IMG/VR virus record: IMGVR_UViG_3300029245_000012
Length of the DNA stretch: 57,549 nt
Reading direction: 5' to 3' (one strand)
From: a virus
Shown: piece after piece, positions 1 through 57,549 of the stretch
Position numbering within the stretch: the first letter of the stretch is position 1
Layout of the letters: each line of letters begins with the position of its first letter
Made by a program: the position numbers and the translations under genes
The notes under the pieces: generated by a model
Told to the model about the DNA's origin: nothing
The model's database searches: none
The model's input: the letters and a program-made list of their open reading frames with translations, nothing else

Positions 1-99
1 CTAGCTACTCCTTTTCCTTTGGGCTGCTCTCCGCCGCGTCTGCCAGTGTCTCTGCCTTGCCTAGTAAGTAGCCTTTGTCAAACTCTGACATGCTCGGTA
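1..99. repeat. terminal overlap copy 1 (identical to 57451..57549); circular-assembly redundancy
   Basis: Bases 1-99 read identical to 57451-57549. Gene order is continuous across the junction. Confidence 0.9.
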
Positions 100-145
100 A
101 AGTCTCTTTGAGTTTTTCAACTATCTGCTTTTCCTTTTCGCTCAT
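5..145 (-). CDS. small early protein (46 aa), first gene of leftward early operon
   Basis: ATG at 143-145 preceded by an AAAGGAGGTGG RBS. Divergent from the repressor gene. Confidence 0.5.
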   Translation of the reverse strand: MSEKEKQIVEKLKETLPSMSEFDKGYLLGKAETLADAAESSPKEKE

Positions 146-177
146 GTTTCCACCTCCTTTGTTCATCTGATGTACAT

Positions 178-243
178 ATGATAGCACATTAAATCAACAC
201 TGTCAACATATTTGTTGACTTAATGTACATTATGTGGTAATCT
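178..243. promoter_or_regulatory. divergent promoter pair with palindromic operator (lysis/lysogeny switch)
   Basis: Inverted repeat GTCAACA-tatt-TGTTGAC at 202-219. Rightward promoter TTGACT (215-220)-17 nt-TAATCT (238-243). Leftward promoter TTGACA (rc 201-206)-17 nt-TATCAT (rc 178-183). Confidence 0.6.
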
Positions 244-265
244 ATTAAATGAAAGGAGGTACAAT

Positions 266-628
266 ATGAAAGAACGAATTAAGGCAGTGAGAATCAAAGT
301 TGGTAAAAATCAAACGGACTTTGCTCAAAGTATTTCAGTTTCAAGATCAGCTATTTGTAAAATGGAAAGTGGTGAAAATTCCCCATCAGAACAGACAATC
401 AAAATTATATGTAAAGAATATGATGTCAACGAAGAATGGCTGAGAACTGGCGAAGGAGAAATGTTCATACAGAAGAGCAAGGAAGAACAGCTCGGAGAAA
501 TGCTTGCCGAGATCACCAAAGCAGATGATGAGTCTTTCAAAAAAAGATTGATTGTTGCTCTTGCTAACCTTGATGAAAATGGTTGGGATAGCCTTGAAAA
601 ATTGATTGATTCAATTTCAAAGAAATAA
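266..628 (+). CDS. XRE-family HTH repressor (CI-like)
   Basis: N-terminal HTH TDFAQSISVSRSAICKMESGENSPS. GGAGG RBS. Divergent from the early operon. Confidence 0.85.
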   Translation: MKERIKAVRIKVGKNQTDFAQSISVSRSAICKMESGENSPSEQTIKIICKEYDVNEEWLRTGEGEMFIQKSKEEQLGEMLAEITKADDESFKKRLIVALANLDENGWDSLEKLIDSISKK

Positions 629-634
629 AAAACA

Positions 635-675
635 CCCCAAGGAATACCAAATGGTACTTCTTGGGGTTTGTTTTA
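635..675. terminator. Rho-independent terminator after repressor gene
   Basis: CCCCAAG...CTTGGGG stem (635-666) followed by TTTGTTTT. Confidence 0.7.
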
Positions 676-936
676 CTTAATAAGATTCATAACATAAGCA
701 TATAGTATGTTAATTATGCGTTCGTCTGCTATCTTTTGTACTGCATTTGTTATTTCTTTCTTTTTTTCTTCCACAACCTATACCCCCTATACAAATTCGC
801 TATCATTTGTATACTTATATTATATGTGCAAATAAATTAAAATAGAAGTCTAATTTTTTGTCATAATATATGGTAATTTTGGGAAATGCATGGTACTATG
901 GTTGTATTATATACCACATGGGAGAGGTGAATACAA

Positions 937-1608
937 ATGAGTAACTTTTTAATTGTGTTTGGAGCAATAATAATGTTTTTAGGGGCTGGCATATGTGTAG
1001 CATTGACTATAATATTATTATGTAAAAATAAAAAAGCTATGCCATTTATAATAGGCATCTTTGGTTCTATGATTGTTGGCGGAATATTACTTGGAATAGG
1101 TTGCGCGAATCAGCCCGAATCAGGGCATAAAGAAGTTGCATATAACACTACAGAAGCAGAGGTAACTGAAAAACTTACAACCGAAGAGACAACTGAGACA
1201 CCGACCACAGAAGAAGCAACCGAGGAAGAAACAGAAACCGCTACCGAAGAGGTTAATGCAACGGATATTTCAGATATGCAGTTTCAGTCTTATTGGGACA
1301 TGGCAAAAGAAACTGTTGAAAGTTGCTTGAAAAATCCTAAGTCAGCAGATTTTCCATCTTCTGTTTTTAGTCAGAGTGATATTGCAATGGAAAGAAAAGG
1401 GCACCTTGTTGTAGTTCAAAGTTATGTGTATAGCACAAATTCATTTGGAGCTGAGGTTAAAAGTGATTTTACTGTAGAAATGTTAGTATATGATACTGAC
1501 AATTTTATATATGATGTTGTCTATCTCAATATTGATGGAGAGACAAGTGGAGAATATGTGAGTCTTGACGAATGGGATGAATCAAATACAAGCGGAGAAA
1601 GTGAGTAA
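937..1608 (+). CDS. membrane-anchored protein with acidic T/E-rich linker (moron; possible superinfection-exclusion type)
   Basis: Two N-terminal hydrophobic helices, a TEE/TTE-rich linker and a globular C-terminus. One of very few plus-strand genes. Sits next to the repressor. Confidence 0.7.
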   Translation: MSNFLIVFGAIIMFLGAGICVALTIILLCKNKKAMPFIIGIFGSMIVGGILLGIGCANQPESGHKEVAYNTTEAEVTEKLTTEETTETPTTEEATEEETETATEEVNATDISDMQFQSYWDMAKETVESCLKNPKSADFPSSVFSQSDIAMERKGHLVVVQSYVYSTNSFGAEVKSDFTVEMLVYDTDNFIYDVVYLNIDGETSGEYVSLDEWDESNTSGESE

Positions 1609-1627
1609 TCACAATCTCCGCTTTGTT

Positions 1628-2125
1628 TTATAAAACAATTTCTCTGATTGCAAGCCAGTTAACTCTCACGCGCCACCCTGAACCATCTGTAGTTCCGTTC
1701 ATTTCAAGCTCGACCTCTTGATCCTTGTCCGAGTCCTCGAATGAATAATAAGGGCCATTCAACATTGTAACCGCATCAGCACTTGTGCGAACATTAACAA
1801 AAGCCAACGACAGGAAAAGGAAATTTGTTCCACCAGGAATTGTTATCTTCTTTTTAATTTCTTGATATTTTCCTTTAAGGCTATCTCCACTTTTAAATTC
1901 AAAATCCACATATCCTTTTTTTAAAATAGTTATTCCTGTGTTCATGTTATTAATCACGGTATTAGTGCTATTTATATCTCCTGCACCAAAGTTATCACCT
2001 GTTTGCTGGTATTCAGTTACATCTTCAAAGCTAACCGTTCCATCATCATTAGTAATCATATTGTACTTACGTTTTGTGTTAGATGCAGCAAGTACATCCT
2101 CTTTATAATTTGTTTTTAAAACCAT
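1628..2125 (-). CDS. tail-fiber-module protein, function unknown
   Basis: 165-aa ORF, last gene of the late operon, tightly packed behind the fiber genes. Confidence 0.6.
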   Translation of the reverse strand: MVLKTNYKEDVLAASNTKRKYNMITNDDGTVSFEDVTEYQQTGDNFGAGDINSTNTVINNMNTGITILKKGYVDFEFKSGDSLKGKYQEIKKKITIPGGTNFLFLSLAFVNVRTSADAVTMLNGPYYSFEDSDKDQEVELEMNGTTDGSGWRVRVNWLAIREIVL

Positions 2126-2137
2126 CTTAATCTCTCC

Positions 2138-2539
2138 TTATATCCTTATATCCTTGTATGCACCTAGTTTAAATGGTATACGTCTAGGCTTAATACTGTC
2201 TAAAGCATCTTTAATAAGTTGGCAAGCTGTTTCCAGTCTGTTCATTTCCTCTGAGCTAATAAAAGCCCCGTTATCGTAAAACGTCTGCTTGGCACCGATG
2301 TCTTGTGGATATACTACGCTGTTAATCTGTGCAATGTTGTTTTCAAATGCGTTAAATTCGTCTGCGTAATAAAAATCTGTGTATGTCTTATCAATACCCA
2401 TGGCTTGATAACCTGCAACTGGTCCACACAAATCTTCGGCTCTTTGTTTTAAATATTCTATGTTATTTTTTATTCTGTTGTAATCCGTCCATATAACTGC
2501 GTCACCGCTTCTCCAGTCGGTTTTAGGTTCATTCCACAA
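2138..2539 (-). CDS. tail-fiber-module protein, function unknown
   Basis: 133-aa ORF. Its start abuts the stop of 2540..3586. Confidence 0.6.
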   Translation of the reverse strand: MWNEPKTDWRSGDAVIWTDYNRIKNNIEYLKQRAEDLCGPVAGYQAMGIDKTYTDFYYADEFNAFENNIAQINSVVYPQDIGAKQTFYDNGAFISSEEMNRLETACQLIKDALDSIKPRRIPFKLGAYKDIRI

Positions 2540-3586
2540 CTATTCCACCACCTTTCTAGCACTAAGCTTTCCACTCCATGCACCATTAAATGAAAGTTCG
2601 TTTTGATATGTTTTGATTTTTATTTTGTCGCCATTCGACTTGACCATGTTAAATAAATCTCCAGCATCTATGCTAGGGTCTCCACGCCAACTTATTGAAT
2701 AATCAACTGCACCTAGGTAATAATTCGCCAGCCAATCATCAAGCAAACTAGCTACTTCTGTGTTATCAACAATTGGGTTGTTCCAATTAACTGTTTTGGC
2801 TCCGTTGTTATTGTATCTATGGGTTAATCCTTTAGTGTCGACAACATACTCATATCCACTGACTGTATACGTAAGTGTTGTATCTTTTTCAGTTAGACCA
2901 TCAAATTGTAGCATGCAGTAATATGCACCGCTCTCTGTAACTGTGACTGTCACATTACTTGCATCGGTAACGGCAGTATAGCCATGACTAGGTGTAGTTA
3001 TATCGACTTTTACAACATTATCGTTTGAATTGACAGTAATTTTTTCAGACACCAGTTCTTTTTTCTCAGTGCCGGGCTTATATGTCTGTTTTTGAACAGT
3101 AATTGACTTTAGCTTATCTTGCATCGTAATGGTCGGTGCATCAAACATATCATCTTTGGACAGTTCATAGTCGGTTGCATCACCAATTCCGATATAGTCA
3201 ACCGATATTCTTGCGTATGGTTCAGCTTTTGTAAACTCTATAACAACTTTGTTCGCAGAGCCATAACGATTGTAGTCTGCCCAGTTAAGGCTATCTACAT
3301 CGGTGATAATAACATTATCAACAAGCGTATCATTATCATAAGTTTTTATAATAAATTCAAGTGGTTTGCAATTTCTAAAATTAATTATAATGCCATACCA
3401 ACTGTAAGATATGTTAAGACTAAGCGTAATTATTGGATTAATAGTAAATGTTCCATTACTATTGGCTACTTGTTGGCTAACATATCCAGTTAATTTATAT
3501 TCATTTTTCTGTCTCGGCAAAAAACATAGATTTTCGCTATTAAGTCGTGAAAACCCGGTACTGCACATTGCGTAAGCTGTTTTCAT
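2540..3586 (-). CDS. tail/baseplate structural protein (putative receptor-binding module)
   Basis: 348-aa ORF in the distal tail module. Confidence 0.55.
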   Translation of the reverse strand: MKTAYAMCSTGFSRLNSENLCFLPRQKNEYKLTGYVSQQVANSNGTFTINPIITLSLNISYSWYGIIINFRNCKPLEFIIKTYDNDTLVDNVIITDVDSLNWADYNRYGSANKVVIEFTKAEPYARISVDYIGIGDATDYELSKDDMFDAPTITMQDKLKSITVQKQTYKPGTEKKELVSEKITVNSNDNVVKVDITTPSHGYTAVTDASNVTVTVTESGAYYCMLQFDGLTEKDTTLTYTVSGYEYVVDTKGLTHRYNNNGAKTVNWNNPIVDNTEVASLLDDWLANYYLGAVDYSISWRGDPSIDAGDLFNMVKSNGDKIKIKTYQNELSFNGAWSGKLSARKVVE

Positions 3587-3599
3587 GCTCTGCCCTCAC

Positions 3600-4070
3600 T
3601 TACTCAAGTGATATAGTCATCGTGAACGTGTGCTTCTCTCCCGGCTGTAATGTGACCGGCTCTGGGAGTACATCACGTGCAATCAATATGCTAAATCCTG
3701 ATAACCCTAATACTAATCCCTGTTCTTTAATTGTAAGACCGCTTTCACCTGCCTGAATAACACGACTGTATATCACTGCTTCCTTGCCATACTCACCTGA
3801 TGGGGTCTTGGTCGATGATAGCACCGTGTAATCAGTGGTCAATTCCGCTAACTTATAATCTTCTGGGCTTTCCGGGGTGTCGCCAGTTCCAAGCAATAGT
3901 CTGTTTGCCTGATCTGAGAATGTATAATCCTTACCGCCATCAGCGTCATATTTCCAATAAGTAATAGCCTCATAAGCACTTTTACTTTGGTAATCTCCTG
4001 ATGTCAAACGATAAGGAGATCCCCCATTAAATAAAGCTCTTATACCTGTCATAAAGTTATATGTTATCAT
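3600..4070 (-). CDS. tail-module protein, function unknown
   Basis: 156-aa ORF with a GGAGGGATT RBS. Confidence 0.6.
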   Translation of the reverse strand: MITYNFMTGIRALFNGGSPYRLTSGDYQSKSAYEAITYWKYDADGGKDYTFSDQANRLLLGTGDTPESPEDYKLAELTTDYTVLSSTKTPSGEYGKEAVIYSRVIQAGESGLTIKEQGLVLGLSGFSILIARDVLPEPVTLQPGEKHTFTMTISLE

Positions 4071-4081
4071 TTAATCCCTCC

Positions 4082-4450
4082 TCACTCTGTATATGGTGCA
4101 TGTGCGGCTATTGTCTTTATAGCTGCACAATTTGATGTTGTCGTTGTTGTTCCAATTACTTGTGTTAGATTAACACCTGTTTGTATCTTTCCAACATTCT
4201 CCGCCATGATGTCAAAACTATCTGTCGCCTCTGTTGCTACGCCCTTATCAGTGATAGCACTGGCGACTTTAGACTTGCCATCACTGACAGATTTTTTTAC
4301 TTCTGCAACTTCATCTGATATTGTTTTTATACTTTTGTCTATCTTGTCCATGTCTCCTGTGTAATCTGTTCTCCAATCTGGGATATCATCATTACCGAAT
4401 TGGCATAATCCGAGATTTTCTGTTTTATTTTGTGATGCCAAAAAAATCAC
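4082..4450 (-). CDS. fiber-like protein (N-terminal fiber-type motif)
   Basis: NLGLCQFGNDDIPDWRTDYTGDMDKID resembles prophage fiber N-termini. The start may instead be the TTG at 4441. Confidence 0.5.
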   Translation of the reverse strand: MIFLASQNKTENLGLCQFGNDDIPDWRTDYTGDMDKIDKSIKTISDEVAEVKKSVSDGKSKVASAITDKGVATEATDSFDIMAENVGKIQTGVNLTQVIGTTTTTSNCAAIKTIAAHAPYTE

Positions 4451-4457
4451 CTCTCTA

Positions 4458-5750
4458 TTATTTAAATTTGAATTTGGCTTGTGTGGCGTATTCGTAAGCT
4501 GTTAATTGGTATGTATCATACTTGCTTGCTGTCAGTCTCAACATTGCGTATTGTTTAGCTGTCAATGCTCCGTCATCGTCATGTAACACACTTCCTATAT
4601 TGCTATAATCCAACTGTCCATTTGATGATATTGTTTTTGTGGGTGTAATTGCGGATTGTATATGAAGCCTATTATGCCTATCAACAGACAAAGTACATCT
4701 ACCGGCATTAGCAATAATTTGCAAACACTCCGCATGTGTAGCAACTGGTAACGGATTATGCGTTACAGTATTTTTAAGAAAATCATCAAGAAAATAGTTA
4801 CTACTGTCTGTAATTCCTGCATCCGCCAATACTAGCAATGCCAAATCGTACAAGGTTATTCCGTTTTCATAATATTGACCTTTATAGTATTGCCCGGTTA
4901 GCAATGTGAATCTATCTGTAGCATTAAATGTTGCTTCTCTACTATTGGCAGACCATGCAGATAGATATGTAGTTTGCTCTGGTAGCCATTCAATGTTGCC
5001 CTGTCCGGTTACGTCATAACCAAACTGTACTTTAACCTCTTGACCGATTTCCATATACTGTATTGCGCTATCTGGATTGTCTGGATCGTAGTATTGATCT
5101 TGATTGTCAACTTTAATCATAACGTCCATTGATGGGATAGTTTCTGCTATTGGAGATACATATTCTTTGCTACTGTAGCCCATTACCTCTTCATTGGTAA
5201 ATGTTTTTGCAAGACCACACTTGAATGAGTATATCCTTAATCTGTTCTGTCCATAACGCATTTGAGTTGGTTCGATTGTTATAAAAGTTACGCCTGCAAA
5301 AACATCTTCCGTTATCCATACTTCATCAGCGTTTCTATAATGACTTGTGCCATTATTAGTAATAACATCAAATTCAGTCGGGTAGCATTTTCCAAAATTG
5401 ATAGTTAAACCCTTAATAGTATGTGGATTAGCAAATATCATTGTAACTATCCCTGTAATATCCGCAGTTACAATACCATTGTTATAGTAATCAGTACCTG
5501 TTCTAGGCAAGAAAAAAGCATTGCCATCAAGGACAGCGACGCCAGGTTCTGCTGTAGCATATATTCTAGTTACTTCTTCACCGTCAAAAGGAGCAGTGTC
5601 GTTAGAATATGCCACTGTTTGTATTTGCTTATCTAGTTTTATCTCATTCTGAGCTTGAGAATTTATAAGTCCTATTGTTGCCCTAATGTAACCCCTATTG
5701 CGGTTCATGGACTTCATAGATTCCTTGTATTCATTGCTTACGTTCTGCAT
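4458..5750 (-). CDS. tail-associated (Tal-like / minor structural) protein
   Basis: 430 aa, directly downstream of the Dit-like gene. The MQNVSNEYKESMKS...NRNRGYI N-terminus is typical of siphophage tail-tip proteins. Confidence 0.55.
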   Translation of the reverse strand: MQNVSNEYKESMKSMNRNRGYIRATIGLINSQAQNEIKLDKQIQTVAYSNDTAPFDGEEVTRIYATAEPGVAVLDGNAFFLPRTGTDYYNNGIVTADITGIVTMIFANPHTIKGLTINFGKCYPTEFDVITNNGTSHYRNADEVWITEDVFAGVTFITIEPTQMRYGQNRLRIYSFKCGLAKTFTNEEVMGYSSKEYVSPIAETIPSMDVMIKVDNQDQYYDPDNPDSAIQYMEIGQEVKVQFGYDVTGQGNIEWLPEQTTYLSAWSANSREATFNATDRFTLLTGQYYKGQYYENGITLYDLALLVLADAGITDSSNYFLDDFLKNTVTHNPLPVATHAECLQIIANAGRCTLSVDRHNRLHIQSAITPTKTISSNGQLDYSNIGSVLHDDDGALTAKQYAMLRLTASKYDTYQLTAYEYATQAKFKFK

Positions 5751-5754
5751 TGCA

Positions 5755-6144
5755 TCACCTACCAGTGTCTATAAGATTAAATTGGCAGTTACGATATTTA
5801 GTTACTATGTGTGATTTTGGACTGGCGAACAATGGTTCTGCTGTCCTGTCGCCTGGATACATTATGATTGTTATCGGTTTGCCTGTACGGTAATCTTCAA
5901 ATGTTACTGGAATATAAAATGGTTCAACCGCTTTTAACATTGCTTGCCAAATTTTGGGTTCAAGGCCGACCCATTTCATGTTATCCAACTTGTATAAGTC
6001 TCTGCCAATCCTTTGACCGATAGTTACATTGTTAGCATTACGTCCAGCATTAACTGTCGTTGTAATAGTATAAGTAAAGCCAACGGCGGGACATGGAAAG
6101 TCCACACCGTTGACATTTAAAAAACTTGATAATCCTTGTGCCAT
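5755..6144 (-). CDS. distal tail protein-like (short)
   Basis: ATG at 6142-6144 with an AGGTGA RBS, just after the tape-measure stop. Call rests on position after the TMP. Confidence 0.45.
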   Translation of the reverse strand: MAQGLSSFLNVNGVDFPCPAVGFTYTITTTVNAGRNANNVTIGQRIGRDLYKLDNMKWVGLEPKIWQAMLKAVEPFYIPVTFEDYRTGKPITIIMYPGDRTAEPLFASPKSHIVTKYRNCQFNLIDTGR

Positions 6145-6154
6145 ATTATCACCT

Positions 6155-9100
6155 CTATGCTGTTGTAAATTGATGACCGTTACGTGATCTACGCCTATCC
6201 GTTTCACTGACAAGGGTTCGACCATCAATATTGATAGATGTATCTTTATCGGCGGTTTCCCTTGTATTCCGGGCAATTTGGGAAAGATAAGGTGCGAGAA
6301 CATCATCAACCGCTTGTTTAACTCCGCTTGCTATACCGGCAGTAATCTGTTCATTGTTTGCAACTACAGATTTTCCATTGTCAAACTTACCCATTATCTC
6401 GCCTTGATTTGCCCTAAACCAACCATCTTCGGGGAATCCACCAGTCGCATACGTAGGCATGAAGCTAAACGAACCAGACATAGCCTCTTTAATTGGATCT
6501 GGTGCATTTTTGATTCGGAACTTAATTTCCTTATTAGACATACCCATATATATTTGACTTGCAGCATTCTCACCAAGTTTTTTTAAACTCTCGTCTGTCT
6601 GTGTCTTGATGTTGTACTGTACGCTTTTTCCGGTAAAGTTTTTTTGTAATGTGTCGTTAATTGACTTAACCGCACTACCACTAGTTGTTGGAGTGCCATT
6701 AACGGCAGTTGCAGCATTATACTTAACCGTTTTGCTTTTCCAATATCGGCTAAAAACACTAGCTATGTTGGCAAGTTTTTCTCCTGTTGTAGCATTTTGC
6801 CCATTTATTGTGGTCTGTGCATTGTATTTAGCCGTTTTATTTTTCCATGTTGACGACCATCTGTTAACTATTCCAGACAAAATATTATTACTTGATGTTA
6901 GTTGCCCATTTGTGGCGGTTTGTGCATCGTACCTAGCGTTCTTGCCTCTCCAAGTATCGGACCATAATTTTCCTATATTTCTTATGGTCGCTACGTTGTC
7001 TGTCTTATTATCATTTACTGACGTGTCTACGTTGTAATCAACGTTTTTTCCATCAAAAATTGAGATTGCTCCGCGAACTGATTTATTCAGCTTTTTATAG
7101 TCTTTATCAGTCTTTCTGTTGGTGGTCGTATCAATATTAAACTTGTTACTTATGATTCCTGATAATCCAACTATAGGGCTTGTTTTCATTCCGAATTTTG
7201 CAACGCTGCTTAATTTGTCTGTAATTTTCTTGAGATAATCCCAAAGTGTTTTCAATTTTTCAGTAATTGAGTTCAAAATAAGCTTAATAATATCCCATGC
7301 AATTTGGACTTTTGCACTTATATCCGCAATTTTTTTAACAATCCAGTTACCAATTAATTGCCGAATAACTGAACTAATTGCTGATGCAACAGACAATATA
7401 GGCGAAAGCACAGTTTTTATCGAATTTAATGCCGGAGAAATTTTTCCACCTATTGCGCCGGCAACTTTTGAAATAACCGAATAAATCGTACTCAATAAAT
7501 TTGAGACTGTGCTTAATGCAGGTTTTAATACTGTTAGAACCTTATCTGTATATGGGGACAATTTGCTCACACCAGATTTAATCTTGTTGATTATGTCAAC
7601 AATTAAATTCATTGGTGCAATAATATATTCAAGTGCTTTTTTTATGCCCTTGAATAATTTGGAATTGGATATTTTGCTATATGAGCCTTCTCCAAATACT
7701 TTATCAATTATTGCTTGGCCTACACCTTCATAAATTTGCAATGGTATTTTAGGAATTTCTTTTGCCATAGTGGCAATTAGTGAGCCTAAATTCCAAACAA
7801 GATTTCCCCAGTTGATACCGCAAATAAAATCAACAACTTTTTGCCCTAATTTTTGCCAAAGATTATCCTTATTTGCGGTATCAAAAGCACTAACAACATA
7901 TTTACATATGCCTATAGCAAAATTAGACAATGTTGCTCCTGTAAGTCCAGCGTCCCAGGTATTGAGAAATCCAGTTATTGAAGATATAAGCGATTTACCC
8001 AAGTTTTTCCAATCAAAATTGATTGCAAAAGTATTTCCAGCAGTAAGTGCTGTATTTATTGCGCCGGCAATTGTTGAACCAAGATTAGAGAACAATCTCG
8101 GAGTAATGAGGCCATTCAAGAAGTCGGCAAGTCCTTTGCCAAAATTTTTTGCCTTTTTGTATACCTTATTCCACTTAATAGATTCCATTGCCTTAGACAA
8201 ACTATCACTGATATATTTGCCTAATTGGTTAAGATTCTTGATACTGGATTTATAAAGCCCCTCTGTTTCTTTTATTTGGTATTTAAGTCCATTGTTGCCA
8301 CCAGCACCGCTTACACCAGTGCCACCACCAGAACCACCACCACCGTTTGTGCCTGTGTCTTTATCCGGTTCAACAACATTTAACTCATCAATACCAAGAA
8401 GATGTGTTTTTAAATCTTTGGCCGCTTTAGCGGCTTTTTTAGTTCCACTTGCCATATCATCAGCAGCACCAGCAGCACCTTCAAAATCATCAGATATAGA
8501 ACCCTTTTGTATCTCTAGTTTCCATCCAAAGATTGCACCAAGGGCATTTACTACCTTTTCGGAAAAAGTGTAAACCGCCGATAAAGCCTTATTAAGTGCC
8601 TGTACAAGCGGTTTTAACATATTGACAAATGCATTACCCCAAACACCTGCAACTGCCTTTATTTGCTCCTGTAAGATACGTAACTGGTTAGCCCATGTCT
8701 GACTTGTACGTGCAAAATCCCCTTGTACATTCTTGGTGTTATCCATGACGTACTGATATCTCAGCATTGTTTTTTCTAGCTGAGTCATAGAGGATATGTT
8801 GGCGTCAAGACCTTTTTTCATCGCATACTCTTTGAGGGTTGCGTTAGTAAGGTCAATACCAAAAGCTCGCATAGGCTCTGTTTCGCCTGTAAAGATTGAC
8901 CACAACTTACGTGAGCTTTCTTCCTGTGAAATGTTGTAGAATGAAGCTAAGTCGGCTGACAGTGCAGTAAGTTGTATCGACATATCAGACATATCTTTAA
9001 CAGGGGCTCCCATTGCGAGTCCCATAGCTTGAAATCTACCAGCTGTCTGTTTTGCAGACAATTCTGACATTCCATACGTCTTTATTGACGTCTTAGAAAA

Positions 9101-10159
9101 TTGCTCTAATTTGTCTGTGTATTGGCCAAAAGTATTAACAACAACATTCTGCACCTCAGTAAGATCAGATGAAATGTCTATGGCTTTTTTGAATCCACTC
9201 AAAACCCTTTGTGCTGCCCAAAATGCCGCATATAGTTTTCCGACTGCTGAAGCAAGGCTCCATATATGTTTTCTAGCGCTTTTAGCACTGCTGCTCATGC
9301 CGGCAAAACTGTTTTGTATGCCTCTGCTTGCACTTGCCGTTCTACTTCCTTGCGCTGCCAGATTTGCAAGCGCATGAGTCATTTGTATTACATTTTGTGA
9401 CACTTGTGGTGCAGTCGCCATAACTTGCATAAACTTCTTAAGTTCTGCTGCAAGTGCCCCTAGTCCACCTGCTGTTTGTGTGGCTTTTGCACCTACTGAC
9501 GCAAGATTGCCAAGTGCAGTGGTCATCTGTATTGTTCCAGCGGATAATTGTGGTGCAAGCGCCATAGTATTAAACAGATTGCGAAGCGTCACAGATAATT
9601 GCGGTAATGTTGTTGCTACAACGCCTGCTTTTTGTCCGGCATTGGCAAGTCTACCAACTGCATTGGTAAGCTGAATTACATTTGTGCTAACGTTCTGGGC
9701 GCCTTGTAACGTGCTAGATAAGCTTACAATCGCATTTCCAAGCTGACCTATGGCATTTGTATTCATGCCGTTAATGTTCGAGTTAGACAGCCTTGTAATG
9801 GAATTAATGAAGTTCGTAAGGCCCTTGTTGCTGAACTGCATGTTCCCCAGTACTGATATACTAGAGGCAAGTGGGCTTATGCTATTTGCAACCGCTGTAA
9901 GTTTTCCACTATTAATGTTTTCAAATTGCTTTATACCCTTGGCAGCTCTGTTAAAATCAGGCATTTTTACATTTTTTATTGCATTCATGCCCTGTGCAAG
10001 CTGGTTCATGCCTTGTGCAAATTTAGCTATACCATTACTATCAATTCCTTGTAATGTCTTAGATAGTGTGCCGAGCTTATTTGACAGTTTATCTACTGCA
10101 TTAACCGCCTGTGTCGCACTTACATGTATCTTAACTTCAAGATTATCTACTGTTGCCAT
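6155..10159 (-). CDS. tape measure protein
   Basis: 1334 aa with repetitive A/G/N/S-rich helical segments. Position after the chaperone genes. Confidence 0.9.
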   Translation of the reverse strand: MATVDNLEVKIHVSATQAVNAVDKLSNKLGTLSKTLQGIDSNGIAKFAQGMNQLAQGMNAIKNVKMPDFNRAAKGIKQFENINSGKLTAVANSISPLASSISVLGNMQFSNKGLTNFINSITRLSNSNINGMNTNAIGQLGNAIVSLSSTLQGAQNVSTNVIQLTNAVGRLANAGQKAGVVATTLPQLSVTLRNLFNTMALAPQLSAGTIQMTTALGNLASVGAKATQTAGGLGALAAELKKFMQVMATAPQVSQNVIQMTHALANLAAQGSRTASASRGIQNSFAGMSSSAKSARKHIWSLASAVGKLYAAFWAAQRVLSGFKKAIDISSDLTEVQNVVVNTFGQYTDKLEQFSKTSIKTYGMSELSAKQTAGRFQAMGLAMGAPVKDMSDMSIQLTALSADLASFYNISQEESSRKLWSIFTGETEPMRAFGIDLTNATLKEYAMKKGLDANISSMTQLEKTMLRYQYVMDNTKNVQGDFARTSQTWANQLRILQEQIKAVAGVWGNAFVNMLKPLVQALNKALSAVYTFSEKVVNALGAIFGWKLEIQKGSISDDFEGAAGAADDMASGTKKAAKAAKDLKTHLLGIDELNVVEPDKDTGTNGGGGSGGGTGVSGAGGNNGLKYQIKETEGLYKSSIKNLNQLGKYISDSLSKAMESIKWNKVYKKAKNFGKGLADFLNGLITPRLFSNLGSTIAGAINTALTAGNTFAINFDWKNLGKSLISSITGFLNTWDAGLTGATLSNFAIGICKYVVSAFDTANKDNLWQKLGQKVVDFICGINWGNLVWNLGSLIATMAKEIPKIPLQIYEGVGQAIIDKVFGEGSYSKISNSKLFKGIKKALEYIIAPMNLIVDIINKIKSGVSKLSPYTDKVLTVLKPALSTVSNLLSTIYSVISKVAGAIGGKISPALNSIKTVLSPILSVASAISSVIRQLIGNWIVKKIADISAKVQIAWDIIKLILNSITEKLKTLWDYLKKITDKLSSVAKFGMKTSPIVGLSGIISNKFNIDTTTNRKTDKDYKKLNKSVRGAISIFDGKNVDYNVDTSVNDNKTDNVATIRNIGKLWSDTWRGKNARYDAQTATNGQLTSSNNILSGIVNRWSSTWKNKTAKYNAQTTINGQNATTGEKLANIASVFSRYWKSKTVKYNAATAVNGTPTTSGSAVKSINDTLQKNFTGKSVQYNIKTQTDESLKKLGENAASQIYMGMSNKEIKFRIKNAPDPIKEAMSGSFSFMPTYATGGFPEDGWFRANQGEIMGKFDNGKSVVANNEQITAGIASGVKQAVDDVLAPYLSQIARNTRETADKDTSINIDGRTLVSETDRRRSRNGHQFTTA

Positions 10160-10184
10160 GTTTCGTTCACCGCCTTGTTATAAT

Positions 10185-10218
10185 AAAAAAGACGGCAAAA
10201 ACATCAGTCCTTGCCGTC
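10185..10218 (-). terminator. hairpin plus T-run between chaperone T-segment and tape measure gene
   Basis: Minus sense reads GACGGCAA-12 nt-TTGCCGTC followed by TTTTTTATT. It overlaps the last codons of ORF 10204..10536. Confidence 0.5.
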
Positions 10219-17177: not shown

Positions 17178-18854
17178 TTAATCGGCCGACAAGCAAGCCC
17201 AGAGCGCCCCGCCAAGCCTGAACCCGCAACTCAAGTAACAAAAGCCTGCAGCCGCGCCACCCCCGAGAGCACCGCCCTGGTAATATTCTCTAGTACCGCT
17301 AGTGCTAGTGTCACCTGCATAAAGAATATCTTTATTGCCTTGACCACTATTAGCCACTTGATTTGTAGGCAGCCATGCTCCATAATTCTGCTCTACATCG
17401 CCTGTCCAATAATCTGAACCTTTGCCGTCTGTGCTTGCCGCAATATTTCCAACAAGCAAGTAGCTTGATTTTATAGTGCTTTCATCTGTAACATGCTTTA
17501 TTCCCCTAGGAGCAACATACACATCCTTAGAATAATCAGATTTAAACACCATTACTGTATCAGATGCTATTATTCCGCCACCAGCCATATACTCAACACC
17601 CTGTATCCTACAAGGATGTTTTCCATCTGAATTGCTAACAGGAGAGCCATCATGGTGTCCAATTACGGCATCAGTATCACCACTATGTGCATGCATTGAC
17701 GTCATGTATATCTTTCTTTCACTAACCGGTAAAGTATCAAATGGTTGGCAGTCAAGGTATACCGCCTTATTGTTATCATCAAGCGTTTCTATTGCTGTGA
17801 TTTTTACATCATCAGCATAAGCATGAACGCTTGATACACCTCTATCAAGTGAGCCAGAAGTATCGGCATATCCAACAGATACACATAATCCTACTTGCAA
17901 ATTATCAGCTTGTGCGTTTGTAACCGGAAAATAATTATGCTTATCTGCTGATTGCACGCTTGATGGATATTGTATGTTCCAACTTGTTACACCCGCCATG
18001 CTATCTTGACTTGACTTATTTGCATACTTGATGAGGTTAAATATCTGTGCAAATGTATATCTGTCTGAGCCAGCTCCAGTATAGCCGGTGCCTTTCTTGC
18101 CATAGTTGGTTATCATGTTTTGATAGCTTTGATTTCTTGCGACTTTGCCTCGCTGAGAATGCAGTAACCCATCTGAGCCTGTAACACTTAAGTATCTCGA
18201 CTGAATGAAATAAGGCATTATCGTGCCATCTGCACGTACCGCTTGTTCCCATGGTTTAAGTCCAAGTTCTTCGTGTGGTGTGTCGGATATGACAAGCTCT
18301 CTGTACTCGTCTGACACGTCAAGCCAAGCGTAGTAAAATGTCATTTGCATGACGCCCATATCTGCATCGCCATCTATTTTGTAGGTGCTGTCACCCACAA
18401 ATGCCGTAGGGTATGCAAAGCCATCATCGTATCGCTTATAATTGACCTCATACCACTTAAATAATGGTATGTTTTCGTAATCATCTTGATTTTCTACTGT
18501 GTCCGTAGACGGTACGCAAACAAGGTCTTTATTATCCCTTGTTTTTTCACACAAAGATGTAGGATTTGATGTCGATTTTGGAACTTTAACTCCGTATATC
18601 TTGCCTGTTCTTTGCAAAGAAAAGAACTTGTCAAGTAATATGTCGTTAAGATTATCCACAGTGTCCTTAATTGCATTTATAGCATCACCAGTTGCTTTTG
18701 CATCTGCCGGTGTATCTTCAATAGTCAAGGTCTTGTCCGTAGGCACTGGATTATTCTTAAGATACTGCTCTACAATCTGCTTTATCTTATCATCGGTGAT
18801 ACCACCTTTTTTAATTTTTTTATTGAGTAATGCGTATACTTCCTCTGCATTCAT
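17178..18854 (-). CDS. fiber-like virion protein carrying the DGR variable region
   Basis: N-terminal TLTIEDTPADAKATGDAINAIKD is a fiber-type motif. The C-terminus YYQGGALGGGAAAGFCYLSCGFRLGG resembles C-type-lectin-fold DGR targets. The gene is followed by XkdW/XkdX-type genes. Confidence 0.7.
   Translation of the reverse strand: MNAEEVYALLNKKIKKGGITDDKIKQIVEQYLKNNPVPTDKTLTIEDTPADAKATGDAINAIKDTVDNLNDILLDKFFSLQRTGKIYGVKVPKSTSNPTSLCEKTRDNKDLVCVPSTDTVENQDDYENIPLFKWYEVNYKRYDDGFAYPTAFVGDSTYKIDGDADMGVMQMTFYYAWLDVSDEYRELVISDTPHEELGLKPWEQAVRADGTIMPYFIQSRYLSVTGSDGLLHSQRGKVARNQSYQNMITNYGKKGTGYTGAGSDRYTFAQIFNLIKYANKSSQDSMAGVTSWNIQYPSSVQSADKHNYFPVTNAQADNLQVGLCVSVGYADTSGSLDRGVSSVHAYADDVKITAIETLDDNNKAVYLDCQPFDTLPVSERKIYMTSMHAHSGDTDAVIGHHDGSPVSNSDGKHPCRIQGVEYMAGGGIIASDTVMVFKSDYSKDVYVAPRGIKHVTDESTIKSSYLLVGNIAASTDGKGSDYWTGDVEQNYGAWLPTNQVANSGQGNKDILYAGDTSTSGTREYYQGGALGGGAAAGFCYLSCGFRLGGALWACLSAD
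17191..17278 (-). repeat. DGR-type variable repeat (VR) in last ~30 codons of fiber-like gene
   Basis: 20 mismatches to the TR. 18 of them lie at TR adenines. Confidence 0.75.
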
Positions 18855-18866
18855 GTGCGCACCTCT

Positions 18867-19103
18867 CTATTCCTGTTTTATCCAACTATCGCCGTCAAAC
18901 TTATATAAGTCTGTCGTGTCTATCATGTAGCACGAACTACCAAATGACACATATGTTGGTAGCTTATCTATATCCTCAGCCAAAGCGTTATATTCTCTGT
19001 AATTTCCTTTAGACTCTAATGCGGTAATGCTACCCATATCAGGTACATCATCGCCCGGTTCATACACTTGTCCGTCTTGGACTACTGTATATCTAGTCAC
19101 CAT
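18867..19103 (-). CDS. hypothetical protein (78 aa)
   Basis: ATG at 19101-19103 after GGAGGT. It overlaps the portal stop. Confidence 0.5.
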   Translation of the reverse strand: MVTRYTVVQDGQVYEPGDDVPDMGSITALESKGNYREYNALAEDIDKLPTYVSFGSSCYMIDTTDLYKFDGDSWIKQE

Positions 19104-20526
19104 TGTTATTACCTCCGTTGCCAAGATTATCTATTATCTCTTGTGCTTTTTGTTCTTGCTGCTCTGCATTATCTATAGTTAGATATAACTTATCCAAATA
19201 TTTCTTGGACAGCAAAAATGTTTTTTCTGCATCTCCCCACAATCCAACAGTCTTGATTGCAACAAGTGGATGTATTCCAGCCTGCAGTAGAACAACCAGA
19301 GTCTGAGCTTTGGTGTACATATTATCTTGTGGGCTATGATTTATCTGCACTGAAAAATCTCTAACCGTCAGTTTTAAATCTTCTGCATACAGTCTAATTG
19401 CATTAAGCGCAAGTTTAGCAAGCCGTTTTTCTGATGTTGCGACAAGCGGGTCTTTTAACTTTGTTCGTGTCTTACTAAAATCCCATCCGTTCCTTAACTC
19501 GACAGCTCCTTGCGTATCTCCGCCAGTGTTACCTTGCTTAGTTGGGATTGCAAGAATTGTCTGAACGTTATCCCATAAGTCATCCTTGGCAACCTGAGTC
19601 TGAGATTGATTAAGCTCTTGCGACATAACATCTACATCAGCATTGTTGACACCATTAGTCGATTTAACAACTAGGGCGCCCATTTCTTTCATAGCTTTAA
19701 ACTTGTCCTTGTCAACATCACAATTAACAAACTTAATCCAAGACTGCACAAACTGTTCTATGCTATCCATTCTGTTGGATTGCATATTGTTGATTGCATC
19801 AAGCATATCTATTACAAGCTCAATATCACTTATTCTTTCGTGGTTATTAGGGTACTCAACAATCGGTATATCTCCGTAAGCGTGTAATTTCCAGTCTGTG
19901 ACCGTGCTGTTATATATCTTGCACTCATGCGTGACTGTGTAACACTGCTTATACCACTTGCCATCACTATCTTTAAGTTCCGTGACGGCAACCATCGGTT
20001 CTTCAGTGTTGCTATTGTATATGATAAAGGTATTGAGCGGACAAGGCGTAACAATCCTGAATGGCACATCACCGTTTGGATTAAACTGGATAGCTTTAAA
20101 TGCTGTACCAGTGGCAGATTGCCATTCACCAGCCTTTATGTCCTTATCTTGCTTACAAGCGTCTACCATGTAATCATTCAGATCGTCAACCGCATTATTG
20201 ATCGAGTCATCATCTTTACGGCTGATGTACTGTACTGGTTCTCCATAAGTTTGTCCAACTTTGAATTGCACAATTTCATATGCATGATTTTCTACGATGT
20301 AATTAACTACATCATCACGAATTACTTTAATTCTGTACCTTATTGGTTGGTCGCCTTTGTAATAATTCCATAAATACTTTATAATTGGCTTATTCCAGTT
20401 AAATACTCCTATGCACTCACCGACTACATTCACAATATTATCCGGTGTAATGGTGTCTACATTGGTATATGCTATTTTTCTACCATAGTGGCCTCTTACA
20501 AGGTCTTGCAAATGTAATCTGTTCAT
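19093..20526 (-). CDS. portal protein (SPP1 gp6-like)
   Basis: 477 aa. Size and sequence style fit SPP1-type portals. Confidence 0.8.
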   Translation of the reverse strand: MNRLHLQDLVRGHYGRKIAYTNVDTITPDNIVNVVGECIGVFNWNKPIIKYLWNYYKGDQPIRYRIKVIRDDVVNYIVENHAYEIVQFKVGQTYGEPVQYISRKDDDSINNAVDDLNDYMVDACKQDKDIKAGEWQSATGTAFKAIQFNPNGDVPFRIVTPCPLNTFIIYNSNTEEPMVAVTELKDSDGKWYKQCYTVTHECKIYNSTVTDWKLHAYGDIPIVEYPNNHERISDIELVIDMLDAINNMQSNRMDSIEQFVQSWIKFVNCDVDKDKFKAMKEMGALVVKSTNGVNNADVDVMSQELNQSQTQVAKDDLWDNVQTILAIPTKQGNTGGDTQGAVELRNGWDFSKTRTKLKDPLVATSEKRLAKLALNAIRLYAEDLKLTVRDFSVQINHSPQDNMYTKAQTLVVLLQAGIHPLVAIKTVGLWGDAEKTFLLSKKYLDKLYLTIDNAEQQEQKAQEIIDNLGNGGNNNGD

Positions 20527-20534
20527 GTCAACTC

Positions 20535-21455
20535 CTACTTCATGAGTTCGTTTACTCTCTTCTGAATCTTATCGGGATCATAACCTGCTGCCTTAAGCCT
20601 GTCGATACGTTCCTGTCCGTTGCCCCAGCGGCCAGCAATGACCTCATGTGCAACCGCATTGATGATCTTATCCTGTGTAATCTGTGATGTCTTGACGAGC
20701 TTGTTTACTGCAGCCTGTACCTTGTTGTAGTCATATCCAGCCTTGGTCAATCTGCTCTTGCGATCAGTACCATTGCCCCACTTGCCAGCAAGTACTTCTC
20801 TTGCGATCGTATTGACACTCTTCTTTACCGGCTTAATAGTGGCAATCTTCACAGCCTTAGTAGCCAGCTTGCGCCATGATGCTGCACTTATGTATGCTTT
20901 GTTGAGGTCAAGGCTACCGTTATAGCCAGGGAGTTTGCCAACGGATGTATACTGTCTGAGTAAACAGTTATAAGCTCCCTCGTTCCACGGATGTTTCTGA
21001 TAACCAGTCTCAACATAGTCTGGGTACTGAGCCACCCACAGGCCATATCCAGCCTTTTTTACGGCGTTCATAGCACTCTTCTGGATGTAGATAAGCGGTT
21101 TGATGCCGGTCTTTTTCTGTACGTAGCTGCACCACTGTAAGCACCATTCCAAATCTTTGACACCAAACAGAGGGTTATTCTTCGCCTCCCAGTCAAGTAC
21201 AATGATTGCTTTGCCGATATACTTCTTGACATATGCAAGGAAGTAGTCAGCCTCTTTTTGTACGTCACCGCCGTTAGCATAATGATACGCACCTAACAGT
21301 TTTTTCTTGTTCAGAACTTTGTCACAGTGACTTGTAAAGTATCTGTTCTTATAGCTTGTTCCCTCAGTTGCTTTGACAATGCAAAAATCAAAATGAACTT
21401 TGCTTAAATCTATATTTTTGTCGCCTTGCCAGGCGCTAATATCTATTCCATTCAT
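20535..21455 (-). CDS. endolysin: GH25 muramidase plus two CW_7 (Cpl-7) repeats
   Basis: N-terminus GIDISAWQG...VKATEG. Two C-terminal repeats fit G(K/R)WGNG..R...L..AGYD...(V/I)Q..VN.L. Confidence 0.85.
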   Translation of the reverse strand: MNGIDISAWQGDKNIDLSKVHFDFCIVKATEGTSYKNRYFTSHCDKVLNKKKLLGAYHYANGGDVQKEADYFLAYVKKYIGKAIIVLDWEAKNNPLFGVKDLEWCLQWCSYVQKKTGIKPLIYIQKSAMNAVKKAGYGLWVAQYPDYVETGYQKHPWNEGAYNCLLRQYTSVGKLPGYNGSLDLNKAYISAASWRKLATKAVKIATIKPVKKSVNTIAREVLAGKWGNGTDRKSRLTKAGYDYNKVQAAVNKLVKTSQITQDKIINAVAHEVIAGRWGNGQERIDRLKAAGYDPDKIQKRVNELMK

Positions 21456-21476
21456 TATTTGTACCTCCTTTTACAT

Positions 21477-21505
21477 TAAAAAAGCACCAGTAAAGCTACT
21501 GGTGC
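21477..21505 (-). terminator. Rho-independent terminator upstream of endolysin
   Basis: Minus sense reads GCACCAGTA-GCTT-TACTGGTGC followed by TTTTTT. Confidence 0.65.
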
Positions 21506-21622
21506 CTCCAAAGGGTTTATGAGGTTTGAAAAAGTATGAGAAAAAACAAAGTGTTTATCAATCAACTTGTTCATGATATATTATATAATATGTTTTATGG
21601 GACATTCTAGGACATTTAGGGA

Positions 21623-22045
21623 CTACTTATATGTGTTTCCCCATTTTTGTTCAAATTCCTGTAATGCTTTACCATGTCTACGTATGATCTGTTTGTAACA
21701 ATAGTTCATCTCTATTGCCATTTTTTCAAAAGTCTTTTGTTCAACGTATCTTGAAAATAAAATCTGATAAGTCATTTCGTCAGACATACTATCTATCTGA
21801 GATATAATTATTCGTTTATTGTCAATGTATCTATCAACAAGCATGTCTATTTCATTTTCCATTTGCTCAATTTTGGACACAATCTTGTCCATGGTGTCAT
21901 AGCTAGGTGATGACTGCACTCTTTCATCATTTTTGACTGCTGATACGCTACAAGCCATAGATCTGTACTGTGCAAGCTCCACTAGCTTATTATTGATAAG
22001 TCGGTCATATCTGCCTATTTGTTGCAAGTATTCCTTTGTTTCCAC
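21623..22045 (-). CDS. sigma-70 region-4-like / RinA-ArpU-type putative late regulator
   Basis: 140 aa with a C-terminal HTH-like segment KTFEKMAIEMNYCYKQIIRRHGKALQEF. Confidence 0.45.
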   Translation of the reverse strand: METKEYLQQIGRYDRLINNKLVELAQYRSMACSVSAVKNDERVQSSPSYDTMDKIVSKIEQMENEIDMLVDRYIDNKRIIISQIDSMSDEMTYQILFSRYVEQKTFEKMAIEMNYCYKQIIRRHGKALQEFEQKWGNTYK

Positions 22046-22048
22046 TAA

Positions 22049-23821
22049 TCAATACCTCCTAAATGGATTTAATGTCGCCTCTGCTACTGCTGTATTTTCT
22101 GGATTTTCAATAAACATTTCCAACTGAGTGATTCCGTCTGCTGCATCATCATGCTCATTGCCACCAATGCTAACAAACATTGTCAGCTCATCCATAGCAG
22201 CTTGATATTCGTCATCTCTGTAATACCTTTTTATTCCAAGTTCTGCATCTTTTTGCATCTGCTCTTGGGTTCTTCTGTGTGTGTCCAAAAATATAAATTT
22301 ACGTTTTACATCGCCAGAATAGGCTATTATCTTTGCTAACTTTTCAACTTTGTTTGGTGCTTTTCGACTTGAACACGAACATTTATAGCCCTGTTCTTGT
22401 AGTTTTTCATCTACATATTGGCAGTAAAGATCACCACCAACATTACCCTCAAATCTAGTTTGCCTTATTCCATTTTCAATAATTCGACCTACAACAAGTG
22501 GCACTGTAACCTCTTTTGTGCCCTTATTAAACACCCAGCCTATGATATAAACATCACCATTGTCATATTCAACGCCAATAGGCATTGATAAGCTATCTCC
22601 ACCACCCCAGGCTATATCTGTAACACCAATGTGCCTACAATCTCCGTCTGGTAAAACTCCGTTAAAATATCTAAGACTATCTGTTGGGAATAGCAATCCC
22701 TCACGGACGTAAGGCTTTTGCATGAACTTAGCCATCCATTCAGCGTTATCCAACTTGTCTCGCATATCCCTATAGTATTCCGTGGAAAATCCGTTTATTT
22801 CATAGTTGAAATTACTTTCGTCATTCTCATTAAGTGCCGGTATTTGCCTGAATCTATATTGAGGGTCTTTTTCATATTGTTTTCTGAGACGTTCCAGCGG
22901 GTCTAGGACATTCCAGAGAGTACCAACCATCAATTCTCTTGCACCGTCGTTTTTACGGTCTACCATTGTATTAAGGTATTCCTGATAGGTATTTTCCATA
23001 CGTGTAGGTGACAGAGAATGTTCACGATCACGCACAAGGTCATCGACATACAGATATCCGTCCGCTGATACATCAACGGCACCTATCCATGTGCCATCAA
23101 TACCCCTACAAGTAATTGTTGCAAATCTGTCCGGATCACCAAGCGTAATCGTAAATTCATCCGCACTTTTATCTGTAACAACTGATTTGTATTTTGGGTG
23201 ATAATAACCAAACAATTCTCCAAATGTGTACTCAGGCGTTGATAAAAGATTCATAAGTTCTTTGTAAAATCCCTTAGCAAGTATTCCTGAATGTCCACCC
23301 ATTGCTGAATGGCTATTTGGTCTGCGCAGCATAATCCACGCAAGAAAAAAAATACAAATTGTACTCTTTCCAACACGGGACGGCATAGACAAGCCATAGA
23401 ACTTGATTTTGCGCTGCTCCAAATCTTCCAAATCTTGCGCAACAACATTTAAGGTTTTTCGCCTAGGCTGGTAAAATCTCTTCTGCCAAGCTCTATTCTT
23501 CTCCATGTAAAAAATAAAACTTTCAAATTTATCATAAGATTCAAGTTTCAGAATTTGATAATATTGATTGACAAGCTCTATCTCTGTCTTGTTTGCCTGG
23601 GCAAATTTCTCTATTCCCCAAATGTCCATGCCGAATTGTTTCAAACAGAATTGATTCACGATTGCCTTTGACCTTGCCGTGCATTCAAGCATTGTAGTGA
23701 TATCACCATCATTTTTGGCTAGTTGGCAAGTATCAAGATAGGCATTGATAATTGTTTCGTCTATGCCCCGGATATCTATGTATTTTTCGCAATCCTTAAT
23801 CAAATTCTGTAATTCAGACAT
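22049..23821 (-). CDS. terL: terminase large subunit
   Basis: 590 aa with Walker-A-like SMPSRVGKST and an acidic YLYVDDLV segment. Upstream of the portal region. Confidence 0.85.
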   Translation of the reverse strand: MSELQNLIKDCEKYIDIRGIDETIINAYLDTCQLAKNDGDITTMLECTARSKAIVNQFCLKQFGMDIWGIEKFAQANKTEIELVNQYYQILKLESYDKFESFIFYMEKNRAWQKRFYQPRRKTLNVVAQDLEDLEQRKIKFYGLSMPSRVGKSTICIFFLAWIMLRRPNSHSAMGGHSGILAKGFYKELMNLLSTPEYTFGELFGYYHPKYKSVVTDKSADEFTITLGDPDRFATITCRGIDGTWIGAVDVSADGYLYVDDLVRDREHSLSPTRMENTYQEYLNTMVDRKNDGARELMVGTLWNVLDPLERLRKQYEKDPQYRFRQIPALNENDESNFNYEINGFSTEYYRDMRDKLDNAEWMAKFMQKPYVREGLLFPTDSLRYFNGVLPDGDCRHIGVTDIAWGGGDSLSMPIGVEYDNGDVYIIGWVFNKGTKEVTVPLVVGRIIENGIRQTRFEGNVGGDLYCQYVDEKLQEQGYKCSCSSRKAPNKVEKLAKIIAYSGDVKRKFIFLDTHRRTQEQMQKDAELGIKRYYRDDEYQAAMDELTMFVSIGGNEHDDAADGITQLEMFIENPENTAVAEATLNPFRRY

Positions 23822-23827
23822 AAAAAT

Positions 23828-23854
23828 AGCACCTCGCTAAAAAGCAGAGGTGCT
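23828..23854 (-). promoter_or_regulatory. hairpin sequestering the terL RBS (terminator-like)
   Basis: Minus sense reads AGCACCTC-11 nt-GAGGTGCT then ATTTTT-ATG. The GAGGTG RBS lies in the 3' arm. Confidence 0.45.
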
Positions 23855-23920
23855 ACGGCCTCTGCCTATAATTTTTCTAGGGTAGCGACTAACTCCGTCT
23901 GTTAGCCGGTAATATTTTTA

Positions 23921-24307
23921 TTAAAATGTTGGTATTGCATCACAGCAAACCGGATGTAATCTATTCAAAAGTGCATTATAATCATCAATTACATACCTTA
24001 CCGGAATCGTATATGCTTTAATACCATATTTATCTGCTGTTTCCCTTTCAATGCAACAGCCGTTCCAATCGTAGCTCTCACATATTCCCATGAATACATC
24101 AGCCTGTGCCAGTTTCTTAAGACTTTCCCCTAAAAACCAAATGGCTTGATTGTTGCTTTTAGGTGGGTTATCCTCAACGTAACTGTCGATAAGCTCTAAT
24201 TCCTCGCCCTCGTATATCTCTGCTACCTTTTTCATCTTCTGAATACTTGCTTTGATTTCTTCCTCTGTTCTGCCTTTCATAGGCACACTTACAAATAATT
24301 TTTTCAT
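23921..24307 (-). CDS. hypothetical protein (possibly nucleoside 2-deoxyribosyltransferase-like)
   Basis: MKKLFVSVPMKGRTEEEI N-terminal pattern. Weak recognition only. Confidence 0.5.
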   Translation of the reverse strand: MKKLFVSVPMKGRTEEEIKASIQKMKKVAEIYEGEELELIDSYVEDNPPKSNNQAIWFLGESLKKLAQADVFMGICESYDWNGCCIERETADKYGIKAYTIPVRYVIDDYNALLNRLHPVCCDAIPTF

Positions 24308-24317
24308 AATATCACTC

Positions 24318-24782
24318 CTAACAATTTATCTTTATTCCCTCTGTTAATATGGCGGTTTTATCCTCATTCAGAATCATATTTCCGTTTTCATCCGTTTTAT
24401 GCCATCGTGCATTAACTTTAATCATTGGACTTTGGTTTGAATGACCGATAAAATGCAACTCCATGTCCGTACAGTTTACTTTTTTGCCGTCAATAAACAC
24501 TTGTGCAGTTTTGCCATTGGATTTTATCATAATTTTTTCTTCTGCCAACTCAAATGGTTCACATTTATACATAGATTTCCAAGAATCCTCATACCACCTA
24601 TCCATTTGAGCAATAACACTTTTTGCATAATATGTAGGTTTGCTCATTGTCTTTGTACGGTTGCATAAAACCTCTTGATAGTTTTCAATTATAAATCGAC
24701 AATCATTGCCATCGTATTCATAATCTTTGTAAAATTGATAAAATGTTTTTAAATTTTTAACAAAATTAATTAGTGTTTTCAT
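24318..24782 (-). CDS. hypothetical protein
   Basis: 154-aa ORF, tightly packed. Confidence 0.6.
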   Translation of the reverse strand: MKTLINFVKNLKTFYQFYKDYEYDGNDCRFIIENYQEVLCNRTKTMSKPTYYAKSVIAQMDRWYEDSWKSMYKCEPFELAEEKIMIKSNGKTAQVFIDGKKVNCTDMELHFIGHSNQSPMIKVNARWHKTDENGNMILNEDKTAILTEGIKINC

Positions 24783-25011
24783 TCTTCATAAACCTCTCAA
24801 AATTCTTCTCACATTTTGAACATAATTCATACGTTTTATTTACATGTTCAAAAGCGCAAATTATAATATTCCCTCTTTCATCATCAAGACCAAAGGACGG
24901 AATTTCATTGGGGGAAGTACCATATTCAGAAAAATTTATTATCCCCATCGTTTCTGTGGTTATTTCTTTCCCACACCTATCACAAGTGTGCCATTCTCTT
25001 TCATGTTTCAT
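24766..25011 (-). CDS. small CxxC...CxxC zinc-ribbon protein
   Basis: ATG at 25009-25011 after GGGAGAG. Contains CDRCGK and CSKCEK. Confidence 0.55.
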   Translation of the reverse strand: MKHEREWHTCDRCGKEITTETMGIINFSEYGTSPNEIPSFGLDDERGNIIICAFEHVNKTYELCSKCEKNFERFMKNENTN

Positions 25012-25219
25012 TGAATCTCTCCCATGATTGTGGCAAATACTCCACTGTTCCATCGTTTTCTGACTTTTGCCATCCACTATCGCTACTGTAGTTATCACGG
25101 CAAATAGCACCTGTACGTGATATCACAATATAATTACCATCTTTTTTTGGATTACCACGTCTAAAGTGTTCTTCTGTGTATTCTTGTTTATGATTGCCCA
25201 CCGTCATTATTATTCTCAT
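25001..25219 (-). CDS. hypothetical small protein
   Basis: Start uncertain: 25219 has an AAGGTG RBS; 25207 is the alternative. Confidence 0.4.
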   Translation of the reverse strand: MRIIMTVGNHKQEYTEEHFRRGNPKKDGNYIVISRTGAICRDNYSSDSGWQKSENDGTVEYLPQSWERFNET

Positions 25220-25430
25220 TCCAATACACCTTAAACCCATGTTTTTTATATTCTGCAACTGCATTTTTAAGGCTGCCTATATCTTCATATTTCTCGTTTA
25301 ACATAATTGCTTTGTCATCCTTAACTACGGCATATATACCAAATTCAACAGCCTTTGACGCTATTTTTAAAACTCCTCTAAAGCCTTTTCTATTCATCGT
25401 GTACACGCTAGCATCAATATTAACTATCAT
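25188..25430 (-). CDS. hypothetical protein
   Basis: ATG at 25430 after GGTGGAG. Confidence 0.55.
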   Translation of the reverse strand: MIVNIDASVYTMNRKGFRGVLKIASKAVEFGIYAVVKDDKAIMLNEKYEDIGSLKNAVAEYKKHGFKVYWNENNNDGGQS

Positions 25431-25444
25431 TTCTCCACCAACTT

Positions 25445-25792
25445 TCAAATCAAACCCAACATATACAGAATGTCAACCCCCGATATTTCCTCCGTGCCCT
25501 CTCTTGTGTGCATAAGAATTTCTTTAAGTTTTTCATTTTCTGTATTGTTGTATTTGTCTTTGTTATACGTTTCTGAAAAACAATAATATTTGCAATATCC
25601 GTAGCCTACCCCAAGTCTGTTGCTGTATATGCTCTTTCCGACAATATCGTAATGTTTTGGTATTTTTAAAATATCGTGTTTTTCATCTAGGGTACATTCC
25701 CTTTGTTCTGCTTTTAGCTTTGATTGAAGGTATTTCAGAAAACTTCGTATATCCTGTTCTGATTTGGAAATATATAAAATAGTTTCATTCAT
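25445..25792 (-). CDS. hypothetical protein
   Basis: 115-aa ORF. Confidence 0.6.
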   Translation of the reverse strand: MNETILYISKSEQDIRSFLKYLQSKLKAEQRECTLDEKHDILKIPKHYDIVGKSIYSNRLGVGYGYCKYYCFSETYNKDKYNNTENEKLKEILMHTREGTEEISGVDILYMLGLI

Positions 25793-25807
25793 TCTTCCAC
25801 CAACTTT

Positions 25808-26074
25808 CTAAGCACCATTCATAAACATATTTCCAAAATGCAAATCATTTAGTGCTTTTTCTAGTTCGTCTTTGTACCTAAATGGACTTAATGGGCTTGT
25901 TATTTCTTCTCTCAAAGCTGGCATTGCCGCATCTATCGAAAAGCCTTGTGTAGCACTTGCAAGATTTTGTTGTGGTAACTCTGCAAGTGCGCACTCTACC
26001 ATTCTTTTATTATCACAATCATCTCTTTCAGGGCAAGTTTTGCACTTCTCTGACATTTTGCTTAAGCTCTGCAT
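25808..26074 (-). CDS. hypothetical Cys-containing protein
   Basis: ATG at 26072-26074 after GGTGGAG. Contains CKTCPERDDC. Confidence 0.55.
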   Translation of the reverse strand: MQSLSKMSEKCKTCPERDDCDNKRMVECALAELPQQNLASATQGFSIDAAMPALREEITSPLSPFRYKDELEKALNDLHFGNMFMNGA

Positions 26075-26256
26075 TTCTCCACCAACTTCCGGCCACAAAT
26101 AGGGCAATAATTTATGTCAAACCGCCCCGATCCATATTCGTTTCCACTATTGTCGTAGGACAGATGTCAGTTATGTGTATCGCCAACTATCATTGCATTT
26201 CCGTATGTATAACCATTTTCTATCTTTTCACTTTTGCCATCGCAAAATCTACACAC
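26062..26256 (-). other. zinc-ribbon ORF interrupted by one in-frame TGA (26167-26169)
   Basis: GTG start after GAGGAG. Reads VCRFCDGK...DTHN-TGA-HLSYDN...YCPICGRKL. The two CxxC knuckles lie on opposite sides of the stop. Confidence 0.4.
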
Positions 26257-26258
26257 TT

Positions 26259-26459
26259 TTACTTCTCCTCATCTTCAAAAACAAACAACGTGTCCGGAAA
26301 TGGTTCTCCGCTAAATAGCATATTGAGGTATTTCAAAAAGGTTGGAATACTCATTCCGGCTATCTGCGCAGCTTTAGCTTGTGTAACTCTACCAGCCATA
26401 TATTCTGCTACTGCCTCTGAAAACTTATCCGGATCGCACCTATGTACACCACCAGCCAT
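26259..26459 (-). CDS. small HTH protein
   Basis: 66 aa with the HTH-like segment VTQAKAAQIAGMSIPTFLKYL. Confidence 0.6.
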   Translation of the reverse strand: MAGGVHRCDPDKFSEAVAEYMAGRVTQAKAAQIAGMSIPTFLKYLNMLFSGEPFPDTLFVFEDEEK

Positions 26460-26486
26460 ATTTCACCTCGTAATAACATTTACAAA

Positions 26487-26560
26487 TAGCAGAGATGGGA
26501 TTTGAACCCATGATCTCTAGCTTATGAGGCTAGCGAGCTGCCAGACTGCTCTACTCCGCG
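26487..26560 (-). tRNA. tRNA-Met(CAT)-type (elongator Met or Ile2; C1:U72 mismatch)
   Basis: Hand-folded cloverleaf. Anticodon stem CTAGC/GCTAG, loop CTCATAA, T-arm ATGGG-TTCAAAT-CCCAT. Confidence 0.8.
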
Positions 26561-26798
26561 TAATTATACATACGGCATACTATATAGCCGCATGCCGGGG
26601 CTTGTGATTATTTACTCTGGGAGGAGTATTCAACCGCCTATACGGCTACAGTTGGCATTCTGTAGGCTGATTTTCGCAAAACACTCACCGGACCTGGTGA
26701 CGGTCCTTTATTCAGCATTCCGCTAGTGAGTGAAAGGAGCACAAATGAAACAAACATTTGTCCGGTCAAGGTAAAAGAATTTGAAAACCTTAACCGCA
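26561..26798 (-). ncRNA. structured ~240-nt spacer between tRNAs (candidate ncRNA)
   Basis: At least five hairpins in minus sense: GGTTAAGGT/ACCTTGACC, ACAAATG/CATTTGT, CACTCAC/GTGAGTG enclosing GGACC/GGTCC, CTACAG/CTGTAG and CGGCAT/ATGCCG. Confidence 0.3.
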
Positions 26799-26871
26799 TG
26801 AACGATATGGGACTCGAACCCATGGCCCATAGATTAAAAATCTATTGCTCTCCCAACTGAGCTAATCATTC
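26799..26871 (-). tRNA. tRNA-Lys(TTT)
   Basis: Clean 73-nt cloverleaf: GAATGAT-TA-GCTC..GAGC-A-ATAGA-TTTTTAA-TCTAT-GGGCC-ATGGG-TTCGAGT-CCCAT-ATCGTTC-A. Confidence 0.9.
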
Positions 26872-26966
26872 ATATTCGCCTTGTATGGTCTCAAGGCTCC
26901 CATGGTTAGTCATGGTGGACTGTATAGGTGGAAAGGCTACTTGCGACAACTGCCTATACTCAGTAG

Positions 26967-27038
26967 CGGGGCTAGAGGGATTTGAACCCTCGAATACAGG
27001 AGTCAAAGTCCTGTGCCTTACCACTTGGCGATAACCCT
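26967..27038 (-). tRNA. tRNA-Gln(TTG)
   Basis: Cloverleaf with anticodon arm CAGGA-CTTTGAC-TCCTG and T-arm GAGGG-TTCAAAT-CCCTC. The D-arm resembles E. coli tRNA-Gln. Confidence 0.85.
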
Positions 27039-27363
27039 ATTTGTATTTCTCCATTTCATTTATACTCATACCGACTATTCCGGCTGATTCATCACTATCG
27101 GTATGCTTAAAGTATTCTCCACTTTGCGGCCACATATATCTGAACATAGCATAATTGGCAACATCAAGAAGGTATTCCGTATTTCCTGTCTCTTTAAACT
27201 TTGCAAGGCATTTTTCAAGGCTGCCTATTGCGTCAACATTGCCTGTGGCAAAATTTCTTCCGGCTCTGCCATACTTATAATGACTTTGAACCACTAAAGC
27301 CTTGCGCTTTTCATCAAATTGTAAACTATAGTCAGTTTTCAGAATATCATCAGTCACACTCAT
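27037..27363 (-). CDS. hypothetical protein (108 aa)
   Basis: ATG at 27361-27363, coupled to the upstream small ORF. Confidence 0.55.
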   Translation of the reverse strand: MSVTDDILKTDYSLQFDEKRKALVVQSHYKYGRAGRNFATGNVDAIGSLEKCLAKFKETGNTEYLLDVANYAMFRYMWPQSGEYFKHTDSDESAGIVGMSINEMEKYK

Positions 27364-27502
27364 TGTTTTTGCCCTCATAATCCAAACATATATGTCCAGG
27401 TTCAACATAATCCGAATAATATTCGCTGTTCTGATTGTTACAAACCTTATCACCATCTTCTGTTATGCAGTATTCACAATTGCTGCATTTATCTTTTGTC
27501 AT
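27350..27502 (-). CDS. small Cys-rich protein (50 aa)
   Basis: ATG at 27500-27502 after GGGAGGT. Contains CSNCEYC...VCNN...HIC. Confidence 0.45.
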   Translation of the reverse strand: MTKDKCSNCEYCITEDGDKVCNNQNSEYYSDYVEPGHICLDYEGKNNECD

Positions 27503-27521
27503 AGTGATTACCTCCCAATGT

Positions 27522-27653
27522 TTAGTTATCCTTGCTGAGATTTATTCCAAACGCCACAGCCTTAATTAAAGCAACTATACCCAACAATATATATACCCAA
27601 ACAGGGGCATTAAGTTTTATTGCAATCCAAAGCAAAATGATAAGTTCAATCAT
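27522..27653 (-). CDS. small membrane protein (43 aa)
   Basis: ATGA overlap with the MazG stop. Two hydrophobic helices. Confidence 0.4.
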   Translation of the reverse strand: MIELIILLWIAIKLNAPVWVYILLGIVALIKAVAFGINLSKDN

Positions 27654-28024
27654 ATGTCGTCCTCCTGTTTGTGGTTGGCTCTCCACGTATCAAATCCATC
27701 TGGATATCTGTTTTCAAGTTTTTCTTTGTTCGTCTGCATAACATCATCAAGGGTAAATCCGCTTGCATCACAGATCATGGCAACATACCACATTACATCG
27801 CCGCATTCTTTCTTCAAGTGATTTATGTCTATGCCTTTTTCGTGAAATACGCCCTTTTTAACAAGATCAGCAACTTCGCCCGACTCGCCTGTAAGACCTA
27901 TAACACCATTAAGCAGTTCAGCAACGTCTATTCCATTTGTTGTTGAAACAGCATTAAGAAGTCTATCTCTATTCCTGCCATCATTTGTACGCATGGCAGC
28001 CATTTGATATTCAATTCCGTTCAT
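27650..28024 (-). CDS. mazG: MazG-like nucleotide pyrophosphohydrolase
   Basis: LTGESGEVADLVKK...ECGDVMWYVAMI motifs. Confidence 0.8.
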   Translation of the reverse strand: MNGIEYQMAAMRTNDGRNRDRLLNAVSTTNGIDVAELLNGVIGLTGESGEVADLVKKGVFHEKGIDINHLKKECGDVMWYVAMICDASGFTLDDVMQTNKEKLENRYPDGFDTWRANHKQEDDI

Positions 28025-28139
28025 TTTATTCCTTTTAGGTTAGGGATTTTATAGTTTTGTCTGATGTGATTAAAGAATATCTGTCTGACCGATAGATAAC
28101 TGTTATGTATGTATTATATACACATTATTTGGATTTTGT

Positions 28140-28376
28140 CTATATTTTTTTCTGAATTGCGATTATATCTTCTATTGGGACTTTAAACAGTGCTGATAAA
28201 ATTATCAGATTGTCAACTGTAGGTATTGATTTTCCCTTTTGCCATTTGTATATCGCATTTGGATTTGTAAATTTAAGTATGTTTTGTAAATCCTTAACAC
28301 TTAGTCCTTGTTGTTTTCGATGGTATACTATGTTTTGACCTGTTTTACACATGTCTATAACAGGTATATCAATCAT
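28140..28376 (-). CDS. XRE-family HTH protein
   Basis: HRKQQGLSVKDLQNIL...IYKWQKGKSIPTVDNLIILSALF. Confidence 0.75.
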   Translation of the reverse strand: MIDIPVIDMCKTGQNIVYHRKQQGLSVKDLQNILKFTNPNAIYKWQKGKSIPTVDNLIILSALFKVPIEDIIAIQKKI

Positions 28377-28481
28377 ATATTCTCACCAACCCTATGTTCA
28401 TTTGTTTTGTCATTATGTGTAGATTTATACTTGATATATTTATATGTGGCTGATAAAGCCTTTTTTATTTTAAAAATATTT

Positions 28482-28531
28482 GGGGGGCTTAGTAGGGGCT
28501 CTCCTGGGATCCTGTCACACCCCCACCCCCC
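28482..28531. repeat. G-tract/C-tract inverted element (G6,G4 ... C5,C6) followed by T7
   Basis: GGGGGGcttagtaGGGG...CCCCCaCCCCCC. Very atypical for this AT-rich genome. Confidence 0.6.
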
Positions 28532-28582
28532 TCCAGCGTTCTTTTTTTAGCACTCATTTTGTCTGTGTGCTAATATTGTTTT

Positions 28583-28818
28583 AATTGTTCACACAATTTA
28601 CTGTTATGTCGCTTATGTCTTTGTATCTATTCGCAAAACCCTTGTTTTGCGCACAATTATATATTTAATCCGTATCATCACCGCCAAAAAGTGGCTTATT
28701 TCCTACGTTTTCAGCCTGTCCTAAATTGTTTGAATTGTTCACACAATTTGACACAGTGCAATCAACCTCTATGGTCTTCGCCTGTGCTGAATTGTCTGGA
28801 AGTTTGGCACAATTTGAC
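28583..28818. repeat. AATTGTTCACACAATTT x2 plus CACAATTTGAC copies (candidate pac/TerS-binding repeats)
   Basis: Exact 17-mer at 28583-28599 and 28733-28749. CACAATTTGAC at 28742-28752 and 28808-28818. Confidence 0.6.
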
Positions 28819-29387
28819 TCTAACAATTTGCGCACATCTGAGGCAGTCAGAGCGATTGTGCCACCTCCGGCAGTAGCTCCGCTGGCATCGTTCCAGCCGT
28901 ATTCCCTGTTTTGTATTGCGATTAAACCAACCGCCTGTTTTGTGTCAATTAGTCGATTTGTCAGACAATTCTCACGAAAACCGCGCAATTTTTTGTAAAT
29001 TCTTGTCCGCGGGTGGCTTGGCTTATCCTTGCCCCACTCTGTTATTGTATCATTGTCAATGCCTGTCAAGTGGCAATAGTCTATTATTGATGGCACTTTA
29101 TTATATAAACCACAAATATATATATAATACTCGCATATATCTAAACATTTATTATAATCATACATATTGGAATATATAGCACCATTAGACGTATATATAT
29201 TATTATTATTTAGTAATCTATCTGTGCCTTTAAACATACGTCTATATATATACATCATAGCACCAGACCACAGATTTTGTGGGCAGTTTGTGAGATCATC
29301 AATAGGCGGCTTGTGATTGTCGCAGAACTCTTGCAAATACATATCTATTTCATTATCAAATATTTCTACCTCCTGGCTATTCTCCAT
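28665..29387 (-). CDS. terS: terminase small subunit-like protein
   Basis: IDYCHLTGIDNDTITEWGK (HTH) and VGLIAIQNREYGW resemble TerS families. First gene after a terminator. Confidence 0.55.
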   Translation of the reverse strand: MENSQEVEIFDNEIDMYLQEFCDNHKPPIDDLTNCPQNLWSGAMMYIYRRMFKGTDRLLNNNNIYTSNGAIYSNMYDYNKCLDICEYYIYICGLYNKVPSIIDYCHLTGIDNDTITEWGKDKPSHPRTRIYKKLRGFRENCLTNRLIDTKQAVGLIAIQNREYGWNDASGATAGGGTIALTASDVRKLLESNCAKLPDNSAQAKTIEVDCTVSNCVNNSNNLGQAENVGNKPLFGGDDTD

Positions 29388-29434
29388 GTTTCCGCCTCCT
29401 CTCTAGCTATATATTATATATACATATACAACAA

Positions 29435-29472
29435 AACCGCATAGAATACAATTAAATATACTCTATGCGGTT
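29435..29472 (-). terminator. Rho-independent terminator upstream of terS
   Basis: 11-bp stem AACCGCATAGA/TCTATGCGGTT followed by TTTTGTTGT in minus sense. Confidence 0.65.
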
Positions 29473-29555
29473 AATACCTCTTTAGTGTTTTGATATGAAT
29501 AAAAAACATCAATAAAATATATATCATTGTTTTATTTATTTGTCAATACTGATTT

Positions 29556-29894
29556 TTATGGCCAGTTCGCGATCTGGTCCCACATTTTGTTATATTCCTT
29601 TATCGCCTCCCGCTCTGCCAGATCAAACAATGTCGGATAGTTCCAACTCCCATCACTCTGCCGCCCGGCTTTGTGCTGTTCAAGCTGATCTATGCAGATG
29701 CTAGCACATACATGCGCATAAGGTCCAAAATCCAACATGCAGCGCGCCCGGCCGTTTCGTTCTTCAAAAATCGCGAATATGTCACACATAGACGCCGGGG
29801 GCAGTCCACTTTTTTGTGCTGATCTGTTATACTCCTTTATCATTGTTTGACGGCTATTTATATTTAACTTATAACAATAACCACGTTCCAACAC
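29556..29894 (-). CDS. hypothetical protein
   Basis: 112-aa ORF. Confidence 0.55.
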   Translation of the reverse strand: MLERGYCYKLNINSRQTMIKEYNRSAQKSGLPPASMCDIFAIFEERNGRARCMLDFGPYAHVCASICIDQLEQHKAGRQSDGSWNYPTLFDLAEREAIKEYNKMWDQIANWP

Positions 29895-29985
29895 TTTTTC
29901 TATACCTCCAACATTTTAATATATAATAAGCATAAAAAAACACGGCTATTATATCAATAATAACCGTGTGACAAAGTTTGACATT

Positions 29986-30246
29986 TTACAAAATATATTC
30001 TATCACATATCTATCACCCTCAAAAGTGACTAAATCCATATCCCAGTTTACAAGTGGTCCATCGTCCGAAGTCTCCACTTCATGCTTCAACTGCTGTTTA
30101 TATTCTTCCTCTAGCTCTCCGGCGTACTCGTCAAAGTGCTCTAAATAGTCCTCGTACTCGTAAACTACAGCGCCACGCTTTAAATATTCTTCTGCTTCTC
30201 TTTTTGTCTTGTTTGTGGCCATTATTATTTTTATATCTTTATCCAT
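29986..30246 (-). CDS. hypothetical acidic protein
   Basis: ATG at 30244-30246 after GAGGAGG. A hairpin plus T-run follows at about 29934-29968. Confidence 0.55.
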   Translation of the reverse strand: MDKDIKIIMATNKTKREAEEYLKRGAVVYEYEDYLEHFDEYAGELEEEYKQQLKHEVETSDDGPLVNWDMDLVTFEGDRYVIEYIL

Positions 30247-30394
30247 TTTTCTTGACCTCCTCAATATCATATATTATTATATAATAGTCTCATATCATGG
30301 TTGCTTGATATGATGGACCGCTAGCAACTCCAGCGGTCACGGATTGAAACAATAATGTTTTTAATATAGCGGGCTGTGCAATAAGTCCGCTATA

Positions 30395-30685
30395 TTATTT
30401 TGTCGCCTTGCCGGCGCTGTAACAGTTGTAAAAGCTGTCTACAAGTTTTCCTAGCTGCTCCGGCGTCAACTGTTCTTTTAGATCTTCCGGGATCCATTTG
30501 AATGACTCTCGGAACGTATCGCCCATATTTCCAATTTTTGAATTTTTCTGTACAAGCTCCAGTTTATACATTTCGCCAAGCTCATCAATTGTGATCTCCC
30601 CAGCTTTTACCGCCTCGCGGCCCTCTTTTGTCAATATTGACAGCGCTTTATTTTTGTTTATAACTCCTATTCCTTCGATTCTCAT
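30395..30685 (-). CDS. hypothetical protein
   Basis: 96-aa ORF. Confidence 0.55.
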   Translation of the reverse strand: MRIEGIGVINKNKALSILTKEGREAVKAGEITIDELGEMYKLELVQKNSKIGNMGDTFRESFKWIPEDLKEQLTPEQLGKLVDSFYNCYSAGKATK

Positions 30686-30724
30686 TTTTGCTCCTCTCTT
30701 TCTCCGCCTCTGGCGGTTTAAAAA

Positions 30725-30934
30725 TTAATCAAGTTCAAATGTTCCAACCTCGGAACAGTCGGCCTTTTCTGCCTCGTGCTGTTCTTTTGTCCAGATCTGA
30801 TTTTTCCATGCGGTAGGTTTTCCCACCGTCACGGAACCCCACTGGTCGCCGTTTTTGGCAATTATGTATTTTGTGTCATCCACAAATACATAAATAAAAT
30901 TCTGATCCATCTTATATGGTCCTGTTATCTTCAT
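30725..30934 (-). CDS. hypothetical protein
   Basis: 69-aa ORF with a GGAGGCAAAG RBS. Confidence 0.55.
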   Translation of the reverse strand: MKITGPYKMDQNFIYVFVDDTKYIIAKNGDQWGSVTVGKPTAWKNQIWTKEQHEAEKADCSEVGTFELD

Positions 30935-31019
30935 TTCTTTGCCTCCTTTGCATTCTTTCTTTATCTGATGTATGCATTATATCATTTTGTGCCTTACATG
31001 TCAATGTTTATTTTGTGCC

Positions 31020-31208
31020 TTATTTTAATATTTTTTCTTCGCGTTCTAATTTTTCAGCAACTGCCAACTTAATAAAGTCGTTTGCGCTATACTTTAAGGC
31101 TTTTATTCGTTCTTTCGTGCCTTTTGCTAATCTGCAATTAATGCGCTCGTATTTATCATCATATTTATAAATAGCCTTTCGCGTTGCCGCGCTTGTTTTA
31201 TATTCCAT
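31020..31208 (-). CDS. ribbon-helix-helix (CopG/Arc-type) DNA-binding protein
   Basis: YERINCRLAKGTKERIKAL...SANDFIKLAVAEKLE fits a strand-helix-helix pattern. Confidence 0.65.
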   Translation of the reverse strand: MEYKTSAATRKAIYKYDDKYERINCRLAKGTKERIKALKYSANDFIKLAVAEKLEREEKILK

Positions 31209-31265
31209 TTTTCCGCCTCCTTTTCACTTGTTGATATATCTATAATATATTGTTGTGCCTTATAT

Positions 31266-31303
31266 GTCAAGTAGATCTATCACAGTCAAGTAGATCTATC
31301 ACA
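31266..31303. repeat. exact 19-bp tandem duplication GTCAAGTAGATCTATCACA x2
   Basis: Read directly. Each unit contains the palindrome TAGATCTA. Confidence 0.9.
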
Positions 31304-31520
31304 CATTAATATAGCGATCCCCTTTTGTTTGCTTTGTGCCTTATATATATTGTACAATTTACAAGCTGTTTTGTGCCTTATATTTGTGTATTATTCCATC
31401 TTGTTTTGTGCCTTATATCGTAGTATCATTTAACCATAGCAAAGAGATAACAACCTTGACAATTCCACATGACAGACATTGACGACTTGCAAGGCAGAAA
31501 ATACAAAGGAGAATAAAAAA

Positions 31521-31634
31521 ATGAGAATAATTAAAATTTATGACAGAGCAACAAAAAGTTATATCGGAGAGGTAAAAGCAAACAAAGATCAGATCAGAAC
31601 AATTGAACATGATTTCATTGTTAAGGAGGTATAA
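31521..31634 (+). CDS. small protein (37 aa)
   Basis: AAAGGAG RBS. First gene of the plus-strand cassette. Confidence 0.45.
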   Translation: MRIIKIYDRATKSYIGEVKANKDQIRTIEHDFIVKEV

Positions 31635-31638
31635 AAAC

Positions 31639-31938
31639 ATGAGATATTATCACAACACACCAACAGGATGTGCCCCAAAATGGGAGCAGATCAGCAAGAC
31701 AACATATAACATTATGTTAGACTGCTACAAAGCAGCCGAGGCAACACCGGAGCAGATCGCACAAAGAATAAAAAAGGAATGTGATCCTGGCGATCCGATT
31801 ATATATGGCCCCGGCGATCCAAAAAACGCCGTGACATGTGAATTTTACATGTCATTTGAAAAAGGCGGCGAATGTCTCATATATGCCAAGTGCGCCGGCG
31901 GTTCAATCCTTGCACCGGCGGACATGTTCAAATTTTAG
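31639..31938 (+). CDS. hypothetical protein (99 aa)
   Basis: ATG after an AAGGAGGT RBS. Confidence 0.6.
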   Translation: MRYYHNTPTGCAPKWEQISKTTYNIMLDCYKAAEATPEQIAQRIKKECDPGDPIIYGPGDPKNAVTCEFYMSFEKGGECLIYAKCAGGSILAPADMFKF

Positions 31939-32032
31939 CCGAAACGCTCCAACTTTCGGAGCGTCAGCCGGGGACGGTCTCCCGGCTCTGATGATGGCAG
32001 ACCGAAAAGAACATATTTTAGGAGGTAACAAC

Positions 32033-32377
32033 ATGAGAAACTACACAGAGGAAATAAGAGCGCAGCACGATGGCAAGATTTACAGAGAGGTAATAACTTT
32101 TACTGATCTGGATAAAAACGGCAACAGGATAGTTGTTGAACTGTTAAGAGGACGCAGAGGAAAGGCGGAATACATCGCCGTTGATGTTACAAGGCTGGAC
32201 GGTGAGGGCGTTTACACCGGTGCAATGGATCTTAATCCACAGGTGGAGAGACAGGAAAGGAACATCAACGGCGTTAAATGTGTTAATTATGTTGTTGTTC
32301 CGGGTTGGCTCCTTGCCCCAACAGTTGAGAACAAAAAGAAAATATTAGACGAGATAGCCCGCCGGGCATTCTCGTAA
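32033..32377 (+). CDS. hypothetical protein (114 aa)
   Basis: ATG at 32033 after TAGGAGGT. Confidence 0.6.
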   Translation: MRNYTEEIRAQHDGKIYREVITFTDLDKNGNRIVVELLRGRRGKAEYIAVDVTRLDGEGVYTGAMDLNPQVERQERNINGVKCVNYVVVPGWLLAPTVENKKKILDEIARRAFS

Positions 32378-32380
32378 AAT

Positions 32381-32428
32381 CGGCAAGAATTAAAGGAATT
32401 TCGGGCGGTTCGATTCCGCCCCTTGCTG
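32381..32428 (+). ncRNA. tRNA-like minihelix 1 (acceptor stem + T-arm, no D/anticodon arms)
   Basis: CGGCAAG-15 nt-GGGCGG TTCGATT CCGCCC-CTTGCTG. Confidence 0.45.
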
Positions 32429-32471
32429 CTACCCGATAGGAGAAATATAAAAATATGGAGGTATTGAGATT

Positions 32472-32741
32472 ATGACCATTTACGAAAAATTAGACACTTT
32501 AACCGCTGGGAAAATCCGCGGAAACTTGGAAAAATTTACATTTATTTATGGGAAAAAGGCTGTTGAAACATTAGGACTTGAGAAAATAAAAGACTTTTCT
32601 TTTTGGGACAATGGGCAAAGTGTAATTATATACACAGGCACGCAAGCGGTTTTTGATTGTAATTACGATTTTTTCTATGGGTTAAAAAGGCTCACAACTT
32701 GTTATAATAAAAGCGGCTTGTTTTTCGAATTTAATAATTAA
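32472..32741 (+). CDS. hypothetical protein (89 aa)
   Basis: ATG after a TGGAGGT RBS. Confidence 0.6.
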   Translation: MTIYEKLDTLTAGKIRGNLEKFTFIYGKKAVETLGLEKIKDFSFWDNGQSVIIYTGTQAVFDCNYDFFYGLKRLTTCYNKSGLFFEFNN

Positions 32742-32752
32742 TATTCTTAATT

Positions 32753-32778
32753 AAGGGCGTACGAGTTGCGCCCTTTTG
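32753..32778 (+). terminator. Rho-independent terminator
   Basis: AAGGGCG-9 nt-CGCCCTT followed by TTTT. Confidence 0.65.
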
Positions 32779-32822
32779 CCGTTCTTGGTGGGCTGTGGCT
32801 GGTTCAATTCCAGCCGGGCGGC
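32778..32822 (+). ncRNA. tRNA-like minihelix 2
   Basis: GCCGTTC-12 nt-GGCTGG TTCAATT CCAGCC-GGGCGGC. Confidence 0.45.
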
Positions 32823-33390
32823 TTTCTGATCTTTGATAATATAATATTGCTATGTCGGCGCTTGTGTGCTATGCTGTTCATGTATAGCCTTATTAGCTGT
32901 ATATTTATATCTAATTGTGTGAATTGTTTGTGCAATTCTATGCAATTATATTGCCTATGGCGGTTTATTAATTGTGCCTGTCTGCTGCCGTTTCTGGTGG
33001 TTGATCTTGTCCGTTTTATATTGCTGTTGTATGAGCAAAAATAACAACGTGTTTATTTGCGTTTTAAGACTTTTCGAGTGTGTGGGCGTGTAAATCTACC
33101 AATAGTGGAACGCAAAACAACGCGTAAAGTTTAGCGCGGTGTCAATGGCATATTATAAGCCTTGTCGGTGGTATTCTTTTACCGTGTGGCTGGTCTCGGT
33201 TTGGGTTATGTCTTACTTTACCACGTTGAAGTGTTTCGATTCTGTTCAAAAATCTGAACAAAACTCGCATGAAATTGAGAAAAAGTTGAGAAAAAATTTT
33301 TTGACCGTCCGAAATTTTCAGAATTATTTGATAGGGGGGGTATACATTAATCCGAATATTTTTTTATAAGAATTTTTGAAAAATTAATTT

Positions 33391-33525
33391 TTATTTTTGA
33401 TTTGATACAATAACAAGAGCTTTGGCAAGATAGTGCGATTGCCCTAACTCTTCTATCAGCTTTTGCCGGGTCATTTCTGGATTGGTTCGTCTTATATACT
33501 TTAATATCTTATCTATGTTATCCAT
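33391..33525 (-). CDS. small protein (44 aa), possible HTH
   Basis: ATGGATAA overlap with the upstream stop. Confidence 0.4.
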   Translation of the reverse strand: MDNIDKILKYIRRTNPEMTRQKLIEELGQSHYLAKALVIVSNQK

Positions 33526-33907
33526 ACATTCTATCTCCCATATATCCTGTTAATATATCAACAATTTCAAATACTTGGTCGCCGTATGTAGCAACAAAAT
33601 CACACAGCATTTCTTCCTGTTCTATCGGCATATATATGTTATACGACATGCAAACACAATGACACAGTTCATGTATAATCACTTTATGCAAAAATGTACC
33701 ATGCAAACTTTTAGCCAAATATATACAGTGGGTATTCATGTCTGTTACTCCCACGCTCATAGAGCCATCTGTACGGCTCAATAACGAACTTTTATTATCT
33801 ACCCATACAATTTGCCATTGAATACCATTTAATTCAAAATTCAAGCTATACGCCCCCTTAAAACGCAAGAGAGCGACTTTGCACTCCCTCACGCTTATAT
33901 ACATCAT
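33518..33907 (-). CDS. HExxH zinc-metallopeptidase-like protein (ImmA/SprT-like size)
   Basis: VIIHELCHCV motif. Confidence 0.5.
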   Translation of the reverse strand: MMYISVRECKVALLRFKGAYSLNFELNGIQWQIVWVDNKSSLLSRTDGSMSVGVTDMNTHCIYLAKSLHGTFLHKVIIHELCHCVCMSYNIYMPIEQEEMLCDFVATYGDQVFEIVDILTGYMGDRMYG

Positions 33908-33916
33908 GTGTAATTG

Positions 33917-34561
33917 TTACAGTTTTGTTACAAGTGTAGACATTTTTGATTTGAGCATCGACCGCTCTTCCGGGGTCATGCTGCCGATCACATCTGTAAT
34001 GTCCTCACTAACTCCTTTGAGGTACTTCTCAAGTTCCTGCATAGTTGTGTCTTTATCCTTATGCATTTCCTTAGCCTCGATGTATGATCTTCTCATCATG
34101 CCACTTTTGCCTTCTCTGCTGTCTCTTGTAGCAGTCGTTGGCTCTGTATAGTGCATTCTACCACTCATGCGGTCAAGGTCTCTCATTCTCTCCTGCATAG
34201 GTTTATCTTCCCATGTCCTATAGTCGTCTGGCATTTGATGATAGTAAGGGGGTTCTATATAACCGCGCCTTGTTCCTTTACCTTTTGGTGCAAATCTGCC
34301 ATTAGCATAGCGGTAGTTGTCATAGAATCTTCTATCTGGATAATCTTCGTACTGTTCAACCATACGCATAATATCCTCGTTATCTTCTGATTTTTCCATA
34401 GCTTCAACAATTCTGTAATCCTTGTCAAAGCAAGCTATATTCTTAGCTATCTCTGTAAAATCCTTTAAATCGTCAAGGTTCTGTCCCTCAAAGTTATCCA
34501 ATCCGATTGCTTCAACTTTCGCCTTGACACATTCCATAATCTGTTTAGCCCATTTATGCAT
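33917..34561 (-). CDS. hypothetical charged protein
   Basis: 214-aa ORF rich in D/E/R/K/Y/M. Confidence 0.6.
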   Translation of the reverse strand: MHKWAKQIMECVKAKVEAIGLDNFEGQNLDDLKDFTEIAKNIACFDKDYRIVEAMEKSEDNEDIMRMVEQYEDYPDRRFYDNYRYANGRFAPKGKGTRRGYIEPPYYHQMPDDYRTWEDKPMQERMRDLDRMSGRMHYTEPTTATRDSREGKSGMMRRSYIEAKEMHKDKDTTMQELEKYLKGVSEDITDVIGSMTPEERSMLKSKMSTLVTKL

Positions 34562-34565
34562 AATA

Positions 34566-34985
34566 TCAAGCCTCCCTTACTGCGATTAAGTTACTATTCT
34601 GTGCTTCAATAGCCTGTGCCGATGTATTCTGCACCGCTACTGTACTGCAGCAACCGCAAGGCACATCAATATAAGCCTGTGCCGACACATTAAAGAAATT
34701 CTCAACTGCTGCCGGAGTAACTATCATTCGTGTTGACTGTAAAGGTTCTCCATCAACTGCAATAGCAAGTGAAATAGCTTCAACTGTACCACCTGCTGGT
34801 ATCTGAATATTACCGCTATATGATACTAAAAATCTTGCCTTGCACTGATTTGTAATGCCTCTTAGTTTGATAATTCCGCTTCCCTGTCTGTGAACTATAC
34901 ATTTGCTACCACATACTGGTGTTTCTGTAAATGCAACATCTTCTCCGGCAGCAACTGTTTGTAATGCAATCCCTGTTATCTCCAT
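34566..34985 (-). CDS. beta-rich protein, BclA-C-terminal/TNF-like pattern (tentative)
   Basis: ATG at 34983-34985. Alternating beta pattern with a Cys-rich segment VPCGCCSTVAVQN. Confidence 0.5.
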   Translation of the reverse strand: MEITGIALQTVAAGEDVAFTETPVCGSKCIVHRQGSGIIKLRGITNQCKARFLVSYSGNIQIPAGGTVEAISLAIAVDGEPLQSTRMIVTPAAVENFFNVSAQAYIDVPCGCCSTVAVQNTSAQAIEAQNSNLIAVREA

Positions 34986-35146
34986 TATCTTTACCTCTCT
35001 TTCACAAAATAAGGGCAAACATATTTCAGTCTGCCCTTGGGTTAAAAAGTAATACTGCATAGCAGACATAATTATGTTCAATCGGTTAAAACCGAGTTCA
35101 ACTCAATTAAGATACTCAATTATTCGTTTTTGCGTAGCTGCTACTT

Positions 35147-35938
35147 TTAGCAGCCACAGCCTGCATTGCAACCACATCCATAAGCATAAGCATTAGGATT
35201 AGGCACAACATAAGCTGGAATAGCTGTAGGATTTACAGAGTTGACAATCTGCTGTGTTTGTGCTGTCATTGCAGTAGTCAGAAGTGCATTCTGTCTATCC
35301 TGTGATGCGGCGAGCCTTAAGCTATTGTTTTCTGCCTGCAATGTGGCTATCTTGTCCTGAGTCAGGAAATCAAGGATGCTTCTCGTGCTGTTCTCGATAG
35401 CCTGTCTTGTCTCACAAGCCTGTGTAGCCATGTTGTAGTTGGTGTCGCAGAAACCTCTCTCAATCTGTCTCTGAGTCTCACAGCAACAAGCGGCATTCTG
35501 AGCAGCCATGTTGTTAAGGGTTGCCTGAATAGCATTTGTGTTCTGCATACCAGCTACAGTGTCAGCGTTGATCGCCTGTTGTATGCCATAGCCTGTCTGC
35601 ATGATATTTGTGTTAATGCCGTTAAAACCAGTAAGCATGCTGTTGTTCATGGCATAAAAACCGTCGCAAAGTCCGTTAGAAATGCCGTCTAACTTGCTGA
35701 TAACTGCTGAATTATCAAATCCTCTCTGAATATCAGCCTGTGTAGCAGCTGTTGCAACATAGCCACCGCCATTGTTGCCGCCAAAACCGCCAAATCCACC
35801 ATTGCCCCATCCAAAGAGCAAGGCAAATACAACGATTATCCAAAGCCATCCGCCGTCAGCCCAACCACCATTGTTGTTGCCATTACCATCAATGTTAGCC
35901 ACTAAAGGTACGCTGGCACAATTTGAGTTTGAAAACAT
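35147..35938 (-). CDS. Gly-rich membrane-anchored protein with Cys-rich tail
   Basis: GGWLWIIVVFALLFGWGNGGFGGFGG, N/Q/A-rich repeats, CCCETQ, and a C-terminal GCGCNAGCGC. Confidence 0.6.
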   Translation of the reverse strand: MFSNSNCASVPLVANIDGNGNNNGGWADGGWLWIIVVFALLFGWGNGGFGGFGGNNGGGYVATAATQADIQRGFDNSAVISKLDGISNGLCDGFYAMNNSMLTGFNGINTNIMQTGYGIQQAINADTVAGMQNTNAIQATLNNMAAQNAACCCETQRQIERGFCDTNYNMATQACETRQAIENSTRSILDFLTQDKIATLQAENNSLRLAASQDRQNALLTTAMTAQTQQIVNSVNPTAIPAYVVPNPNAYAYGCGCNAGCGC

Positions 35939-36008
35939 ATTGTTACCTCCTGAAAATATATTCATAAAGATGTCACCTAGGTAATTTGCAAAGACATCTA
36001 ATATGCTA

Positions 36009-36239
36009 CTAATTACCAAATCTACTTTTTATTTGATTAAATACATCATCTGCATTTAATCCTTTTTCTTTGCACAAGTTTCTAGCCATTTGTTCTATGC
36101 CTTGCATATTGCCCTGCTGTGCCATCTGCATAGTGTTTTTCATCATAGGATTACTCATAATTTGATTATTTCCCATCATCTGCTGTATAAACTGTTGCGG
36201 ACCAGCTTTCATCATTTGAAAAATGTTAATTGGGTTCAT
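36009..36239 (-). CDS. Met/Gln/Asn-rich small protein
   Basis: 76-aa ORF. Confidence 0.55.
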   Translation of the reverse strand: MNPINIFQMMKAGPQQFIQQMMGNNQIMSNPMMKNTMQMAQQGNMQGIEQMARNLCKEKGLNADDVFNQIKSRFGN

Positions 36240-36754
36240 TCTTCGTCACCACCTTTGCTTTGTGATCGCGAATTTTTTCTTTGAGAACTTGTTAGTTTGC
36301 TTTCAATTTCTTCAATTTTTGAATATAGGTTATCCAGTCTTGCCGTAATACCCTCTGTAACGCTTTCTGATAGGTCTATTTTAAATTTTTCTGCATCAAA
36401 AGTATTATTTACTGCCTGTGTCGGTTTTGTGTCTCTAACAGGCTTATACACGATCGTTTCAATTTGTCCTTCTGCGTTCCATCCCTTAACATAAATCTCG
36501 GACAAATCTTGTTTAGGGAAAAAAGCAGCGGTGCCATCCATCGGAACATCGTTTGCCGTTATTGCCTCTAAAGTTTGAACAACCTTACCTGTAAGCGGCT
36601 TTACTTGTGGCTGCATTACTTGTTGGGGTTGCTCTACTGGCATAGGCTGAACCTGAGATTGTGGTCTAGTTGTCCATGGATTGTACATTTGGGGTGTATA
36701 AGCCATTTGTGGCTGACTATAAATCATATTTTGATAAGGTGTCTGTGCTATCAT
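36236..36754 (-). CDS. Q/P-rich N-terminus protein
   Basis: ATG at 36752-36754 after AAGGAGAAA. Confidence 0.55.
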   Translation of the reverse strand: MIAQTPYQNMIYSQPQMAYTPQMYNPWTTRPQSQVQPMPVEQPQQVMQPQVKPLTGKVVQTLEAITANDVPMDGTAAFFPKQDLSEIYVKGWNAEGQIETIVYKPVRDTKPTQAVNNTFDAEKFKIDLSESVTEGITARLDNLYSKIEEIESKLTSSQRKNSRSQSKGGDEE

Positions 36755-36875
36755 CTGATTTCTCCTTTTCAAGTTCTTCGTCAATTGCGTGTATCATTGT
36801 CGATTGATATATAAGTGGCACTTTTGCCACATCTTCCCTAGAAAAAATACGTTCCAGTATTTCGTCAGTAATCAT
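36717..36875 (-). CDS. small acidic protein (52 aa)
   Basis: ATG after an AGGAGGTGG RBS. Confidence 0.45.
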   Translation of the reverse strand: MITDEILERIFSREDVAKVPLIYQSTMIHAIDEELEKEKSDDSTDTLSKYDL

Positions 36876-36962
36876 AAGCCACCTCCTATAATTCTATTTT
36901 TGCATAAAAAAAGAGCGGTAACGAGTTCGTTATCCGCTCATAATCAGCTCACCAAAGTGTCA

Positions 36963-37169
36963 TTATTGTATCACCCGGTTTATCTTTCGGTCTACTTGAT
37001 GTGCTATCCGTTTTATTGTCGACACACTCATATTCATCAACTCGGCGCACATTTCATATGTGTATTGTTTGTTGCGCAACTCATACAGTTCTAATTCTCG
37101 CTCTGTGAAGTTGGCATTTAATCTTATGTACTCATATTCAGCCTTTATCAGCTTAGATATATCAATCAT
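36963..37169 (-). CDS. sigma-70 region-4 / LuxR-type HTH small protein
   Basis: FTERELELYELRNKQYTYEMCAELMNMSVSTIKRIAHQV. Confidence 0.55.
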   Translation of the reverse strand: MIDISKLIKAEYEYIRLNANFTERELELYELRNKQYTYEMCAELMNMSVSTIKRIAHQVDRKINRVIQ

Positions 37170-37320
37170 CAATATACCTCCTAAGTACACACTCAACATA
37201 TCACACAGTTTTAAAAATGGCAATAAAAAAAGACGCATTATGCGTCATGTGTCAAAAAGAATGTAGTGTATATGCGGTATAGCACCACCTTAACGCCATA
37301 GGAACTGCATTATGTAGGTG

Positions 37321-38682
37321 CTAAAAGTTCTTTAACTGAATTTCTATATCATCCTTGCCTACAATCACTTTATCAATTATAGTTTTGAGTATAGAGTTTT
37401 TTTGAGACTTGCTGATACCATCCCAGATGTCGGCAAGTTTTTTTATATTTTCATAGACAAATTCTTTTTTCTGCTCATGCTGGCCATTTTTTCTTTCAGC
37501 TGAGATTTTTTCAGTAGTCTCTCTGATCTCAGTCTCCAAAGTCTTAATCATATCCAAAACCATATCATTGCCCTCTGCATACAGGGTGTATAGCCGTTTT
37601 AGCTTTGCTTTTTGTTTTTCGAGCTGGTTAGTCAGTATTTGCAACTTTGTTTCTTTTGCCTTTGGTTTGTATTTTGACAGGTTTATTGAGATTTCGAGTA
37701 TTTCTTGTTCAAATGCTTTTTCAACATCGCTAGCCCACGCTCCGGGATTGTTACAATCAGGATTGTGGTTTGGTAAATAATCCAAGTAACTGTTGTGTGA
37801 GCAACAATATATCTTGTGTATTCCCATTCCGGTTATCTTCTGGTATCGCATTTTACAACCGCATTCCCTGCAATAGCAGAGTCCTGTCAATAAGTGCGGT
37901 TCTGTATAACAGTATATGTGTTGTTTACGCCTACTTTTTCTCAACTCCTGAGCAAGATAAAATTTTTCACGATCGAATATTGGCTCATGCAGTCCTTTAT
38001 ACACGCCTCCCTTGTATGGTATATAGCCAATATTTACAATCCCTGTCATAATACTTCTTACAACAAATTCGCTTTTATATCCAAGCAATCTTTGTATCTT
38101 AACATCCGACATGCCGTCTATAAACAAATCCATAGCTCTGTTAGCCTGTTCAGCACGTTCAGGAATCGGTACAAGATAACCAAGGTTCTTGTCGTATCGG
38201 TAACAGTATGGCGTATTGCCACCACCCATCCAGTAACCATTTTTAACTCTCTCTAGCATACCGCCACGCATTCTGAGCAACATTGTGTTTCTATCGTATT
38301 CAGCAACTGCCGCCATAATATGTGTTTGGAACTTGTCTTGCGGTGTTTCGTATCTTGCAAAATCGTGTACGCTATTAACTCTGACACCTTTCGGTGTAAA
38401 GAGTTTCTCAATCATGTATAATGCATCTACTGAATCCCTTGCTAGCCTGTCCAGCTTATATACTACTATGTTGTTTATTTTTGATATGTCCGATATAAGC
38501 CGTTGCAGTTCAACACGCTTGCTCATATCCATCCCAGATAGTCCAGCATCAATATACCAATCAGTGATTAGCATTTCATTTTTCTTGCAATATTCCTCAA
38601 TATCTCTTTTCTGACTTTCAAGGCCGTAGCCCTCTTCAACCTGTCTTTCTGTTGACACTCTTATATATGCCACACATTCCAT
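37321..38682 (-). CDS. int: large serine recombinase (integrase)
   Basis: N-terminal resolvase domain AYIRVSTERQ...YKLDRLARD plus a Cys-rich recombinase/zinc domain and coiled coil. Confidence 0.9.
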   Translation of the reverse strand: MECVAYIRVSTERQVEEGYGLESQKRDIEEYCKKNEMLITDWYIDAGLSGMDMSKRVELQRLISDISKINNIVVYKLDRLARDSVDALYMIEKLFTPKGVRVNSVHDFARYETPQDKFQTHIMAAVAEYDRNTMLLRMRGGMLERVKNGYWMGGGNTPYCYRYDKNLGYLVPIPERAEQANRAMDLFIDGMSDVKIQRLLGYKSEFVVRSIMTGIVNIGYIPYKGGVYKGLHEPIFDREKFYLAQELRKSRRKQHIYCYTEPHLLTGLCYCRECGCKMRYQKITGMGIHKIYCCSHNSYLDYLPNHNPDCNNPGAWASDVEKAFEQEILEISINLSKYKPKAKETKLQILTNQLEKQKAKLKRLYTLYAEGNDMVLDMIKTLETEIRETTEKISAERKNGQHEQKKEFVYENIKKLADIWDGISKSQKNSILKTIIDKVIVGKDDIEIQLKNF

Positions 38683-39040
38683 TTTTATTGTCCTCCTACG
38701 TAAAATGTGCCGCATATACACTACATTCTACGGCACATTCTACTTGTCATTTATTTACTTGTCAACCAATCATGCTAGCTATTGTTCTCACCACATCATC
38801 AGGCAGAACAATATCAGCAATATTCACTTTCTTACCGTTTTGTGTAACCACAACATTCATCTGCTTTTCCTCCGATACTCCGCCTTTGCCTTTAAACTTC
38901 TGTCTATCAGATACTTGTCAACCGCTCGGCTCTTCGACCTCTCGTTAAACACTTTGCTGTTCCATTCATCGTACACTTTTTTCCACGTTAGGTACCGCTC
39001 ACAGTTTGAATGACAACCAACATATCTATCGGGGCAGTCT

Positions 39041-39694
39041 TTACACGGATTGTCTTTCTTCGTTGTTATTAGCCGCTCGCCTCCTTTGGCTTATCTGATA
39101 CTGTCGCCTGTTATATGCACTCCTGTCTGCCTTTGCCGAGTTGATAAGATTGAGCTGGTAGTGGTGCTCACATAACTTATACCCATCCTTAACAGGATTA
39201 TTGCAAAATCGACATATACCCTTTTCGTATCTTTCTTGTGCATTCAACCTTTTCTCGGCTCTCTTTCTTCGGTGATAAGCATTAGTTTTTTCAGCGCAAT
39301 ACACGCATGTGTGTGCACCATCTTTAGCCGGTCGTTTTCCGCACCTAGTACAAAGGCCTTTTTCAACCCTTTCAGCATATTGGATTTTCGCCCATTCGGC
39401 GTGTTGCTTGTTATACAAGTCTCTATTTGTGTTTCTTTTCCTTGATGCATACTCTGTACTCTTTGCTCTGCATTCCGGGCAACACCTCTCGGTCCCCATT
39501 AGTTTGTTTGTCTTGCAAACAGGGCAAACGCCGCCATCAGCGTACCAACGCTTCTGTTGCTTACTATCTTCCGAATGTGCTCTACAGCACTCAATACAAT
39601 AAGCACCCACTCTATCTAGCGGTTTTCCACATTCAACACATAATCCAGCGGCTTTACGGCGGCGGTACTGTTCTGTTGATGCTCCCATAGTCAC
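39041..39694 (-). CDS. four-fold CxxC...CxxC zinc-ribbon repeat protein
   Basis: Four repeats of the type G(L/V/I)C..C(G/K/N)...C..C. Confidence 0.6.
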   Translation of the reverse strand: MTMGASTEQYRRRKAAGLCVECGKPLDRVGAYCIECCRAHSEDSKQQKRWYADGGVCPVCKTNKLMGTERCCPECRAKSTEYASRKRNTNRDLYNKQHAEWAKIQYAERVEKGLCTRCGKRPAKDGAHTCVYCAEKTNAYHRRKRAEKRLNAQERYEKGICRFCNNPVKDGYKLCEHHYQLNLINSAKADRSAYNRRQYQISQRRRAANNNEERQSV

Positions 39695-40278
39695 TACTCT
39701 CTATTCAGTTTATAGTTTTTATCTTGAGTAATCTCAGGCAGATTAGCCTGTTTATCTTGAAGTAATTTAGAATTGTTATTGACTTTATCAATCATCTGCC
39801 GTATCTCTGACGGCATTCTATCTATCTCTCTCTGTCGTGCTATCTCTGTTCGATAGCACCGCATGAAGTTGCTACTCACAACATTTTCGTTAAACTCTGT
39901 ATCTTGCGCCCACATTCTTAACTGTGACGGCGAACCCACGGCTCTCTGACATTCCGGCGGCAACTCATTAAATCTTGCTGTTGCATTGTAGCCACTATCA
40001 GATATGGCTTTACGAACTAGCGACCATGCTTCTATCTCGCTCATGGATTTTGGTGTTGTGATTGACTTGATCTTATCAATCACCTGTCCAATGCTCGGCG
40101 CAAATCCGCTTGTGTCGGTTGCTATGTATACTTTAATGGCCATCATTACTGACTGCTTGTCGTATTCCTCCAGCATCATCAGCCATGTATTGACCGCAAC
40201 TGTCTTATCTGGTGGCTTGTAGTTCGGATATGCCGCCTGTATAACCATTAGCAACTGTATTGTTTCATCCCTTGTCAC
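39694..40278 (-). CDS. replicative helicase loader/inhibitor (G39P-like)
   Basis: LLMVIQAAYPNYKPPDKTVAVNTWLMMLEEYD pattern. Confidence 0.6.
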   Translation of the reverse strand: MTRDETIQLLMVIQAAYPNYKPPDKTVAVNTWLMMLEEYDKQSVMMAIKVYIATDTSGFAPSIGQVIDKIKSITTPKSMSEIEAWSLVRKAISDSGYNATARFNELPPECQRAVGSPSQLRMWAQDTEFNENVVSSNFMRCYRTEIARQREIDRMPSEIRQMIDKVNNNSKLLQDKQANLPEITQDKNYKLNRE

Positions 40279-41088
40279 TTACGCATTCCTCCATTCGTCA
40301 AAAACGTTTGGTTTTGACTGTGGCTTGTATCTCTTCATCCAATCCCACATTATGCCCTGATAACCGCTTGATATGCTTTCGTTGATTACCTCGGCAACTG
40401 CCTGTTCACCATATTCATCAGCCTTACTCTTGATCGTCTTGATTAGAGTTCTCAGCCCACTATCCTTGTAAGTAAACCTACGCTCTTTCTTGTACGACAA
40501 CCATGTTTCTATACTGTCTTTTAAATAACTAGATATATTAAATTCATCTATTAAATTATTTAATATATTTTTATTATTTATACTGTTTGTATTTTTATTA
40601 ATATCTTTCTCTTTTGTATTAATATATATATTATTAATATCAGTATCAGATACAGATGCTTGTATGGGGCATACATGCCCCATAATAGGGGTATCACTTC
40701 TTATGCAGTTTACAACATCCAAAACATATTTTTTAAACACTTCCGACTTAATATGTTTTGCAACATTTTCAACCCCAGTAAGCGTTTTCTCGGACTTACT
40801 CCAGTTGTATTTATACCAATTCAGAATCAATATCTCCTTGGTATTCTTATCAAATTTAATAATCTTGTGAACGTTTTCAAAGCGCTCAAGCAACCTTATT
40901 ATGGTGTCTTTATTGTATCCGGTATTTCTAGTCATCTGAGAATAGCTAATCTCGTAACAACCGCAAATATTAGTTTGAGGGTTCGTCAACAAATAAATAT
41001 AAAAATACTTATCCTCTGGTGTAAAATCATCCTCAACCTTATTGTCCGTCCAAAATGATAAATGCACACTCCTATATACCGCCATCAA
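40279..41088 (-). CDS. replisome organizer (phage_rep_org_N-like)
   Basis: The N-terminal FWTDNKVEDDFTPEDKYFYIYLLTNPQTNICGCYEIS pattern. Contains an internal AT-rich tract. Confidence 0.7.
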   Translation of the reverse strand: MMAVYRSVHLSFWTDNKVEDDFTPEDKYFYIYLLTNPQTNICGCYEISYSQMTRNTGYNKDTIIRLLERFENVHKIIKFDKNTKEILILNWYKYNWSKSEKTLTGVENVAKHIKSEVFKKYVLDVVNCIRSDTPIMGHVCPIQASVSDTDINNIYINTKEKDINKNTNSINNKNILNNLIDEFNISSYLKDSIETWLSYKKERRFTYKDSGLRTLIKTIKSKADEYGEQAVAEVINESISSGYQGIMWDWMKRYKPQSKPNVFDEWRNA

Positions 41089-41108
41089 ACCTCACTCCTT
41101 ATATGATT

Positions 41109-41333
41109 TTAGTCTTCATCTTTTGTAATGTCTTTTTTAGAAAATTTCAGTACTCTGTTCAGGCACTCATTGTATCGGCTATCGGTGAGTATATCGTGTA
41201 TATATAGCATAATTATACAGTCAACTATCTTGTCCCATTTTTCCGAATTTTTAAGTGTATAGCCATTTTGCTTGCACTGAACACTATATTTGTCACTCAT
41301 TGCACCAAAGCAAAAATATTTAGCAGGACTCAT
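41109..41333 (-). CDS. hypothetical protein
   Basis: ATG at 41331-41333 after AAAGGAGG. Confidence 0.5.
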   Translation of the reverse strand: MSPAKYFCFGAMSDKYSVQCKQNGYTLKNSEKWDKIVDCIIMLYIHDILTDSRYNECLNRVLKFSKKDITKDED

Positions 41334-41497
41334 AACGCCTCCTTTATTATTTTTACCGCATTTTCCCAGGCATGAATGAAACTTAATGCCCAAAGAACAG
41401 TGCCATCCTTAGATTTTAAATCATTTGCCATAGCACAAGCTCTTTCCCATTCAGGATCAAGTTTTGCCTCTGCCGTTGCTCTAATTCTTTTTGCCAA
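41330..41497 (-). CDS. small protein (55 aa, TTG start)
   Basis: AAAGGAG RBS, TTG at 41495-41497, TGA overlapping the next ATG. Confidence 0.35.
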   Translation of the reverse strand: MAKRIRATAEAKLDPEWERACAMANDLKSKDGTVLWALSFIHAWENAVKIIKEAL

Positions 41498-41711
41498 AAT
41501 AGTCTCCTTTCACAATAGACAAACATTTTCTAAATAGCTTGTATGAACTAGAAATATCAACTACAAGAGGATTCACCAGTTCCATTTCTGCTGCTATCTG
41601 TTGCCTAGTTTTATACTCTATGTCTTTTGACGTTTGTGACTCACACTCCCATATGTCACATTGTCCACTGGTATGATGTAAGCACTTATCACACGGTCTA
41701 TCATTCTGCAT
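41481..41711 (-). CDS. small Cys-containing protein
   Basis: 76-aa ORF. Confidence 0.55.
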   Translation of the reverse strand: MQNDRPCDKCLHHTSGQCDIWECESQTSKDIEYKTRQQIAAEMELVNPLVVDISSSYKLFRKCLSIVKGDYFGKKN

Positions 41712-42247
41712 AATTATTCACCACACTTCTATTGTATATTTAGGTTCTTAAACATAGCGCACATAACATCAACTACTATGCTGTTTCCGAATTGTTTATA
41801 CAACTGCGTATTGCTGTTGACTGCTGCCATTTTGTCAATATCTTCATCAGGTACACCCATCAGCCGTCCGCACTCTCTTGGTGTCAACTTTCTGATACGA
41901 TATTGGGGTTTTTCAAGCAATAAATTGTCTTTCTGCACACTCGTTAAGCAATTACTTGTGCCTTGTATATTCACCTCTAATCTCTGTTCTGTTGGACTTC
42001 CTACAGTTCTATCTAACGGATTATCGGGATTCCTGCCACGCATAGCAACTATCTGACTTTCGCACACTTTAATCTGTTGCGTACCGCCACCCTCAACCGT
42101 TGTAATGTTGGGACAAAGTGCGTTTTCGTCATATACTGTGTTTGACTGATGCTTGCCTGTGCCGTTATCCATAAATCCTAATTGTTTTGTTTCAAGAATT
42201 TTCGGCTCTTGATTACCGCCTTGCATTGTGCTCAATGTTGGACTGCA

Positions 42248-42256
42248 CCCCCCCCC
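42248..42256. repeat. C9/G9 homopolymer at MTase frame break
   Basis: One extra G would read RIYDVGGGCSPTLSTMQGG in frame with the last segment. Confidence 0.9.
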
Positions 42257-42373
42257 ACGTCATAAATTCGATTCGTGCTTTCAAATTTGCTTTCAAGAGA
42301 ACCAATTACTTTAACTTCACTCATTAAAACAACTCCTAAATCGTGTTTTTCCGCTTTGACACATCGGGAAATA

Positions 42374-42380
42374 CCCCCCC
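42374..42380. repeat. C7/G7 homopolymer at MTase frame break
   Basis: One fewer G joins ...QKGIIEGG to ISRCVKAEKHDLGVV. Confidence 0.85.
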
Positions 42381-42657
42381 TCGATAATGCCTTTCTGAAA
42401 ATTGTCTGAAACTTCTGTGTAGATACTTCCTATTACTTCCATTCAATTACTCCATTTCCATTCTGTTTGTTGCCGTAACCCTTATAATCTCTAGCCATAA
42501 GAGTGCAAGCAACATCAGTTTTTCTGTCTATTCTTATATTGTTCAACAACACAGTTTCCATCCGACCGCAAGTTGCTAATTCCAGCGTCATATCTCGCCT
42601 TGATACAGTTTGCAACTTCTCTTCTTCCTGGTTCACAGATTGTTCCGTCAACGCAAG

Positions 42658-42713
42658 TCTGCTCTGCTCTGCTCTGCTCTGCTCTGCTCTGCTCTGCTCT
42701 GCTCTGCTCTGCT
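42658..42713. repeat. pentanucleotide SSR (TCTGC/GCAGA) about 11 copies
   Basis: 56 nt. It encodes SRAEQ repeats in every minus-strand frame. Confidence 0.95.
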
Positions 42714-43187
42714 AGGGATTGTATCTGGTAATGTTCCATTGTCAATAAGCGTCTGAATAAGTTTCTGTGCTTTTTCGTTGTTAATGTAATACTTTTCATC
42801 TACATTATCCTCTAAGTAGTCTTTCAGACGTTTAGTGAGCGGTATAGGTTCTGGAAAATGGTAATTATATTCGCCTAAAAACGAAAACATGAAACATCGT
42901 TCTCTGTTCTGTGCAACTCCATAATTCTTAGCATTTAGATCTTGCCAGTAGTTCACATATCCCAAACTTTCAAGAAAATCCAACCACTTTCTAAAATCGG
43001 GCATATTGTCTTGACTATGGACTTGTGGTACATTTTCCATAAACAGTATCTGTGGCAGTTCTCCGTTGCTGTCTCTGATTTCAGTTAATATTCTTTCCAC
43101 TTCCCACAGCAAACCACTTCTTGTACCGCTACCTTTACTCATTCCCTTTTGCTTTCCAGCAACCGACAAATCGGTACAAGGAAACGA

Positions 43188-43207
43188 GTAAGTAAGTAAG
43201 TAAGTAA
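43188..43207. repeat. tetranucleotide SSR (GTAA/TTAC) x5 just upstream of the PC catalytic motif
   Basis: Encodes FTYLLTYSFPC. Confidence 0.9.
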
Positions 43208-43530
43208 ATGTTTTAGTGTCCGTAATGGCTAAATCCACAGCATGAACCTGTGTTATATCCATTGTTGGGAAATCCGTTCCATGTACTGCGTTATAACTTG
43301 CTATGGCATACTTATCGAACTCCACAACTCTGTAATGTTCAAAGTCTGCACCTATACGCTTTAATGCCATAGCCTGACTGCCATATCCAGCAAATAACTC
43401 TATAAGTCTGATAGGCTTAGTAATGCTGATAGGCTCTCGCAAATAATCAAAAATATTCATTTGTGACATTTTTATCACCAAAAGGAAACCTCGGTTTCAT
43501 GTGCGCACAACCTATTCCTTTCTTTGATTT

Positions 43531-43764
43531 TTAGTCCTCTCTTACTAAAAAGTTAATGACTATTTTATTGTGTACCAATGCATACAAAATGCCTTTTTCT
43601 ACTTCAAAATTAAAAACAGCACATTTTTCTCCGTCATTTTCGATTTCTTCAATACTACTTACAAGTTGCATTTCTTTAATGCCCCTAGCCTCAAACGCAT
43701 GTAATGCATTTAGTAAATCCTCAACTTCACTAAAATTTCTGCCTACTGGTAATGCAATCCTCAT
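43531..43764 (-). CDS. hypothetical protein
   Basis: 77-aa ORF. Confidence 0.55.
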   Translation of the reverse strand: MRIALPVGRNFSEVEDLLNALHAFEARGIKEMQLVSSIEEIENDGEKCAVFNFEVEKGILYALVHNKIVINFLVRED

Positions 43765-43765
43765 T

Positions 43766-44140
43766 CTACTTTGCTCCTTTCAACTGCTCGGCTATCTCAA
43801 AAACCTCTCCTGTTGTAATTATGGTCGAGCCTCCATCCACATAATTCTCATCTAAGTCAATATGAGATTTTTGAGATATTAAGTCGGCAAAATCATTAAC
43901 ACCCTTGTTGTAGCCAAATTTATAGCCACATCTATACACATTTTCTAACATTCCCTCATTTGCCCTGTACGCTTTCAATTCCTCTAACCATTCAGCTAAA
44001 TGTTTGTTATCGTTTGAAATTCTAAGACAATCCAAACCATAGTACGGACTTCTCTTTTTTAATGTTAAATTTAGTTTATGATTGTTTTTGAAACTATTTT
44101 CATTATCTCTAGCTTTTTGTATTGCTTCATCAATCGTCAT
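43766..44140 (-). CDS. hypothetical protein
   Basis: Start at 44140 or 44146 after AAAGGAG. Confidence 0.5.
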   Translation of the reverse strand: MTIDEAIQKARDNENSFKNNHKLNLTLKKRSPYYGLDCLRISNDNKHLAEWLEELKAYRANEGMLENVYRCGYKFGYNKGVNDFADLISQKSHIDLDENYVDGGSTIITTGEVFEIAEQLKGAK

Positions 44141-44145
44141 TATCA

Positions 44146-44331
44146 TCACTCCTTTATTTTTCGCCTGCAATGAGTAGCACCGAATTTTGATTTTCCAACA
44201 TATTCGTAACAATCAACACATTTCCATTTACCACTCTTTTTCGGTGTAACTGAGCATCCATAGTATTTATGATTCTCACTCGGATAATCGTTCCAACAAT
44301 GGCAGTCATAGTCTTTACCGATTATCTTCAC
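44146..44331 (-). CDS. small Cys-rich protein
   Basis: 61-aa ORF with several Cys/His residues. Confidence 0.5.
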   Translation of the reverse strand: MKIIGKDYDCHCWNDYPSENHKYYGCSVTPKKSGKWKCVDCYEYVGKSKFGATHCRRKIKE

Positions 44332-44917
44332 CTACTTTCAACAAATCCATAAACTTCTCATACTGTTTCTGCGATACCTTATTATGCTCTTTTTCTGGCT
44401 TTAAGCGGATTATAAGGTGCTTTTCTGCAATAGAGGATAATTCCCTTGCAAGGTTCTTTCTGCCTTGCTCTAAGCCATCACGGTAGCCCCTAGAAGCCTT
44501 AAATTCATTTATCTTCTCCTTGCCCTCACCTTGACCGCCAGCCGTCTTGTTGTAACGGCACTGGTAGCCTTTCTTCGTGTACTGCAATATCCAATACTGC
44601 TCCATCTGATCTAGTTCAGTTTTAGGGTAGTGGATAAAATTAATCTGCCATCCATAGGGGTTATCCGCACTGTAAAACCCTCTTTTTTTCAACGATAGGT
44701 CTATGTGCTGATACCCAGTAAGGTGGCTGCACATTCGCTGCAAGATTTTCACAGCTTGACCTATATAAAAGTAAGATATGCCATCCTCATCCGTCCGAGT
44801 GAGAAAGTATATACCACTCTTGTCATCAAGTTTTGGATTAACTTTCAAAAGCCTTTCACGGTTGGATTTTTCTATAGCATATATTTTTTTGTAATTTAGC
44901 TTACTCGTTCTTTCCAC
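44315..44917 (-). CDS. GIY-YIG nuclease-domain protein
   Basis: SGIYFL...FYIGQA...R...H motif spacing. Confidence 0.65.
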   Translation of the reverse strand: MERTSKLNYKKIYAIEKSNRERLLKVNPKLDDKSGIYFLTRTDEDGISYFYIGQAVKILQRMCSHLTGYQHIDLSLKKRGFYSADNPYGWQINFIHYPKTELDQMEQYWILQYTKKGYQCRYNKTAGGQGEGKEKINEFKASRGYRDGLEQGRKNLARELSSIAEKHLIIRLKPEKEHNKVSQKQYEKFMDLLKVGEDNR

Positions 44918-45188
44918 CTCTCTTCACTATCTCGATCGCCTTTTGAATCGCACAATCTATGCAACCAACATCATCGAACTTGTTACATCCACCTTTTGAC
45001 ACTCTGCAAAAATAAAGACGTTGTGGATATATTATTTCTTCCAATTCTTCCACAACCTTATCCACATCATAAGTTGTTGGGTATTTATCCAGTAATAGTA
45101 ATACTGTATTTGTATTCAACAAAGTTCCGTTACTCAAAGTAACTGATTCCAAATCCTTTTTAAGCTTATCCGCATCAATTAGTCTCAT
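44901..45188 (-). CDS. hypothetical protein
   Basis: 95-aa ORF. Confidence 0.55.
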   Translation of the reverse strand: MRLIDADKLKKDLESVTLSNGTLLNTNTVLLLLDKYPTTYDVDKVVEELEEIIYPQRLYFCRVSKGGCNKFDDVGCIDCAIQKAIEIVKRGGKNE

Positions 45189-45372
45189 CGTTCACCCTCC
45201 TGTTCCATTCGACAATTACCTCGCTCAGTTTATGCCCTTTTGGGTAAGATTCTGCCGGTACAGGGCAATCCGGATTGTTGCACTTTACCATATACATCGC
45301 CCCACCGCTTGACCAGTGTTCGATTATAGGTTTTCTACCACAGAGTGGGCACGGTTTAAGTCCTTCATTCAA
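45175..45372 (-). CDS. Lar-family (restriction alleviation-like) zinc-ribbon protein
   Basis: CPLCG...VKCNNPDC...VEWNRR. Confidence 0.6.
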   Translation of the reverse strand: MNEGLKPCPLCGRKPIIEHWSSGGAMYMVKCNNPDCPVPAESYPKGHKLSEVIVEWNRRVNDETN

Positions 45373-45378
45373 TCTTCA

Positions 45379-45615
45379 TCACTCCAATCTAATTTTTTGA
45401 CCACATAATGAGCAATAACGCTCAAAAGAACGCCTTACAATTCCACAGTTAGGGCAGCACCGATATTCGCCGCATAATTCCGGCGGTTTTGCTATCTGCT
45501 TTTCAAGTGCCTCAATCGCAATGAGGTTTTCCTCATGCTCTAATACCTTGTTACCATAACACGTTGTTCTATATGCCCTACGCCTTAACTCTGTTATAGC
45601 CTCACTCTCTGTCAT
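45379..45615 (-). CDS. zinc-ribbon protein
   Basis: CCPNCG...CSLCG. Confidence 0.55.
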   Translation of the reverse strand: MTESEAITELRRRAYRTTCYGNKVLEHEENLIAIEALEKQIAKPPELCGEYRCCPNCGIVRRSFERYCSLCGQKIRLE

Positions 45616-45630
45616 TCTCCTACCTCCTTG

Positions 45631-45981
45631 TTAATATCTCCTATTCCACATCTTTATTACCTCAAGTCTTTTATCCGAGACTAATAATGCGTCCTTATCG
45701 CCATAGTTCTGAGGGACAAGCATAAGGTCGCCAAACTCGTCAATATTATAATATGAGCGACCTGTTGACTTTCTGCTTGTTCCACAGTTCACACATTTGA
45801 CCGCCCACGCTATCTCTAATTCGTGAGATGGGGCAGTTCCAATACTGTCCATGTTTTTATAAATTTCATGCGTTAATTTTGGCGGTTTCCCGCAAAACGG
45901 ACAGCATTTCAAGTCTAGTTTTTTGTATTTCTTCTCAGCGGCTCTTCTTCTCATGTCCTCTATACAGTCCTGTTCTGTCAT
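45631..45981 (-). CDS. Lar-family-like zinc-ribbon protein
   Basis: CCPFCGK...VKCVNCG...MWNRR. ATG after GTGAGGAA. Confidence 0.55.
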   Translation of the reverse strand: MTEQDCIEDMRRRAAEKKYKKLDLKCCPFCGKPPKLTHEIYKNMDSIGTAPSHELEIAWAVKCVNCGTSRKSTGRSYYNIDEFGDLMLVPQNYGDKDALLVSDKRLEVIKMWNRRY

Positions 45982-45982
45982 G

Positions 45983-46375
45983 TTATTCCTCACTTTCTAA
46001 TAACTCTTTATTGTTAAAAATGTTGCCGATAACTCCTATACCGTCTTGATAATCGTAAATATACTCTTTTTCAAATCTTCCATCTTCAAGTAATACATTA
46101 AAATAAAAACCTGCTTCACTTTCATTCCAACCAATGCATCCGCAGCATTTTTCAGTAAGGCAATTTACAACATCATTCTCCCAAATCAGCTTGCCGTTCT
46201 TGTCTTTTAAGCCTGTACATTGACAAAGGGTAGATACATCTACTTCAATCATATTAGGTACATCATTAGTCATACCCCAAAGAATATAGCCTTTTTCCCA
46301 TATCTGATAATAATAGCCCTGCACCCATTCCCCGTTATCAACTCTCTTTGCTTTAAATAAATATCTATCTTTCAT
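45983..46375 (-). CDS. YopX-family protein
   Basis: TGLKDKNGKLIWENDVV...GVIGNIFNNKELL. Confidence 0.8.
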   Translation of the reverse strand: MKDRYLFKAKRVDNGEWVQGYYYQIWEKGYILWGMTNDVPNMIEVDVSTLCQCTGLKDKNGKLIWENDVVNCLTEKCCGCIGWNESEAGFYFNVLLEDGRFEKEYIYDYQDGIGVIGNIFNNKELLESEE

Positions 46376-46387
46376 GTTTCCTCCTTT

Positions 46388-46672
46388 CTAATACCTTGAT
46401 ATTTCAATATTGCTATTCAATATGGTATTAAGTTCCTTGCTGAGTGAATCAAGTTCCTGTTTCACTAATAATTGAGCTTCGCTTATCGCGCTCATTACAG
46501 ATGTGCTATTTAATTTTCTATCCACAATACCCAGTGCTCGACAATTCATGTATAGTGTTTCTCCGCAACCGTGTATTCTGTGAACGCATATACCTAATCT
46601 TTTATTGTCGCCCCTGTAGATAGTTCCAGACTCAACAGGCTCTCCATATTTTGCATTGCTTATATACTTCAT
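46388..46672 (-). CDS. hypothetical protein
   Basis: ATG at 46672 after TAGGAGAG. Confidence 0.5.
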   Translation of the reverse strand: MKYISNAKYGEPVESGTIYRGDNKRLGICVHRIHGCGETLYMNCRALGIVDRKLNSTSVMSAISEAQLLVKQELDSLSKELNTILNSNIEISRY

Positions 46673-46680
46673 ATTCTCTC

Positions 46681-47085
46681 CTATTCTGCTTCTGATTGAA
46701 GCCATTCTAATATGCCATTTATACAAGGTTTTCTCATACATAAACCTCCCGGTGTGTAGACACATTGCTCACACATATTTTTTTTATTAATCCATTCTGC
46801 TAACTCATCATCCGACATATTCCTTATCCTGTCGGCATTGGTCTTTAACTTACTTTCCATCATGAATTCATGTATCAAATCATAGTCTTTATCCATAATT
46901 GACAAATGCTCTTTGCTGTCACCTTTTCGATAGATGATTACTGTATCCTTACTTTTTTTGGCTCTTAAAATTTCATATGGATTTTTAGATGTTGGCAAAA
47001 TCATATATCCCTGTTTTTCAAGCCAGCTTTCAAAATCTTTTAATTTGTTCATGTGTAATAATGCTCTATTTGCCATTTTTCCCAC
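46681..47085 (-). CDS. hypothetical protein
   Basis: 134-aa ORF. Confidence 0.55.
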   Translation of the reverse strand: MGKMANRALLHMNKLKDFESWLEKQGYMILPTSKNPYEILRAKKSKDTVIIYRKGDSKEHLSIMDKDYDLIHEFMMESKLKTNADRIRNMSDDELAEWINKKNMCEQCVYTPGGLCMRKPCINGILEWLQSEAE

Positions 47086-47383
47086 CCCTCAATTCTTTCA
47101 GTTTTGCCTCGGCTCCTGATTTTGTGAGAAATAATGTTTTGCCAATTTTGTTTATATCTGACAACTCAAATGTACACTTATCTATTGTACATGGTGTTTC
47201 ATTTGGAATACCTAAGATGTAATAAACATCATCTCCCACCTTACAAGGCAGTTTCAGAAGTCTGCTCTGCTCTTCTAAGTCCTCATAATCTTTAAGTTTC
47301 TTCTGAACGGCTAAAAGATAGGTATTTTCGCACTCTTCAACTTTGCCCTTGAACGAATATATATTATCAACTAATCTCTCCAT
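47066..47383 (-). CDS. hypothetical protein
   Basis: Internal ATG at 47383 chosen to avoid overlapping the membrane ORF. Confidence 0.5.
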   Translation of the reverse strand: MERLVDNIYSFKGKVEECENTYLLAVQKKLKDYEDLEEQSRLLKLPCKVGDDVYYILGIPNETPCTIDKCTFELSDINKIGKTLFLTKSGAEAKLKELRGGKNGK

Positions 47384-47385
47384 TA

Positions 47386-47628
47386 TTACTCCTTTCTGCC
47401 AACGTGTAATAGCCAGCTGATAAAATGTACTATATAAAACAAAGGATTTAATAAAAAGCCTATTATAATTACTAAAGCGCAGGCAAACATATTTAGGTCT
47501 GTACATTCATATACCTGCTTTGGAGTTACTGCAATATTTTCATAGTCTCCAATTGTTGCAATGAATATTCCAATAATCCAAATAATATAAACAACTAACA
47601 TTGCCTCACTCCTTTCTAAAATGGACAC
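47386..47628 (-). CDS. small membrane protein
   Basis: 80 aa with 2-3 hydrophobic helices. Confidence 0.55.
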   Translation of the reverse strand: MSILERSEAMLVVYIIWIIGIFIATIGDYENIAVTPKQVYECTDLNMFACALVIIIGFLLNPLFYIVHFISWLLHVGRKE

Positions 47629-47650
47629 GCATTTTTATTTGTAAGCATGA

Positions 47651-47899
47651 TTAATGACTTCCCATACTGCCAAAATCTTTTAATGGATATTCGTGCTCAT
47701 GTTTATTTGCGAACATTTTCACAAGACATTTTCCATCTGCTGCCTTAAACTCACATTCATTGCACCTGAATACAAGGTCTTCCTGTTTTTCTGTCTCTTC
47801 ACAATTCATACACCAATTCTTTGTAAAAATATCAAGTCCGTGTACCGCCTCTGTTGCATTATCTGAATTTCCACTTGTAAAACTAATCAAAACGGACAT
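47651..47899 (-). CDS. Cys-rich small protein
   Basis: 82-aa ORF containing CMNCEE...CNECE. Confidence 0.55.
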   Translation of the reverse strand: MSVLISFTSGNSDNATEAVHGLDIFTKNWCMNCEETEKQEDLVFRCNECEFKAADGKCLVKMFANKHEHEYPLKDFGSMGSH

Positions 47900-47989
47900 T
47901 CACCTCCTTTCCTTACCCGCTTTAGATTTTTTCCTTTTCTTGCGCTCATTCGCTATCACTCCTTTATATTCCATCCCACCCACCACAAA

Positions 47990-49205
<1,216 letters not shown>

Positions 49206-49207
49206 TC

Positions 49208-49648
49208 CTACTTAAATGGTAAATCATCCTCTATGCCCTCTGGTATGCTCATAAAGTCGTTTCCAGAGCTTGGCTGATTGCTTGCATTTGCTGTATTGGA
49301 CTGCTGACTATTGCTGTTATTTGTATTCTTACTCTCGCAAAACTCCTGTTCCTCAACAACAACATCAGTCGTATAGACTTTATTGCCATCCTTGTTTGTG
49401 TAACTACCAGTCTGAATTCTACCTGTTATGGCAATCTTAGTACCCTGTTTAAGGTACTTCTCTGTAAACTCAGCGCTCTTGCCAAATGCAATGCAGTTGA
49501 TAAAATCCGCTGTCTGCCCATCGCCCTGTTTCTTAAATTTACGATCTACAGCCAATGTATATCTGGCTATACACATCTGATCGCCATTCTGTGAATATCT
49601 GATTTCCGGATCACGGGTAAGCCTACCCATCAAAATTACTTTATTCAT
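49208..49648 (-). CDS. ssb: single-stranded DNA-binding protein
   Basis: Canonical OB-fold N-terminus MNKVILMGRLTRDPE and an acidic tail DDLPF. Confidence 0.9.
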   Translation of the reverse strand: MNKVILMGRLTRDPEIRYSQNGDQMCIARYTLAVDRKFKKQGDGQTADFINCIAFGKSAEFTEKYLKQGTKIAITGRIQTGSYTNKDGNKVYTTDVVVEEQEFCESKNTNNSNSQQSNTANASNQPSSGNDFMSIPEGIEDDLPFK

Positions 49649-49651
49649 ATA

Positions 49652-50044
49652 TTATTTCTCTCCGTTCTCTCTAATCGTAAAGGTTATTCCAACCTCTTTC
49701 TGTAATGTATCTATATAGTCCTGCCACTTCACATCTTCGTCAGCAAGGCAAGAAGTTTTAAGCAGAAAGCGCTCAATAAACCTACATAACCTATCATGAC
49801 CAAATCCAAATTCATCGTGCAATGTTGCACATGATAATAAGACCACTGTATCTATCGTGTTCCATTTGACTTTTTGCTCAAATTCACGCATCTTTGACGT
49901 CGGAATTTCAAGTGGGACAAAACATGCTCTACGTTTGGCCAGTTCCTTTTCTGCTTTCTCTATACCCTCACGTTTGATAATCTCTAACAACCAAGCTGCA
50001 CCGGACATTCTGTACTCATGTACTTTTTCATTTGCTTTCGCCAT
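49652..50044 (-). CDS. hypothetical protein
   Basis: 130-aa ORF. Confidence 0.6.
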   Translation of the reverse strand: MAKANEKVHEYRMSGAAWLLEIIKREGIEKAEKELAKRRACFVPLEIPTSKMREFEQKVKWNTIDTVVLLSCATLHDEFGFGHDRLCRFIERFLLKTSCLADEDVKWQDYIDTLQKEVGITFTIRENGEK

Positions 50045-50065
50045 ATCTTTTGTACTCCTTTCTGC

Positions 50066-50755
50066 TTAAAATGGACATTCGTCCTTTGCTCTCAACTGCC
50101 ATTCCACTCCGGCTCTTGCAACGTCCACATTTGCGTTTTTAGCCACTTCACGTATTTCAGCAACCATTCTGTCGGCATTGCTTGTATCAATGCCCATATG
50201 GCACAATATGACGTTCTGTAGGCTATCTGTAGCATTCACCTTGACAAATTCCTTACAAGTGGTTAATTCACAGTGACCGAGTATCTTATGAGTGTAATTC
50301 GGAGCATCAGTATCAACCATATCTTTGATGTAATTACATTCAATTAACATATGATCGATATTTTGCTTTTTAAATGTAACCGGGCAATACTCAAAATCCG
50401 TCATGTACAACATTTTTTGCCCATCAATTTTGATCAAAAATCCGTAATTTGGAGTACCGTTGTGTGGGAGAGAAAAACAACGAATTGTAAACTCTCCCAT
50501 TTTTACCGCCTTACTAACAGATTCAAACGGTTTCCACACCGGTATACCCAATTTTTTCAAATCAACTGCTGCCTTGATATGATCTCCATGAATATGACTT
50601 AAAATGACACCAGCGACATCTTTAATGTTGTAATTAAGGCTTCTCTGTATATCTTTAATTGACACTCCGCAATCAAGGATAAGTGTTTGATTACTTGCAT
50701 TTGTGAGTAAATAGCAATTACCAATACTGCCAGTAGAAATGCATTTAAGTTTCAT
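50066..50755 (-). CDS. MBL-fold metallo-hydrolase
   Basis: SHIHGDH motif. Confidence 0.75.
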   Translation of the reverse strand: MKLKCISTGSIGNCYLLTNASNQTLILDCGVSIKDIQRSLNYNIKDVAGVILSHIHGDHIKAAVDLKKLGIPVWKPFESVSKAVKMGEFTIRCFSLPHNGTPNYGFLIKIDGQKMLYMTDFEYCPVTFKKQNIDHMLIECNYIKDMVDTDAPNYTHKILGHCELTTCKEFVKVNATDSLQNVILCHMGIDTSNADRMVAEIREVAKNANVDVARAGVEWQLRAKDECPF

Positions 50756-50757
50756 GC

Positions 50758-51096
50758 TTATACCTCTACTTCATCTTCCTGTGGAAAACGATATATTCCA
50801 CACACGTTGTCAAGTGTCTTTTCTGAAACGTAATCTGGAAGAACAGTAACATGCATAAAACGATTATGGCGCATATATGCGTATCTTAGTTCTTCTATAG
50901 CCTTAAGCGCTTTTTCTTTTGTAGAATATTTACCCAGTACTTCAATTTCATTACATCCAATCACTTGAATTGATACGGCGTATTCAAACCTACGATCAAG
51001 AAATATGACACTATTTTCATATGGATAATCTACCGTTCCATCTTGTGAAACTATTCTCAATTGAAAAACTCCTCTCTTACATTTGTGATTTTGCAT
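50758..51096 (-). CDS. hypothetical protein
   Basis: 112-aa ORF. The start is uncertain because it overlaps 51057..51431. Confidence 0.45.
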   Translation of the reverse strand: MQNHKCKRGVFQLRIVSQDGTVDYPYENSVIFLDRRFEYAVSIQVIGCNEIEVLGKYSTKEKALKAIEELRYAYMRHNRFMHVTVLPDYVSEKTLDNVCGIYRFPQEDEVEV

Positions 51097-51431
51097 CTGA
51101 ATGCATGCTCCATGTCTGGAGCCAACATTTTTTCAGAACAGCATATAAAATCCCTACAAATCTTTGGCCTTACTTGATATATCTCGCATTTTTCACATGT
51201 TTTGCTGTCATTAAGAAACGGACAAGTCATATCAGACAACCCCAATATTGGATAATTATGCCTGTGCTCTTTAATGTGATACCTTTTGACATATTTGTGA
51301 ATTATTGCGATCTCCTCATCAGTCATGGGAAGTAGATTGCTACAACATTGTCCACACTGTGTACATTCGCCGTTGCAAGTAAGGTCAATTATGCCATCTA
51401 AAAATGCTTTTCCGTAGCGATCTTTCCTCAT
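51057..51431 (-). CDS. YkgJ-family cysteine-cluster protein
   Basis: CTQCGQCC plus a distal Cys cluster. Confidence 0.65.
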   Translation of the reverse strand: MRKDRYGKAFLDGIIDLTCNGECTQCGQCCSNLLPMTDEEIAIIHKYVKRYHIKEHRHNYPILGLSDMTCPFLNDSKTCEKCEIYQVRPKICRDFICCSEKMLAPDMEHAFRCKITNVREEFFN

Positions 51432-51440
51432 ATATACTCC

Positions 51441-52148
51441 TTACTTTGCAAACTCCGGTACTTCTTCGTCTTCCATAAACTCCTGCGAATTTGCATTTTC
51501 AAGATCACTCTGCACCTGTGTTGATACATCCTCAACTGTATACTCCTTAAAGTCGCCATCCTCAACTTCTTCCTTGGTGTACAATCCCATAGTTAATTCA
51601 GGACAGTTAAGACGTGAGAAAAACGATGCAGCTCGATATCTAAGCATAAGCTGCGGCATTGTTTTCCACTTGCTGCCATTCTTGTCAAGCCAGCCCTCAT
51701 CTTTAGCCATCTGCATATCTACAGTCATACCCTCTACTCTCCTGTCTTTTTTCAAGGTCCAACAAGTGCATGAAAAAGGTTTGCCATTTGCGTCTTTGGT
51801 TTCCTCATACTGTAACTCAATGTCATATTTACCACTATTATTAACCTGGGCAATAAGGAACTGAGAACTCCATGATGGTCTACCCTGTATAGGGTACAGG
51901 TTCTGCATGACCATAAGAGGACTTATTCTCATTCTCTGTGCCTGTTCAATAGCGATAAGGCAATTAGACGGATTCTTCTGATATGTCTGTGGTACAATAG
52001 TTGACTCAGCCAATGCCTTAGCCATCTGCATCGCCATGATAAAATTATCGGATGTACCAAATATACCAAGACTGTAATCAGTCACCTTATTTGAGGTTGC
52101 TACCTCTTTTTTCTGCTCTGTTGCAACTATCTGTGTACTATCTTCCAT
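51441..52148 (-). CDS. recT: RecT-family single-strand annealing protein
   Basis: RMRISPLMVMQNLYPIQGRPSWSSQF...LMLRYRAASFF. Confidence 0.8.
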   Translation of the reverse strand: MEDSTQIVATEQKKEVATSNKVTDYSLGIFGTSDNFIMAMQMAKALAESTIVPQTYQKNPSNCLIAIEQAQRMRISPLMVMQNLYPIQGRPSWSSQFLIAQVNNSGKYDIELQYEETKDANGKPFSCTCWTLKKDRRVEGMTVDMQMAKDEGWLDKNGSKWKTMPQLMLRYRAASFFSRLNCPELTMGLYTKEEVEDGDFKEYTVEDVSTQVQSDLENANSQEFMEDEEVPEFAK

Positions 52149-52504
52149 CTACTTATCCTCCTCATCAAATGATATTTCTTTTAACATTTCTGCAATTCTT
52201 TTCTTTGCTTTTCTTACTTCTGCCTTGATTTCATCATCGGTCTTTTTTGAGTTTTCAATAACCTCTTCAAACTCATACTCACTTATATGACCACGTAAAG
52301 ATCTAAGTAGTACTGCCGTCTCAGCTTTAACCTCATTCTTGGGACCCTCGATTATTCATATATTTCCAATGCCTTATTCTGCATTTTGTCAACAAGCGAA
52401 AACCTGTATTTCTTTGGGTATCTATTACAATTTGAAGTTATGCGGAATGTGTGTTCAGCCAAATTCTTTGCCTGTGAAATCACTCCAAACTCTTTCTCTG
52501 CCAT
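52149..52504 (-). pseudogene. four-helix-bundle (23S-IVS/Avd-like family) gene split by a frame break
   Basis: The 50-aa N-terminal part (ATG 52504, TAA 52352) continues for 62 codons in another frame to the TAG at 52149. The second part has no start codon. Confidence 0.45.
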
Positions 52505-52509
52505 ATCAT

Positions 52510-53118
52510 TTAATCTCCTGATTCAAAGATTGAAGATGAGAAGATACAAAATGGACGAACACCGTAGTTGACGTAACAGCCGTCGTTGCCGATACGGCCA
52601 GCGGACGAAACAACGGCTACGGTTCTTTTGTAATCGTTGCATGGTGTACTCCAAGGGCTGATAAGCCACCACCAATAATCTTTGGTATTTGGTATAAGAC
52701 TCCTATACTTTCTGTATTCGTCAACAGTAAGAAGAGAAAACTTGTCCTCGCACTTGCCATATTCTGTCTGACCGTCAAGAGATAAAAGATCTCTCTCAAA
52801 TGGAACTATATTTTCCAATCCTATTTCTGCGGCAATCTTCTCAAAAAACTCCTCATTAAGATAGTCACGAAGATTGCTGTTTTCCCAATTGCTAGAATCT
52901 GAGTCAAACTGTCTCTCTTCAATGCTATCAGCCAGACAAATATATCCAGCACTTGTGATATCAAGAATCTTCCACGTTGTATCTACAAGTTCAAATGTAT
53001 CTCCAATACCGAGCCCTTCCGGAAGATTGATTGACTTTGAAGTTGCCTTTAGCACTGCAATCTCATTCCTGAGATCATTAATCTGTTCCTGTAATACTCT
53101 CATTGATAATGTTGGCAT
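52510..53118 (-). CDS. coiled-coil + WWW...VRP-motif domain protein (paralog A)
   Basis: C-terminus YWWWLISPWS...AVVSSAGRIGNDGCYVNYGVRPFCIF. Confidence 0.65.
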   Translation of the reverse strand: MPTLSMRVLQEQINDLRNEIAVLKATSKSINLPEGLGIGDTFELVDTTWKILDITSAGYICLADSIEERQFDSDSSNWENSNLRDYLNEEFFEKIAAEIGLENIVPFERDLLSLDGQTEYGKCEDKFSLLTVDEYRKYRSLIPNTKDYWWWLISPWSTPCNDYKRTVAVVSSAGRIGNDGCYVNYGVRPFCIFSSSIFESGD

Positions 53119-53120
53119 GC

Positions 53121-53726
53121 TTATTCCCCTTTCTTTGATACAAAGATATTAGATTTTAAGATACAAACTGGGCGAACACCGCAGCCGTAGTAACAGCTGC
53201 AGTTGCGGAAATCGCCAGCGGACGAAACAACGGCTATACTGTACGTCCATCCCCTTTCGGCAGTGCTCCAAGGAGTACATGTCCACCACCAATCGTCCAA
53301 GTCCTTGTTAGGAAGTAAGTTGTTGTACTTCCTAGCCTCGTCAAAGGTGATAGGTCGCACCTTGTAATTACGATCAAAAAATTCATGCTGCATATCAACT
53401 GAGGTCAACTCAACCATATGCTCAAAAAGATTTTCTTCTCCAACTTCAGACTCAATTATCGGCTGAATCTCGTCCTCAATTACTCTCTTAAGATTAGACT
53501 CGTTGTAATCTCTTGAATTCTCATCATAAACTACATTTTCAGCCATGAAGTTCTTAGAAATAACTTTGGTTTTAGAGCCCATCCGTTCAAGCACAATAAA
53601 GTCATTCTTCCCAATCTCAAACACATCTCCAGGTGCTAAGGTTGATAATTCCACCTTGTTCTTTCTTTCTGCTTCTTCAAGCTGCCTTACAAGCTCTCTT
53701 GCTACTTCTAATGCTTTACTCATCAC
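53121..53726 (-). CDS. coiled-coil + WWW...VRP-motif domain protein (paralog B)
   Basis: C-terminus DWWWTCTPWS...AVVSSAGDFRNCSCYYGCGVRPVCIL. Confidence 0.65.
   Translation of the reverse strand: MMSKALEVARELVRQLEEAERKNKVELSTLAPGDVFEIGKNDFIVLERMGSKTKVISKNFMAENVVYDENSRDYNESNLKRVIEDEIQPIIESEVGEENLFEHMVELTSVDMQHEFFDRNYKVRPITFDEARKYNNLLPNKDLDDWWWTCTPWSTAERGWTYSIAVVSSAGDFRNCSCYYGCGVRPVCILKSNIFVSKKGE

Positions 53727-57549: not shown

What the first reader, a model, noticed from the sequence alone, without database searches (positions are those of the whole stretch)
32381..32822. Two tRNA-like acceptor/T-arm minihelices following plus-strand ORFs
The first element is 32381-32428: CGGCAAG / 15-nt linker / GGGCGG-TTCGATT-CCGCCC / CTTGCTG. 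The second is 32778-32822: GCCGTTC / 12-nt linker / GGCTGG-TTCAATT-CCAGCC / GGGCGGC. Both share one architecture: a 7-bp acceptor-like stem stacked on a 6-bp stem with a canonical 7-nt T-loop (TTCRATT), and no D or anticodon arms. The first starts 4 nt after a stop codon. The second follows a terminator. The primary sequences differ while the pairing is kept, which argues for structure. Possible roles are t-element-like RNase P/Z processing or CCA-tagging signals, decoys for tRNA-targeting defences, or 3'-tRNA fragments marking recombination or att junctions.
Basis: partly seen in the sequence, partly recalled or inferred. Interest (0 to 1): 0.65.

Follow-up and report, generated by a model that had tools for sequence, protein, structure and literature searches.

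The report
tRNA-like minihelices punctuating a phage operon
Two short RNA hairpins that copy only the acceptor/T-arm half of a tRNA sit at gene boundaries of a small accessory operon in a gut phage, beside a self-cleaving hammerhead ribozyme, and most likely tell the host's tRNA-trimming enzymes where to cut the phage's multi-gene messenger RNA.

Summary
By a strict definition the window holds two; shuffled windows give 0.009. They belong to a large family in related gut-phage contigs, with at least six sequence types. All share one plan: a 12-13 bp split helix, a GG-containing linker that looks like a D-loop remnant, and an invariant T-loop. Both stems covary (94% of cells paired against 56% when shuffled), and G-U pairs outnumber A-C mismatches 87 to 13, which points to plus-strand RNA. 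They are not tRNA or tmRNA genes. Their 3' halves match no called tRNA gene in 185,579 genomes, so they are not att remnants.

A type II hammerhead ribozyme (31937-32006) lies in the same operon. In relatives, hammerheads and minihelices alternate between small variable genes. Both kinds of element abut or overlap the preceding stop codon.

The best reading (about 50%) is that these are "punctuation" signals cut by host RNase Z and/or RNase P, like plant-mitochondrial t-elements. Cleavage itself is inferred; I had no transcript-end data. The elements also coincide with mosaic recombination joints. Same-plan elements occur in about 40 mycobacteriophages and in a Clostridia genome. I found no published description.

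The parts
31639..31938 (+). ORFa (99 aa, unknown function), the first sizeable gene of the plus-strand island. Its TAG stop (31936-31938) overlaps the first 2 nt of the hammerhead.
   Evidence: no Pfam, PHROG or NCBIfam hit
31937..32006 (+). Type II hammerhead ribozyme with an intact core (CGAAAC ... GUC ... CUGAUGA). Predicted self-cleavage falls between 31965 and 31966. The 3' product would begin 1 nt before the stem I hairpin.
   Evidence: Rfam RF02276, 64.3 bits against a gathering score of 37; fold of the 3' product; conserved in relatives
32033..32377 (+). ORF1 (114 aa, unknown function) with an AGGAGG ribosome-binding site. It is followed by a type A minihelix in 23 of 25 related loci; the other two carry an A/D hybrid.
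   Evidence: no family or PDB hit
32381..32428 (+). Minihelix 1 (type A): 5' strand 32381-32387, linker AATTAAAGGAATTTC 32388-32402, T-arm 32403-32421 (loop TTCGATT 32409-32415), 3' strand 32422-32428. No encoded CCA.
32432..32441 (+). Weak (2-3 bp) counterpart of the small hairpin that follows A/D minihelices 3-5 nt downstream in 78% of distinct contexts. An A-rich spacer, the GGAGG site and the ORF2 start follow.
32472..32741 (+). ORF2 (89 aa, unknown function), the cassette lying between the two minihelices.
   Evidence: no family or PDB hit
32754..32777 (+). Terminator-like hairpin AGGGCGT/acgagtt/GCGCCCT plus a T-run, immediately 5' of minihelix 2. The same hairpin-then-minihelix unit occurs in types B, C, E and F and in a Clostridia genome.
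32778..32822 (+). Minihelix 2 (type B): 5' strand 32778-32784, linker TTGGTGGGCTGT 32785-32796, T-arm 32797-32815 (loop TTCAATT 32803-32809), 3' strand 32816-32822, then TTTCTG.
32986..33000 (+). Second copy of the 5' strand plus linker start of minihelix 2 (TGCCGTTTCTGGTGG) with no T-arm. It lies 164 nt past the element in most type B loci. Meaning unknown.

Best explanation
The two elements are tRNA-derived 'minihelices': RNA mimics of the coaxial acceptor/T-arm half of a tRNA, including the T-loop and a D-loop-like GG linker. They act as punctuation marks in the transcript of a small plus-strand accessory operon of a temperate-type siphophage with a Gram-positive-type lysin (probably a Clostridia phage). 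Proposed mechanism (inferred, not shown): the folded minihelix is recognised by the host's tRNA-maturation endonucleases. RNase Z would cut just 3' of the helix. The elements carry no CCA, like the phage's own three tRNA genes. RNase P could cut at the 5' base of the helix. The polycistronic RNA would thereby be divided into gene-sized pieces. For the intercistronic type (minihelix 1), a 3'-side cut leaves the upstream mRNA ending in its stop codon plus a stable tRNA-like cap. The downstream mRNA would begin 2-4 nt before a small protective hairpin. This is the same outcome a type II hammerhead produces by itself at other junctions of the same operon. For the post-terminator type (minihelix 2), cutting read-through transcripts right after the terminator U-run would recreate the terminated 3' end and detach transcription that runs into the convergent minus-strand genes. 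As a by-product (or a second function), the conserved T-loop and stems act as short homologies at which gene modules are exchanged.
For: SHOWN. (1) The structure is selected at the level of plus-strand RNA. In 55 distinct elements of five types, 93.8% of pair cells are standard pairs against 56.3% when shuffled (0 of 500 shuffles reach it) and at most 53% when partners are slid; 11 of 13 pairs change on both sides. A mostly new set of 44 distinct rows gives 93% against 66%. G-U pairs number 87 and A-C mismatches 13. The T-loop G-TTCRATT-C is nearly invariant. (2) Total helix length is held at 12 bp (85 cases) or 13 bp (82 cases) of 225, while the split between T stem and outer stem varies. One variant lost the linker and is a perfect 12-bp hairpin (L048). 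An acceptor + T-stem + T-loop hairpin is the classic model substrate of RNase P (PMC11143913). (3) The linker contains GG in 70 of 73 elements and resembles a D-loop (GUUGGU). (4) Position: in 117 of 119 distinct A/D contexts an ORF's stop codon ends -2 to +10 nt from the helix. Hammerheads in the same contigs behave the same way in 79 of 87 contexts, 61 of them overlapping the stop by 2 nt. (5) Hammerheads and minihelices alternate in arrays between single small variable ORFs. An example is L089: ORF-HHR-ORF-HHR-ORF-minihelix-ORF-terminator-minihelix. Other contigs have hammerhead-only arrays or minihelix-only arrays. Perreault et al. 2011 proposed mRNA processing for hammerheads that flank variable genes in prophages (PMC3088659). 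(6) 78% of A/D 3' flanks carry a small covarying hairpin 3-5 nt downstream, followed by a ribosome-binding site and start codon about 40 nt on. (7) The phage's tRNA-Met, -Lys and -Gln genes lack encoded CCA. (8) Plant-mitochondrial t-elements, defined by the same GGTTCRANYCC motif, direct RNase P/Z cuts at mRNA ends (PMC1920247). INFERRED: that RNase Z/P cut here, and what that does to mRNA stability.
Against: I had no transcript-end, expression or cleavage data; the contigs recovered were all DNA metagenomes. In about 40% of A/D contexts the 5' strand overlaps the stop codon, so an RNase P cut at the helix base would remove part of the stop. That favours RNase Z, or means an RNase P cut is destructive. 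There is no 3' RCCA to help RNase P, and the helix is 13 rather than 12 bp in about half the cases. Post-terminator copies would be transcribed only by read-through. Damaged copies persist in some genomes: an inverted T-loop in L015 and L027, a lost 3' strand in L020, and a damaged 5' strand in L045 and L051. Some relatives carry, at the same junction, a bulged hairpin with a U-run and no T-loop (L026, L039, L069). A T-loop is therefore not indispensable there. The 5' strand of each type was first located by best pairing, which inflates outer-stem pairing somewhat; T-stem counts are free of that bias.
Confidence: 0.5

Rival explanations
1. The primary function is at DNA level. The minihelices are conserved linker sequences (short homologies or hairpin-forming palindromes) at which gene modules are swapped, for example by the phage's RecT-type annealase. 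RNA mimicry would be incidental.
For: Flank clustering shows reassortment at the elements: type A has 2 upstream and 7 downstream sequence clusters; type D has 7 and 5 in 13 combinations; type B has 6 upstream and 1 downstream. L019/L024 carry a hybrid joined inside the T-loop: the 5' half of A with the 3' half of a D-like element. Hairpin-loop inversions occur (L015, L027). The phage encodes RecT and SSB.
Against: A pure recombination linker needs conserved sequence, not compensatory change. Here the stems differ completely between types while pairing, the 12-13 bp length and the T-loop are kept. The G-U to A-C asymmetry (87:13) points to one transcribed strand. Hammerhead ribozymes occupy equivalent junctions, and conserved intergenic elements of any function would attract recombination.
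Confidence: 0.12
2. The minihelices work as RNA but without endonucleolytic cutting. They would be stabilising or insulating caps, or binding sites for another tRNA-recognising factor: CCA-adding enzyme, TruB/TrmA, or SmpB (as a mimic of the tmRNA tRNA-like domain).
For: Acceptor + T-arm + D-loop-like linker is also the plan of the tmRNA tRNA-like domain; the only Rfam signal on the window's two elements is the tmRNA T-arm. The structure is stable (-18 kcal/mol).
Against: There is no G3:U70 alanine identity pair and no tag ORF or pseudoknots. Positional equivalence with self-cleaving ribozymes argues that cutting is the shared function. The same structural features that would recruit these factors also define RNase P/Z substrates.
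Confidence: 0.15
3. The function is coupled to translation. Because the helix starts at or within a few nt of the stop codon, it may modulate termination, ribosome release or re-initiation on the next ORF.
For: 100 of 117 A/D contexts have the helix starting -2 to +3 nt from the end of the stop codon. A terminating ribosome must melt the 5' strand.
Against: Hammerheads show the same stop-codon overlap, so tight packing of a processing element after the ORF explains it. Post-terminator types follow a hairpin rather than a stop codon. The next start codon lies about 40 nt downstream with its own ribosome-binding site.
Confidence: 0.1
4. The minihelices are decoys or sponges for host defence or toxin nucleases, or for modifying enzymes that recognise the acceptor/T-arm of tRNAs.
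For: The operon carries small, variable accessory genes typical of anti-defence regions. The tRNA mimicry is precise.
Against: Most known tRNA-targeting defences act on anticodon loops (my own knowledge, not checked here), and these elements have none. The fixed position at gene junctions and after terminators, and the interchange with hammerheads, are not expected for a decoy. There is no high-copy arrangement: only two per genome.
Confidence: 0.05
5. The elements are relics: partial tRNA genes left by integration (attP/attL/attR cores) or by decay of phage tRNA genes, with no present function.
For: They probably descend from tRNA genes by internal deletion. The 3' half of the mycobacteriophage counterpart is 28/29 identical to a phage tRNA-Thr. 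Partial tRNAs are known attP cores (PMC7230728).
Against: The 3' halves match no ARAGORN-called tRNA in one genome each of 185,579 species. The 5' strand is present and covaries. There are two different elements per genome, neither next to the serine recombinase at 37321-38721. They are conserved across more than 150 contigs with compensatory changes.
Confidence: 0.04

Closest known systems
t-elements of plant mitochondria (Forner et al. 2007, PMC1920247)
   Same: Non-canonical tRNA-like structures that keep the GGTTCRANYCC T-arm motif and an acceptor-like stem. They lie at mRNA boundaries inside longer transcripts, sometimes at or inside the end of the reading frame. RNase P and RNase Z cut them to make mRNA 3' and 5' ends.
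   Different: Those are organellar, roughly 70-nt imperfect cloverleaves, and their ends are mapped experimentally with non-templated C/A additions. These are 39-48 nt with no D or anticodon arm at all, occur in phage DNA genomes, form a covarying multi-type family, share operons with hammerhead ribozymes, and have no end-mapping.
Hammerhead ribozyme arrays flanking variable genes in prophages (Perreault et al. 2011, PMC3088659)
   Same: Same genomic logic and partly the same loci: elements placed between single small genes of changing identity in phage operons, proposed to cut long transcripts into gene-length mRNAs. A type II hammerhead lies in this very operon.
   Different: Hammerheads cut themselves. 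The minihelices have no catalytic core and would depend on host RNase Z/P. Mixed arrays of hammerheads and tRNA-like minihelices were not reported there.
mascRNA / MEN-beta tRNA-like RNAs (Rfam RF01684) and mitochondrial tRNA punctuation
   Same: A tRNA-like fold embedded in a long transcript is excised by RNase P and RNase Z and thereby defines the ends of the neighbouring RNA. RF01684 is the only Rfam model that aligns a whole type D element, and it does so weakly (21.6 bits).
   Different: The score is far below the gathering score of 42.5. Those systems are eukaryotic or organellar and keep an anticodon-like arm.
Non-tRNA RNase P substrates of phages (phi80 M3 RNA, P1/P7 C4 antisense RNA precursor) and acceptor/T-arm model hairpins (reviewed in PMC11143913)
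   Same: This is precedent that phage transcripts are processed by host RNase P, and that an acceptor-stem + T-stem-loop hairpin is sufficient as substrate.
   Different: Those are single regulatory RNAs with a 3' CCA-like end, not a family of intercistronic and post-terminator elements; there is no sequence relation.
tRNA-like domain of tmRNA (RF00023)
   Same: Acceptor stem, T-arm and a stemless D-loop analogue. The T-arms give local Rfam hits (12.6 and 7.9 bits).
   Different: There is no mRNA-like domain, tag ORF, pseudoknots or G3:U70 pair; ARAGORN finds no tmRNA.

Membership tests
Canonical tRNA gene (RF00005) | Cloverleaf with D arm, anticodon arm, T arm and acceptor stem | tested here: not met
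   ARAGORN and Rfam call only the three true tRNAs at 26487-27038. Only 12-15 nt lie between the 5' strand and the T arm.
tmRNA (RF00023) | tRNA-like domain plus an internal tag-encoding mRNA-like domain and pseudoknots; G3:U70 | tested here: not met
   Only 17-nt T-arm local hits, 12.6 and 7.9 bits against a gathering score of 47. ARAGORN finds no tmRNA. Position 3:70 is G-C or C-G.
t-element-type processing signal | Conserved GGTTCRANYCC T-arm motif in a non-canonical tRNA-like fold | tested here: met
   GGTTCGATTCC and GGTTCAATTCC closed by 6-bp stems.
t-element-type processing signal | Acceptor-like stem stacked on the T stem, supported by comparative data | tested here: met
   93.8% of cells paired, 11 of 13 pairs with changes on both sides; total helix 12-13 bp.
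t-element-type processing signal | Located at mRNA or cistron boundaries within a longer transcript | tested here: met
   117 of 119 contexts abut an ORF stop codon; post-terminator types abut the U-run. That the region is one transcript is inferred from gene orientation only.
t-element-type processing signal | Element borders coincide with mapped RNA ends; cleavage by RNase P/Z; non-templated CCA | not testable with these tools
   No RNA data were available; recovered contigs are DNA metagenomes.
attP/att remnant of a tRNA gene | 3' part identical to a host tRNA gene 3' end; no matching 5' strand needed; adjacent to an integrase | tested here: not met
   A degenerate 26-nt pattern covering both 3' halves gave 6 hits in 185,579 genomes, none inside an ARAGORN-called tRNA. 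The 5' strand covaries. The serine recombinase lies 4.5 kb away.
Intrinsic terminator | Uninterrupted GC-rich hairpin directly followed by a U-run | tested here: not met
   The consensus scan flags neither element. Element 1 is followed by CUACCCG. The separate hairpin with a T-run at 32754-32777 fits a terminator by eye, but the scan missed it too (its tail has four Ts where the scan needs five).
mascRNA-menRNA (RF01684) | Reaches the family gathering score | tested here: not met
   21.6 bits against 42.5 for a type D relative; no hit in the window at E<=10.

The most novel reading that the evidence does not exclude
tRNA-derived minihelices are a widespread, so far undescribed class of phage (and possibly bacterial) mRNA punctuation signals. 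They would be functionally interchangeable with hammerhead ribozymes, and through them phages would borrow host RNase Z/P to cut accessory-gene operons into individually stabilised mRNAs. The same short conserved modules would double as joints for swapping gene cassettes. Counterparts in about 40 mycobacteriophages, an Arthrobacter phage and a Clostridia chromosome suggest the principle reaches well beyond this phage group.
Probability: 0.4. Interest if true: 0.8.

Novelty: new variant of a known kind. Interest (0 to 1): 0.68.

Why it matters
What the many hammerhead ribozymes in phage and prophage operons are for has been open since 2011. Here a second, enzyme-dependent kind of element occupies equivalent junctions: stop-codon overlap, gene-sized spacing, variable cargo genes. 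That turns 'ribozymes process phage operons' into a hypothesis that can be tested directly by mapping ends and by swapping a hammerhead for a minihelix. If confirmed, it would show that tRNA punctuation, known from mitochondria and from MALAT1-type RNAs, also operates in bacterial viruses. It would add RNase Z/P to the host factors phages depend on. It would explain a class of conserved intergenic sequence that tRNA finders and Rfam miss. It would also supply compact natural parts (about 40-48 nt) for polycistronic expression in Gram-positive bacteria. Finally, the elements mark the exact borders of exchangeable accessory-gene cassettes, which helps delimit candidate anti-defence genes.

Tried and rejected
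- A possible third T-loop at 31901 (GGTTCAATCC): it lies inside the ORFa coding sequence, has no paired stems in tRNA register, and neither covariance model detects it. I treat it as chance.
- The first covariance model, R1 (types A, D and E only), was too sequence-specific and missed element 2. R2 replaced it.
- MAFFT put the different types out of register. For pair counting I therefore supplied linker-trimmed, T-loop-anchored sequences. The 5' strand was first located by best pairing, which is a bias; T-stem counts are free of it.
- ORFa, ORF1 and ORF2 gave no hit in Pfam, PHROGs, NCBIfam or PDB sequences, so the cargo gives no functional clue.
- The GenBank phage collection holds no close relative of the locus; only the hammerhead matched. 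Element 2 with its flanks had no match.
- I looked up contigs encoding ORF1 hoping for RNA-derived contigs that end at processing sites. Only DNA metagenome contigs came back.
- A 108.6-kb contig that might have been a prophage in host DNA carries different genes to the right of the island instead. The host was not identified.
- Seven literature searches found no description of phage intergenic T-loop minihelices.
- An integron attC-like reading (ssDNA hairpin recombination sites) was considered and rejected: the window shows no tyrosine recombinase (partial Pfam survey), there is no GTTRRRY core, and the invariant loop is a T-loop.
Full report
**1. The observation**

- Element 1: CGGCAAG / 15-nt linker / GGGCGG-TTCGATT-CCGCCC / CTTGCTG. 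It begins 3 nt after the TAA stop of a 114-aa ORF (32033-32377).
- Element 2: GCCGTTC / 12-nt linker / GGCTGG-TTCAATT-CCAGCC / GGGCGGC. It begins directly after a terminator-like hairpin and T-run (32754-32777).

Folded alone, element 1 adopts the proposed structure. Element 2 keeps only its T-arm in the minimum-energy fold.

ARAGORN and Rfam see only three real tRNA genes, far away on the other strand (26487-27038). In permissive Rfam mode the only signal on the two elements is a 17-nt match to the tmRNA T-arm.

I set a strict definition: a G-TTYRANN-C loop, a 6-bp T stem, and a 6-bp outer stem across a 0-20 nt linker, both strands searched. The window then holds exactly these two sites. Dinucleotide-preserving shuffles give 0.009 per window (18 of 2000 with one, none with two).

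**2. The setting**

The window is a siphophage-like genome of about 57.5 kb. It encodes an SPP1-type portal, an E-type major capsid protein, a GH25+CW_7 lysin, a large serine recombinase (37321-38721), RecT, SSB and a C5 methylase. Almost every gene is on the minus strand.

The finding lies in the only sizeable plus-strand island in the interior of the window (about 31479-32822; a few plus-strand ORFs also lie before 1608). The island contains, in order:
- a divergent control region with repeated operator-like sequences
- a 37-aa ORF and ORFa (99 aa)
- a type II hammerhead ribozyme at 31937-32006 (64.3 bits against a gathering score of 37)
- ORF1
- minihelix 1
- ORF2
- the terminator hairpin
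- minihelix 2
- about 570 nt of non-coding DNA running up to the convergent minus-strand genes

The hammerhead starts inside ORFa's TAG stop codon. It should cleave between 31965 and 31966. ORFa, ORF1 and ORF2 have no recognisable family.

**3. A family, not two isolated hairpins**

ORF1 and ORF2 homologues brought in 70 loci from IMG/VR gut-phage contigs of about 50-60 kb.

Most of these loci show two minihelices on the operon strand. I found at least six sequence types.
- Intercistronic:
  - A: CGGCAAG..GGGCGG/CCGCCC..CTTGCTG
  - D: AGCAAG..CCGGGG/CCCCGG..CTTGCT
- After a terminator hairpin:
  - B: GCCGYYS..GGCTGG/CCAGCC..GGGCGGC
  - C: GCTTGC..GGTTGG/CCAGCC..GCAAGC
  - E: GCGTT..CGTGGG/CCTGCG..GATGC
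  - F: CGCGTG..TTCCGG/CCGGGA..GCGCGG

The stems differ completely between types, yet pairing is kept. On 55 distinct elements aligned by the T-loop:
- 93.8% of pair cells are standard pairs, against 56.3% after shuffling (0 of 500 shuffles reach it) and at most 53% when partners are slid by 1-3 columns.
- 11 of 13 pairs change on both sides.

A second, mostly new set aligned by the covariance model gives 93% against 66%.

Two caveats apply. The sequences are related by descent, so the shuffle count is not a probability. The 5' strand of each type was first located by best pairing. The T-stem counts carry neither positional bias.

G-U pairs outnumber A-C mismatches 87 to 13, as expected if the plus strand is the one that folds, that is, RNA made in the direction of the operon.

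The outermost pair is often unpaired. The total helix is 12 bp (85 cases) or 13 bp (82 cases) of 225, although the split varies between 6+6, 6+7, 7+6 and 7+5. One variant lost the linker and is a perfect 12-bp hairpin capped by the T-loop (L048).

The linker contains GG in 70 of 73 elements and often reads like a D-loop remnant (GUUGG, UGGUG). The elements therefore look like tRNAs in which positions 8-48 are replaced by a short D-loop-like strand. This is the acceptor/T-arm 'minihelix' with the elbow contacts possibly retained.

**4. Not att remnants**

I used a 26-nt degenerate pattern covering both 3' halves. It matched 6 places in one genome each of 185,579 bacterial and archaeal species, none inside an ARAGORN-called tRNA. 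Three further points argue against att remnants:
- the 5' strand is conserved and covaries
- the two elements in a genome are not repeats of each other
- the only recombinase gene is 4.5 kb away

Two of the six hits are themselves minihelices.
- A Clostridia MAG has, between two same-strand surface-protein genes, a terminator hairpin followed by CGGCAC / tttggaataca / GGCCGG-TTCGATT-CCGGCC / GTGCCG.
- An Oscillospiraceae MAG has a full-length model hit.

**5. Where the elements sit**

In 117 of 119 distinct A/D contexts, an ORF of at least 45 codons ends -2 to +10 nt from the first base of the helix. In 42 cases the stop codon supplies the first helix nucleotide; in 45 there are 2 nt between.

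About 40 nt downstream lie a ribosome-binding site and a start codon. In 78% of distinct 3' flanks a small hairpin with covarying stem (for example UUA-CCCGG-AUAA-CCGGG) starts 3-5 nt after the minihelix. In the window this hairpin is degenerate.

Hammerhead-like elements in the same contigs behave the same way. 79 of 87 distinct contexts abut an ORF end, and 61 overlap it by 2 nt (TAG gives the ribozyme's first AG).

Mixed arrays exist. In L089 the order is ORF - hammerhead (66.9 bits) - ORF - hammerhead (36 bits) - ORF - minihelix D - ORF - terminator - minihelix F, with spacings of 217-330 nt.
- Many type D/C loci have no hammerhead at all.
- An unrelated gut-phage contig has two hammerheads 580 nt apart and no minihelix.

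Perreault et al. [quoted passage not shown] They proposed that these cut long phage transcripts into gene-length mRNAs (PMC3088659). The minihelices occupy the equivalent positions.

**6. Mosaic joints**

Sequence on one or both sides of the elements is reshuffled among phages.
- Type A: 2 upstream and 7 downstream flank clusters.
- Type D: 7 and 5, in 13 combinations.
- Type B: 6 upstream and 1 downstream.

L019/L024 carry a hybrid joined within the T-loop. L015 and L027 have inverted loops, a DNA hairpin-templated change. The phage encodes RecT. The elements are therefore also places where modules are exchanged. I read this as a consequence of short conserved sequences sitting between genes, but it could be a selected property.

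**7. Mechanism**

Shown:
- a conserved, strand-specific, covarying acceptor/T-arm mimic of fixed helical length
- fixed placement at cistron ends and after terminator hairpins
- positional equivalence with self-cleaving ribozymes
- a small hairpin just downstream
- no encoded CCA in the elements or in the phage's own three tRNA genes

Established knowledge:
- RNase P cleaves hairpins made of acceptor stem + T stem-loop, and also phage M3 and C4 RNAs and some polycistronic mRNAs (PMC11143913).
- Plant-mitochondrial t-elements carrying the same GGTTCRANYCC motif direct RNase P/Z cuts that make mRNA ends, sometimes inside reading frames (PMC1920247).
- From my own knowledge, not checked here: RNase Z processes CCA-less tRNA precursors in Firmicutes, and 5'-proximal hairpins protect mRNAs from RNase J1.

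Inferred:
- Host RNase Z cuts just 3' of the minihelix.
- The upstream mRNA then ends in stop codon + tRNA-like cap, and the downstream mRNA begins a few nt before its protective hairpin.
- This matches what the type II hammerhead does: stem III is left on the upstream piece and stem I starts the downstream piece.
- RNase P may also cut at the 5' base. In about 40% of A/D contexts that would clip the stop codon, so I consider the 3' cut the more likely productive one there.
- For post-terminator elements, an RNase P cut directly after the U-run would give read-through transcripts the same 3' end as terminated ones and would detach RNA running into the convergent genes.

I put this processing model at about 0.5.

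**8. What argues against it**
- No RNA ends were available.
- There is no RCCA.
- Half the helices are 13 bp.
- Damaged copies persist in some genomes.
- At the same junction some relatives have a bulged hairpin with a U-run and no T-loop.

The rivals are listed separately with their tests: DNA-level recombination linkers, uncut caps or binding sites for other tRNA-binding factors, translation coupling, decoys, and relics.

**9. Beyond this phage group**

The T-arm of element 1 matched unannotated intergenic DNA in actinophages.
- In Mycobacterium phage LittleCherry, and in about 40 related mycobacteriophage records that match it, the element lies 2-4 nt after a TAA stop: (T)GCCCG / tatggtgRac / GGGGMGG-TTCGATT-CCKCCCC / CGGGCA. 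Among the four genomes I aligned there is a compensatory C-G to A-U change in the T stem.
- Its 3' half is 28/29 identical to a phage tRNA-Thr. This suggests origin from tRNA genes by internal deletion.
- Arthrobacter phage Soondubu has a looser version (29-nt linker) between a small gene and DNA polymerase I.

I did not survey phages systematically, so the true distribution is unknown.

**10. Comparison and novelty**

The elements work most like t-elements and like tRNA or mascRNA punctuation. They share genomic logic with prophage hammerhead arrays.

They are not tRNA genes, tmRNA, mascRNA-family members, terminators or att cores. Each was tested and failed; see the membership table.

Rfam 15 has no family for them. 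Seven full-text searches found no description.

I class them as a new variant of a known kind: tRNA-like processing signals, here in phage operons, armless, and alternating with ribozymes.

Interest is 0.68. The structure and context are solid and would surprise specialists, and they make the role of phage hammerheads testable. The cleavage itself remains to be shown.

Noticed in passing
window 31937-32006 (+): Type II hammerhead ribozyme (64.3 bits) that starts inside the TAG stop of ORFa and ends 27 nt before the ORF1 start. Relatives carry one or two per operon.
   Followed up: yes
window 31249-31430: Divergent control region between the minus-strand block and the plus-strand island. It has four copies of TTGTGCCTTATAT (31253, 31334, 31371, 31406) and a perfect tandem 19-mer, GTCAAGTAGATCTATCACA x2 (31266-31303). 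These look like operator sites. A near-consensus minus-strand promoter (TTGACA-17-TATTAT) lies at 31270-31242.
   Followed up: no
window 32823-33400: Non-coding DNA after minihelix 2 is 90-99% identical across 23 distinct related loci, more conserved than the neighbouring small genes. Rfam gives no hit. Its function is unknown (ncRNA, origin or other cis site).
   Followed up: partly
window 32986-33000: Direct repeat of the 5' strand plus linker start of minihelix 2 (TGCCGTTTCTGGTGG), without a T-arm, 164 nt past the element in most type B loci. In L007 both copies carry the same G-to-A change. Type C loci lack such a repeat.
   Followed up: partly
L069 3908-3962; also L026, L039, L070; variant in L031: At the junction where other phages have minihelix A/D, these have CCGCCGC / agaggatgccag / CCGG-ACCGATA-CCGG / CGGCGG + TTTTT. 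The shape is the same (outer stem, 5' bulge with GG, inner stem, 7-nt loop) but there is no T-loop motif, and a terminator-like U-run follows.
   Followed up: no
L077 684-725 (Mycobacterium phage LittleCherry, record 49919-49960) and about 40 related phages; L078 655-729 (Arthrobacter phage Soondubu): Unannotated minihelices of the same plan in actinophages, just after a stop codon. Among four aligned genomes there is a compensatory change in the T stem. The 3' half is nearly identical to a phage tRNA-Thr.
   Followed up: partly
L073 6018-6095 (-), Clostridia MAG CAMVFE010000001.1: A terminator hairpin followed by a minihelix (CGGCAC..GGCCGG TTCGATT CCGGCC..GTGCCG), apparently in a bacterial chromosome, between two same-strand genes; the upstream one encodes an Ig/LRR (BspA-type) surface protein. 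The motif may not be restricted to phages.
   Followed up: partly
L015 4349-4396 (same contig as L029); L027 about 4300-4345: Natural variants in which the T-loop is inverted (AATCGAA, AATTGAA) while the stems stay. In L027 the stem has become a perfect 12-bp palindrome. This is the signature of hairpin-templated mutation at DNA level.
   Followed up: partly
L086 about 9940-10010 (+); also L091, L116, L117, L121, L135, L187: Another tRNA-like minihelix near the phages' tRNA clusters: AGCGGT / 17-nt linker / ACAGGG-TTCGATT-CCCTGT / GCCGCT. Rfam did not call it as a tRNA in the loci scanned (L086, L091). It is absent from the window.
   Followed up: no
L126 1981-2048 and 2322-2389 (-); L092 5483-5550; L175 8294-8361: Rfam int-alpA RNA motif hits (45-52 bits) directly next to tRNA genes in relatives' tRNA clusters. 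There is no such hit in the window.
   Followed up: no
window 50066-50755 (-): A 229-aa metallo-beta-lactamase-fold protein whose best PDB sequence match is the anti-Pycsar cyclic-nucleotide phosphodiesterase Apyc1 (7u2r, E 6.6e-5, N-terminal 50 residues only). It may be an anti-defence enzyme. It lies among the replication and recombination genes (RecT, SSB and others).
   Followed up: no
L208 15220-20345: In a 108.6-kb contig that shares this island, the genes to its right differ from the window. They include a sigma-70 region 2 protein, a release-factor-3-like GTPase (531 aa), a phosphopantetheinyl transferase and a Tubulin_2 (TubZ/PhuZ-like) protein.
   Followed up: no
window 31020-31208 (-): The first minus-strand gene next to the control region encodes a 62-aa protein. 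It matches only PHROG families of unknown function (phrog_13890, phrog_31631). By eye its sequence looks like a small ribbon-helix-helix (Arc/CopG-type) regulator, which would fit a Cro-like role; this was not tested.
   Followed up: no

What the first reader, a model, noticed from the sequence alone, without database searches (positions are those of the whole stretch)
41729..43481. Multispecific C5-methyltransferase fragmented exactly at simple-sequence tracts
Motifs I-VIII lie in 42648..43481 and motifs IX-X in 41729..42235. Between them, TRD-like segments alternate between two frames: ANCIKARYDAGISN...CVVE, VACTLMARDYKGYG...GVIE, VIGSIYTE..., ISRCVKAEKHDLGVV, and RIYDVGGG|CSPTLSTMQGG. Restoring one ORF needs five changes:
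- one more (or two fewer) GCAGA units at 42658-42713;
- -1 in the A5/T5 run at 42519-42523;
- +1 near 42440;
- -1 in the G7 run (42374-42380);
- +1 in the G9 run (42248-42256).
A (TTAC)5 tract also abuts the catalytic PC motif. Long genes elsewhere (1334-aa TMP, portal, TerL) are intact, so this is not a generally error-ridden assembly. The gene looks like a hypermutable contingency locus or a decaying gene.
Basis: seen in the sequence. Interest (0 to 1): 0.7.

Follow-up and report, generated by a model that had tools for sequence, protein, structure and literature searches.

The report
Repeat-switched split phage cytosine methyltransferase
The "broken" DNA methyltransferase of this gut-bacterium phage belongs to a conserved two-gene enzyme family in which three slippery DNA repeats appear to decide which DNA-recognition modules get made, so the phage can probably vary how it marks its DNA.

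Summary

About 90 related loci from independent assemblies of Lachnospiraceae (pro)phages change the reading.
- **Hypermutable tracts explain three breaks.** GCAGA (or ACAG in relatives) has 2-16 copies. The two G-runs have 5-10 G. Lengths differ between otherwise identical phages.
- **The other two breaks are conserved design.**
  - The A5 "frameshift" is an overlap of two recognition modules in different frames. TRD2 lies one frame ahead of TRD1 in 56 of 57 loci.
  - The break near 42440 is a conserved alpha-stop/beta-start overlap (GGAG-N7-ATG, 61 of 63 loci), as in two-subunit M.AquI.
- **The first repeat is a three-way switch:** immediate stop (the window's state), TRD1 or TRD2. The three outcomes occur 18:19:26.
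- **The gene is alive.** Both catalytic halves are under strong purifying selection.
- **A second gene does the same.** A PAPS-reductase-like gene is split by (ACAG)14 and is open in about a third of relatives.

This is a contingency locus, not an assembly error or plain decay. Enzyme activity and specificity switching are inferred, not shown.

The parts
42648..43481 (-). Alpha ORF in its present truncated state (277 aa). It holds catalytic motifs I-VIII (ELFAGYGS, SFPCTDLS, ENVP, AQNRER) and the linker LIDNGTLPDTIPS. It ends ...SRADLR* directly after the repeat.
   Evidence: Pfam PF00145 E 6e-48, profile positions 2-227 of 324; translation. In relatives, codon position 3 is 5.2-5.7 times more variable than positions 1-2.
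43187..43206 (-). (TTAC)5, which encodes TYLLTY just upstream of the catalytic PC motif. It is not a switch.
   Evidence: Relatives have 5 copies, or 4 or 3 through substitution, with the N-domain always in frame. One dead variant has a deletion that starts here.
42658..42712 (-). SSR1, (GCAGA)11, at the junction between catalytic core and recognition modules. It reads (SRAEQ)n in every frame and acts as a three-way frame selector.
   Evidence: Relatives have 2-11 copies. In this lineage, copies mod 3 = 2 gives a stop, 0 gives TRD1 and 1 gives TRD2. Relatives carry (ACAG)4-16 at the same place.
42515..42657 (-). Frame A after SSR1. It encodes TRD1 (TCVDGTICEPGRREVANCIKARYDAGISNLRSDGNCVVEQYKNRQKN*), with its stop at 42515-42517.
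   Evidence: It is fused to the N-domain in L003 and in P0003 and P0012.
42433..42657 (-). Frame B after SSR1. It reads the TRD1 DNA in the +1 frame without a stop (LALTEQSVNQEEEKLQTVSRRDMTLELATCGRMETVLLNNIRIDRK). It then encodes TRD2 (TDVACTLMARDYKGYGNKQNGNGVIEWK*), with its stop at 42433-42435.
   Evidence: The same frame is fused to the N-domain in P0024, P0038 and P0041 and in L009-L013. It is open for a median of 77 codons in 71 loci. TRD2 lies one frame ahead of TRD1 in 56 of 57 loci.
42440..42453 (-). Beta translation start. GGAG (42453-42450), a 7-nt spacer, then ATG (42442-42440). The ATG overlaps the frame-B stop by 10 nt.
   Evidence: Read. The junction AATGGAGTRATTGAATGGAA is the same in 61 of 63 relatives. 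It also occurs in tract-free relatives such as L024.
42317..42442 (-). Beta ORF as it stands (41 aa, MEVIGSIYTEVSDNFQKGIIEGG...). It is cut short because G7 is out of frame.
   Evidence: The module is contiguous in P0018 (...GIIKSGISRCVKAEKHD...) and L017.
42374..42380 (-). G-run 1 (G7), inside TRD3 just before ISRCVKAEKHD. In this context 6 or 9 G would be in frame.
   Evidence: The equivalent runs in relatives have 5-9 G within identical flanks, and in-frame status follows length. It is G7 in all six contigs of the window lineage that cover it.
42232..42430 (-). Open frame that holds the rest of TRD3 (ISRCVKAEKHDLGVVL) and the first half of TRD4 (MSEVKVIGSLESKFESTNRIYDVGGG). An internal GGAG-N8-ATG lies at 42336-42322. 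The frame ends AVQH* because G9 is out of frame.
42248..42256 (-). G-run 2 (G9), just before the CSPTLSTMQGG core of TRD4. Here 7 or 10 G would be in frame.
   Evidence: It is G9 or G6 in contigs of the same lineage. With identical flanks in relatives, G7 is in frame and G6, G8 and G9 are out. P0001 and P0010 are contiguous across this site.
41729..42235 (-). C-terminal ORF (168 aa). It holds the TRD4 core remnant, TRD5 (LCPNITTVEGGGTQ), AMRGRNP...SNCLTSVQKDN, motif IX (RKLTPRECGRLMG) and motif X (QFGNSIVV). Its TTG start overlaps the TGA of the preceding ORF (ATTGA).
   Evidence: Pfam E 6e-12. The identical protein occurs in 10 public contigs. In relatives, codon position 3 is 6.2 times more variable than positions 1-2. 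It aligns to the rho11s recognition modules and motifs IX-X.
47990..49205 (-). A second contingency gene of the same phage. It is PAPS-reductase-like (PP-loop) and is split into 184-aa and 303-aa ORFs by (ACAG)14 at 48754-48809. One copy fewer would fuse them.
   Evidence: Relatives have 3-17 copies, with 22 intact and 38 split; 14 contigs end shortly after the start of the gene and 12 of them carry a 13-15-copy tract. PHROG 424.

Best explanation
The locus encodes a multispecific C5-cytosine DNA methyltransferase of a temperate phage of gut Lachnospiraceae. Its normal form is two overlapping genes, and three slippage-prone tracts set its content of recognition modules (TRDs).

**Layout**
- **Alpha** carries catalytic motifs I-VIII and ends in a coding repeat ((GCAGA)n here, (ACAG)n in relatives).
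- **The repeat is a three-way switch.** Its length puts the ribosome into one of three frames:
  - an immediate stop (the state in this window);
  - TRD1;
  - a frame that reads the TRD1 DNA as a linker and then encodes TRD2.
- **Beta** starts at an ATG that overlaps the alpha stop. It carries further TRDs and motifs IX-X.
- **Two poly-G runs lie in beta,** each just before the core of a TRD. They keep or break TRD3 and TRD4.

**Inferred steps**
- Replication slippage changes the tract lengths quickly and reversibly.
- Alpha and beta assemble without a covalent link, as in M.AquI.
- Tract states therefore set which sequences the phage methylates. This would hedge bets against host restriction enzymes and against methyl-dependent restriction.

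**State of this window.** All three tracts are in the non-productive frame. At most a core-only alpha (277 aa) and a short beta (168 aa, TRD5-7 plus motifs IX-X) can be made.

**Shown:** tract polymorphism, conserved three-frame outcomes, conserved alpha/beta junction, purifying selection, and homology of the modules.

**Not shown:** slippage rate, subunit assembly, enzyme activity, change of specificity, and biological role.
For: **Independent assemblies**
- They reproduce the fragmentation and differ only at tracts. GCAGA has 11 or 9 copies and G-run 2 has 9 or 6 G, with no substitutions in about 1 kb downstream of the repeat.
- Pairs that differ by 0-5 substitutions over 1.7 kb differ at one to three tracts.

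**Family-wide pattern (83 related loci with both ends)**
- 78 are split.
- Nearly all carry a repeat at the same junction and one or two G-runs at about +1100 and +1230 nt.

**Three-way switch**
- Outcomes are OFF 18, TRD1 19 and TRD2 26, which does not differ from equal thirds (p = 0.40).
- Frame C stops at codon 3 in 71 of 71 loci.
- Frame B is open for a median of 77 codons and reaches a TRD core in almost all loci.
- In control coding DNA, only 0.4-5% of 47-codon windows in the +1 frame are free of stops.
- TRD2 lies one frame ahead of TRD1 in 56 of 57 loci.

**Alpha/beta split**
- The stop/start overlap is present in 61 of 63 loci, and beta is fully open in 20 of 63.
- Clean two-ORF forms exist (L012).
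- The split persists in tract-free and more distant relatives: L024, L022, L025, L039, L018 and L021.

**G-runs.** Lengths vary within identical flanks, and in-frame status follows length.

**Selection**
- Diversity at codon position 3 is 5.2-6.2 times that at positions 1-2 in the N-domain and in motifs IX-X.
- Segments on both sides of each G-run show coding periodicity.

**Homology**
- The protein aligns over its full length to M.rho11sI (E 3e-45), including TRD4 and TRD5.
- The same modules sit in frame in intact single-ORF relatives.

**Precedent.** Two-polypeptide C5-methyltransferases exist, and separated fragments split in the variable region complement each other (PMC3404938).

**Context**
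- A second gene of this phage is governed by (ACAG)n and is open in 37% of relatives.
- Two Lar-like restriction-alleviation genes lie nearby.
Against: - No read-level data were available, so heterogeneity within a population and the switching rate are unmeasured.
- No activity, subunit assembly or specificity was tested.
- In the window's own lineage G-run 1 is G7 in all six contigs that cover it, and G-run 2 is 9 or 6 G. Both G-run 2 lengths give the same non-productive frame. No contig of this lineage shows an open beta, so this lineage could be stuck off.
- The related loci are phylogenetically related consensus assemblies, so the counts are descriptive rather than independent trials.
- The flatter codon-position profile in the TRD1/frame-B overlap (ratio 2.0) also fits relaxed or diversifying selection on a single frame.
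- Whether the short beta ORF is translated from its TTG is unknown.
Confidence: 0.7

Rival explanations
1. Plain ON/OFF phase variation. The tracts only switch the enzyme, or parts of it, off and on. The TRD1/TRD2 frame overlap and the alpha/beta split are inherited quirks and do not change specificity.
For: - The known phase-variable C5-methyltransferases are ON/OFF switches, for example the poly(G) of 6-11 in the middle of the Mycoplasma CpG methyltransferase (PMC9465063).
- The second tract gene of this phage behaves as a simple one-third-ON switch.
Against: - Two of the three frames after SSR1 lead to different, conserved TRD-like modules. Both modules occur in frame in intact relatives.
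- Frame B stays open across at least 49 distinct sequences.
- The G-runs lie inside individual modules rather than near the start of the gene.
Confidence: 0.17
2. A decaying pseudogene in this particular phage lineage. The family-wide switch architecture is real, but this copy has been lost: all tracts are off, G-run 1 is interrupted (GAGGGGGGG), and no open beta has been seen.
For: - All contigs of the window lineage have G-run 1 = 7, and G-run 2 = 9 or 6, both out of frame.
- A clearly dead relative exists. It has a deletion that removes motifs IV-VIII, yet its G-run still varies 8, 9 or 10.
Against: - There are no substitutions, stop codons or deletions outside the tracts in any piece. Each state is one slippage step from a productive frame.
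- SSR1 does switch to the TRD1 frame within this lineage (L003, L006).
- All-off combinations also occur in other lineages, at about the frequency expected for three independent switches.
- The N and C domains are under purifying selection across the family.
Confidence: 0.1
3. Sequencing or assembly error, or a single ORF restored during expression by ribosomal frameshifting or transcriptional slippage.
For: Homopolymers and repeats are classic sites of error and of slippage. Many contigs end at the repeats.
Against: - The same breaks occur in more than 80 assemblies made with different assemblers.
- Copy numbers differ by up to 12 units.
- Long genes of the window, for example the 590-aa ORF that contains an A8 run, are intact.
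- The two breaks that are not at tracts have no shared slippery site. The TRD1-end sequences differ between lineages, and the A5 run is specific to this lineage.
Confidence: 0.03

Closest known systems
Multispecific C5-methyltransferases of Bacillus phages (SPR, phi3T, rho11s, H2)
   Same: - One catalytic core with a long variable region made of tandem recognition modules.
- Full-length alignment to M.rho11sI (27% identity, E 3e-45).
- TRD4 (RIYDVGGGCSPTLSTMQGGNQEPKI) matches RVYSPDGVSPTLTTMGEGHREPKI.
- Phage-borne and presumably anti-restriction.
   Different: - Those enzymes are single polypeptides with a fixed set of modules.
- Here the gene is split in two, two modules overlap in different frames, and three hypermutable tracts gate the modules.
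Two-polypeptide C5-methyltransferase M.AquI, and fragment complementation of M.BspRI, M.HhaI and M.SssI
   Same: The break lies in the variable region. Alpha has motifs I-VIII plus part of the variable region, and beta has the rest plus motifs IX-X (PMC3404938).
   Different: - M.AquI has a single specificity and no repeats.
- No sequence relationship was tested.
- Assembly of alpha and beta is only inferred here.
- The alpha/beta annotation in Streptococcus phage MM1 is of the nested EcoHK31I style and is not the same layout.
Phase-variable bacterial methyltransferases: Type III mod and Type I hsd 'phasevarions', and the Mycoplasma CpG C5-methyltransferase with mid-gene poly(G)
   Same: Intragenic repeats or poly-G runs change length and shift the frame, so methylation varies within a clone (PMC7383803 abstract; PMC9465063).
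   Different: - Those are chromosomal host genes.
- They usually have one tract per gene and switch ON/OFF.
- Here a phage gene has three tracts, and one of them chooses between two alternative recognition modules or none.
Phage contingency loci (T2 agt, T4 rIIA; poly-G tracts in Campylobacter and PB1-like phages)
   Same: Hypermutable tracts in phage genes, interpreted as bet-hedging against host defence (PMC12633550).
   Different: - Those are short homopolymers (6 or more bases) in lytic coliphages, acting as simple loss or regain of function.
- Here there are long tetra- and pentanucleotide repeats plus G-runs in temperate gut phages, acting on a DNA-modification enzyme with a three-frame readout.

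Membership tests
C5 cytosine DNA methyltransferase (Pfam PF00145) | Conserved motifs I, IV (PC), VI (ENV), VIII (QxRxR), IX and X in the canonical order | tested here: met
   Pfam hits cover profile positions 2-227 and 269-322 of 324. The motifs are visible in the translation, but they lie on separate ORFs.
Multispecific phage C5-methyltransferases (SPR/phi3T/rho11s/H2 type) | Enlarged variable region between motifs VIII and IX with two or more tandem recognition modules | tested here: met
   About 300 codons with 6-7 modules that have CxPTL-, NCIxAR- or TLxARDYKG-type cores. The same modules are shuffled among intact relatives.
Multispecific phage C5-methyltransferases (SPR/phi3T/rho11s/H2 type) | Sequence homology to the characterised enzymes, including their recognition modules | tested here: met
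   tblastn hits to rho11s and H2 with E about 2e-20. Full-length BLASTP to M.rho11sI gives E 3e-45, with TRD4 and TRD5 aligned.
Multispecific phage C5-methyltransferases (SPR/phi3T/rho11s/H2 type) | Methylates several unrelated target sequences, one per module | not testable with these tools
   Needs expression plus bisulfite, EM-seq or long-read 5mC mapping.
Two-polypeptide C5-methyltransferase (M.AquI type) | Two adjacent or overlapping ORFs split inside the variable region, with alpha holding motifs I-VIII and beta holding IX-X | tested here: met
   Stop/start overlap with GGAG-N7-ATG in 61 of 63 relatives. Clean alpha/beta pairs in L012, L024, L022, L025 and L039.
Two-polypeptide C5-methyltransferase (M.AquI type) | Both polypeptides are made and assemble into an active enzyme | not testable with these tools
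   The only support is indirect. Both halves are under purifying selection, and there is literature precedent.
Repeat-driven contingency locus (phase-variable gene) | Repeat or homopolymer inside the coding sequence whose length sets the reading frame | tested here: met
   Frame outcome follows tract length in relatives.
Repeat-driven contingency locus (phase-variable gene) | Tract length differs between otherwise near-identical genomes, so the tract mutates faster than single bases | tested here: met
   Examples: L010 and L046 have 0 substitutions but GCAGA 7 against 8. L062 and L064 have 0 substitutions but G7 against G6. L057 and L066 have 3 substitutions and differ at all three tracts.
Repeat-driven contingency locus (phase-variable gene) | The gene is kept functional over time (reversible switching, not decay) | tested here: met
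   Codon position 3 is 5-6 times more diverse than positions 1-2 in both catalytic halves across 67 loci.
Repeat-driven contingency locus (phase-variable gene) | Length heterogeneity within one population, with a high measured switching rate | not testable with these tools
   No reads were available. Contigs often end at the repeat or a short way past it, which is only suggestive.
Programmed ribosomal frameshift gene | Conserved slippery site and stimulator at the frame junction | tested here: not met
   The TRD1-end/TRD2 junction sequences differ between lineages (QYKNRQKN*, GYGRDGRKTD*, KQSSNAD*). The A5 run is specific to this lineage.

The most novel reading that the evidence does not exclude
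The locus generates methylation patterns combinatorially. One repeat uses overlapping reading frames to attach none, TRD1 or TRD2 to the catalytic subunit. Two poly-G toggles add or remove TRD3 and TRD4 on the partner subunit. One split enzyme could therefore give a phage population about a dozen heritable, reversible 5mC specificity sets. A second repeat-switched modification gene would act alongside it. Together they would hedge against both classical restriction and methyl-dependent restriction in gut Lachnospiraceae, and could vary the epigenome of lysogens.
Probability: 0.4. Interest if true: 0.85.

Novelty: new variant of a known kind. Interest (0 to 1): 0.75.

Why it matters
**Phage biology.** If this is confirmed, temperate phages of a dominant group of gut bacteria would be diversifying their own DNA modification by programmed hypermutation. 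Overlapping frames would turn a simple repeat into a three-way selector of recognition modules. That links phase variation, best known from bacterial pathogens, to the phage side of the restriction arms race.

**Virome practice.**
- These loci are routinely annotated as broken genes: 78 of 83 relatives appear split.
- Assemblies often break at the repeats.
- The gene's function is therefore systematically missed.

**Testability.** The locus offers a natural, easily tested case of dual-coding DNA and of a split methyltransferase with modular specificity. Split methyltransferases of this kind are already being engineered for targeted methylation.

Tried and rejected
- **Nucleotide search of GenBank phages**. 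Only a 72%-identical lemur-gut phage (Dulem virus 39) with an intact 527-aa enzyme, plus weak Streptococcus hits. There is no close cultured relative.
- **Exact-pattern scans for the window lineage's G-run 1 context.** Both IMG/VR and the JGI metagenomes gave 0 hits, so tract alleles of this exact lineage come only from ENA and Logan contigs.
- **Assembly error.** Considered and rejected (see rivals).
- **A +1 ribosomal slip on AAA-AAC joining TRD1 to TRD2.** Rejected because the site is not conserved.
- **The (TTAC)5 tract as a fourth switch.** Rejected because its copy number is stable.
- **The alpha/beta annotation in Streptococcus phage MM1.** It is the nested EcoHK31I-type layout, not this one.
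- **Bias of out-of-frame G-run 2 alleles.** I checked whether they favour the frame whose stop overlaps the TTG restart. G6 or G9 occurred 15 times and G8 7 times by my count, which is not significant, so no claim is made.
- **Structure prediction** was not used, because it cannot test subunit assembly or specificity here.
Full report
**1.

On the minus strand, Pfam DNA_methylase matches two separate ORFs. One is 42648-43481 (profile positions 2-227 of 324, E 6e-48). The other is 41729-42235 (positions 269-322, E 6e-12).

The tracts are (GCAGA)11 at 42658-42712, G7 at 42374-42380, G9 at 42248-42256 and (TTAC)5 at 43187-43206.

The tracts are enriched in this gene:
- The whole 57.5-kb window (38.8% G+C) has only three G/C runs of 7 or more, and two are in this gene.
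- It has only three repeats with 4-5 nt units, and two are in this gene.
- Shuffled sequence gives 1.4 +/- 1.5 C7 matches against 5 observed.

**2. It is not an assembly artefact**

The exact 168-aa C-terminal ORF occurs on 10 public contigs from different samples and assemblers. Alignment of seven of them with the window shows the same fragmentation. Downstream of the GCAGA repeat, the only differences are at two tracts:
- GCAGA has 11 copies (window, L002) or 9 (L003, L006).
- G-run 2 has 9 G (window, L002, L007) or 6 G (five contigs).

G7, A5 and the site near 42440 are identical in every contig that covers them.

**3. The fragmentation is a family trait**

A search with the conceptually repaired protein found thousands of relatives. 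Among them are many "truncated" proteins of 320-346 aa that end at the same two places as the window's pieces.

The N-domain retrieved 26 loci from GTDB genomes, mostly Lachnospiraceae and Roseburia MAGs. It matched 425 IMG/VR contigs, and I kept the best 80.

Of 83 loci that contain both motif I and motif X, 78 are split and 5 are single ORFs. Nearly all carry two features:
- a repeat about 786 nt into the gene, right after LIDNGTLP. It is GCAGA with 2-11 copies or ACAG with 4-16 copies, and rarely GACAGGCA or ACAA;
- one or two G-runs at about +1100 and +1230 nt.

**4. The first repeat is a three-way switch that uses overlapping frames**

Whatever the repeat unit, the three frames after it give the same three outcomes in all relatives:
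- **Frame C:** (A/T)DLR then a stop, at codon 3 in 71 of 71 loci. This is the window's state.
- **Frame A:** TCVDGT...REVANCIKARYD.GISNLRSDGN.VV.., which is TRD1, then a stop.
- **Frame B:** LALTEQS...QTCG.METWLL.., which is the same DNA read one frame on. It is open for a median of 77 codons and continues into TRD2 (T[LM]xARDYKG...NGVIEWK), then a stop.

Evidence that this is maintained rather than accidental:
- In ordinary coding DNA of these genes and of this window, only 0.4-5% of 47-codon windows in the +1 frame are free of stops.
- Frame B is open across at least 49 distinct sequences.
- TRD2 lies one frame ahead of TRD1 in 56 of 57 loci.

The "A5 frameshift" is therefore a conserved offset, not a lesion.

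Among 63 complete loci with a tract, the outcomes are OFF 18, TRD1 19 and TRD2 26. This does not differ from equal thirds (p = 0.40). In the window's lineage, copies mod 3 = 2 gives OFF (11, 8, 2), 0 gives TRD1 (9, 3) and 1 gives TRD2 (10, 7).

Both modules occur in frame in intact single-ORF relatives. TRD1-like modules are in Dulem virus 39 and P0018. TRD2-like modules are in P0004 and L099.

**5. The break near 42440 is a conserved gene boundary**

In 61 of 63 loci the frame-B ORF ends ...NGVIEWK(N)* within AATGGAGTRATTGAATGGAA. An ATG 7 nt after a GGAG overlaps that stop by 7-13 nt and opens the next ORF, which begins MEVIGSIYTE... or MEKLTDAIG.... In the window, GGAG is at 42453-42450, the ATG at 42442-42440 and the TAA at 42435-42433.

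From that ATG, the ORF reaches motif X in 20 of 63 loci. L012 is a clean pair: alpha is 341 aa, and beta is 143 aa with two TRDs and motifs IX-X.

The same split exists in relatives with no tracts at all (L024, L022, L025, L039). It also exists in relatives with 69-80% identity in the N-domain that keep the three-frame layout. These are L018 from a Roseburia MAG and L021 from a sheep-colon Lachnospiraceae MAG.

The native form is therefore a two-gene enzyme. It is laid out like M.AquI, where the large subunit has motifs I-VIII plus part of the variable region and the small subunit has the rest plus motifs IX-X. Separated fragments of monomeric C5-methyltransferases also complement each other when the cut lies in the variable region (PMC3404938).

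**6. The two G-runs are real hypermutable tracts inside TRDs**

They sit in Gly codons just before TRD cores: IIEGG|ISRCVKAE or VLRGG|ICPTLRAN for run 1, and YDVGG|CSPTLSTMQGG for run 2.

Within identical 12-nt flanks the length varies from 5 to 10, and frame status follows length exactly. For the commonest run 2 context, G7 is in frame (8 loci) while G6 (4), G8 (2) and G9 (1) are out. About 40-50% of tracts are in frame.

Near-identical pairs differ at tracts:

| Pair | Substitutions | Tract difference |
|---|---|---|
| L010 / L046 | 0 | GCAGA 7 against 8 |
| L062 / L064 | 0 | G7 against G6 |
| L057 / L066 | 3 | all three tracts differ |

One clearly dead variant has lost motifs IV-VIII by deletion, yet its G-run still reads 8, 9 or 10 in three samples. 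This shows that the variation is driven by mutation.

**7. The gene is alive**

Across 67 loci, nucleotide diversity at codon position 3 is 5.2-5.7 times that at positions 1-2 in the N-domain, and 6.2 times in motifs IX-X. Segments on both sides of each G-run also show coding periodicity in their own frames. In the TRD1/frame-B overlap the ratio falls to 2.0. That fits dual coding but also fits diversifying selection on TRDs, so this test is not decisive.

**8. What kind of enzyme it is**

The conceptual protein aligns end to end with the multispecific M.rho11sI (27% identity, E 3e-45). TRD4 and TRD5 align with rho11s recognition modules. rho11s and H2 are also tblastn hits. The TRD modules are shuffled among relatives, which gives enzymes of 409-600 aa.

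**9. Context**

A second gene of this phage, PAPS-reductase-like with a PP-loop (PHROG 424), is split by (ACAG)14 at 48754-48809. In 74 related loci where the gene could be scored:
- the tract has 3-17 copies;
- 22 are intact and 38 are split, which is 37% open, as expected for a tetranucleotide switch;
- 14 more contigs end 260-460 nt past the PP-loop motif, and 12 of them carry a 13-15-copy tract.

Two Lar-like restriction-alleviation genes, a metallo-beta-lactamase-fold gene and a serine recombinase lie nearby. In the matching contig L002 the metallo-beta-lactamase-fold gene also hits the anti-Pycsar Apyc1 family. The neighbourhood looks anti-restriction.

**10. Mechanism**

*Shown by computation:*
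- tract polymorphism that outpaces substitutions;
- conserved three-frame outcomes;
- a conserved alpha/beta junction;
- selection on both halves;
- homology of the modules.

*Inferred:*
- slipped-strand mispairing as the source of the variation;
- non-covalent assembly of alpha and beta;
- one target sequence per TRD, so that tract states set the methylation repertoire;
- bet-hedging against restriction and against methyl-dependent restriction.

In the window all three tracts are in non-productive frames. Alpha stops after the repeat (277 aa) and TRD3 and TRD4 are broken. Only the 168-aa ORF with TRD5-7 and motifs IX-X is open. Its TTG overlaps the preceding stop (ATTGA), which could allow translational coupling, but that is speculation. 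One slippage step at each tract would restore a productive state: GCAGA 11 to 10 gives TRD2, 11 to 12 gives TRD1, G7 to G6, and G9 to G10.

**11. Rivals and limits**
- Simple ON/OFF switching without any change of specificity remains possible.
- So does loss of function in this one lineage. Its G-run 1 is G7 in all six contigs, and G-run 2 is 9 or 6 G, which give the same frame.
- The loci are related consensus assemblies, so the counts are descriptive.
- No reads, protein or methylome data were available.

**12. Novelty**

Several things are already known:
- phase-variable methyltransferases, including a Mycoplasma CpG C5-methyltransferase with a mid-gene poly(G) of 6-11 (PMC9465063);
- multispecific phage C5-methyltransferases;
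- two-subunit C5-methyltransferases.

A 2025 preprint that describes homopolymer contingency loci in T2 and T4 states that such loci had not been reported in phages before (PMC12633550).

Five literature searches found no description of a split multispecific phage C5-methyltransferase in which a repeat chooses between overlapping TRDs and poly-G runs gate further TRDs. I rate it a new variant of a known kind.

Noticed in passing
window 47990-49205 (minus strand), tract at 48754-48809: A PAPS-reductase-like (PP-loop) gene is split by a perfect (ACAG)14. One copy fewer would fuse the 184-aa and 303-aa ORFs. Related phages carry 3-17 copies, with 22 intact and 38 split. The same ACAG unit replaces GCAGA at the methyltransferase junction in many relatives. 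The gene's function is unknown; DNA modification is suspected.
   Followed up: yes
related loci L068, L073, L126, L141, L143, L144, L150 and others: Many public contigs end at the repeat or a short way past it. In the PAPS-reductase gene, 12 of the 14 that end just after its start carry a 13-15-copy ACAG tract. These contingency tracts are recurrent assembly breakpoints in gut virome data.
   Followed up: partly
L204, L205, L207 (about 3290-4440 in L204): A dead variant of the methyltransferase. A deletion runs from the TTAC tract (TYLLT|INNPQQREVANCI...) and removes motifs IV-VIII. The downstream G-run still differs (9, 10 and 8) among the three samples.
   Followed up: partly
window 45175-45372 and 45631-45993 (minus strand); 50066-50755 (minus strand): Two Lar-like restriction-alleviation domain proteins lie near the methyltransferase. 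There is also a metallo-beta-lactamase-fold protein, which in the matching contig L002 also hits the anti-Pycsar Apyc1 family. This suggests an anti-defence gene neighbourhood.
   Followed up: partly
window 33334-33340: The only other G/C run of 7 or more in the window (G7 on the plus strand). It appears to be intergenic, in an AT-rich region just downstream of short minus-strand ORFs.
   Followed up: no
window 31266-31303 and 31333-31418: A perfect 19-bp direct repeat (2 copies) and a 35-bp repeat (2.4 copies, 80% identity) lie in a region with few ORFs. They could be an origin, operator or attachment-related element.
   Followed up: no
L023 (Lachnospiraceae UBA3282), about 794 nt into the gene: A more distant relative (69% identity in the N-domain) has a G11 homopolymer at the junction between catalytic core and TRDs, in place of the tetra- or pentanucleotide repeat. 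A slippery tract at this junction has therefore arisen or been replaced several times.
   Followed up: partly
L122 (Streptococcus phage Javan129, MK448675.1 13752-14982): A Streptococcus prophage also has its C5-methyltransferase annotated as two separate genes (248 aa and 128 aa) with a 97-nt gap. Split C5-methyltransferases may be common in temperate phages of Firmicutes.
   Followed up: no
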